A stretch of DNA of 63,954 nucleotides, counting the filler, from Octopus bimaculoides (Eukaryota): assembly GCF_001194135.2 (NCBI RefSeq). It is 6 parts of 6 records of this genome, joined end to end, with 100 filler letters (N's around TTAATTAATTAA, not from the genome) between each part and the next. Parts side by side here need not be neighbours in the genome. Positions count along the whole stretch, not along the records: positions 23,997 to 34,793 come from NC_068991.1; 5 more parts are not named here. One strand, written 5' to 3'. Position 1 is the stretch's first letter, and the number at the start of each line of letters is the position of its first letter. The position numbers and the translations under genes are program-made. The notes under the pieces are model-generated. The model saw only the letters and a program-made list of their open reading frames with translations. It searched no databases and had not been told where the DNA came from. Positions 1-63,954 of this stretch are shown one piece after another.

Positions 1-44
1 CAAGTCTGGCATTTGACAATACAGCTCGTAGGGTAGACCATCCA
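1..44 (-). mobile_element. 5'-truncation point of a Tx1/L1-clade LINE (element continues left of the window)
   Basis: caagtctggcattt...agctcgtagggtagaccatccaa matches 34310-34345 of the Tx1 copy. The minus strand reads LDGLPYEL (RT domain-0 PGxDG-like motif). Confidence 0.75.
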
Positions 45-296
<252 letters not shown>

Positions 297-797
297 GAGG
301 TGAAAGAAATATCTAGGGATCTAGAATGAAAATGCAACGAGAAAATACAGTCTTTTTAGTGTTGTACGAGTATTTAATCATAAATTTCAAATTCTCTTTC
401 AATTCCTTGAAGTATTAATCATACGAATTTCGCACACGGCTTATCCAATTATTTTTCAGGCTTCGATGAACTTGGCAAATTATTGAAACAAGGGAATTGA
501 AATCCGGTTCCATAATTCAGTCCGCCCTCACATCGTACGCAATGACGCTTAGACAGTTATCCTTTGCCTCTTGCACGCTGGTTAAACATATGACTCGCTC
601 AAGCAAATGGCATTCTACTTGAGAATTCTCTATTTCCCTAATAAATATGTTTGCCTTACACGGGTGTACAGCTTTCATATTCTATTAAAATTGAGGATTT
701 AAATTTAAAAAATGTCAACTAAATTTACTGCTGGATAGGGAACATAGCTCATTGGTGCAGGATTAACTACAAATGATATTCAATAAATACCAAACTT

Positions 798-1010
798 GAG
801 GCGGCGAGCTGGAGGAAACGTTAACACGCCGGGAGAAATGCTTAACCGTATTTCGTCGTCTTTACGCTCTGGGTTCAAATTCCTCCAAGGTCGACTTTGC
901 CTTTCATCCTTTCGGGGCCGATAAATTAATTAATTACCAGTTGCGTACTGGGGTCGATCTAATCGACTGGCGCCCTCTTCCAAAATTTCAGGCCTTGTGC
1001 TTAGAGTAGA
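798..1010 (+). mobile_element. tRNA-derived SINE family B (older tail variant)
   Basis: Head gaggcggcgagctgg, B-box GGTTCAAATTCC, and central gtcgactttgcctttcatcctttcgggg shared with copies at 18998, 19719, 45685 and 51965. Confidence 0.85.
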
Positions 1011-1095
1011 AATGAATAAATACCAAGCGTCTCTATGTGTAAACACGCACATGCATATATACACAGAGACACACAGGCAAGCATCCTTCAATACA

Positions 1096-1316
1096 CGAGG
1101 TGGTACTGAAAAGTTTTTTACTTTAAGGGTATCGCAAAATGCCTGCTTGGAGGCCCAGCATTCCGAATTAATTTTACGGGGCTTACAAAAGCAGAAGGAC
1201 CACTGCAATAAGTGTGTGGATCTGAAAGGAGAATATGTTGAATAGAGTTATAATCAACTGATTCTCCTGTATTTTCTTTCACTCAAAGCCAGGAAATTTT
1301 CAGTTCCCCTCCCTCG
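1096..1316 (+). mobile_element. Mariner-derived non-autonomous element (MITE)
   Basis: Ends cgaggtggtactgaaaagtt and aaattttcagt...ccctcg|TA are imperfect inverted repeats. The interior keeps the transposase C-terminus QKDHCNKCVDLKGEYVE*. A second copy lies at 7305-7528. Confidence 0.75.
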
Positions 1317-1372
1317 TATACATACATACATACATACATTCATATGTACGTACATACGTACATGCATATCCA

Positions 1373-1770
1373 ATCTTGGATATGTAACACACTGCCTAAA
1401 TACGAATCTTGAGAAATTAGGCTTCTCAAAACCAGAAAGGAAAAAACTAATTCGAAGACTACAGATCCAATCCATCACTGGAACTGTAAAAATCTGTAAA
1501 ACTTTCCAGAAGTTTATCATTTAAATATATATGAGCATGTCTAGATGTGCAACTATATGCATGAGAATACATACATAAAACATGCAAATCTGCACATACA
1601 TACATTCATACATACAAACAAACATACAAAAATACTCCGTTGTTGATGTTGAAATTCCAATGGAGGAGCCTTCGATCTAGGTTAGAAAACGGTTCTTTCT
1701 CTATTGGCAAGAAATCTTGAAATAAACTGAATAATGACATACATACATACATACATACTTACATACAAGA
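1373..1770 (+). mobile_element. R4-like RLE LINE (lineage c), 5'-truncated 3' end with (ACAT)n tail
   Basis: Translates LGYVTHCLNTNLEKLGFSKPERKKLIRRLQIQSITGTVKICKTFQKFII*, then a 3'UTR. Homologous copy at 53818-54200. Confidence 0.7.
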
Positions 1771-1774
1771 CCTG

Positions 1775-2050
1775 AATAAAATGCAAGCACAGCAGACTTG
1801 ATATAATGACTTGGGATTGAAAAGAGAAACTGTGCAGAGTTGTGGAAATTAGATGCCCAGCAGATGTTAATATAAAGCTGAAGAACCATGGAAAAGAAAA
1901 TACCTACACTAAACTATAGAGAAATCTGCAGTTACTCTATCCAGATTACAAGTTTAGGCTTATAACTGTAATTATTGGGGCCCTGGGATATGTAACTCTC
2001 TCCCAAGAAAAACTTCAATTAAACTCAAAGAAAAATTATACAAGCATATA
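1775..2050 (+). mobile_element. R4-like RLE LINE (lineage c), endonuclease fragment
   Basis: KCKHSRLDIMTWD*KEKLCRVVEIRCPADVNIKLK...LYPDYKFRLITVIIGALGYVT resembles a PD-(D/E)xK RLE. It overlaps the LGYVT start of 1373-1770. Confidence 0.65.
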
Positions 2051-3394
2051 CTTGGTGCTTAATGGGTCGTCTGCTTCCAAAGTTTGTGGTTTCGTTTGCT
2101 ACATCATATTAAACGTTCTTCATGTCTCTTCTGCTCAGATATCTATCAGTCGCATGCATCAGGCTTCTTTGTCTTCACCAGTCATGTCCTAGAAGTTTCA
2201 CTGATTGAGAGAAAGGATATTTTAAAGGGCGTCTGTGTCAGCTTGCATCTGCATTGGCACCTATAAATATAAAGATAACCATGATACGTACTGTCGAGTT
2301 ATACTCGCCAACGAACAAACATTGGAGGACTTAGGCATTTATACACACATAAATACATCTGGTGGAACATTCTCATCAAAACATCTGTCAAGTGTAAGCA
2401 TAACAGACCGGGTATTGTACATTTGGAACAGACAAGAAAATGTATGTAACGTCATAGAGGTCAGCTAACCTGCTGTTGTGAATATCACTGAAAATCAAAG
2501 AGATAGAAGTTAACTATAGACAACTTTCGGTTGTGTTAACAACAAACAAGATGAGGACAAATATCCATCAAATATAAATAATGTATATAATGTAGACAAC
2601 TTCGAAACTTCCATCATACTTATCCAGATTACAAATTTACATTTATAATAATAATAATTGGAACTCTTGATTTCGTAAGTAAATGCCAGCCAGTCTGGAT
2701 AAGCAAGGATTTTCAGAAAAAAAAAGTGAACAAAACTGATTCGCACATTACAAATACAATCTGTCATCGAAACAGTAAGACTATGCAATACTTTTCTCAG
2801 GCTAAAAATATGACATTCTTTTCCTTATCCAAAGATACAAAGTTTCATCCAAAGATGGAGAATTTAGATGATTAAAAACAGAAGAGGGAAACATACATAC
2901 ATACACACATATGTATATATNNNNNNNNNNNNNNNNNNNNNNNNNNNNNNNNNNNNNNNNNNNNNNNNNNNNNNNNNNNNNNNNNNNNNNNNNNNNNNNN
3001 NNNNNNNNNNNNNNNNNNNNNNNNNNNNNNNNNNNNNNNNNNNNNNNNNNNNNNNNNNNNNNNNNNNNNNNNNNNNNNNNNNNNNNNNNNNNNNNNNNNN
3101 NNNNNNNNNNNNNNNNNNNNNNNNNNNNNNNNNNNNNNNNNNNNNNNNNNNNNNNNNNNNNNNNNNNNNNNNNNNNNNNNNNNNNNNNNNNNNNNNNNNN
3201 NNNNNNNNNNNNNNNNNNNNNNNNNNNNNNNNNNNNNNNNNNNNNNNNNNNNNNNNNNNNNNNNNNNNNNNNNNNNNNNNNNNNNNNNNNNNNNNNNNNN
3301 NNNNNNNNNNNNNNNNNNNNNNNNNNNNNNNNNNNNNNNNNNNNNNNNNNNNNNNNNNNNNNNNNNNNNNNNNNNNNNNNNNNNNNNNNNNNNN

Positions 3395-3425
<31 letters not shown>

Positions 3426-3593
3426 GTGTATATTTCTATGTACAACTGTTTGTTTTCTTTTTTTGTACTTGTGAAAATCGAACATTAAAATTGAAAGAAT
3501 TTGATTTTGCTTTTCTTTTGTCAAATTTATCTAAGCCGAACCTTCAAGGTAACTGTCAATCCAAATATATACGTACGGATGTGTATGTACACA

Positions 3594-3626
3594 AACAGAC
3601 AGACAATCAGAGGGACAGACAGACAC

Positions 3627-3686
<60 letters not shown>

Positions 3687-3703
3687 GTAGATAGGTAGAT
3701 AGG

Positions 3704-3752
<49 letters not shown>
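3594..3752. repeat. (GACA)n/(GATA)n/(GGTA)n microsatellite
   Basis: Directly visible. Confidence 0.95.
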
Positions 3753-4394
3753 TTCAGCTTATTGATTTCATCTTTTATCTTCTGCTTGTTTCAGTCATTG
3801 GGAAGCAGCCACACTACGGTGCAGCCTTGAAGGGTTCAGCAGAAAGAATCTACGCTAGCAATTAGTTACGGGATGTAAACAAGCCAATACTGGTTGTAAA
3901 GCGGAGAAACATAACAGGAAGTTTACAAAATGAGTCGGAAGGAGGGAAGAGGCAGTATACTGTGTTGGTTAGTGTATTTTAATTTCATTCTTGAAGATGG
4001 CACATGAAACTGGATAGTTATGGGCGTGTTATGACCCTATGCTAAATTGGTAACACTTAATAGATAAAGTTATAAGTAACACGGGAGTTAAAGATCACTA
4101 ATATGAACTCAAATAATCTAGTAAAAATGTATACATTCAAAAGAAGACTGACAGACGTACGTGCCCGCAACGTATAACATACACATATATACAAACCCCA
4201 TACTGGCACAGGCACGAATATATATGATTTATAAACATACACATATCTATAAACAAGCATATGTGTAATTATGCGTGTGCGTATGTGTATACACAAAGAC
4301 ATGCGTATACATACACACATATATGTGTGTGTTTGTGTGTGTGTATACACATACACATATACATGAACATACATAATATATGTATAAAATACAT

Positions 4395-4560
4395 AATGAA
4401 CAGACTAATCAGAAACATATCAATCAGCTTATCCAACATATCAGTTAATAAGGAAATCTTTAATGAGACCGCTTTATACTTTGATGAGGTCCTACGTAGA
4501 AGCTGATATAATGAGTTGATCAAATACATAGTATATACAGAATTTAAGACACTCATGAAT
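4395..4560 (+). mobile_element. Penelope-like element RT C-terminal fragment
   Basis: RLIRNISISLSNISVNKEIFNETALYFDEVLRRS*YNE resembles the PLE RT motif I..RLS..S.N.EIF....Y..AL..SGY. Confidence 0.55.
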
Positions 4561-4650
4561 AATGATATACATGTTAAAAAGAATAGAGAGACGAAGACTA
4601 TTGGTAGAGTGACCCTAAAGAAAGTAACGAACATTATAGATAATCCCATA

Positions 4651-5042
4651 GGCGCAGGAGTGGCTGTGTGGTAAGTAGCTTGCTTACCAACCACATAGTT
4701 CCGGGTTCAGCCCCAGTGCGTGGCACCTTGGGTAAGTGTCTTCTACTATAGCCTCCGGCCGACCAAAGCATTGTGAGTGGAATTGGTAGACGGAAACTGA
4801 AAGAAGCCTGTCGTATATATGTGTATATATATATAGTTATGTGTGTGTTTGCGTGTCTGTGTTTGTCCCCCACCATCGCTTGACAACCGATGCTAGTGTG
4901 TTCAGCAAAAGAGACCAATAGAATAAGTACTAGACTTACAAAGAATAAGTCCTGGGGTCGATTTGCTCGACTAAAGGCGGTGCTCCAGCATGGTCACAGT
5001 CAAATGACTGATACAAGTAAAAGATTAAAAGAGTAAAGAGTA
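4651..5042 (+). mobile_element. tRNA-derived CORE-type SINE family A, near full length
   Basis: A-box TGGCTGTGTGGTAAG, B-box GGTTCAGCCCC, CORE-like gtggcaccttgggtaagtgtct, central (TA)/(TG) tract, and tail cagtcaaatgactga..caagtaaaaga with (AAGAGT)-like repeats. Confidence 0.9.
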
Positions 5043-5112
5043 AATCCCCATGAACAAGTAACACTCAGAACAGACTTAAGTCAGTTCTGAGTGTAATTTG
5101 TTCATGGGGATT
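5043..5112. other. 70-bp near-perfect palindrome (fold-back)
   Basis: Positions i and 10155-i pair in 32 of 35 pairs. Non-Watson-Crick pairs are 5058/5097 (G.T), 5060/5095 and 5072/5083. The centre is GACTTAAGTC. Confidence 0.95.
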
Positions 5113-6522
5113 ATTTATGTAAACGTATTTATATAAACGTAAATACAGAAAAATCAAAATTATCCCGAGTAAACCTAGAACCCAAAGGCGAAAGAATGAA
5201 ACACTCAAATAATAAAGATCTAAGCACCCGGCCTGTGTGAATATTGATATGAAAGCCAACGATGATCATCTAAAGAATGGCAGCACCTCGGATAACCACC
5301 CATTACATATAGCTAAAACCAAATAGATATGAACTAGGGAACATAAAGTAACCTGGTACATTACCTCTTTCTCTCTGATAGTTTGACATCATTAAAAAAA
5401 TGCTTTCATCTCCTGCACAGAGATCGCTAATTATGTAACACTTCCATAGGTAAAATCCCATATTCTAGAACGATGTCTTTTTGATATGAATTGATCTTGG
5501 ATTAAATAAAAATATAATGGGTGTCTCACATTAGCTAAAACACCGTTCTGGGATGAGGACAGTGTCAATAAGACCGGCATCCAATACAGTACTTGACTAG
5601 TCCACATTGGTTTAGTGATCCTTGACGAATATAGGAAAACGTCTAACTTGAAACCGTAGCGAAAAGGGGGTAAAGTGAATGCAGGATCCAGTTAGAATTG
5701 CTGAACTCTCTACATATACAAATTGTAATTAGAATAAGCCCACGACTGCATTATCTATGAGGAGAATTTCGTTAATCTAATAATTTCTAGTATAATACTG
5801 ATAATTATTTTCATCGGCTCTGGAGGAATAGAAAGGTAGCAATCATTACCCAGAGGGATTTGAATATGTTACATAACTAAACACTGCTCATTATAGAAAT
5901 TGTTCAATACTCTACCACCTCTGACAAGTGAAAAACCAGGATAATTGTCAACATAATAAATAATATAAGAACTTCCATCACGACAGTGTTAAGTTTACCA
6001 AGAATAAGTCATCTTCATTTGAGTTCGTTTCACCATCTTTAATTAAACAAGAGTGAAATGAACGATACGAAAATGAGTGGCTAGTTAATGAAAAAAGATT
6101 TTTAAAAAAACAGATAACAAGAAGCTCATCAGTTTCCGCATTCATTAACTGATGCAGAAAAGTGACTATTTGATAATGAAAGTGAAAATAGAATAATAGA
6201 TAAACTCAACAGTCAACAAAGTAAATATTTCATTGAATGATTTAGACTGCAGTTCTGCAGGTACTGAAAATGGTTTCGTTGTTATATATATATCAAAATA
6301 GAATTGAATTACAGGCAGCGTTGTGTCTAATTATTTATATGCAAAGCTTCTAAATTTTCGATGTGTCAGACAACTACACACGCACGCACACGAACGCAGA
6401 TACATGCACGCACACACACACATACATACGCATATATATGTATATATCATGTATGTACATGTACATGTATACTTATTTCATATATACATTATATCCCTCT
6501 CTATATATAGTGTGAGTGTGAG

Positions 6523-6554
<32 letters not shown>

Positions 6555-6770
6555 NNNNNNNNNNNNNNNNNNNNNNNNNNNNNNNNNNNNNNNNNNNNNN
6601 NNNNNNNNNNNNNNNNNNNNNNNNNNNNNNNNNNNNNNNNNNNNNNNNNNNNNNNNNNNNNNNNNNNNNNNNNNNNNNNNNNNNNNNNNNNNNNNNNNNN
6701 NNNNNNNNNNNNNNNNNNNNNNNNNNNNNNNNNNNNNNNNATATATACATATATATGTATATATATGTAG

Positions 6771-6803
<33 letters not shown>

Positions 6804-6808
6804 TATAA

Positions 6809-6877
<69 letters not shown>

Positions 6878-7304
6878 ATGTTATTACATCTGTCTGTACT
6901 ATTGGAGACATAAGTTGCATTGTGTTAACATAAAGGCTTTTCAGATTATTAGAAAATATTGTATGCAAACGAACTTTAAAACAAGAGTGAGTCAACTTTT
7001 TGGGGGCTTGACAGATTTATGTATATTTGGTTTCAGACATCGTCAAAGGTTCTTTTGTTGCCTAAGGCTCATATTTATAACACCATTTGTAAGTAAAGCT
7101 CTCATTAATTAGATGTTCTCAAAAGGCCATCGACAGGTTCACTGCGTTCATAAGAGCCAGAGCATAACGGGAAATTGTTCATATTCATTGCGACACACAC
7201 ACCGTAATCACACACACACGCACGCACACACACACACACATACACACACATTCGCACGCATACAGACACATATATGTCTATATCCACATCTACATACATA
7301 TATG

Positions 7305-7528
7305 CGTGTGAGATGGTGCTGAAAAGTTCCTAGCTTCAAGGGTATCATGAAAGGCCTGTTTGGGAGCAAAAACTTCCTATTTCTATTACAGTGCTTAGAG
7401 AAAATGGAGGACCACTGCAATAAGTGTTTGAATCTCGGAGGGGAATATGTTGAATAGAATCATAACTAACCGATCATCCTGTCTTCTGTTTTATCTAAAC
7501 GAAGCAACTTTCGAGCACCCCTACCTTG
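7305..7528 (+). mobile_element. Mariner-derived MITE, second copy
   Basis: ggtgctgaaaagttcctagctt...gaggaccactgcaataagtgt...gaatatgttgaatag aligns with 1096-1316. Confidence 0.75.
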
Positions 7529-7810
7529 TATATATCTATATATATATGTATTTATATGTATTTATAATTTTTAGAGGTAATACTTCATAAGTGTAAGCCC
7601 CTGTAGATGCCGGATAGTGGCCGAGGTGAAAGAATATACCGCGATATCCTTTGTGTTCTGTTTTCATTTTACGTTTAATATATGTATTTATACATATGTA
7701 TATAAATGCTTATATATGTGTGTGTATGCATACATATATATATAGACATACATACATACATACATACATACATACAAACATACATACATACATATGTGTA
7801 TATATGTATA

Positions 7811-8440
7811 CCAGGGGCGCTCACAGAGTATCTGACTTTGTTTTCTTCTGCTAAAAGTAATGCTACATTTTTGCAGCGTCAGACCTCGTCCGTTAACTGT
7901 TACGCCTAGTGTACAGGCGTGTAGTGCGTGCTCGTCGGATCGAGCAGAGATATTGCGTCAAGTCTTGCCAAATGTTTTGGGGATACTCAAGTTCAAATCA
8001 TCCTGAAGATTCAGCAAGCCTTTGGCTATTATGACGTGGACAAAACTCGGGTCAAGGAGTGTTACAAATGCTTCAAATGTTACAAATGCTGCATCTCTGA
8101 GGGCAGCGGGGGTTCGTTGAGGCAGGCGACCCGCAAGCCGAACGCGAATCCGATTGGGAAGATTCGGTGAATAGTCAAAGAAGGCTTTCGTGTAACAACG
8201 GAGGAAATTACTCACGAAGTGGGAATAAGCACAGGATCACAGCATTCCATTTTAATGGAGTATTTATACATGCGGTGAGTGTCGGCGAAATTCGACGACA
8301 TGGTGCTGGCGAAGCAGCAAAGAGAAACACTGCTTGGAAATCGTTCAGGATATGCTGGACTGCAAACCACGTCCCATTCTTCATGAAGACCATTCATCAC
8401 TGGTGAGGTGATGAGACATAGGTTTATGGCCAAGCGATTG
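7811..8440 (+). pseudogene. Mariner transposase fossil, 5' TIR and N-terminal half
   Basis: TA|ccaggggcgctca end. Translation gives KIQQAFGYYDVDKTRVKECYKCFK (HTH), EEITHEVGISTGSQHSILMEYLYMR*VSAKF and FITGE (first catalytic D region), with frameshifts and stops. Confidence 0.75.
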
Positions 8441-8600
8441 TGTGGGGAACAAGCACATATACACACAAACACACGTGTATATATATATATATATATATAT
8501 NNNNNNNNNNNNNNNNNNNNNNNNNNNNNNNNNNNNNNNNNNNNTTAATTAATTAANNNNNNNNNNNNNNNNNNNNNNNNNNNNNNNNNNNNNNNNNNNN

Positions 8601-8637
<37 letters not shown>

Positions 8638-8640
8638 CAT

Positions 8641-8781
8641 TTCCGTCTACCAAATCCACTCACAAGGCTTTGGTCGGCCCGAGGCTATAGTAGAAGACAC
8701 TTGCCCAAGGTGCCACGCAGTGGGACTGAACCCAGAACCATGTGGTTGGTAAGCAAGCTACCTACCACACAGCCACTCCTG
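8641..8781 (-). mobile_element. SINE A 5' half (cut by assembly gap)
   Basis: Reverse complement of the 4651-4800 head and CORE. Confidence 0.9.
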
Positions 8782-9033
8782 TTCATTTTCCAAATAGAAA
8801 GTTCTAGAAAGCTGAAAAGTAGGTTGAATTGTCATCTGCTCATCAGCTATTTACAATCGGTACCATATACACTTGCACATAGGTTGCACCAGTGGATAGG
8901 TCGCATCCTTAGTTTGAGGTTTTCAAAGTAGGTATTTGTAGGTGACTCACAGATAGGTCACACTATAACCTGGGGAATCACAATGGTACCTTTATAATGT
9001 AAATATAACTAATATTTGTTATATATTATCGAA

Positions 9034-9210
9034 TCATCATCGTTTAACATCTGCCTTCCATGCTAGCATGGGTTGGACGATTTGACTGAGGACTGGTGGA
9101 CCAGAAGGCTGCACCGAGCTCCAATCTGATCTGACAGAGTTTCTACAGCTGGATGCCCTTCCTAATGCCAACCACTCCGAAAGTGTAGTAGGTGCTTTTA
9201 TGTGTCACCT
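9034..9210 (-). mobile_element. RTE lineage A 3'-end fragment
   Basis: Reverse complement of the ggaagggcatccagc...aacccatgctagcatggaa...gttaaacgatgatga tail seen at 10381-10583 and 10900-11045. Confidence 0.8.
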
Positions 9211-9604
9211 TTATTTCAAAACTTTGCTTACAAATATTAAAACATTCATAACTCTTTCTCTTACTCATGTTTAGGGTTTGCAATTATTAAAATTTTGATA
9301 TCAAAAAGACCGATACACAAACTACTGGTTTTCACTTTCGTAACAGTAGCACACCAGCCTAGAGGTCAATCATGATAACAGCATATGACCTCCACATCCT
9401 GTACAGCAATTCTCTTGACTAAAATATAATCAACTATGCAGATAATCTCAAAGACGATAAGGTTGAAATATAGTATTTACATATTTACATGATATAGTTT
9501 CTTTATGATAACTTCATTCCAATATGCTATCATAATATTCTATTTATATGCACGTATACATTTTCCCCTACAAAACTACTTTGGAATATTTTTCAATAAG
9601 TGTA

Positions 9605-9815
9605 AAAGGTAAAGACTTCCTTTGGTCATGAATGACTATGGGATTGCTCCTAGAAAGTTCCTCTCCAATGCACAAGTCCAGGCAAGATTGCTTATGGGAA
9701 CCCAGCAGTCACCCATGCATACTAGCCTTCCCTCTCCACACCACTGATGTTATCCAAGGGAAAGGCAAAGGCCAATACAGCTTGGCACCAGTGATGTTGC
9801 AACTCATTAGGAAGA
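9605..9815 (-). mobile_element. Unclassified SINE-like fragment
   Basis: GC-richer block cttcctttggtcatgaatgactatgggattg...gttgcaactcatt, recognised from memory as a cephalopod SINE body. There is no second full copy in the window. Confidence 0.35.
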
Positions 9816-9879
9816 TAGTTTTTGTGTGTGGCAGATGCACAGGGACAATAAACACCAAAAATGTAGAGACAACAGATTC

Positions 9880-11045
9880 CATCACAATCCAGGAGGAAAA
9901 CTAGTAGTTGATAGCTTACACCACCTACGCAACCAAGTTTGTCGTGAGGGTGGTTGCTCTGAGAGCATAGCTGCTAGAATAAAAATTGCCTGGTCAAAGT
10001 TCAGAAAGCTCCTACCTTTGCTTGCAACAAAGTAAAAGGTAAACTGTATGATGCATGTGTGCGTACTACCATGCTACACAGCAGGGAAACATGGGCCATG
10101 ACTGCTGAGGAGATGTGTAGGCTTGAAAGAAATGAAGCTGGTATGATCCACTGGGTGTGTAATGTCAGTGTGCATACACAGAATGTATGTCCCCTGAGAG
10201 AAAAGTTGGACATAAGAAGCATCAGATGTGGTGTACAAAAGAGACGACTGCGCTACTATGGTCATGTGTTGCGTATGGATGAGCACAGCTGTGTGAAAAA
10301 GTGTCACACCCTAACAGTGGAAGGAGCCTGTGGAAGAGGTAGACCCAGAAAAACATGCAGTGACGTGGTGAAGCATGACCTGACTGGCCTTCGTGCGGGT
10401 GACATGTAAAAGCACCCACTACACTCTCTGAGTGGTTGGCGTTAGGAAGGGCATCCAGCTGTAGAAACTCTGCCAAATTAGATTGGAGCCTGGTGTTGCC
10501 ATCCGGTTTCACCAGTCCTCAGTCAAATCGTCCAACCCATGCTAGCATGGAAAGCAGACGTTAAACGACGATGATGATGATGACAGAGGCAATGGCAAGA
10601 GACTGAAACCTTTGGAAATATGTTGTGCTTGAGAAGACTCGGCAAGTAAAGTGAGATCACAGCTGTGACTGATGCCAGTGTTGCATAACTGGCCCATTTA
10701 AGAGTACTTTTGAAGCACTGGGCAATACGATGTGCTTGAGTAGACCTGTTAAGTCAAGTGAAATCGAAATTGAAACCATAGTCGTGGTCAGTGCTGCCTG
10801 ACTGGCACCTGTGCTGATGGCATGTAAAAAGCACCATCCAAATGTGATCGGTGCCAGTGCCCACTGACTGTCAGTAGCATGTAAAAAGTACCCACTACAC
10901 TCTTGGAGTGGTTGGTGATAGGAAGGGCATCCATCTGTAGAAACCTTGCCAAAACTGATTGCAGTCTGGTGCAGCCTACTGGCTTGCCAGTCTTCAGTCA
11001 AACTGTTCAACCCATGCCAGCATGGAAAGCAGGTGTTAAATAATG
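9880..11045 (+). mobile_element. RTE-clade LINE (lineage A): RT C-terminus, 3'UTR and (GAT)n tail
   Basis: GGCSESIAARIKIAWSKFRKLLPLL, MLHSRETW, RLRYYGHVLRM, GRGRPRKTCSDVVKHDL; the frame resumes after the insertion as TEAMARD*NLWKYVVLEKTR. Confidence 0.9.
10381..10583 (+). mobile_element. 5'-truncated RTE-A 3' end nested in the RTE-A ORF
   Basis: Duplicates the 10870-11045 tail and splits the host ORF between KHDL and TEAMARD. Confidence 0.75.
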
Positions 11046-11333
11046 ATGATGATGATGATGATGATGAATATTAAGGATTCTGGAGAAAATTGGGTACTCA
11101 AATGATATGCACCAGATTGGGTTGAATTAACCTGTAAGCAACACCTTTAGTTAGATAAATATATTGGGTACTGAAGTACATGCACCAAAATATTCAAGTT
11201 GTACACACAGAGGATTCAACCATCATGAGTATTTATCACCTAGGGGCTAGTCCAAAGCACACATTGGTTTGATCAAACAGTGTTTGGTATACTGTAGGAT
11301 GTCCGATGGGTCATGGATCCCTTTTGGTGTATT

Positions 11334-11416
11334 ATAAGCAAATAAATAGATAAACAACAGATGACAGATAAATGACATTTATCCATCATCTGTTGCTTAT
11401 TCATTTATTTCCTTAT
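11334..11416. other. 83-bp near-perfect palindrome
   Basis: Centred on A11375. 35 of 41 pairs are Watson-Crick, with one G.T and five mismatches (ataagcaaataaatagataaacaacagatga...tcatctgttgcttattcatttatttccttat). Confidence 0.92.
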
Positions 11417-23896: not shown

Positions 23897-23996
23897 NNNN
23901 NNNNNNNNNNNNNNNNNNNNNNNNNNNNNNNNNNNNNNNNTTAATTAATTAANNNNNNNNNNNNNNNNNNNNNNNNNNNNNNNNNNNNNNNNNNNN

Positions 23997-24186
23997 TTGT
24001 ACATAGTGCTGTTCTAGAGAATGTTTAAGAAACCATAAGAAAATTATGTGTTTGTTTTAAAATTTGAGATCACATAGACAGTATTTTACTTAGGATATGG
24101 GCAGTTCCCATGAGCACTATCTTTTGAACTTCAGCCATTTTGGAGTTTCCTGGTATCTGAGCTAGGTAATAATCAGCCCGTTTCGC

Positions 24187-24188
<2 letters not shown>
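23997..24188 (-). mobile_element. R4/Dong-like LINE (lineage b), C-terminal fragment
   Basis: Reverse complement of 27608-27800 (AKRADYYLAQIPGNSKMAEVQKIVLMGTAHIL). Its 5' truncation abuts (AAT)n. Confidence 0.85.
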
Positions 24189-24189
<1 letters not shown>

Positions 24190-24229
<40 letters not shown>

Positions 24230-24450
24230 GAGTGAGAGAGCAGTGCATGCCATCAAAGTGACACTGAAGCCTATTATACCCATCATGACTACCCGTCTGA
24301 TAAGGGTACACCAGGGGTACATGCATCACAACCGTATGTGCACGACATGGTGATCTCATATCAAGATAAACAGCACATGATCTTGCAGGTGGGGCCCAGT
24401 TAAAATTTTCTTCACGTCGAGTAGCCCATCCCGCTCAAAAGGTCCCTAAT
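24190..24450 (-). repeat. Unclassified retroposon 3' end (family E) with (AAT)n tail
   Basis: Reverse complement of 31635-31895 (...gcatgcactgctctctcactc(aat)n). Confidence 0.8.
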
Positions 24451-24479
24451 TCAGGGACCTTTTGAGCGAGACACCTATG

Positions 24480-24663
24480 TTTCCAAAGAGGAATTATCCA
24501 AACACTTCTCTCTCTACCTTTATTTTCCTTTCCAAGTGAAACTTGAAGAAGTTGATCAGGGATTGGCCAACGAGAACAATGTTTGTCTTCAGCCTCTTTA
24601 ATCTCGTCTCCCATCTAACTTATTTCGCCATGGCCACCAGGCATATAAAGACAGCCTTTCTAT
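24480..24663 (-). mobile_element. Tx1/L1-clade LINE, segment 3' of the Ginger insertion
   Basis: Aligns with 32300-32465 and stops at cagcctttctat|CCGG. Confidence 0.85.
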
Positions 24664-24667
24664 CCGG

Positions 24668-26968
24668 GTATAGCGATTTCAGATCACCTCCCATGCATAT
24701 TACCCCCGAGGATAATTTGAAATCGATTTCTAGTTACCCCCTACGATTTCAGATTACCCCCCCACTTAAAATCCTTCCCCAAATGTTCGTCACCGTGATA
24801 GCAAATAGGAGAATCATTATTATGTTTATTATTATCATCATCATTATCATTTTTCTTCTGTAACTTACAAATATTATTACTAAACAGTATAACTAATAAT
24901 AAAAGTTTGTATCAAGGGAGATAATGGGTGAACCCATTAAATGTATGTGTTGATGTTTATTATGCGTGTATGCGTAATGTACATTTGTAAATGAAAGAGA
25001 AAGTAATGTAAATCAAAGAGAAAGTCAGAGCTTCATTTGATTGGAGTTTCCACTCAATTATTTAAAGCTGAAGAAGTTTGAAAGAAGCATATCCAGAATG
25101 GCTACTTTTAGTACACAAGACAAAGCTGACAACATTGATTTGATATTTGATTATATTGTTAACAACAAATATGGACTTCATATGTCCAAAAACGAAAAGG
25201 CAAACCTTCGTAGGATCTCTAAGTATTATGTTGCACGGCGTGGTCAACTCTACTATCGCCACAGAGAAGAGAGAATAAGAAATTCTGAAAATGAATACTT
25301 GACCATTCGCAATCTGGATGAACAGAAGAGTATTATCTCAAGTATTCACATGAGCTGTGGAGATAGTGATACTGCCCGCTGCTTGAGAAGTCATCTTGGT
25401 GTCGTCAGAACCTTAGAGAGGTTTTATTGGAAACTTATGGGCAAAGATATAAAAGAGTTCGTTTTGTCTTGTGATCAGTGTCAAAAAGTGAACTCTGTTT
25501 ACAAAATTAATGTTAGAGAGATTCATACTATTCCTGTGCCAAATGAAGTGATGACCCAAATTGGTGTCGACATCACCAATTTGTCGAAAACAGATGATGG
25601 TTATTGTTGCATTGTTGTTGCAATGGATTGCTTTTCCAAATGACCTGAGGCTCGATCTTTGAAAGATCACACAACGGAAAGGGTAGGAAAGTTTCTCTTT
25701 GAGGATGTTACTTGTCAGCATGGCTGTATAAAAATTCAGATAAATGACTAAGGAAGATAATTCGTAAACAGAGTGTCTGCAGAACTACATAAACTGACAG
25801 GAACACGGCAGCACATAACAAGTCTTTATCACCCTCAAGCAAATGGCCTCATGGAGCGACAGAATCGCACTATAAAAGATACTTTTATCAAATCCCTTGA
25901 GGACCGTGGCAACTGGGTTGAATGCTTACCAGTAGTTCTGTTTGCGTATCGAACAGCCAAACATTCAACACATTTTACGCCGTTTCAAATTTTATACACA
26001 GGCAAAGCTACATTTCCAGTTGAACTACAACACAACCCAACTGCCAAAGATCAGGACAGCTTTGGAAATGATCAATCTATATCCAGAAAAATTGATGTTA
26101 TGACAGCTATTCGAGACAGCATGATTTTTCGAATTGCCTCCAATATTAGAATAGCTCAGAAAACACGAGCAACGGCAGTTCAATATTGGAAATTAAGTTC
26201 TGCTCAAAAACCTAATTCGAGAGGATAGAAAGGGAGGACATTTTATGGAACGCCGCACAGGTCCTTACATTTCAAATAACAATAAAGTACTAGAAAAGAA
26301 AGTAAATGCTATCAACCTCACTAGATATATTGAGCAACCACCAGCAAGTAAAAAACGAAAAGCAAATTACGAAAATCAAGATACCCAAGCGCCAAACTAA
26401 AAAAAAGACGGCTTAATGTATATAAATACACTTCGTTAACAATTTAAAGTGTGTAAATAAATTTCGGTCTGTATATAAAGCACATATCGTTCTTCAAATC
26501 AATCTCTTATCACTACATACTGTCAAATCAACCCAGTCCACTATAAACAACATCCGTCTGCTACATATCAATAGAAAAAAAGTATTCTAATCCAAATCAC
26601 TTTCTCATTAACAAAAGGAAAAATAAAATAACAATAATGTTTTTATTTTAAAAAATTGCAAACACAGAATCTCAGATATTCGACATGTTTTTTTCAGCGC
26701 ATCATAAAATTGTTTAAAAAAATCTAATATTTTTGTCTTATTTTCATATTTAATGATTAGTTTATGATCTTGAATGTAATCCGTGTTTAATGTTATAAAA
26801 ATATCAGGAGTTGTAAGTCTTAGAATTTATTGTTTTAGCAAAATCATCGAGGGGATAATGCGAAGAGTGCGGGGTTAGGGTTAGGGTTGTTACCTCCCCG
26901 GTAATCTGAAATCGATTTCAGATTACCGGAAGGTAGCTTGAGATGAGGGGTAAATTAAAATCTTTACA
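24668..26968 (+). mobile_element. Ginger1-like DNA transposon, full length but decayed
   Basis: Flanks are CCGG (24664-24667) and CCGA (26969-26972). The right end is ...TCTTTACA. Degenerate TIRs of about 70 bp share taat.tgaaatcgatttc.a.ttacc. A single gypsy-type integrase ORF is present, with no RT, gag or LTR. Confidence 0.85.
25098..26400 (+). pseudogene. Ginger1-type transposase (YPYY-like, H2C2, DDE, GPY/F)
   Basis: FDYIVNNKY..KANLRRISKYY..GQLYY; IH..SHLG..CDQC; IGVD..ND*G..MER; YHPQANG; RKGGHFMERRTGPY (26260-26268); ends PPASKKRK..PN*. Three in-frame stops (25641-25750), a frameshift near 26160 and a further stop. Confidence 0.9.
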
Positions 26969-26972
26969 CCGA

Positions 26973-27540
26973 TTAAAGGAAGGCGCCAGGGCGATCTTCC
27001 CGATCGATTCAGTTAACAGCCGGATCCGTCCTACACGTGACAGCAGGTGTTCGACATAAATCTACGAGTCAGCAATGCTTGGGCACTGGACGAGTGCATG
27101 CAGGACCGTCTCGTTTTCCTGCGCGCATTTTAGAATGCTCGGCCTACGTCACTTCAGTGCTTGTATAGTTTACCTCGACCAGGTAAAGCTCCCCAGTAGC
27201 ACTGCCAGGCCAGAGATTTTAGCAAGTTATCCATCGGATCCAGGCCGAAAGTTCTCCGGAAAAGAGCAGCTAACTGATCTTCTTCGACGCCCAAGGTCTC
27301 CCCAAGAACGTCGTTGCACTTTCTCTCCACTAATCTTCTATAGAAACCTAAAGTGGACGTTCCACCTATCGCAGTGTCCAACTGGCTGAGGGCTGTGAGC
27401 GCTTGAACACATTCCATTTTCCAAATACCTCCTCTCGGTCTCTGACTCAGGACTGCAGCTCCGTTAAAGAAACTAATTAGGGAAATACGTGTCTGGCGAA
27501 CGGTGACCAAACCAGTTCACCGTCAAGGGAGCACTGAAGA
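26973..27540 (-). mobile_element. Tx1/L1-clade LINE, segment 5' of the Ginger insertion
   Basis: ORF 27154-27510 (TAIGGTSTLGFYRRLVERKCNDVLGETL...SLAWQCYWGALP) parallels 32471-32856. Confidence 0.88.
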
Positions 27541-27918
27541 TATCCTAACCTCAACGCATGTCTGAAGACGAAAACAATACCTATTGTCATAGGTGCCCTG
27601 GGAATGACAGCGAAACGGGCTGATTACTACCTAGCTCAAATACCAAGAAACCCCAAAATGGCTGAAGTTCAAAAGATAGTGCTCATGGGAACTGCCCATA
27701 TCCTACGTAAAATACTGTCTATGTGATCTCAAATTTCAAAACAAACACATAATTTTCTTATGGTTTCTTAAACATTCACTAAAACAAAACTGTACAAATC
27801 CAAATATATGGTACCCTAGGCATAACACCTACATGAACTTCTAACTTGTTGTCTCTTGAGGTCTCTGGGTGAGACTTGGATCCAACTTGTACAAATGCAA
27901 AACAAAAGTCAAACATAA

Positions 27919-27974
<56 letters not shown>

Positions 27975-27975
27975 T
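27540..27975 (+). mobile_element. R4/Dong-like LINE (lineage b), 3' end with (AAT)n tail
   Basis: KTKTIPIVIGALGMTAKRADYYL...VQKIVLMGTAHILRKILSM*, then a 3'UTR and (AAT)n. Confidence 0.85.
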
Positions 27976-28279
27976 GATGATACTGATAATAATAATAAAC
28001 TCATACAGTAGATACTGCCAAAAAGGGAAGAAAACCCCACAACATGTGCTATAAAAGTCTGATACCCAACAGTTTGCTCTGCACAAGCAACACACAATAC
28101 AAAAACTAATACAACAGAAAACTCAAATCAAACCTCATGACAAAACATAATATTGCCTAAAGGCAAAAAAAAAAAAAAAAAAATGAAGTATATATCTCAC
28201 CAGCAAGTGATACAATAGAAAGTTACTTGAAACTATCAGATGTCGAATAATAATAGTGGTGATGACGATGGTGACGAAC

Positions 28280-30774
28280 GTTACCTTACCTCATTTTATG
28301 AGAGACAAGAGTTTGCGTATAAACTCTGAATGTAACAGCAAAAATGAGGTTGAACCTTTAAGGGAAGGCCTCTCGCTAGGCAGTGGTTCAATAAAGATGC
28401 AGACTGACCACAACTGTTATTCTAAGACAGCATCATCAGACAATAGAGTAAGGATGAGGAAGTGGACCAGCGAAGAAAACAGAATAGTGATGCATGCTAC
28501 TTAGAAAGTGAAACTAAAGGAAGGGGTTATAAAAAACGGATGTTAACATATTGGGTGGAGCAGGGTATGTCTAAAATGACTGAGCAGAGACTAGTAGATC
28601 AAGCTAATGCTATTAGGAGAAGAAAGTGGATGACAGAATTGGAAGTAGAAGAGATCACAAGAGAACTGGAAAAGAAAGATCAGGCAGTGAGAAAGACAAC
28701 AACATAAGAGATACAGGTCAAACCAAAGAACCTAAAGGACAAAATAACAATAGCGCTACCAATAAGGAAGGGGCAACTTGCTCCAGCATTGGAGGTAGAA
28801 GAGATCACAAGAAAACTGGAAAAAGAAAGACCAGGCAGTAAGTAAGACAAACAACAACATATAAGATACGGTTCAAACCAAAGAAGAACCTATAAAAAAT
28901 AATAATAGCTCTACTAGTAAGGAAGGGACAACTGTAACCAGTGATATAAGTGATTTAAGTGAAGAAAATCAGAAAACTTTTAAATGAGATGCAGGAAGTA
29001 ATGAGTAAAGAAGAAAGAAAAAGATTACCAGCATTAAAAGGTACCAAGAGAAGGAAACTGCTAGATACAACTAGGAAAGTAGATTCTGTTATCAGTAGGA
29101 TAGATACTAAAAATATAGGTGGCACTAACTTATTGCTCTATGCCTGATGGGTAGTAGTTACTAGAAGATTAGATATTCCACAAAGAAAGATTAGAAAAGA
29201 GCAGATGTGGAGAAGGAGACTACAAAATAAAGTAAAGACTTTAAGACAAGATCTGGATAGAATAGAAGCCTGGAAACTAAACAAGTTAGGAAACACAAGA
29301 TTTAATACTTCTACTGATAAAAGATACTTATTCAAAGAGAAAGGATTTGGGACAGTCATAGAAGAGTTGAAACAGCGTATCCTAGCAGTAGTAGGTAAGC
29401 TTTCCAGATATAAGAAAAGAACAGATCAGTATCAACAGAATAGATTATTTGAAATAGACCAGAGAAATTTAATAACCAAATAAACAGTGGAGAAGAAAGT
29501 ACTGAAGATAGATGAGAAACCTAATGCAGAAGAAGCTAGAAAGTTCTAGAGTAATATTTGGGATAGGCCAGTCTATCATAATGGAGATGCAGTATGGTTA
29601 AAGAAAGTGATAGAAGAAGTAGTGAGTGAGTAGCAGCCAGCTCAGTATTAAGAAAGGAAAAGGAGGCAAGGAAAAAATTAACCATTTGCTCTACATGGAT
29701 GATCTGAAGCTTTTTAGTAAGAATGAAAAGAGATAGGTTCCTTAATAGAGAAAAACTCTTCGGCAAAGATATAGGCAAGGAATTTGGCATAGATAAGTGT
29801 GAAAAGGGGACAGGTAGTCAACAGTGAAGGCATCTAATTTCCAAATGGTCAGACATTAAAATCACTGAAAGAAGGAGAAACTTATAAGTATCTAGGAGTA
29901 TTAGAATCTGACCGAGTTCATAAGAAGTGTGAGGAAGCTAATGAAGTCGAAATTAAATGGTCCGAATCTAGTGACGATTGTAACTACTTGGGCAGTATCA
30001 TTACTTAGGTAGTCAGCAACGTTTGTAGATTGGACAAAAACTGAATTAGCAAAACTAGACAGAAGAACTAGGAAGGAATTCAATATGAATGGAAGACTCC
30101 ACCCAAGGACAGAAGTAACAAGATTATACTTACTTAGAAAGGAAGGTGAAAGAAGGTTGATATCAGTAGATGACTGCGTGGAGTTAGCTAGAGTAGATAT
30201 AGACTCCTATGTAAGTAATAGTGAAGAAAATTTATTAAGAGCTACTAGAGTCACAGCAAGCCATAGGGAAACCCAAAATCCAAACGAAGTTAAAAACCAG
30301 AAAAAGAACAAAAGTTATCTGACTGGCAAGAGAAGGCTTTGCATGGTAGATTCCCTAAGATAGTTGCAGCAAATAGTAGTAGTGAGACATGGCTATGGTT
30401 GCAGAAAGGAAGGAAGAAAAGAGAGACAGAAAGTGTGTTAGTAGCAGCACAAGATCAAGCATTAAGGACTAATTGGATAAACGCCAAGATAGACAAAAAC
30501 CAAGTAGATTCCCAATGCAGGCTGTGCAAATCAAAGAGGAAAATGTTACTCATATAGTAAGTGAATGTAGATGCTGGTACAGAAAGAATACAATAAAAGA
30601 CAGGACAACCAAGGGAGAATAATCCCCTAGGAGTTATGTAGAAAGCTAGAATTTGACCATGCTGATAAATGGTATGAACATGAACCTAGTAAAGTATTAG
30701 AAAGTAAGAAATATAAGATGTGTGGGACTTTAACATTCAGACTGACAGAATAATAGAAGCTAGAAGGCCTGATT

Positions 30775-30834
<60 letters not shown>

Positions 30835-31185
30835 AAAAAGAGAATAGAAAGTGCCAGATAATTGACTTCGCAATCCCAAATGATGAAAAATTCCAAATGA
30901 AAAGTATAGAAAAAATAGCAAAGTACCAGGATCTGGCCATTGAATTGCAGACTGTGGAAAGTGCGGATAAAATGTATCCCAGTAATTATAGATGCATTTC
31001 CCTAAAGATTTGAACAAATAGAGAGAGGGAAAAGGCATAAAACCCAGTTTAGTACAACTCCAGAAGACAGTATTTTTAGAGTCAGCTAGGATACTTTGAA
31101 GGGTTCTTGGCATCTAAGATTACTTGTTGTAGCCTGATGTTAGGAATTTTTTTCCAACAGTCTAAGTTTCTAACAGTATGTAGAA
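28280..31185 (+). mobile_element. R4/Dong-like RLE LINE (lineage a), near full length with internal RT deletion
   Basis: RKWTSEENRIVM/GYKKRML..W..TEQRLVDQ N-terminus; WRRRL..; INHLLYMDDLKLF (YMDD 29692-29703); LHPR..RLYL.RKEG.R; AAQDQAL; CRLC; WDFNIQTD..RRPDL..IIDFAIP..EKIAKYQDL. Many stops and frameshifts. Confidence 0.92.
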
Positions 31186-31300
31186 GAAGAAGAAGAAGAA
31201 GAAGAAGAAGAAGAAGAAGAAGAAGAAGAAGAAGAAGAAGAAGAAGAAGAAGAAGAAGAAGAAGAAGAAGAAGAAGAAGAACAACAACAACAACAACAAC
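31182..31300. repeat. (GAA)n then (CAA)n microsatellite at the R4a 3' end
   Basis: Directly visible. Confidence 0.95.
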
Positions 31301-31310
31301 NNNNNNNNNN

Positions 31311-31625
31311 TCCTGATGCAGTACTAAAGAGCGGCTTTCATGGCTTCTGATCTTAATTGATTGGAAGTGTTATCATGTACATTGTTTTGTCTTGGTATAA
31401 AAAGATGGGTTACAGCAAATATTCTGCTCAATACCATAGAATTGCTTGTCAGTTATTTGACCTTAACCAGTTGAGAATGTCTCTTGGTGGCTGACGATAT
31501 GCGTATCTCTGATTACGATCAGAAATGGTGTGGGAGCATCATAGCCAGGTGTTCAAAGTAATTCTTTGAGATTTGGATAATTCGCCTTTGGAAACATAGG
31601 TGTTTTGTTCAACATCCTTAAACAA
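31311..31625. repeat. Family F repeat, longer copy
   Basis: Aligns with 21850-22030. Confidence 0.7.
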
Positions 31626-31634
31626 ACCTTATTC

Positions 31635-31864
31635 AGGAACCTTTTGGGAGGGATGGGCTACTCGACCTGGAGATAATTTTAACTGGGCCCCACTTGCAAG
31701 GTCATGGGCTGTTTATCTTGATATGAGATCACCATGTCGCAGACATACGGTTGCGATGTATGTGCCTGGTGTACCCTTATCAAACGGGTAGTCATGATGG
31801 GAATACTGGGCTTCGCATATTTTACCCCAGTGTCACTTAGATGGCATGCACTGCTCTCTCACTC

Positions 31865-31895
<31 letters not shown>
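31635..31895 (+). repeat. Family E retroposon 3' end with (AAT)n tail
   Basis: Reverse complement of 24190-24450. Confidence 0.8.
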
Positions 31896-31896
<1 letters not shown>

Positions 31897-31924
31897 CGAT
31901 GATGATGATGATGATGACGACGAT

Positions 31925-34510
31925 GATTTCTTTATTAACTACAAGAGTTTCCATGAAAAAAAATATAGACAGCACAAGACAAAACAAAAATAACGTGTGT
32001 GTATGTGTGTATGTGTGTGAGTGCGTGTAGTTGTAAGGGTTTTTCGTGTAAACAAGACTAATATAATTTCTAAAAAACTGAGATCAACAATGTGTAATCC
32101 TCAATAGGGAAGAGACATTTGAGGGCTGCTCATGGAAAACCCCCATAAAATCCATGGGTACCTTGACTTTTGGGTCAGGTACCTTTTCTTTTTTTCTGCT
32201 TCCTTTCCTCTTTCCAACTATAGGAGTATGCTCAGGGCAGGCCCGTCCACTCGTACCATTCTCGCCACTTTCATCCACCTTTCGGCAAACTGACTAGAAG
32301 ATAATACTTCCCTCTCTACCCTTACTTTCCTTTTCAAGTGAACCTCGAAGAAGTTCATCAGGGATTGGCCAAAGAGAAAAGTGTTTGTTTTCAGTCCCTT
32401 TAATCTCGTCCACCACACCACTTCTTTCACCATGGTGACCTGGCATATAAAAACAGCCTTTCCTTCTCGGTTAAAAGAAGGCGGATTCAGTTGATAGCCG
32501 GATCCGTCTCACATGCGACAGCAGGTGTTCGACAAAACCCCACAGATAAGCAATGCTCGGGCACTGGACGAGTGCATGCAGGACCGTCTCGTCGTCCTGC
32601 GAGCAGCTCGGACATGCTCGGCTGACGGCACCGCCGTGTCTGTATAGTTTATCTCGAACAGGCGAAGCTCCCCGGTAACACTGCCAGGCCAGAGATTTTT
32701 GGAAACTATACATTGGTCCCGGCCCAAAAGTTCTCCGGAAAAAAGCGACTAGCTTATCTTCGACGTCTAAGGTCTCCCCAAGAACGTCGTCGCATTTTTG
32801 CTCCACTAATTCTCTATAAAAAGCTAAAGTGAACGTTCCACCTATCGCACTGTCCGNNNNNNNNNNNNNNNNNNNNNNNNNNNNNNNNNNNNNNNNNNNN
32901 NNNNNNNNNNNNNNNNNNNNNNNNNNNNNNNNNNNNNNNNNNNNNNNNNNNNNNNNNNNNNNNNNNNNNNNNNNNNNNNNNNNNNNNNNNNNNNNNNNNN
33001 NNNNNNNNNNNNNNNNNNNNNNNNNNNNNNNNNNNNNNNNNNNNNNNNNNNNNNNNNNNNNNNNNNNNNNNNNNNNNNNNNNNNNNNNNNNNNNNNNNNN
33101 NNNNNNNNNNNNNNNNNNNNNNNNNNNNNNNNNNNNNNNNNNNNNNNNNNNNNNNNNNNNNNNNNNNNCGGCATGCCCAGTCCACCACTCAGCGAGTGCT
33201 GACAGCAAATAGATCGCCTGACCATCGGGACGCGTCCCTTCCACAAGAAGCGGAAGAGTATACGTTCCAGCATAATTAGACGGTGGCCAGGACCAGGCAC
33301 GACGGTCAAACGATAGTAGATGACGGACGCGATATACGCGTTAGCCACCTCTGCCCGACCTTTCAGGGATAGCTTTCTCTCGGCCCATTTCTGGGTGAGA
33401 GTAGTCACCTTGTTCGTTACCTCATCCCAGTTTTTGTCCATCTGGAGGTCCGAACCGAACCAGATCCCGAGCAATTTAACTAGTCCGTCCGTCCGTCCGT
33501 TCGTCCGTCCGTCCGTTCATCCGTCCAGCGCCCAACGACGCAGCTGGACGGCATGGACTTGTTTCTCCAAGTGCCGAGCCGCAAGCCTACTGGTTTTTCC
33601 TGGTTAATTGTCGCTCCTGAAACCGCCTCGTAGTCTCTGAGAGTGGTTCCGATTATTTCTATGTGTTTATGATCCGACACCACTACAGTGACCTCATCGA
33701 CATATGCCGACATGCATCTACCATGTCCTAGGTTTCGAGATGCCTTCCAACGCTTCCAGTTTGTGTAGTAGTGGCTCGAGAGTCAGTACGTACAAGAGAG
33801 ACGAGAGGGGACAATCTTGCCAGACGAAGCGCATGATGTTGAACGGCTCTGAGAGGTGACCGTTCACTCTGACCATTGAGCAGATCTTGCTGTGCATTGC
33901 TGCGATCCAGCCTCTAAATACAGGCCGCCAGGTATAGATGGTCGACGCTATCGAAAGCTTTAGACTGAACTAAATTGACCAGGGCCCCACCCATGCCAGG
34001 TCCTTTAGCCACGTTTTCGATGTTGTATTGCATGAGGTGGAGGTTGTCGTGGGTGGATCTTTTCGGGATGGCACATGTCCGTGCCTCCCCTACCAGATCC
34101 CCGACGAAAAACACCAGCCTCGTAGCTAATACCTTGGCCAAAAGTTTGAACTCTGCATTCAGCAGAGTTATGGGCCTAAAGTTGTCAAAACAATCCCCCT
34201 TGTTCAGGTCTTTTCTCAACAACGCCACCGCTACTTGGCTCACAAAACTAGGAATTCTCCCATTCTGTTGTCAGTTGCAGTAAACGTTTGCGAAGAGGTC
34301 ACCGAACAAGTCTGGCATTTAAGCTTAAAGCTCGTAGGGTAGACCATCCAAACCAGGCGATTTACCCCTCGTACAGCTAGCCATTCCGTCCCGTATTTCA
34401 AAGGTTGTTATTGGCCTTTCGCAGCGCTTCACCTCCGTTGCCGAGAGCTGCGGCAACCCGTCGAGGTAGGACGGGAAATCCATCCTGCAACCCGGCTCAC
34501 CTCTGCTTAC
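31925..34510 (-). mobile_element. Tx1/L1-clade LINE: RT, thumb, zf-RVT, 3'UTR (5'-truncated, one gap)
   Basis: NFRPITLLNAEFKLLAKVLATRL; QSKAFDSVDH; SAYVDEVTV; LLGIWFG; LSLKGRAEV; GGLGMP; CPSCSQDDETVLHALVQC; AATAAA at about 31930 on the minus strand. Confidence 0.92.
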
Positions 34511-34529
34511 ACATACATGTATATATGAT

Positions 34530-34792
34530 ACTAGCAGTATAGCCCGGCTTTGCCCGGGATTAAGTTAGGATTATTAAGCTAATCAAGTTCTTTATTTCAA
34601 CCAAACTAAGAAACATCGACGTCAAATTTGGTCGAAATCCGTTGAAATTAGTAAACTTTTGGCTGAAAATGAGTTGCTGACAACTTGATTGGGTAATCTC
34701 ATAAGGAATCGGTTTATCGAGTTTTTCCACTCATCGATTTTATTTTTCGTTTTTGGAGAACTTCAAGCATTCAAAGATCCCATGAGTCCTAA
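34530..34792 (+). mobile_element. Helitron/Helentron-like non-autonomous element, 5' part
   Basis: Starts actagcag..gcccggctttgcccggg and contains caaatttggtcgaaatcc; cut by a gap. Confidence 0.45.
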
Positions 34793-35484
34793 GNNNNNNN
34801 NNNNNNNNNNNNNNNNNNNNNNNNNNNNNNNNNNNNNTTAATTAATTAANNNNNNNNNNNNNNNNNNNNNNNNNNNNNNNNNNNNNNNNNNNNTATATAT
34901 ATATATACATATAGGCACACAAATACCAACTTGTATACATATATACACACATGCGTGCATACATCTGCATACGCGCTTTGATATATATATATATATATAT
35001 ATATAATATGTGTGTTTGTGTGTATGTATATTTATATGTGTGTGAGTGTACGCGTATGTGTGTTCTCGTGTATTTAGAATTCACACGCTATACCGTATAT
35101 GCAGTCACATAAATAGATGTGTTTATAACATGACGATAATTCAGATAGATAAAGAAGCCAGCAAAAGTCAGTTTTTTAATTTATTTTCCCACTACTTCAC
35201 CCGTTTCAACGCATTAACCTCGCAAGTTTTATCTACGTGATGGTCGTTAAGTCTTTCGCTTTTCTCCAGATATTAAACTTATGTGAATTTATGTCAGTAT
35301 TTCTTTTTATTTGCTAAGATTACTTTTTCGATCTCGCACGTTTTTTTTTATGCATAGATTTTATAACGATCATTTTGACAGTAGGAAAATGTTTATCAAG
35401 AATAAAAAGAATACTTTCAAATGATATTATGACTCTTTGTGTTTTTAAAAAAATATTATCGTTGTTATTATTTTTATTCATATA

Positions 35485-35810
35485 CACTCAACAGATTAGA
35501 ATGTTGGAAAAGAAAAGAATCCTAACAACGGGCTACAACAAGTAACATTAGATGCCAAAAACCCTCCATAGAGTCCTAGCAGTCCCTAATAACACTGTCT
35601 TCTGCAGCTGTACTAAATTGGGTTTCATGCCTATTTCCTCTATCCATCTGTTCAGATCTTTAGGGATAGTTCCCAATACACCTATAACTACTGGGATATA
35701 TTTCCATAGTCTCTATAATTCAATAGTTAGGTCCTGGTACTTTGCTATTTTTTCTATATTTCTCATATTAATGTCTTCATCATTTGTGATTGTAAAATCA
35801 ATTATCTGGT
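35485..35810 (-). mobile_element. R4 lineage a 3'-end fragment
   Basis: Reverse complement similar to 30850-31170 (QIIDFTITNDED..EKIAKYQDL..KPNLVQLQKTVLLGTARTL). Confidence 0.85.
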
Positions 35811-36835
35811 GGTGGTGTGCTTGTTGTTTTTATTTTTATTTTTTATTTTTTGCAGTTGCTTGAATTTCTACCAGCTGCACCCAGTTCTAACCATAGACGC
35901 CAAGAGACAAGTTTCTGCATCCAAAAATGCCATTAGGTGAGGTGACACGCAACGGAAAGAAAATGATGTCTGTTTGTTATGAAAAATTTCTTTATAAAAT
36001 TTATAAAACTCACCGAGTTACATTGTATTTAAATGGAAAGGAATCTACGTAAAATATGTGATCTTTTCTAATTCACTTGTGTAGGGATTGTTTACATAAT
36101 ATTAGTTCGCTTCTTTTGATATTATTCCAACTGCCCAATAATAACACGCAATGTTGTTGGTTTAAAATGTCACGTTCTTCCGATTTCTATCTTCAAGTAC
36201 TATATTTGAAGTTTTCAACCGTTTTGTGTGATGTGCTTTTGTTAGCTGGGCCATAAGTGAACAACAAATGCCACAGAAGAATAAAATGCAGTAAATGATT
36301 ATTAATTTCGGATACGAATATTATTCAACATAATATTCAACAAAAGTAGAGGACGTTTGTTACAATAACATCATTGTTAAATATATGTAAAGAAGTTTGA
36401 AAGTTGATTCATTTGACAAAAACGCTTCAAGACTGCCCCGGCATGGCCGCAGTGTAATGACTCAACCAAGTAGAAGAATAACAGAATTAAAGAATGAGGT
36501 GACGAGATTACAGAATAGTCAGCACAGCTGAGGTTACACGTTCCAAGTTCAAATTCTGCTGAGGTCGACTTTGCCCTTCACTTTCTCAAGTACTTGAGTC
36601 AATATAATAGTCAAGCCTCCTCCCCTCAAAAACTTGTTTCAGTCATTTGAGCACCACCCTAAGGGGTTTTAGTCGAACAAATCGACCCCAGGACTTATCC
36701 TTTGTAAGCCTAATACTTATTCTATCGCTCTTTGCCAAACCGCTAAGTTATGGAGATGTAAACACACCGACATCGGTTGTCAACCGAGTGTGGTGTGGGA
36801 CAAAAACAGACGCAAATACACAAATATTTAAAATG

Positions 36836-36922
36836 GAAAAATGCGAGCAAGAGAAATAATATTCTTAAGATTATAGACATGGAAATGTGCGGGACAAGTT
36901 ATTTCTCTTGCTCGCATTTTTC
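36836..36922. other. Perfect 24-bp inverted repeat with a 39-nt spacer
   Basis: gaaaaatgcgagcaagagaaataa (36836-36859) / ttatttctcttgctcgcatttttc (36899-36922). Confidence 0.92.
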
Positions 36923-37708
36923 AATGTAATCTATGTTTGTTCCAGGCTAATTATGCTAATTAATAATTTGTCAAATATATCGATTACCGATGTCGTTGAG
37001 AATTGTTCCTTACCTCAATGATGCCGGTGACATATATTAAAAGCCTCTTATAGAACTATATTCATAAAAAACGTATAGAGTATATATATTATACATATAG
37101 AGTATGTATATTATCACCCTCAAATTTGAGAGAAACAATAACACATAGCGTTCTTCTTTGAAAACTTCATTGCATGAGATCGATACCATGAAATTCCTTG
37201 AATTGAGATCTATCATTCAAGCTGAATCAAACCACAGTTTGTTTTTAAAATAAAAAATTTAATTCTACTTAAATCTAGTTTTTTTGTTTTTTTTTTTGCC
37301 TCGATGTTTTTCATGATATTTTACCGCACAATTATTTTGATACAAATTTTTGTTGCACCGGACCAAAACAATGGAATTACTTATACTTTCCTCTATCATT
37401 GAAGCAATGATAGATATATTTTGCTTTTAAAATAAAAAAGTTATTTAGATCCAAACTTGATTGGAGGCGTTACTTAACGTTTCTAACGTTGTTACAAATT
37501 TTGATTTAATCTTTTTTCTACTGGACCAATTCTCAATTTTGTTATGCCACAAAGTAGCTAGGGACCAGTCCGCTTCAAATATGTAAATAATTTTCAATTG
37601 CTAAATTAGCAACAACCTCTGAAAGATGTTGCGTGTGAGTAAATTGCGGCCTTAAGAAATATTATCCAACTACTACCGTAGTTGAATGATACATGCATAC
37701 ATATATAC

Positions 37709-37756
<48 letters not shown>

Positions 37757-39883
37757 GATCTAGTTAGCCGAAGGCTACAATAGGAGACACTTACCCAAGG
37801 TGCCACGCAATGGGATTGAGCCCGGAACAATGTGGTTGGGAAGCAAACTTCTTACCCCACAGCCACGTCTTACCACGCTGCTATATGCATAAAAGTGTGT
37901 GGATGTCTGTGTATTTGTGTGAGCATGTACGAATAGACATAGATACACATATATACGGGCGAGTAGGTGTAGCAAATTCTATATACGTCGTAATGTTTCG
38001 TTGGCACTTCAAACGAACCTCAAGCACCATTCTGTGGATATCTAAGGAAATAGGATTGTTCCAAGAGCCTATGAAATTTTATGCCGTACGCAGCTAAATC
38101 GAATACTAATATACAATATGTACAATAATCATTTTAAATTATATCTTCGGGAAGCTAACTTACGATTACTTAACAACAGTGTAGCCTCCATTTAACTCAG
38201 ATATTTTCAGACTAGTAAGTAGATAACTGAGTACACTCGTTGAGCAATTATTCCATCAGAGGATCTGCTAACTAGGAAACATATGTAGCCTGAATTTTAC
38301 GTGCTTCATTCGCTGAATGTGGATATGTGTGTACGTGTACGTACATATATATATATATATATATANNNNNNNNNNNNNNNNNNNNNNNNNNNNNNNNNNN
38401 NNNNNNNNNNNNNNNNNNNNNNNNNNNNNNNNNNNNNNNNNNNNNNNNNNNNNNNNNNNNNNNNNNNNNNNNNNNNNNNNNNNNNNNNNNNNNNNNNNNN
38501 NNNNNNNNNNNNNNNNNNNNNNNNNNNNNNNNNNNNNNNNNNNNNNNNNNNNNNNNNNNNNNNNNNNNNNNNNNNNNNNNNNNNNNNNNNNNNNNNNNNN
38601 NNNNNNNNNNNNNNNNNNNNNNNNNNNNNNNNNNNNNNNNNNNNNNNNNNNNNNNNNNNNNNNNNNNNNNNNNNNNNNNNNNNNNNNNNNNNNNNNNNNN
38701 NNNNNNNNNNNNNNNNNNNNNNNNNNNNNNNNNNNNNNNNNNNNNNNNNNNNNNNNNNNNNNNNNNNNNNNNNNNNNNNNNNNNNNNNNNNNNNNNNNNN
38801 NNNNNNNNNNNNNNNNNNNNNNNNNNNNNNNNNNNNNNNNNNNNNNNNNNNNNNNNNNNNNNNNNNNNNNNNNNNNNNNNNNNNNNNNNNNNNNNNNNNN
38901 NNNNNNNNNNNNNNNNNNNNNNNNNNNNNNNNNNNNNNNNNNNNNNNNNNNNNNNNNNNNNNNNNNNNNNNNNNNNNNNNNNNNNNNNNNNNNNNNNNNN
39001 NNNNNNNNNNNNNNNNNNNNNNNNNNNNNNNNNNNNNNNNNNNNNNNNNNNNNNNNNNNNNNNNNNNNNNNNNNNNNNNNNNNNNNNNNNNNNNNNNNNN
39101 NNNNNNNNNNNNNNNNNNNNNNNNNNNNNNNNNNNNNNNNNNNNNNNNNNNNNNNNNNNNNNNNNNNNNNNNNNNNNNNNNNNNNNNNNNNNNNNNNNNN
39201 NNNNNNNNNNNNNNNNNNNNNNNNNNNNNNNTATATATATATATATATATGCTTTTGAATTGCTGTTTACTTAATGAATAAGAGGGTCTTGCCTCCTCGG
39301 GCATTTTCCTGGATTTGTTAGTACACCATTAAATATATTTGCCACTGTTTTCCTCTGGTGTACCAGTACAACGCTTCATCTTGTTATTTACTCATTTCCG
39401 AATTCCCGGATGTTTCTGGAGTATAATAACCAGCAATTGTTCTGTGCGGCACCATTTTCTTTTTTTTTCTATGGTTGCTTCCATGCAAACGTTGGACGCT
39501 GCGTTTTTTTCTACGTAATGAAATTATTCATTATCAAAAGAATCTGCTTGATGACCAATTCATCGAATTATTGTCTTTTATCTTTCATTTCTTGCTTGTT
39601 TAAGTCTTTTGACTGCGGCGAAGCTGGAGCCTCGCCTCGAAGAATTTTTAGTCAATTAAATTGACCCCAGTATATTTTTTAAGCCTAAAATACATTTTAT
39701 CAGTCTCTTTTCTTAAACCGCTAAGTTACGCCCATATGTCATTCTTCCACACTTGTTATTTCCCTATTCGACGAGTCAGTGATGGCGAGACTTCGAAGTG
39801 CCAGTCATCCAATATTTCCAATCTACACAAACATACGCACACACTCATATTGCATAAACACGCTTACACGCATGTACACATAC

Positions 39884-39919
<36 letters not shown>

Positions 39920-40403
39920 GTGCCTGTTTATCCCCCTACCATCGCTTCGCAGCCGATGTTGGTATGTTTATGTCCCTGTAACTTAGCACAATGATAGAAT
40001 AAGTACTAGGCTCACAAAGAATAAGTCCTGAGATCGATTTGTTCGACTAAAGGTGGTGCTTGAGCATGGCCGCAGTCAAATGACTGAAACAAATGAAATA
40101 ATAAAAGAAAAAGAATGTATATATATGAGTGCGTGTGTGCGTATATGCGTATGTGTGTGCGTGCGCGTGCGCTCGTCTGTGTGTGTTTGTACCGCTTGGT
40201 GCACATATCTAAGTAGGTCTATACACATACATATACATTTATGTATAATGCTTGTATACTGAACACTTCAATATTATATTTTCATACTCTTTTAGGCTAA
40301 GTCTAACAGAAATACTTGAATTAGCCAGGGAAAACGATAACACTTATTACTCTGAACGCATTACTCTCTCTCCCTCTCCCTCCCCTTCTCTCCCTCTCCC
40401 TCC

Positions 40404-40445
<42 letters not shown>

Positions 40446-41082
40446 ATATATATTTAAAAAATGAGTAAAATATTATTATAAATCTGGTAATTAGTCATAT
40501 ATTAATTAATATCGAATAATTATCAGGAGGCCAGCGCATCTAAAGAATCAAAGAGATTCAGAAATATTATCTGCAATCTCAGGGGATTAAGGTACATTTT
40601 AAAAAATAACGTCGACCACTAACGTGGACAGTTAATGCGCTACAAATAGATCACATCTTGTGTCTATTAAGACCGAAAGTGTTCTCAACATGAAATCAAG
40701 CAGCATACCAAAAACGTGAGCGGGCAAGACATTTAAAATCACCTAAAAGAGCATTATTAAACAAGAACTAGTTTCGGATTTAACAAATTCTTACCATTTA
40801 AAAAATGTGTAGGCGGCATACGAGTGGGTATATATTTATAAAACAGAAGTTTGAAAACGCCACTATGTAAGATAAATTTTAATTTTTTATTTTCTCTGAG
40901 ATATTTTACACGTTTCGGTTCTTTTTGAAAAAAATGAACCTGATCAAAAATATTTTTTTTAAAAAGTGTAAGAAAAGAAAAGTTCATAATTATTTCTTAC
41001 TAGTTTCAACTGAGTCTATGTGGAAGCGTTTTATGTGTGGGAACATAATAGCTGTCTTGTGTGTTGACTAGAATCGTTGGCT

Positions 41083-41084
<2 letters not shown>

Positions 41085-41145
<61 letters not shown>

Positions 41146-41400
41146 ACCGTGTTGGTAGTGGTGAGTAGCGAGTGTGACCGTTGGCCGTATTAGCAGCAGT
41201 AGCAGAGACCGTTGGTCGTAGTAGTAGAGTTGTAGCAGTAGTTCATTGGCTGTAATAGTTGAAGCAGCAGTAGTAGTAGTGGTAATGGAGTGACTGTTGA
41301 CCGTAATAGCAGCAGTAGCAGAGACTATTGTTCGTAGTAGTAGTAGTGGTAGTAGCAAGGACCGTTGTTTGCAGTAATAGTAGTTATCGTGGCGGTGGTG
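41085..41400. repeat. (TAG)n microsatellite grading into a degenerate TAG/CAG minisatellite with gaccgttg motifs
   Basis: Directly visible; followed by (GT)n at 41445-41532. Confidence 0.9.
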
Positions 41401-41434
41401 GTGGTTGGAGTTGTAAAATACTTTTTTCCTCTAC

Positions 41435-41553
<119 letters not shown>

Positions 41554-43139
41554 AGATGAGAGTTGTTTGCTCTTCGGATTTTCTTTCGATATTAAAATCA
41601 TTTTTAACCACCCACCAGAAACTTTTAGCTTTTACTTGTTCCACTGTTTGGACAGCGGCCATGCTGGAGCAATCCGTTGATGGGTTTTAGTTGAATGAAT
41701 GAATGAATCTGCCTCACTATTTCTTCTTTTAAACCTTTTGTTGCCTTTAACCAACCCACTATGCTATGCGGGCGTCAGGAAACCAACATCGGTTCTCAAG
41801 CTTTCAAGGAGACAAAAACAAGCACAAAGACAGCCACACACACGCACACATATATGTATGTATATATATGAGTGTGTATGAGTGGTCTTTGTGTATGTAT
41901 GCATATATGTATATGTGTTCCTTCTCCCACATTCATACATATATGCGATGAGTTTCTGTATCTCTCTACCAAATGCACTCAGACGTCTTTGGTCAGCCCG
42001 GGGCTATACATAAGTGCATGTACGTAAGGCTGGAGCGACGATGCATGAGTGGATGGCTAGATGAATGGATATACATATATATGTATATATATGCATGGGA
42101 GTACTTCTATATGTGCCTACATATATGTGTTTGTATTGTTGTATAGATTCTCAGAATTCCGCATCAAAATGGTTTCTCTGTCTGATGTCTATTTTTTATA
42201 TTTAAGTAGATTATACAATGCTTTGGCTAATATTGTCTGCAAACCATACTTTAATCCAGAAATCAAGAAATATTCACAAGTTATAGTTTGTTTTTTCTAG
42301 TTGCTATTTTTGTGACAAAGTCATATCTAGTTCTTAAGTTTATACGAGTCTGCAGATGTTAGATACAATATTTCGAACGATTCGCTCATGCTGTTAGTTA
42401 CCACTTCATTTTTCTCTGGTTTAAAAATGTAGCCTAAAGGAACACCTGGAGTGTTAAAGCACGTTATTTAAATCTGCCGAATTGTTGTGCCTCTACTGTA
42501 TGCAATTCTTTCGTAAATTCTACATATATTAAATGGACGGAGAGCATTTTTACCGACAACGGAACACTAAAATATATATATATATATATAATAATTTTCC
42601 CAGAGNNNNNNNNNNNNNNNNNNNNNNNNNNNNNNNNNNNNNNNNNNNNNNNNNNNNNNNNNNNNNNNNNNNNNNNNNNNNNNNNNNNNNNNNNNNNNNN
42701 NNNNNNNNNNNNNNNNNNNNNNNNNNNNNNNNNNNNNNNNNNNNNNNNNNNNNNNNNNNNNNNNNNNNNNNNNNNNNNNNNNNNNNNNNNNNNNNNNNNN
42801 NNNNNNNNNNNNNNNNNNNNNNNNNNNNNNNNNNNNNNNNNNNNNNNNNNNNNNNNNNNNNNNNNNNNNNNNNNNNNNNNNNNNNNNNNNNNNNNNNNNN
42901 NNNNNNNNNNNNNNNNNNNNNNNNNNNNNNNNNNNNNNNNNNNNNNNNNNNNNNNNNNNNNNNNNNNNNNNNNNNNNNNNNNNNNNNNNNNNNNNNNNNN
43001 NNNNNNNNNNNNNNNNNNNNNNNNNNNNNNNNNNNNNNNNNNNNNNNNNNNNNNNNNNNNNNNNNNNNNNNNNNNNNNNNNNATAATACAAAAAATATAT
43101 ATGCATATATACACACATATATGTATATACTTTCATCTA

Positions 43140-43415
43140 CATGTGTATATAGATGCATATCAGGGTACAGGACGTTAGAACAATGAACTACAGACAACGG
43201 AACGAACACATAGGAAAACAGAAAGCCACTTGAAATTATTCATCAGCTGCCTCTATTCTAACTCGACGTTTCGAAGATAAGGCAGGACGTACTCTAGAAT
43301 AGTCTCTTCCTGAGTAGTGGATCAACCAACTAAACAGAGGATTCCAAAGTGGCAAACGTAAACCAAGACAGGAAAACTTGGACAGTGAAAACAACATAAA
43401 AAAGCCGTACGGCCA
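43140..43415 (-). mobile_element. Possible Penelope-like terminal (pLTR) fragment
   Basis: Minus strand ctcaggaagag...cttcgaaacgtcgagtta, next to (TA)n, resembles the PLE hammerhead-region motif. The core is degenerate. Confidence 0.3.
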
Positions 43416-43907
43416 ATATATATATATATATATATATATCAATGTGTGTGTTTTACTTCACTTGTATTACATGCGCTACAAGTAGTTCCACATAGATGAC
43501 AATTACGTTCATCAGGCACTGATTATTCTTAGAAATACGCACTTCGTTAGGTTACATTTTTAAACTACTTGGTTTCATAGAATAATCACCGCCTGATCAA
43601 TATACTGGTCATCTAAGTGAAACTATTAATGGCGCGTGTAATGCATGTGGAGTGAAACGCATACATTAATAATGGATTCTCATTAGATGGAGTAGTCTTC
43701 TTGTTGACCTTTTTACGTAGATCACTTTACCATATACGAACGCCTGTTTTCTTCTGTCGAGGGCTTATATGCCCCATTATTAGACTATTTTCCTCAGTCA
43801 TTTGCACGGTGATCGCTATAAGCTTTAAACATAGAAATAAAATAGCATTATTATTATTTACAGAAATGTAAAACTCGACAGCGCTTAACAAAACCATTCG
43901 CGCCGAA

Positions 43908-43989
<82 letters not shown>

Positions 43990-44490
43990 GTGTGTGTGTG
44001 TATGTATGCATATGCCTGTGTCTCTGCGTGAGGTGTGTGTGCGTANNNNNNNNNNGTGTGTATATATATGTGTGTGTGTGTATGTATGCATATGCCTGTG
44101 TCTCTGCGTGCGGTGTGTGTGCGTATTCAATGTTTATTTGCCGATTAGAATGTGTCTAATACAGTATTTTATAGTTACATAAATGGTTGCGTTTATTCAG
44201 CAGAGCTCTGTAGTGGAGAGAGAGAGAGAGGGAGTAGTTTTTCAATGTAATCCACATCACAAGTGTTATTCATGATGGGCGTTTTGTGTTTCACAATTCC
44301 CGCGATACTAATTTCATGAAATTTCTTTTCGTCCGTCTGGATATTTGTCATGGGCCTTCCGTTGTATTATGAAATGTTTCTTTAATCATAGGGCCGTATC
44401 AGCATTAAAATTACGGTAAACAATTAAGAGAAAGGTATGACGAAGGAATATGTCTTTTAGTATGATTATTATTATTATTATTATTATTAT

Positions 44491-44546
<56 letters not shown>

Positions 44547-45104
44547 ATATTCGTGTCTAACTTGTTAAAAGTTCTATGAAGAGAAAATTTTGCGTTGCAA
44601 ATTCTTATGGAGTTATTCCCATAGATCCAGTTATTGTCGAAAATCAAATCTTCAATAAACAACATGAAAAAGCAACTATACAAACAAAGCAAAAAAAAAA
44701 TTATAATAGAAAGGTCTTTCATACCTGAATGAAATTTACAAACAAGAAATGTCCTCTTTGAAAATATCAATTGGTATTACTAATAAAGAAATGTAAATAA
44801 CAACGAAGAAAAGCACCTGGAATCAAAGAATGCCTGAAGAAAAGCTAATCGTTAAATAAACAAAATTCCGTCTAATTTGAAAGCAGAAATCAATGCCAGC
44901 ACCGAGAGCGGTGTTGTAGAATATTTTGGTAAAAAGGCAATGAATGCAACTCGACCGCAACGGAATATAATTTCAAAAACAAGTGCAATATCTGAAGAAC
45001 TGTACAACTTTTTATCAAATCACGAAAAAGCTAAAATATGTCTCGTCCAATTTTTAGTGTATTCTCCAGACTTTCGTGAGATATATTATTTCCAGTTGGT
45101 CATG

Positions 45105-45412
45105 TGAATGCGCGTGGCTTAGGGATTGTAAGGCCGTGGTTTCAATTCCAGGCGATGTGTTATGTCCTTGAGCAGGATACTTTATTTCATGTTGCTCCAG
45201 TTCACTCAGCTTGCAAAAGGAGTTGTTCCAGTAATTCAAAGGGTCAGCCTCGTCACAACTCTGTGCCACTCTGAATCTCCACGAGATCTATGCTATTAGT
45301 GCACGTGTCTGTGAAGTACTCAGCCACTTGCACGTTAATTTCACGAGTAAGGTGCTCCGTTGATCGGATCAGCTGGGACCTTCGTCGTCTAACCGACGGA
45401 GTGCTCCATTTG
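45105..45412 (+). mobile_element. Chimeric SINE: different CORE-type body joined to the SINE C 3' half
   Basis: gtccttgagcaggatactttatttcatgttgctccagttcactcagc then ttcaaagggtcagcc...cgacggagtgc as in SINE C. Confidence 0.7.
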
Positions 45413-45684
45413 GTCATAAACGAAATTAAGAATATCAGTATTGGCAACTCTAGAAATATTTTTTATAATTTGAGTTGATGTTGATTATTAGGTAGGCACA
45501 AATAAGTGATACATATTTTATGTTACCAACGCTGAATGAATGAAAGATAAAATTGAGATGAGACGGATTTGATCTCAGCTTGTAAAATTTTTGAACAAAT
45601 ATCATGAAGTATATAACCGATGCGCTAACGAATCTCCCAACTCACAAAACATAATCAATATAAATAATGGTTTAAAATTTTGGT

Positions 45685-45885
45685 ACCAAGCCTGCAGTTT
45701 CGGGAGAGGGGATAAATCGGTTGCATCGACCCCCAGTGTTTTACTGATACTTATTTTATCAACTTCGAAAGTTTGAAAGACTAAGTCAACTTCGGCGGAA
45801 TTTGAATTCAGAAAATAAGACTGACGAAGTGCCGCTAAGCATTTACTCCGAGTGCTAAATATTCGACCTACTCGCCACCTCAAAG
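45685..45885 (-). mobile_element. SINE B, old tail variant
   Basis: Reverse of the B head and central domain. Another old copy lies at 51965-52140. Confidence 0.7.
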
Positions 45886-47177
45886 CAACCAAATATAATT
45901 AACATTTGTAATGCAGAACCTAAAACATGTCACAGAATAAATAATTCTTCACTAATATGTGTAGTTTGCGACGATATGGCGCCCTCTTCAGATTTATTTG
46001 ATCATTCATACGCCATGATAACAGCTATTATATGTTCTAGAATTTCAAACAGTACACTATTAATGTGCGTAGTGGTCTTCTGCAACAAGGACATTATTCC
46101 AAAATCATTTATGACTCCAAAAGAAGAAAGGCTGATTAAACACCAGAAGAAGACAAAATCCACATAGGTTTTTATTTGTCTTCATCACTGTATTGTGGTC
46201 ATGCTTGGGCACCATCTTGAAGGTTTTCGATTTAATAGGCCACCCCATTACTTACTTTCTGTTTTTGAAAGCTGTGAATTACTCTATTAATACTAGGTCA
46301 TGGGGTGTAAACAAACCGACACTAGTTAAATGGCGGAGGGAAAACCGACACAAACATTAGGGCACGCACACGTATATATGTATATATATATATACATATA
46401 TATATATATACACAAGAAGTTTCTATCGGCTTTCCGCTCACGAGGCTTTAGTACGCTGTAGTGGGAGATACTTGGTGAAAGTACCACGCAGTGGGGCTGA
46501 ACCTCAGACCATGAGTTTAGAAAGTTAACTTCTTACAACTATGTCTAGGAACGCAGAAACTAGTAACAAACATATTTAAAAACCCATTAAGTGATCAAGA
46601 AACACGACCTAAGACAAAAAAAGACGTACATTTTAAATCGCAAAATCTCAAGAAAATATCGAACGTATTTTTATGGCATTTAAGGACCCGCCCAACAAAT
46701 TTCAAAGCCTTAATTGTAAAAATATTGCAGTAAATCGGCTATTCTTTAGATAATATTTTATCCTTATCAACACATAATCTTTCTCTTTTTATCTTTTGGT
46801 TGCCAAAAGTAGGAAAAAAAAGAGATAAATATTTCTAGTGAACCATTTAGATTTTATATAACTAAAGCCCAAACAGATGCTTCATCTAATAGGATTGTAT
46901 ATGTATACATACATATGTATTTATATACATGGATGTGAGTGTTTGTGTGTACACACGTGTGTATACACATTCTGATTGAATTTTCTATGTGTTAACATGT
47001 ACCTCCTTTCGACAATGTAAACTTTCATTTAATAAAGTTATTCATGGCCTGAAGAGTAACCTCCGGTATAGAGCTCGCGTTGATATTTACCACTTCTGAG
47101 GTTCCACTCGCTATGAAGCATATGTAGCCCGCATCTTATCTACTCCATTACTTAATTCTTGCATATATATATATTCT

Positions 47178-47592
47178 GTGAGGGGGAACATTCGGCGAAA
47201 CCGAGCGGATCTGTAGAAGGCGAAGAATTGGATTCTTCACGATGACAATGCACCCTGTCACCGAAATCTCCTCACTCGCGAATTTCTCGCTAAAAATAGC
47301 ATAGTATTGATTTTGTCAGATTTAACACATGCGAAATTCCAGCTCTTCCCCCAAGAGGAAAATGCAGCTCAAAGATCGCCGTTTTAATACCGTTGTCGAA
47401 TCGCAGAAGATCCTCAACCTGGATACGGAAAACGACTTCCGGTTCGGATTCCCAAACCGGCAGGAACGCTGGGACCGATGTATTGCTGCACTAGTTGACT
47501 ATTTTGAAGGACATGGTAAATATGTTATTTAGGTAAATAAGTTATTTGTTTATTAAATATAATTAGTACTGGAAATGTTTGACACCTCCTCG
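47178..47592 (+). pseudogene. Mariner transposase fossil, C-terminal half and 3' TIR
   Basis: NWILHDDNAPCHRNLLTREFLAKNSI; LFPKRKMQLKDRRF; QERWDRCIAALVDYFEG; end ..tttgacacctcctcg|TA. Confidence 0.88.
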
Positions 47593-50488
47593 TATACTGC
47601 AAAACAGAAAAGATATAATCTTAAGCCATACCCTTTCTCTCTATCACCAATACGAACGCATCAGCATGAAAATATTTATTACATGACAGTCACTCACTCT
47701 TCCGCCATTCATAAGATATCCAATTTATGTGATTTTATGTCATTATTTCCTTTAATTAGTTTGGATTTCTGTTCTATTTGTTATTTGGTTTCATAAAAAA
47801 CATTATGGGAATTATAAGCGTAACACAAGCGTGATAAAATATTGAAAAGATAATGCGATGAAAGGACTCGTTATAGTGATTATACTGAGTTTGATAGCTA
47901 TGTTGTTAAAGCAGGTTATAAAAGGAAGATATTACACTACGAAGTTATTCCTACAGATCCACTTATTTACGAATGTTTAAACCTCAGTTAATACTTTGGA
48001 AAGCAAACATGACGAACAAAGAAGAAAGCATACAAATATAATGAAAAAAAAGATCATTCAATCCTTAATGAAATTCACCAGGAAAATACATTGATTACTA
48101 ACATAATACTGTCGTAAATACTACAAAAATTTAACACAGCAATCAAAAAGGAAAGGTTTTATCTGAAATGAAAGAAGACCTGAAGCAAACGCTGTTCGTT
48201 AAATCGCAAAGAATCCGTGTTTCTGACAAGCGACAATTCCTTCAACAATAACTTTTATTCCTTTTTCAGGTAATTTTCATCCATTTCTAATTTAAAATAA
48301 AATAGAAATAAATGCAGCGCCCACAGCAGAGATATATAACTACTAGAAATATATATATATGACTTGTCATGCAGCCAGCATCCTCAAATCGCAAGCACAG
48401 CACGTAAATTAGTGTAAGTGTTTTTATCAGTTTTTGTAAAAGCTAAAACAGTTTTAGTCCAACTTTTAGAAATATTTCTATTATTATTATCAATTATCTT
48501 TTACTCGTTTCAGCCATTGACCTGCGGCCTAGCTGGGGCATGGTGTCGATGCTTTAGTAGAACAAAACGACTCAAATATTTAACGTTTTCGATTGTTGTA
48601 GCCATTCTAACGGTCCTTTTAGCCAAGTCGCCAAGGTGCGTGGACGTAAACAAAGTAACAGCGGTTGTCAAACGAGGAGAAAGTTAGTTTATATGTTTTC
48701 ATTCATGTGACGTAACTACACCATTAGATCATTTTAGCTCTTATTTATAGCAATGTAGGTGTTTTTTTTTTAATACCCTCATCACATTAAGTGACAATTA
48801 TAATTCTCTTTGGTGAAAAGTTGCAACCATACATACATACATACATACATATACTTCCGCACAGTTCTTGTCAAGTAAGTTCACTCACAAAATATTTTTC
48901 GCCCCAGTGCCATAGAAGAAGTCACTTGGTCACGCTACTCCACAGTTACTGAAGCCGACACCACGTGGTCGCAAAGTGATCTTAATCACACAGCCATGCA
49001 TGCGCCAGAAGTATCACATTTGGATATAACCGATTAACAATGGAGGAAAATATAATTGTAAAGATATTACATTCAAAATCTATAATCGAGAATGCTATAC
49101 GCCATAATCATATTCATTCGGAAAAGAGATCGTTGATTTCTGGAATTGAATCATTATAAAATACGTGAACAACTTGAAAATATCATTATGTTATAAATTT
49201 CTGGCTGAAATATTTGTCATACAAGCAAAATTATTTAATGACAGGATGAAATATCCAGAAACAAAAACTGAAGCTACATCATACACAATTTTAAGGAAAA
49301 TAAGCAAAAATATAATTTACAGAGATATAAGGTTGTCTTCGGTGTACGAAAGTGTACGAAGACTTAAAGGAAATAATAACCAAAGGAATCTATAGCTAAA
49401 GGAAAAATAAACTTTCTCTGAGAAGAAAAATAGGAATGCTGTGAAGTCCAATATGGGGATAAAGATCACTTCCTGGTCTATAAAAACTGATTGAATATCT
49501 AGAAGCTGAAGGATTTAATGCATTCAGCACCAGTGATAGTAACGAATGAAACCTATTATTTTTTCGCCAACCCAACAAAAATGAGCAAGAAATAATGTAA
49601 GGAAACTTGAAAATAAATAAAATATCCTTACATTGAGGATAGGAAAAGGAGTGGACAGTTTAAAAAAAGTAGGAGAAATCGTATAACTAAGAATTATATA
49701 TTTGTATATAAAGTGAGTGTACGAATTCACAACGAATCTATAAAGTGGAAATCATGTATATCCGCTCAAAATTTTACTACCCATCACTGCCGAAAGCAGT
49801 TTTATATACCAGTTTATCTTTTGTTGTAATAGATATTCCAGGTAGAATTAACATAATAACTTTGATTTAATATAAGACAGAGAAAAAGATAAAGAGAGGA
49901 GTCGGAAGATATTTTGTAAATTTATTTAAGTTTTGTTGATTATGTTATTAGTATTGAAGGTGAAACATTCCGTGTATGGAGGAGAACCATCTCCAGGCTT
50001 TGGACATGATAATCTACCCTGCATATTTCATCGATTTCCTCAAACAAATTTGTTAGATATAATAATACATAATCATAATGAATTCCTGTGCTCCCCGTGC
50101 TCAATAACGTTACTGCTTTAAGTGAAAATGAAACTATAAGTTAGCTGCTTTCATGAGACAAGATGAAATCGTGTGACAGATTAATGTAATCTCTTCTCAG
50201 ATTTGTGATTTCGTCCAAGTTCGCAGCCCCATTGACCTGTTGCGATTATATCACTTAACTATATACAGCGTATATGTTGATAAACAGAAAAGGATAATAG
50301 CATACAGGAGTTTATGATTTTTAAGTTTAAAAATGTTTTTCTCGACAGTATATTTTATTTATGTGTATAGATAGCCATGTCGGTAATGATGGCGGTGTGG
50401 TTACTTAAATTAGCGTTGAATTAATATTATGACTCAGTTCTTCTCTCCGTACCAGTGTAATCAAATCCAAGAAGCGATACAAACAAAG

Positions 50489-50959
50489 TTAACCTACAGC
50501 AGCTTTAGAACTCACACGAAAAGACACCTCTGAAACTAGTAACGAAACAGTTACTTTAACTTCTAATAATATAAAGCCACGCCAATTGATTGCAGGTGTA
50601 TAATGATGAATGAATCTCAAAATGGCCAATAAAATTAATGTGTTTTCAACGCAGGAAATTACAATTGATATAATCAGTAATCTTTGTAGAAATAATAAGT
50701 AGTTATTTTGTATAATTCCTGTTTTGAATCCGGATACAATAGTTTTCCCAAATGAAACCAAACGACGACATCTTATAAAGTGTAACAGCAAATTATGTTC
50801 CAACAAACATTGCATTCCAACAAATACACTAAACTCTATAAGAAAGGTTAGAAGTAGAACTATATTAAATTTATTGCAAGAATGCAATGTACATCGAAGT
50901 GAATTAGAAACATAGTCTTTCTTCTTTGTAAAATGGCCTCCAGTTAAATGAAATTCCAT
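50489..50959 (-). CDS. Unassigned 156-aa hydrophobic ORF (candidate exon or fossil)
   Basis: Long open frame in repeat-free AT-rich DNA. No recognisable family motif, and T-richness alone favours hydrophobic codons. Confidence 0.2.
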   Translation of the reverse strand: MEFHLTGGHFTKKKDYVSNSLRCTLHSCNKFNIVLLLTFLIEFSVFVGMQCLLEHNLLLHFIRCRRLVSFGKTIVSGFKTGIIQNNYLLFLQRLLIISIVISCVENTLILLAILRFIHHYTPAINWRGFILLEVKVTVSLLVSEVSFRVSSKAAVG

Positions 50960-53308
50960 ATCCGGTTTTTCTAATGTACATTAATGACAAAGGCGAAAAC
51001 AATAATGAGTCAACACACAAATGAACAGTGAAGTGATTCCCTTTTCCAAAAAGACATTAACACATAATAAGAAAACATGTTGAAGTAATTCCCATATATA
51101 CGTATGTTGACAGACGAAAGTAATCTTGTTATTGGATTTCCTTGTGTAATGGTTAGAAGTACAGAAACTGGAATTAACTAAATGGTCATAGCAGTATTGT
51201 CGGAGCTTAAATTATCGTAACAAATGATTGGTTCAATATTCCATAGCCTATCAGATTCCCATCAATCTACGACGCCTAATTATTTTGAGAAGAAATTTAT
51301 GTCTTCCTTCTGCTACGTATATTTTCCTCGTCTTCCTGTGTTTATTCTCCTCGTCTTCCTGTTTGTGAGTAGCCAACTCTCTAAAGAATACAATCACCTA
51401 TTCGTATTTCTGACTGACGTACACACACGCCAAAACGCTTTATCGTTTAATTAACTACCAACACAGACTTTATCAAATCACGTCCGGCCATTACATTATT
51501 GTGGTTATTTACTATACATACGCATACGGCACAAAACCCAACAAAATTCCGAATCCTTGGGCACTTCAAGAAAGCTAACATGTTCGATTTTTACTAGCTT
51601 ACCCTAAACTTTTTACCCTAAATATTTTTGTAATACTGCATTATTTCGAAGTTCCAGATAGGAAGTGTCTGCCTAGTTGATATGTGTCTGCCTAGTTGAT
51701 ATGTGTCCCCCTCTTTCAAAATTACCAAAGCAAATTAATGCCCCAAACCACTAAGCAACGCACCTTCTTAACAGAACAATAACCTGTATATATATATATA
51801 TATATATATATATNNNNNNNNNNNNNNNNNNNNNNNNNNNNNNNNNNNNNNNNNNNNTTAATTAATTAANNNNNNNNNNNNNNNNNNNNNNNNNNNNNNN
51901 NNNNNNNNNNNNNCAAATAAAATATATTACTCTCTATATTGCTCGGTTAACAAATATTGGTTTCAAAGTTTAGCACAAGGCCAGCAATTTAGGGAGAGCA
52001 GTCCTCAACTGGTGCTTATTTTATCGACCCCGAAAGGATGAAAAGCGAAGTCAATCTGGCGGAATTTGATATCAGAAGGTAAAGTCGGAAGAAACACCAC
52101 AACGCATTTAGTCCGGCGCAGTAACGATTCTTCCAGCTCCCTGACTTTAGGTTTGCAAATATTTCTGCAGCGCTGCATTAAGTAAATAAGCACATGCTTT
52201 GGGTATCAAAAGAAGAAGGTGAGTACCACAGAAATGGTAAATGGTTTACAGCACAAACGAAATCACTTTAAACTTGCTAAAATAATATTCAGGATGCTTT
52301 ATCTCTACTAAGCAGACGTGTTAAGTAAGATTCATTTTGAGGATCTAATCAAAAAACTTTGCAATTGAAAAAAAAAAAGAAGTTGTAGAAAACTTTTCAA
52401 ACATTGATAAGTTGGAAGTATAGAAAAATTAACATTATTTTCCATCTTACTGTTAGTTTTATTTCATTTTGAAGAATGAAAATTTATTTTATGGTTTATC
52501 ATTGTTTATATTTTGAACTACATATATATGGATGGCACCAAAATCTTTTAAATGCTTTGGGACTTGTATTTCTCTCTAAATAAATCAATATATATATACT
52601 GAGATGTTTCAAAATACCTCAACATTGAAGCTAGAACTATCTTGTAATAATATTTATTTTGTTAGGAAAGGTATTATATTAAAAAAATATGGAATAGGTT
52701 TAACGTTACATAAAGGTATCTTCTGCTGAATGTATTCCAAACTGGTGCGTTGGTGAATTTCGGACTGAGCAATGTGAAGCAACAGTAGTGCTTCTGACTC
52801 TTTATCAAAAGGCTGAATGCTCAAATTACTTCAGGGTTTTTAGGTGCAGGTTTGGCTGGATGGTTAAGAAGGTCGCTTCACGTCTACGTGGTTTGGACCA
52901 GGCCGTCCAATGTCTTGTGAGTGAATCTGGTAGATGGAAACTGCGTGAAATCTTGTCGTGTGTGTGCATATATGCATATTTATATGAGCGCGTTCGCAAT
53001 TCTTTGACTCCTCATGGCGTTGGTTTGTTTACGACTCCGTAACTTAGCTGTTCGGTAAAAGGTTTCGATAGAAAAATTGCCAGCCACCGTTAAACCGTTC
53101 AAGGTGATGCTCCAGTATGGCTACAGTCCAATGATTGAACCAAGAAAAGAATTGCTGTTCAGTTCGAACCCATGACAGCTTTGAAACAAATAGCAAATTC
53201 ATTACAAGAAAAGTTTAATGCAAACTGGAATTTTCTGTTGCATTCCAAATAGACAATTGGTTAACGAACAAAACATCTTGAAAATATTCAAATCGTCATA
53301 AACCGATT

Positions 53309-53651
53309 ATTACCTTCACCTTAGCGAAGGCGGAGGTATTGTTTTCAGTCGTATTTGTTTGTTTATTTGTCCGTGGATAAGATATCTCCAAGAACCGCTG
53401 AATGGATTTGAATGAAACTTTCAGGGATGTTTGGCCTCATGACTGGCACGAACTGATTAGATCTTGGGATCGATCGTTTTTTTTTTTTACTTAATTTTTG
53501 AGAGCGGTCGGGTTCATTTTTAGTATTCTCGTTTGTGAGAGCAGTCGAGTTTATTTCAGATATTCTCATTTTAAAAATCATCTCCAGCTAATCGTTGAGA
53601 GGACGTTGGTGTTGCTTTGTCAGAGGTTTGCACTCTCTGAGTGCTCTTGTT
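53309..53651 (+). mobile_element. Helentron-associated non-autonomous element (HINE/DINE-like)
   Basis: 5' hairpin ttaccttcaccttagcgaaggcggaggta; GTTT microsatellite; tggatttgaatgaaactttcagg core; 3' cagaggt plus stem-loop gcactc-tct-gagtgc (53630-53644) ending in tcttgtt before a T-run. Confidence 0.7.
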
Positions 53652-53817
53652 TTCTATTGAACTAGTCCAAAAAGAGAAGAAAAAAATGAAGTTAAATGAG
53701 TGAACTTTGAACTGGCCCGTTTTAATACTACACATTTTTGGTTGATACACACATACATACACACAAACACATACATACATACATACATACTTCTATACAT
53801 ACATGCATACATACATA

Positions 53818-54042
53818 CATATGTAACACACCGCCTAAATACCAATCTCGAGAAATTATGCTTCTCAAAACCAGAAAGGAGAAAGCTAATTCGAAGACTA
53901 CAGATCCAGTCCATTACTGGGACTGTAAAAATCTGGAAAACTTTCCAAAAGTTTATATTCTAAGTATATATAAGCTTGCGTAGATATGCAACTATATGCA
54001 TGAGAATACATACATAAAGTAAAACATACAAATCTGTACACC

Positions 54043-54073
<31 letters not shown>

Positions 54074-54200
54074 CATACATACATACATACATACCCTGTT
54101 GTTGATGTTTAAATTTCAATGAAGGGGCCTTGGATCTAGGTCAGAAACTGGTTCTTTCTCTAGTGGCAAGAAATCTTGAAATGAAAGTGAACAATCACAT
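53818..54200 (+). mobile_element. R4-like LINE lineage c, 5'-truncated 3' end in (ACAT)n
   Basis: VTHRLNTNLEKLCFSKPERRKLIRRLQIQSITGTVKIWKTFQKFIF*; aligns with 1378-1750. Confidence 0.75.
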
Positions 54201-54514
54201 ACATACATGAAAGAGCCTCTTGTTGGTTTTGGAGCAAGAGAGGGGAGTTAAGCTTGAAGCCAGGAGATGAGGAGCAATGGTCAAGCCACTTCTGCTGACC
54301 CACCAACGGGAGAGTGTTTCGATTTAAGGTTGAAACACCCGATGAACGTTGGATATCGTCCGATGACATCAGTTCCTCCTGGTCAAAGCTCCATTCACTT
54401 TGGTGAGTGGAAAAAGTACCTCATTCTAAGTGTTATTAACACGCGCACGCGCACACACACATACACGCAGAGAAAGAAAGAAAGAAAGAAAGGAAGAAAG
54501 AGAGAAAGAAAGAG

Positions 54515-54549
<35 letters not shown>

Positions 54550-55600
54550 AAAATAGGAAAAATATTAACTTCGATTGACCGCACATCACAAGGTTCAACA
54601 GAACCTATTGGAGTAAGCCAACATGCTCGCATCGTTACCACAGGCGATGGCGAGACTAAGGCTTTGGAACAGTCAAGTACCCTCACGGGCATCACCTGAC
54701 ACCTCGGTAAAGCGATCCACTGACGATGGCAAGAACTTTGTTGTTAGCGGCCCAGCCCCACCAAACATCTCAAACGTTGCAGGCTTGAAGAAATGGTTCA
54801 CCGACAAGTCTCGATACGTAAGGATTTTATTCTGTTTGGCTACAGAAGCAGTGACCCCGCTGCCACCATTTACCGCAGCATTCAGAATGTGAGAAGGGTC
54901 AAAAGAGTCCTAGATGAAGCACCTACCTCTTACCCAGGGAAAAGTGTAAGACCATCATTTCTGGATAATCCCGCCGGCTTCAGAACTAAAGGGATATTAG
55001 CCCAAGCCAGGGCTCGCTTAATGATCAGGTTCATTAGAAGTTCCTAGGTAATGAATTCATTCACCAAAGACGCAATTCCGCTACTTACTGAAGTGGCCCG
55101 ATGAAGAACCAGCGAGGTGCTTAAGTGAAGCACGGAGTCTATTCGGGCGGTAAAATGTAAGAGGACGAGTGCCTCATATTGAAAGGGCGTGTGGCCCATG
55201 AAAAGAAAAGTGTAAGAGGCAAGTGCCTCATTTGAAAGACATGATAAATTGAAATTGTAAAGTAAGAGGTTAATAGCCTCATATTTGTTAATTTATGTAT
55301 AAATTTATAAAAGAACACTGTTTTAGAGATGCAAAGTTCGGCGGGCGGCTTCTGTCTTCTCCCATTAATATCATCACGTTCATCATTCATCTCATGTCAT
55401 TAATGTCTTTGTCCAGCCCTCAGCTACTCCTCTGTGTACTGCCTTTATGGCAAATTGAATGAAATATAGTAGTTCATAGGTAAGCGGATTAAATGACTTC
55501 CATTTGAAGAGTATGTAACTATATGATAATAGAGTGTAGTCAGTGAGGAAATTTTGTATGTGATTATGCAGTTGAGGGAAACACCGACCGTGGAACATTT
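54195..55600 (+). mobile_element. Possible LTR-retrotransposon remnant (integrase C-terminus, PPT, LTR start)
   Basis: GC-richer block; LKPGDE..W..GRVFRFKVETPD is weakly like a gypsy integrase C-terminus; purine tract aaaagaaaag (55201-55210) precedes TGTAAG; TATAAAAG near 55307. No LTR end or second LTR identified. Confidence 0.25.
55156..55287 (+). repeat. Three imperfect ~28-30 bp hairpin-containing direct repeats with unique spacers
   Basis: tgtaagaggacgagtgcctcatattgaaag (55156), tgtaagaggcaagtgcctcatttgaaag (55211), agtaagaggttaatagcctcatatttg (55261). Confidence 0.85.
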
Positions 55601-56145
55601 ACTTCGACATGTGACAATCTCTCATTGGTTTTATTGTCGAATATTTACTTCGAGTATTTATTTATATAAACGTATTCACACAAGAAAGAAGCATTTAAGA
55701 TTTGCATTGAAAGCTAAAACAATATTTGGAAGTAAAAAAAAAAAAGGTATTTATAGGGAACTTGATGGGTTTCTTTCTTAATCTTTCAGTCAGGAGGGAA
55801 AGAAATTCCCATGAGCCTTTGCAGGGCCATTGAGATTTGTGAGCAGGAGGGAGGAAGCTATCTTCAAACCGGAGTGGACTCTGATAAGTGAATCCATGGA
55901 GCCTGGTGATGGTGTTAAACCGGGTGGAAGATGAAGTCTCCCACCTGTGATACAAATGTAAAATAGATATGAACAATGCAAGTATCGTTCAGAGCTGGGT
56001 TTGTTATTTCCGAGAATAGAATAGTCTATAGTCTCCTTTATGACGTCACACTTGCATTAAAAGTCTATAAAAGCGGCATAATTTCTTCCAGCGCTTACAT
56101 TTGCCGTGTTCCATTAACCTCTTCGAGACCTATTTTTCTACATAG

Positions 56146-56718
56146 TGGCTTAAAACCTCAGATAGAAAGATGACCAGTTTAAAAGGCTCTTCTCGTAGAT
56201 GTCCATACAGAGTATGCAAAGAAGAGAGAAAAGCAAAGAAAAGGAGTCAGAGATACCCCAAACTGAAATACTCTTCAAAGCATAATACGTGGAGCAATCG
56301 GGTATTAAGCAATAGTAACCGGCATCCAAAGTGTCTGAGTAGAAGTCAATCGGGAAATTCTTACAGGGCTCTTTTCAGAACGAAGAAAAGAGCCAAGGGT
56401 ATGAGAGACTCCAGGGGACATAATTGTACAAGAGTTCAAAGTACTTCGAATCGGAAGTTAAAGCAGAGAAAGCCGAAACGTAGGACAGTTCCCAAGCACT
56501 CAACTTCGTCGGAAGTTCAAGCGGTGACCTCTCAAGAAATTTCAGAACAGGCAAATAATGACAAAATGTTATTGTCGCATGTTTCAGAAAGCAGTTCTTC
56601 GAAAGGAACAGAAACAGATTGCAATGCTCAGGTGGATGAACCTGTATCGAATGCTTTGGATATGGACAGATATGATCAGACGATTACATCACAAAATACA
56701 CTTCTCGGTAGGGTTTAA
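56146..56718 (+). CDS. Unassigned 190-codon K/R/S-rich ORF, candidate terminal exon or retrocopy fragment
   Basis: The frame opens right after tatttttctacatag (AG at 56144-56145), ends at TAA 56716-56718 and is followed by attaaa/A17 (56730-56746). No family motif recognised. Confidence 0.3.
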   Translation, partial: WLKTSDRKMTSLKGSSRRCPYRVCKEERKAKKRSQRYPKLKYSSKHNTWSNRVLSNSNRHPKCLSRSQSGNSYRALFRTKKRAKGMRDSRGHNCTRVQSTSNRKLKQRKPKRRTVPKHSTSSEVQAVTSQEISEQANNDKMLLSHVSESSSSKGTETDCNAQVDEPVSNALDMDRYDQTITSQNTLLGRV

Positions 56719-57639
56719 TTATTTGTATTAAAAAAAAAAAAAAAAATTCTTTTGTCTTTATTCTCCACCGAGAACTTTACTTTCTTGTAAAACTATACAT
56801 GTACATGCATACTCAAGTTTTAAAATATTCAGTCACATGTCTACCTGTATACATCAGAATTTAAGCAATAAAAATTTTAGAACCTCAATGGGTGTTTTGT
56901 GTTGTAATATACATCGTTAGCAGATGCTAAATACCAAGTATTCAGCTTAATTAACCAGCCTTGGAAATATCACTTATTCATTTGTACTATTGACCGTAGA
57001 ATGGTAAATTTTGTGTTACCCTCCTCAAGAAGGAAAAGAAATGGCGTGTCAACAATGGAGGTTACTTTCAAGGTTCAGTCTATGGATTTGTGTGTGCCGC
57101 TCGGTGTAACCCTTGAATCTGCCGGGCTCCTCAAGCCAATTCAAGATCATACAGCAGACCCAAAAGATTCCCTCCCTGTAAAAGCGTCGCCCGGAGCAGA
57201 CCGCTCCCTCCCTATGACTGCGCTATTAGTTTGGCGTACGGTGTTCAGGCTGTTACAGGTTGGAAAACATTACAAAGGAATGACGGGTAATCTAGTCTAA
57301 GAGCGGACATGTTGGACGTGGCTATATCATCGATATATAAGGTATAAAACCGAATCCTGGAGCACACGGTGTCGCTAGCGAGGAATGGAAACTGTTCCGT
57401 CAATATATGCGATAATAGTGCAATCTGAAAGGAGGCAGTTTCGATAGGAAATTCGCATTTTATACATCGTAACCTTTGCTATTATCGAAGACATTACTTT
57501 CGCCAAATTTCAGCCAAAGAAAGAGTCCACTGATGGGTGACATAGGAACAGGGTGTCTATGCTCGTTCGCGACAATGTAGGCACCTAAAACTAGTAAGAC
57601 AAACTTGTTAAAATTCAATTGCTAGTGACGGTTAAGTTT

Positions 57640-58020
57640 TACACATACACAAGTGTACATACATTCAGAAACACACATACACAGGCGTACATACATTCAG
57701 AAAACACACATACACAGGCGTACATGTACATATATTCAGAAAACACACACATACACATGTGTACATGTACATATATTAATAAACACACACATACCCAAGT
57801 GTACATGTACATATATTAATAAACACACACATACCCAAGTGTACATGTACATATATTAATAAACACACACATACCCAAGTGTACATGTACATATATTCAT
57901 AAACACACACATACCCAAGTGCACATGTACATATATTCATAAACACACACATACCCAAGTGTACATGTACATATATTCATAAACACACACATACACAAGT
58001 GTACATGCATTCATAAACAC
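57640..58020. repeat. 40-bp minisatellite (about 9 units)
   Basis: Unit atacccaagtgtacatgtacatatattaataaacacacac; older, degenerate units at the left. Confidence 0.95.
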
Positions 58021-58602
58021 ATACACACAGCGTACACACACACGCACGCGCAAACATATATGCATGCGTGCACATTTAAACACATTACCACAAATTAAGA
58101 ATTAAGCACACACACACACAAACACACATACACACATAATCTATTGATGTTATCAAAATTTAGATACTAAACTGGCTTTTTTTTTTAGAATACTATATTT
58201 CTTTATAATGTTCTTTCTGGGTGCGTTTATCTTGAGATATTTTCTTAGTTTACTTTGAACTTAACACATTTTGGATTGTCTTGATAATGTTATGTTAGAA
58301 TACAGTATCCTTCGATTATCGCAGGTGTTACGTTAAAAATAAAAACAACAAAAAACCAAACCCGCGATAGGTGAAAATCCGCGAAGTAGAAACAGGACTA
58401 TTCTTTTACTCATTTACTTGTTTCAGTCATTTGACTGCGGCCATGATGGAGCAACGCCTTTAGTCGAGAAAACCGACCCCAGGACTTATTCTTTGGATGC
58501 CTAGTACTTATTCTATCGGTTTCTTTTTTGCCGAACCGCTACGTTACGGGGTCGTAGACACACCAGCATCGGTTGTCAAGCGATGTTGGGACACACAGAC
58601 AC

Positions 58603-58863
58603 ACAAGGGAAATAACTTACGTCTTACTCGTATCAGCCGTGCTACTATGAAATTTTTTTCCCCCCCTAAAACAGCATGCGACGGAAATTTTTCTTGTAAT
58701 TTTTTTTGAATAACGATTAGTTTAAAACAAAAATTACAAGAAAAAATTCCGTTGCATGCTGTTTTAGTGTGTGTGTGTGTGTGTGTGGGGGGAAACACAT
58801 TTCAGAGTAATACAGATGATACTAGTAAGACGTAAGTTATTTCCCTTGTATTTTTATTTACTT
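58603..58863. mobile_element. Fold-back (palindromic) MITE-like element, copy 1, left tip missing
   Basis: acaagggaaataacttacgtcttact / agtaagacgtaagttatttcccttgt, plus inner arms taaaacagcatg..aattttt / aaaaatt..catgctgtttta. Confidence 0.8.
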
Positions 58864-58891
58864 GTTTCTTACCTGCCTATTCTGGAAGATT

Positions 58892-59277
58892 GTGGAGGCG
58901 CAATGGCCCAGTGGTTAGGGCAGCGGACTCGCGGTCATAGGATCGCGGTTTCGATTCCCAGACCGGGCGTTGTGAGTGTTTATTGAGCGAAAACACCTAA
59001 AGCTTCACGAGGCTCCGGCAGGGGATAGTGGCGAACCCTGCTGTACTCTTTCACCACAACTTTCTCTTACTTCCTGTTTCTGTTGTACCTGTATTTCAAA
59101 GGGCCAGCCTTGTCATACTGTGTCACGCTGAATATCCCCGAGAACTACGTTAAGGGTACACGTGTCTGTGGAGTGCTCAACCACTTGCACTTTAATTTCA
59201 CGAGCAGGCTTTTCCGTTGATCGGATCAACTGGGACCTTCGACGTCGTAACGGAGTGCCAACAACAACAACAACAAT
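58892..59277 (+). mobile_element. SINE C, full length
   Basis: tRNA-like head TGGCCCAGTGGTTAGG...GGTTTCGATTCCC; (CAA)n tail. Confidence 0.9.
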
Positions 59278-59454
59278 ATCTATTAGAGATATTTTCTTAG
59301 TTTACTTTGAACTTAACACATTTTGGATTGTCTTGATAATGTTATGTTAACATATATTTTCGAATACAGTATCCTTCGATTATCGCAGGTGTTATGTCAA
59401 AAAAAAAAAAAATCCCGCGATAGGTGAAAATCCGTGAAGTAGAAACACGACTAC

Positions 59455-59809
59455 TCTTTTACTTGTTTCAGTCATTTGACTGCGGCCATGTTGGAGCACC
59501 GCCTTTACTCGAACAAATCGACCCCTGGACTTATTCTTTGTAAGCCTAGTACTCATTCTATCGGTCACTTTTGCCGAACCACTACGTTACGGGGTCGTAA
59601 ACACACAAGCATCGGTTGTCAAGCGATGTTGGGACACAGACACACATATATGATGGGATTCTTTGTTTTCGTCTACCAAATCTACTCACAAGGCTTTGGT
59701 CAGCCCGAGCCTAGAATAGAAGACACTTGGGCAAGGTGCCACGCAGTGGGACTGAACCCGGAACCATGTTGCTGGTAAGCAAGCTACTTACCACACAGCC
59801 ACTCCTGCG
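59455..59809 (-). mobile_element. SINE A nested in the Tigger-like MITE
   Basis: Full reverse copy. Confidence 0.9.
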
Positions 59810-59871
59810 AATTTGTATATATTTTATTATAAATGCAAAACACTACGGAGGAATCGGCGCAAGCTTAAAAT

Positions 59872-60160
59872 CAGTGATTCCCTTCAGTGATTCCCTAAGT
59901 GGGCGGTAATGCGCCCCCACGGGGTGGGGGAGTGGAAAGTTCCAAGGGATCGTTGAAGAAAAGTGGGGCGATAATAGGGTAGCGATTCATGTAAAAATAA
60001 CAAAATAATGGGTTCATCAGGTTAAGTTTTGTGAAATAGTTGCTTTGAATTTGCATCAGAAAGAGGTTTATGCTTGTGATGGTTAGTTGGGGGTAGGGTC
60101 GCTAGCAATGTGGCCCTGGTATCTAGGGGGTGGCAGCCCGAAAAAGTTTGGGAACAACTA
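59872..60160. mobile_element. hAT-type MITE nested in the Tigger-like MITE
   Basis: Ends cagtgattccc / tttgggaacaacta; flanks gcttaaaat / gcttaaat (about 8-bp TSD); 13-bp duplication of the left tip. Confidence 0.7.
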
Positions 60161-60495
60161 GCTTAAATAATAAACTGCGATAGGTGAAACCGCGATATGG
60201 CGGGCGATTACTGTCTATTAATATTACCTTTGTAGGGCAGGATTTGTGACAGACGAACTGCAGACATAAACTTCGCTGCGAGCTAGCTAGGAAGTTGGTC
60301 AGCAGCAAAACAAAATGCGACTTCCGGTAGGAGAAAGGAAACAAAAAAATGTCAACAGTGAGTGTGATATGGATCTGAGTGAACTAAACAGAAATAACTG
60401 GCGACTTAAAGCCTGATATTCGTAAAGTAATGAAATTTTGATAAATGTATTGTCCATTAGTTTGTTTTGCTGATGCAATAGAAACGATCGTCGTT

Positions 60496-60755
60496 AAAGT
60501 AAATAAAAATACAAGGGAAATAACTTACGTCTTACTCGTATCAGCCGTGCTACTATGAAATGTTTTTTTTCTCCTTTAAAACAGCATGTGACGGAAATTT
60601 TTGTAATTTTTTTTGAATAACGATTAGTTTAAAACAAAAATTACAAGAAAAATTTCCGTCACATGCTGTTTTAGTGGAGGAAAAAATACATATCAGAGTA
60701 GTACTGATTATACTAGTAAGACGTAAGTTATGTCCCTTGTATTTTTATTTACTTT
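60496..60755. mobile_element. Fold-back MITE-like element, copy 2, complete 260 bp
   Basis: aaagtaaataaaaatacaagggaaataacttacgtcttact / agtaagacgtaagttatgtcccttgtatttttatttacttt, with inner arms. Confidence 0.85.
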
Positions 60756-60837
60756 TCTTTCCTACCTTCCTATTCTGGAAAATTACCGTAATCACCTATT
60801 AAAGATGTGGTTTCCTCTGTTCTTATTCTTATCTTCC

Positions 60838-61204
60838 TATGAGGCGCAATAGCCCAGCGGTTGGAGGATCGCAGTTTCGTTTTCCAGACCGGGCGTTGTG
60901 AGTGTTTATTGAGCGAAAACACCTAAAAAGCTCCACGAGGCTCCGGCAGGGGATGGTGGCGAATCCTGCTGTACTCTTTCACCACAACTTTCTCTCTCTC
61001 TTCCTGTTTCTGTTGCGCCTGTAATTCAAAGGGTCAGCCTTGTCACACTATGTATCACGCTGAATATTCCCGAGAACTACGTTAAGGGTACACGTGTCTG
61101 TGGAGTGCTCAGCAATTTGCACGTCAATTTCACGAGCAGGCTGTTCCGTTGATCGGATCAACTAGAACCCTCGACGTCGTAAGCGACGGAGTGCCAACAA
61201 CAAC
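60838..61204 (+). mobile_element. SINE C with 13-bp target-site duplication
   Basis: attcttatcttcc at 60825-60837 and 61205-61217; small deletion in the tRNA head. Confidence 0.92.
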
Positions 61205-61392
61205 ATTCTTATCTTCCAGCTCTGATTTCCGTGATTTTTCTTCTAAGCGATATTTAGATTTACTTGTCATACATGAAGAATTTCTTCGGATGTTTATTCT
61301 AATCGCGTTCATTGGTATCTGATTGTTTGGTATAGTTAACTAAATTCGTTTGACACTGACTACTTTATATCTGCCTAGATTTATTAATTCCT

Positions 61393-62120
61393 AGGCGTGG
61401 CTGTAGCGGTAAGAAGCTTGCTTCCCAACCACATGGCTCCAGGTTCAGTCTTGGGTAAGAGTCCTATTGTAATCCTCGGGTCAGTCAAAAAATCTTGTGA
61501 GTGGATTGTGTGTGGTAGATGGAAACTGTAAGAAGCCCGTCGTGTATATACTTTTTACTTGTTTCAGTCATTTGACTGACCATGCTGGAGCACCGCCTTT
61601 AGTCGAGCAAATCGACCCCAGGACTTATTCTTTGTAAGCCTAGTACTTATTCTATCGGTATCTTTTGCATCGGTTGTCAAGCGATGGTGTGTGTGTGTGT
61701 GTGGGGGGAGCAAACACAGACACATACATACATATATATGTATATACATATATACGTATATACATAAATACGACGGGCTTCTTTCAGTTTCCGTCTACCA
61801 AATCCACTCACAAAGCTTTGGTCAGCCCGAGGCTATAGTAGAAGACACTTGCCCAAGGTGCTACGCAGTGGGACTGAACCCGGAACCATGTGGTTGGTAA
61901 GCAAGCTACTTACCACACAGCCACTCGTACGCTCCCACCACCATCGCTTGACAACCGATGTTGGTGTGTTTACGTCCCTGAAATCTAACGGTTCGGCAAA
62001 AGAGACCGATAGAATTAGTTCTAGGCTTACAAAAACAAGTCCTGGGGTAGATTTATTCGACTAAGACCCCTTAAGGCGGTGCTCCAGCATGGCTGCAGTC
62101 AAATGACTGAAACAAGTAAA
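61393..62120 (+). mobile_element. SINE A host split by an antisense SINE A
   Basis: The 5' half (61393-61550) and 3' half (61927-62120) flank a reverse copy. Confidence 0.8.
61551..61926 (-). mobile_element. SINE A nested antisense in SINE A
   Basis: Near-full reverse copy inserted at the host's central TA tract. Confidence 0.88.
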
Positions 62121-62522
62121 ATATGCGGAACATGTATGTAATGTATGTATATAATGTATGTAATGTGTATGTGTATGAATGCATGTATGCATGTATATGT
62201 ACGTAATGTATGTACGTATGTGTGTATACTGAAGAAAAAATCTTGTTGGAATGAAAGTGCATCAAGGTACGAAGTGTAGATAACGTAACTAGTCACGTGA
62301 CCAGAAGGGCTGGTTTGGGAGGTGCAGCTGTGATTACCATGATAGTAATTAGTTTTCATTTTGGATCAGTAAAGAACAAACGTTTTGAATTTATCAATAT
62401 GCTACTATATTTCAGACAAGATAAGAAGTGGTGGTGGGAGATGATTGCGAGGCTTAGTACCAAGGAATTGGTTGTTAAATGAAGTGTCGACAACACCCTA
62501 TTGACAGTTAAATTACTTAGAT

Positions 62523-62790
62523 CAGGGGTTTTCAAACTGTGGTCCGCGGACTACAGGGGGTCCGCAAGGACAAGACGGGGGATCCGTAGACAGCAAATAC
62601 TTTTTATGGGTAACTTGATTTTATATATGTTTTTTAATCGAAATATTTTAATTGACAATAAACCTATTTTGTTAAATACTGTTAAATAAACAAATGTAAA
62701 TATATGTTATTTTAAGCAAATATTTATGTATAAATTTCATAAGCGTTTATAAGGGGGTCCCTAAGGTAGAGCCTGAAATACAAAGGGGTC
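62523..62790. mobile_element. hAT (Charlie-like) MITE, cut by gap
   Basis: Starts caggggttttcaaactgtggtccgcgg; repeated GGGGTCC motifs. Confidence 0.75.
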
Positions 62791-62890
62791 NNNNNNNNNN
62801 NNNNNNNNNNNNNNNNNNNNNNNNNNNNNNNNNNTTAATTAATTAANNNNNNNNNNNNNNNNNNNNNNNNNNNNNNNNNNNNNNNNNNNN

Positions 62891-63214
62891 CGATTCCCAG
62901 ACCGGGCGTTGTGAGTGTTTATTGAGCGAAAGCACCTAAAGCTCCACGAGGCTCCGGCAGGGAATAGTGGTGAACCCTGCTGTATTCTTTCACCACAACT
63001 TTCTCTCACTCTTTCTTCCTGTTTCTGTTGTGCCTGTAATTCAAAGGGTCAGCCTTGTCACACTGTGTCACGCTGAATATCCCCGAGAACTACGTTAAGG
63101 GTACACGTGTCTGTGGAGTGCTCAGCCACTTGCACGTTAATTTCACGAGCAGGCTGTTCCGTTGATCGGATCAACTGGAACCCTCGACGTCGTAAGCGAC
63201 GGAGTGCCAACAAC
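62891..63214 (+). mobile_element. SINE C, head lost in gap
   Basis: Aligns with 58945-59270. Confidence 0.9.
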
Positions 63215-63954
63215 ATATACGCCGAGCTCTAGTCTCATCATTCTCAGATGCTCTGGCTGTTGTAGTGCACAGTTTGTTTCTTTCTTGGCATGCTTTCCTT
63301 TTTTCAGCTGTCTCTCTTTCCTTCGACAGAGACATTCTTTTGGCTGACCTTGACACTGGAGGCAATTTTGACACGTTCCTTCTAGGCTTGCTTATTTACT
63401 GATACACAAATACACTGGTACAGAAGATTGTAAACAATGAAAAATGGGTGTAATAATTTACTTGGTACCAGAAATCGTTACAACGGTAAACGCTAGCCAG
63501 AATAGTTGAGACAGAATGAAGAGAGAATGATAGAGTAAGAGATAGAAAGAGAGGAAGTACAGTGAGAAGTTAAATAGGGAATGCGCTACCCAAATATTGA
63601 AAATAGACATTTGTAAAATCGAAAGAAGTTGAGTTATTGATGGAGTGAGGGAGAAAGAGATGGGAGTGAGAGAGAGAGTGAATAAGGAAAAGGAAAGAGA
63701 GTGAAGAAGGAAAAGGTGAGAGGGAGTGAAGAAAGAAGAAGAGTGAGAGAAAATACATTTTGTAAAGAAATGAATCTTATATATATATATACGTAAGCAA
63801 TATTATCTAATCGACCCCCAATACTTAAATTCTTTTTAAGTACTGAAACTTATTCTATCGGACTTTTTTGCCGAACCACGAATTAACAGGGACGTAAGCA
63901 CCACCACGCACGCACGCACACACGCACACATACACATGCATATATATATATATA

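What the first reader, a model, noticed from the sequence alone, without database searches (positions are those of the whole stretch)
24664..26972. Complete Ginger1-like transposon inside a Tx1 LINE, with the empty site preserved in a paralog 6 kb away
Seen: a 2301-bp element encodes only a gypsy-type integrase (YPYY-like block, H2C2, D-D-E, GPY, C-terminal PPASKKRK basic patch). It has degenerate TIRs and is flanked by CCGG/CCGA. Removing it rejoins the Tx1 sequence (cagcctttctat-ccg-attaaaggaagg), matching the uninterrupted paralog cagcctttccttctcggttaaaagaagg near 32455-32482. Known: Ginger1 elements are integrase-only DNA transposons with TG..CA ends and CCGG/CCGT-type 4-bp TSDs, related to the host genes GIN1/GIN2. 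Inference: this is a cephalopod Ginger1 family with boundaries defined to the base. Only about 4 nonsense changes and one frameshift separate it from a reconstructable transposase.
Basis: partly seen in the sequence, partly recalled or inferred. Interest (0 to 1): 0.72.

Follow-up and report, generated by a model that had tools for sequence, protein, structure and literature searches.

The report
Dead Ginger1 DNA transposon in octopus
This is a decayed but complete-ended copy of a Ginger1-type cut-and-paste DNA transposon, which encodes only an integrase-like enzyme, sitting inside an older LINE retrotransposon of an octopus-lineage genome; it is a well-documented example of a known kind of mobile element, not a new kind.

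Summary
A 2301-bp insertion (24668-26968) is flanked by CCGG/CCGA. It interrupts a minus-strand non-LTR retrotransposon just after that element's ORF2 stop codon. A paralogous LINE copy 5.5 kb away has one TCGG at the same place, so the empty site is real.

The only gene is an integrase pseudogene with a YPYY-like block, H2C2, D-D35-E, GPY and a basic patch. No RT, gag or LTR is present.

Its closest protein relatives (56-68% identity) are integrase-only or integrase+OTU proteins, never RT-linked. In an NJ tree it sits in a 99% clade with an OTU-fused integrase.

Seven further copies in Octopus vulgaris, O. sinensis and O. bimaculoides and one in a Logan assembly of unknown origin share the same ends. 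MITE-like relatives with the same termini, from a metagenome, are flanked by CCGG at 28 of 31 ends.

- The left end starts GTATAG, not TG, so that boundary is uncertain by 1 nt.
- The copy also carries in-frame deletions of 6, 9, 12 and 36 bp. The "frameshift" is a 26-bp deletion.
- Typical Ginger1 transposases carry OTU or Ulp1; this family lacks both.
- The Tx1 assignment of the LINE was not tested.

Verdict: a new member of a known kind, of modest interest.

The parts
24664..24667 (.). Left copy of the target-site duplication, CCGG
   Evidence: It aligns with the single TCGG of the paralog at 32467-32470.
24668..24740 (+). Left terminal inverted repeat, about 70 nt and degenerate. It begins GTATAGCG, so it lacks the T of the canonical TGT.
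   Evidence: The same terminus, GTATAGCGATTTCAGAT, is found in L005, L006 and L007.
24674..24758 (.). Cluster of four copies of the 15-mer CGATTTCAGATTACC: 24674-88 (+), 24711-25 (-), 24724-38 (+) and 24744-58 (+). These are the inferred transposase-binding sites.
   Evidence: 6 matches in the window, all in the two ends, against 0.25 expected. The same arrangement is seen in L003-L007 and in the metagenome MITEs.
24810..24914 (+). Copy-specific AT-rich insertion of about 105 bp in the 5' non-coding region
   Evidence: Element positions 147-251 are absent from every other copy that covers this region: L004, L005, L006 and L007.
25098..26400 (+). Integrase-type transposase pseudogene. Its features:
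- YPYY-like block 25170-25256
- H2C2 25404-25541
- D-D35-E at 25569, 25746 and 25854
- GPY 26260-26268
- basic patch PPASKKRK 26338-26361
- natural stop 26398-26400
   Evidence: Relatives are 56-68% identical.
25641..25760 (+). Three premature stops: TGA 25641, TAA 25749 and TAA 25758. The last two flank the second catalytic Asp motif, INDQGREF.
   Evidence: Relatives read W, Q and E at these positions.
26150..26196 (+). A 26-bp deletion at about 26156/26157 causes the frameshift. It is followed by TAA at 26194-26196 in the new frame.
   Evidence: alignment with the O. vulgaris copies.
26401..26897 (+). 3' non-coding region, conserved at DNA level among copies. It holds no OTU or Ulp1 remnant. 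A (TTAGGG)2.5 run at 26873-26890 is found in this copy only.
26898..26968 (-). Right terminal inverted repeat. It includes the perfect 32-nt palindrome CCGGTAATCTGAAATC/GATTTCAGATTACCGG (26898-26929) and ends ..AAATCTTTACA. The reverse complement TGTAAAG fits TGTNR.
   Evidence: (I3). The same end is in L003 (TTGAAATCTTTACA) and L002b (TTGAAATCTTAACA).
26969..26972 (.). Right copy of the target-site duplication, CCGA (one mismatch to the left copy)
24500..24663 (-). 3' UTR end of the interrupted LINE (copy A), left of the insertion
   Evidence: It is 84% identical to the paralog 32303-32462.
26973..27560 (-). Interrupted LINE (copy A), right of the insertion. TTA at 26973-26975 is the reverse complement of the ORF2 stop codon, so the insertion sits directly after the stop.
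32300..34483 (-). Uninterrupted paralogous LINE copy (RVT_1 + zf-RVT), with the empty site TCGG at 32467-32470. An assembly gap lies at 32858-33168.

Best explanation
Window 24668-26968 is an old, inactivated copy of a Ginger1-type cut-and-paste DNA transposon family of octopuses, with both termini present.

Shown:
- It inserted into the 3' UTR of a pre-existing minus-strand non-LTR retrotransposon, directly after the ORF2 stop.
- It duplicated a 4-bp CCGG-type target.
- It carries about 70-nt degenerate inverted ends built from a repeated 15-mer. One copy lies at the tip, and a palindromic pair lies about 45 nt in.
- It encodes a single integrase-like protein and nothing else.
- The family consensus ORF is about 485 aa. 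It ends at the same stop as this copy and has no OTU or Ulp1 domain.

Inferred mechanism, from established knowledge of retroviral-type DDE integrases and from Bao et al. 2010:
- The transposase enters the nucleus through the KKRK patch.
- It binds the 15-mers through its N-terminal YPYY/H2C2 region.
- It multimerises through the GPY/F module into an intasome-like complex.
- It exposes the CA-3'OH ends with the D-D35-E site.
- It joins them 4 bp apart across CCGG, which gives the duplication.

This copy cannot make protein. It has 4 stops, a 26-bp frameshifting deletion and four in-frame deletions. Its left tip lacks the terminal T, so it is a fossil.
For: Empty site and target duplication.

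Inverted ends and 15-mer enrichment.

Domains: H2C2, rve; all catalytic residues aligned. The best solved relative is the Ty3 integrase, matched over its full length (7q5b, E 6e-35).

Relatives: the best hits are 56-68% identical and are integrase-only or integrase+OTU (P0003, P0017, P0021 confirmed by Pfam). None has RT. RT- or chromodomain-bearing gypsy integrases appear only at 25-32% identity.

NJ tree (210 columns, 100 bootstraps): 99% clade with P0003 (OTU), and a 100% clade of 19 Ginger1-like proteins.

Seven more copies in O. vulgaris, O. sinensis and O. bimaculoides and one in an unidentified Logan assembly (L009) are 78-84% identical to this one in BLAST alignments, gaps counted (85-88% over the aligned columns of the 8-copy set, which leaves out L009). 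They have the same left terminus about 330 bp before the ATG, or the same right terminus about 500 bp after the stop.

A second right end is flanked by CCGG (L002). Left flanks elsewhere are TCGG/TCGT and CTCG.

The 7-copy majority consensus gives a nearly open ORF of about 485 aa.

MITE-like elements carry the termini TGTAGCGATTTCAG and TGTAAAGAGTTCAG, which correspond to the window's left and right ends. Of their 31 ends, 28 are flanked by CCGG, and 8 complete elements (7 independent) have CCGG on both sides.
Against: The left terminus is GTATAG, not TGTNR, so a canonical CA-3' end is missing on that side. Only one octopus copy (L005) shows a T there, and its flank then reads ATCG.

Only the window copy has both ends, so the 4-bp duplication in this family rests on one element plus one paralog that is only 82.5% identical. 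A 3-bp duplication (CCG) with the element starting GGTATAG fits equally well in length.

One right flank (L003) is TAAT, not CCGG.

No OTU or Ulp1 domain is present, unlike all but one described Ginger1 family.

The MITE relatives come from an unidentified organism that shares no other repeats with the octopus loci. They support the lineage's target preference, not this family directly.

The reference 'Ginger1' proteins in the tree were recognised by their architecture. They were not taken from Repbase.
Confidence: 0.9

Rival explanations
1. The whole octopus family, this copy included, is an internally deleted non-autonomous derivative of a longer OTU-bearing Ginger1 element. It lost the protease part and was mobilised in trans, so the element is not 'complete' in the autonomous sense.
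For: The closest full-length relative, P0003 (57% identity), continues past the shared QPP..KK(R/Q)K patch into a 250-aa OTU region. Bao et al. 2010 could not decide the same question for the single domain-less Ginger1-1_BF copy.
Against: All copies that cover the 3' part share the same stop codon and the same roughly 470-bp 3' region at 78-82% identity: the window copy, the L002 pair (one insertion later duplicated), L003, L005, L006 and L007. Their flanks show that at least five are separate insertions. The consensus ORF closes at that stop. tblastn finds no OTU trace in the window element or in the O. vulgaris locus L002, the only two sequences searched. No OTU-bearing cephalopod protein turned up in two database searches.
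Confidence: 0.15
2. It is a stray fragment of a Ty3/gypsy LTR retrotransposon: the integrase end of pol captured or left behind after deletion.
For: The protein is gypsy-integrase-like throughout, and its best solved match is Ty3. Databases auto-name some relatives 'RNA-directed DNA polymerase'.
Against: The paralog's empty site shows that the mobile unit is 2.3 kb with inverted, not direct, terminal repeats. No RT, RNase H, gag or LTR is present here or in the other copies. The protein starts with its own ATG about 100 aa upstream of the zinc finger. The nearest relatives are fused to OTU, not to RT.
Confidence: 0.02
3. It is a decayed copy of a domesticated integrase-derived host gene of the GIN1 or Imagin type, not a transposon.
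For: Ginger1-derived host genes exist in vertebrates and in malacostracans (PMC2836005, PMC12863088). Crustacean proteins are among the close hits.
Against: The family is multi-copy, at unrelated loci in three Octopus species. It has inverted ends, a target duplication and an empty site. All copies are broken and lie about 10-15% from their consensus.
Confidence: 0.01

Closest known systems
Ginger1 DNA transposons (Bao, Kapitonov & Jurka 2010; e.g. Ginger1-1_AC of Aplysia californica and Ginger1-1..12_HM of Hydra)
   Same: Shared features: a single integrase-like transposase with a YPYY block, H2C2, DDE and GPY/F; terminal inverted repeats within the 40-270 bp range; a 4-bp CCGG-type target duplication; a TGTNR terminus (right end here, both ends in the MITE relatives); and a molluscan host already on record (Aplysia).
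   Different: This family has no C-terminal OTU or Ulp1 protease domain. Its ORF is about 485 aa in the consensus, at the bottom of the 500-800 aa range. At 2.2-2.3 kb it is shorter than the described 2.6-7 kb. It has no intron. Its left terminus starts GTATAG.
Ginger1-1_BF (Branchiostoma floridae)
   Same: It is the one described Ginger1 family whose transposase lacks the extra C-terminal domain (PMC2836005).
   Different: It is known from a single autonomous copy, so a private deletion could not be excluded. Here the domain-less structure is shared by several independent copies in three Octopus species.
Integrase+OTU proteins P0003 (Tara Oceans metagenome contig), P0017 and P0021, and the krill and shrimp proteins P0002 and P0010
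   Same: P0003 and P0002 are 56-57% identical over the integrase. P0010, P0017 and P0021 are 42% identical. P0003, P0002 and P0010 fall in the same 99% bootstrap clade as the window sequence. P0003 also has the matching PP..KK basic patch after the GPY module.
   Different: P0003, P0017 and P0021 carry an OTU protease. Their termini could not be found on the short contigs.
Ty3/gypsy (Metaviridae) integrase, e.g. the Ty3 intasome 7q5b
   Same: Same domain order, and full-length profile similarity (E 6e-35).
   Different: The Ty3 integrase is part of a gag-pol polyprotein between LTRs and integrates a cDNA. Here the integrase is a stand-alone gene between inverted repeats.
GIN1/GIN2 (vertebrates) and Imagin (malacostracans), host genes derived from Ginger1
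   Same: Same ancestral protein type.
   Different: Those are single-copy, intact genes without inverted repeats. This is a multi-copy, decayed element with ends and a target duplication. The relationship to GIN1/GIN2 was not tested here.

Membership tests
Ginger1 DNA transposon | Transposase with an H2C2 zinc finger and a DDE (D,D35E) integrase core | tested here: met
   Pfam Integrase_H2C2 (E 1.9e-9) and rve (E 1.3e-7, 32.3 bits against a 32.6-bit curated cut-off). D158, D217 and E253 fall on the alignment's invariant Asp/Glu columns.
Ginger1 DNA transposon | GPY/F motif after the catalytic core | tested here: met
   RRTGPY at 26251-26268 aligns with the GPY/GPF of all relatives. The 12 codons after it are deleted in this copy.
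Ginger1 DNA transposon | YPYY motif (Y/F-P-Y/F-Y/F block of about 40 aa) upstream of the zinc finger | tested here: met
   The block KY(G)LHM..KNEKANLRR..GQLYY aligns with the KYP..FRR..G.LFY of relatives. The P is missing in this copy but present in the family consensus (KYGPHM).
Ginger1 DNA transposon | C-terminal OTU or Ulp1 protease domain (all described families except Ginger1-1_BF) | tested here: not met
   The ORF ends 14 codons after the basic patch. tblastn with three OTU tails finds nothing in the window element or in locus L002. The consensus of 7 copies ends at the same stop. Per PMC2836005 this feature is usual but not universal.
Ginger1 DNA transposon | Terminal inverted repeats of about 40-270 bp | tested here: met
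   The ends are about 70 nt and degenerate, with a 27-nt core that is 89% matched at the same offset from each tip. The related MITEs have inverted repeats of about 125 bp.
Ginger1 DNA transposon | 4-bp target-site duplication, CCGG (75%) or CCGT/ACGG (24%) | tested here: met
   CCGG and CCGA flank the window element, and the paralog has one TCGG. The right flank in L002 is CCGG. MITE relatives have CCGG at 28 of 31 ends, the others being CTGG, CAGG and GAAT. Caveat: the other old octopus copies show TCGG/TCGT, CTCG, CTTG and one TAAT.
Ginger1 DNA transposon | Termini follow TGTNR ... YNACA | tested here: inconclusive
   The right end is ..CTTTACA, which is TGTAA on the reverse strand. The left end is GTATAG, without the T, in the window, L006, L007 and L009. 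Only L005 reads TGTATAG. MITE relatives have TGTAG and TGTAA at both ends.
Ginger1 DNA transposon | No reverse transcriptase, RNase H, gag or LTRs in the mobile unit | tested here: met
   The empty site limits the unit to 2301 bp. Pfam finds only integrase domains. The other copies have the same end-to-ORF distances.
Ginger1 DNA transposon | Transposase clusters with Ginger1 transposases rather than with LTR-retrotransposon integrases | tested here: met
   NJ tree: 99% clade with OTU-fused P0003, and a 100% clade of 19 integrase(+OTU) proteins. That clade excludes all integrases with RT or chromodomains. Limits: the references were recognised by architecture, Repbase Ginger1 and GIN1/GIN2 were not available, and the method was distance-based.
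Ginger2/TDD | Lacks GPY/F and YPYY; AT-rich target RTATAY | tested here: not met
   GPY and the YPYY block are present, and the target is CCGG-type.
Ty3/gypsy LTR retrotransposon | Integrase as the C-terminal part of pol, with gag-pol between direct long terminal repeats | tested here: not met
   The ends are inverted, not direct. No RT or gag is present. The unit is 2.3 kb, as defined by the empty site.
L1-Tx1 LINE (the host element) | Non-LTR retrotransposon ORF2 with RT and a C-terminal zinc-binding domain | tested here: met
   RVT_1 (E 2.9e-16) and zf-RVT (E 6.4e-9) on the minus-strand ORFs of the paralog.
L1-Tx1 LINE (the host element) | Placement in the Tx1 clade rather than L1 proper | not tested
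   No reference set was available. L1-Tx1 LINEs are reported as abundant in octopus (PMC13282606, PMC8967140), which makes the assignment plausible but is not a test.

The most novel reading that the evidence does not exclude
This may be a Ginger1 lineage that transposes with the integrase module alone, without an OTU or Ulp1 protease. Its end-recognition code would be a 15-mer arranged as one tip copy plus a palindromic pair. That code is conserved between octopuses and an unrelated, unidentified organism that carries hundreds-of-bp MITE derivatives. The closest proteins are in krill and in ocean plankton metagenomes. Together this would point to horizontal spread among marine invertebrates and to the protease being dispensable for transposition.
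Probability: 0.15. Interest if true: 0.5.

Novelty: new member of a known kind. Interest (0 to 1): 0.3.

Why it matters
It documents a Ginger1 family in cephalopods with a direct empty-site proof of the target duplication, which is rarely available for this small superfamily.

It identifies a candidate transposase-binding 15-mer.

It shows that the protease-less architecture, so far known from one lancelet copy, is a stable family trait.

It offers a consensus from which activity could be tested.

For genome annotation, it flags several Octopus gene models (for example P0018, P0050, P0054, P0061, P0065 and P0075) as transposon pseudogene fragments.

It does not change what is known about how such elements work.

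Tried and rejected
- Termini on L001, the Tara contig with intact P0003. I looked for TIR+CCGG pairs and found none. The only CCGG lies inside the gene, and the inverted repeats are TA-rich low complexity.
- A TGTAA..TTACA inverted pair in L008 (265/4441) has non-matching flanks, ACTG and TATT. I treated it as chance.
- OTU remnants in the 3' region: none.
- Ulp1 in the long C-terminal extensions of P0007, P0008 and P0016. Pfam finds nothing at E<=0.01, so I call them only 'C-terminal extension'.
- Both ends in the other octopus copies. L002 a and b are one 5'-truncated insertion that was later duplicated segmentally (96% identical, same upstream SINE). L003 lacks the left end. L004-L007 and L009 lack the right end. 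So no second complete copy was available.
- More LINE paralogs to sharpen the empty site: none in the fetched loci.
- Literature: no paper in the library mentions Ginger1 in Octopus. The two 'Ginger' hits in cephalopod papers are a gene-prediction tool and an author name.
- ORFs at 28250-31010: no Pfam family. No tRNA genes in the piece.
- I ran no further search on the Tx1 question, because it does not bear on the finding.
Full report
**Observation**

The piece 23997-34793 was read directly.
- A 2301-bp segment, 24668-26968, is bounded by CCGG (24664-24667) and CCGA (26969-26972).
- To its left and right lies one repeat on the minus strand. A second copy of that repeat lies at about 32300-34483.
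- I removed the segment and one tetramer and aligned the joined flanks to 32290-32858. This gives 82.5% identity over 561 bp with no break at the junction. There ..CAGCCTTTCTATC-CGGTTAAAGGAAGGCG.. aligns with ..CAGCCTTTCCTTCTCGGTTAAAAGAAGGCG...
- The paralog has a single TCGG (32467-32470) where the window copy has the two tetramers. This is a true empty site, and the tetramer is a target duplication rather than part of the element.
- The TTA that follows (26973-26975 and 32471-32473) is the reverse complement of the ORF2 stop codon of the host element. The insertion therefore sits at the very start of that element's 3' UTR.
- The host element is a non-LTR retrotransposon: RVT_1 (E 2.9e-16) and zf-RVT (E 6.4e-9). 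I did not test whether it belongs to the Tx1 clade. L1-Tx1 LINEs are reported as common in octopus genomes (PMC13282606, PMC8967140).

**The gene**

One reading frame runs from ATG 25098.
- It is interrupted by TGA 25641, TAA 25749 and TAA 25758. It shifts frame near 26157, meets TAA 26194, and ends at TAA 26398-26400.
- Read through, it gives 434 aa with Pfam Integrase_H2C2 and rve and nothing else. The rve match scores 32.3 bits, just under Pfam's 32.6-bit curated cut-off.
- Aligned with relatives, it shows:
  - the N-terminal block KY-G-L-HM..KNEKANLRR..GQLYY, the YPYY block of Bao et al.
  - the H..H..C-x2-C finger
  - D158, D217 and E253, with 35 residues between the second Asp and the Glu
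  - RTGPY
  - a PPASKKRK patch, which also exists in the closest full-length relative (QPPLSPGKKQK)
- The best solved structure by profile is the Ty3 integrase within the Ty3 intasome entry 7q5b (E 6e-35, full-length match), followed by PFV integrase.

**The ends**

- The tips are degenerate inverted repeats of about 70 nt. The strongest part is a 27-nt core, 89% matched, that lies 45 nt from the left tip and 43 nt from the right tip. Its score is 35, against 14.1 +/- 3.5 for the left end against random 100-mers of the piece.
- The ends are built from a 15-mer, CGATTTCAGATTACC. Four copies lie in the left end and two in the right end. The two on the right form a perfect 32-nt palindrome. Only 0.25 matches are expected by chance in the window.
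- The right tip, ..AAATCTTTACA, has the canonical CA; its reverse complement is TGTAA, which fits TGTNR.
- The left tip reads GTATAGCG, without the leading T.

**Relatives**

A search of 5.8 billion proteins gave 37 hits. A profile search gave 81.
- The best hits are 56-68% identical. They are integrase-only fragments or integrase fused to an OTU protease: P0003 (616 aa), P0017 and P0021, all confirmed by Pfam. P0015, P0025 and P0026 carry the GDGNC OTU motif.
- None has reverse transcriptase. Proteins with RT, RNase H or chromodomains appear only at 25-32% identity.
- In an NJ tree of the zinc finger plus core (210 columns, 100 bootstraps) the window sequence falls in a 99% clade with P0003 (OTU), P0001, a krill protein and a shrimp protein. 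That clade lies inside a 100% clade of 19 such proteins, which excludes all the RT- and chromodomain-bearing integrases.
- This is the architecture and position that Bao, Kapitonov and Jurka (2010, PMC2836005) defined as Ginger1.

**Other copies of the same family**

Gene models from Octopus vulgaris, O. sinensis and O. bimaculoides (P0018, P0050, P0054, P0061, P0065, P0075) and one Logan contig turned out to be fragments of this family. I fetched their loci as L002-L007 and L009.
- They are 78-84% identical to the window copy in BLAST alignments, gaps counted. Identity is 85-88% over the aligned columns of the 8-copy alignment, which leaves out L009. They lie about 10-15% from a majority consensus.
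- L005 (O. bimaculoides) and L006 (O. vulgaris) share about 60 bp of flank and are 91% identical. They are probably one orthologous insertion that predates the split of those species.
- L002 holds two copies that are 96% identical and have the same 5' truncation. This is one insertion that was later duplicated.
- Four copies (L004-L007) carry the left end about 330 bp before the ATG. L009 also carries it, but there an inserted stretch of about 220 bp separates it from the ORF. Two copies (L002b, L003) carry the right end about 500 bp after the stop. There is therefore no room for gag or pol.
- The right flank of L002b is CCGG. Left flanks are TCGG/TCGT (L006/L005), CTCG (L007) and CTTG (L009). 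One right flank is TAAT (L003).
- Only the window copy keeps both ends.

**What this copy has lost**

Against the O. vulgaris copies, the window copy has:
- in-frame deletions of 6 and 9 bp, at about 25270 and 25297
- an in-frame deletion of 12 bp at about 25412, inside the zinc-finger spacer
- an in-frame deletion of 36 bp, removing the 12 codons after GPY
- a 26-bp deletion at 26156/26157, which is the 'frameshift'
- an AT-rich insertion of about 105 bp at 24810-24914 that the four other copies covering that region (L004-L007) lack

The copy is nevertheless further from a working gene than that count suggests.

A simple majority consensus of seven copies (2182 bp) gives an almost open ORF of about 485 aa. 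It has one alignment-induced shift, restores W, Q and E at the stop positions, restores the P of the YPYY block, and ends at the same stop.

**No protease domain**

- tblastn with the OTU tails of P0003, P0017 and P0021 finds nothing in the window element or in the O. vulgaris locus L002.
- The 3' non-coding region is shared by the copies at the same identity as the coding part.
- The integrase-only structure is therefore a trait of this family. Among described Ginger1 families only Ginger1-1_BF lacks the extra domain, and there a private deletion could not be excluded.
- I cannot exclude that the whole octopus family descends from a deletion derivative that was moved in trans. I rate this at about 0.15.

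**MITE-like relatives**

I scanned JGI metagenome contigs for the palindromic core GGTAATYTGAAATCGATTTCA. This returned 25 contigs, 24 of them from one sample, Ga0081606.
- They contain no integrase. They share no SINE or LINE with the octopus loci, so they come from another, unidentified organism.
- They hold elements of 0.72-0.99 kb. Their tips, TGTAGCGATTTCAGATTACC and TGTAAAGAGTTCAGATTACC, correspond to the left and right tips of the window element. Their sub-terminal 15-mer arrangement is also the same.
- Of 31 tips, 28 are preceded by CCGG. The others are CTGG, CAGG and GAAT.
- Eight complete elements, seven of them independent, have CCGG on both sides.
- Together with the empty site in the window, this shows that this lineage duplicates CCGG, as Ginger1 does.
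- It also shows what the canonical left tip looks like (CCGG|TGTAGCG). That makes the octopus left tip (CCGG|GTATAGCG) a departure: a missing T plus a TA repeat.
- Two readings of the window's left boundary fit equally in length. Either the element starts GTATAG with a 4-bp duplication (CCGG/CCGA), or it starts GGTATAG with a 3-bp duplication (CCG). The 4-bp reading matches the family rule, and I prefer it.

**Mechanism**

Shown: a 2.3-kb unit with inverted ends and one integrase gene inserted into a LINE and duplicated a CCGG-type tetramer. The family multiplied in the octopus lineage before the O. bimaculoides/O. vulgaris split and is now decayed.

Inferred, from what is known of retroviral-type integrases and Ginger1:
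- The protein binds the 15-mers and assembles an intasome-like multimer through the GPY/F module.
- It cuts to leave CA-3'OH ends and joins them 4 bp apart across CCGG.
- The KKRK patch probably serves nuclear import.

This copy is a fossil.

**Novelty**

- Ginger1 is a described superfamily with a mollusc (Aplysia) among its first hosts. A mollusc-wide survey counted 98 Ginger elements (PMC10294476).
- I found no paper that describes Ginger1 in Octopus.
- This is a new, well-delimited member of a known kind. Two modestly interesting traits are the absent protease domain and a clear candidate binding motif shared with MITEs in another organism.

Noticed in passing
L010-L034 (JGI metagenome contigs, 24 of 25 from Ga0081606), e.g. 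L016:678-1590, L020:1416-2400, L014:3918-4637: A family of 0.72-0.99 kb MITE-like elements. Their tips (TGTAGCGATTTCAG.. and TGTAAAGAGTTCAG..) and sub-terminal 15-mer palindromes match the window element's ends. Of 31 tips, 28 are flanked by CCGG. The contigs hold no integrase and share no octopus SINE or LINE, so the host organism is unknown.
   Followed up: partly
window 26873-26890: A telomere-type repeat, (TTAGGG)2.5, lies just inside the right inverted repeat. It is present only in the window copy and is absent from the O. vulgaris and O. sinensis copies.
   Followed up: partly
L002 (O. vulgaris OX597819.1) 9163-10723 and 43205-45046: The annotated O. vulgaris protein P0018 is a chimeric gene model. 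It is spliced from two Ginger1 pseudogene copies 34 kb apart, which are themselves a 96% identical segmental duplicate. P0050, P0054, P0061, P0065 and P0075 are likewise fragments of this transposon annotated as genes.
   Followed up: partly
L005:5333 (O. bimaculoides) and L006:5660 (O. vulgaris): The same insertion with about 60 bp of matching left flank is present in both species, and the copies are 91% identical. The family was therefore active before these species split.
   Followed up: partly
window 24185-24503, 27562-27998, 31429-31893: Three copies of a SINE-like repeat next to (ATT)n/(AAT)n runs. They are 81-87% identical to a repeat at L002:11806-12729 of O. vulgaris. This ties the window to the octopus lineage. 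ARAGORN finds no tRNA gene in them.
   Followed up: partly
window 28250-31010 (+ strand): A run of short ORFs rich in K, R and E, which looks like another decayed repeat. It contains a long (GTC)n-type run at about 30770-30830. No Pfam family matches.
   Followed up: partly
window 31170-31300 and 32858-33168: A long simple repeat that reads poly-Arg and runs into a stretch of N. A second assembly gap of about 310 N lies inside the paralogous LINE, so part of its ORF2 is missing from the assembly.
   Followed up: no
window 33483-33530: A (GTCC/GTCCGTTC)n microsatellite embedded in the RT region of the paralogous LINE copy.
   Followed up: no
proteins P0002 (Meganyctiphanes norvegica), P0010/P0012 (Palaemon carinicauda), P0001/P0003 (Tara Oceans contigs), P0004 (JGI Ga0316161): The closest proteins to the octopus transposase (56-68% identity for P0001-P0004, 42-50% for the shrimp proteins) come from krill, a shrimp and plankton metagenomes, not from other molluscs. 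This could reflect database sampling or horizontal transfer.
   Followed up: no
window 26990-27010: A 20-bp insertion (CCAGGGCGATCTTCCCGATC) in LINE copy A relative to the paralog, 18 bp to the right of the Ginger1 insertion site.
   Followed up: no
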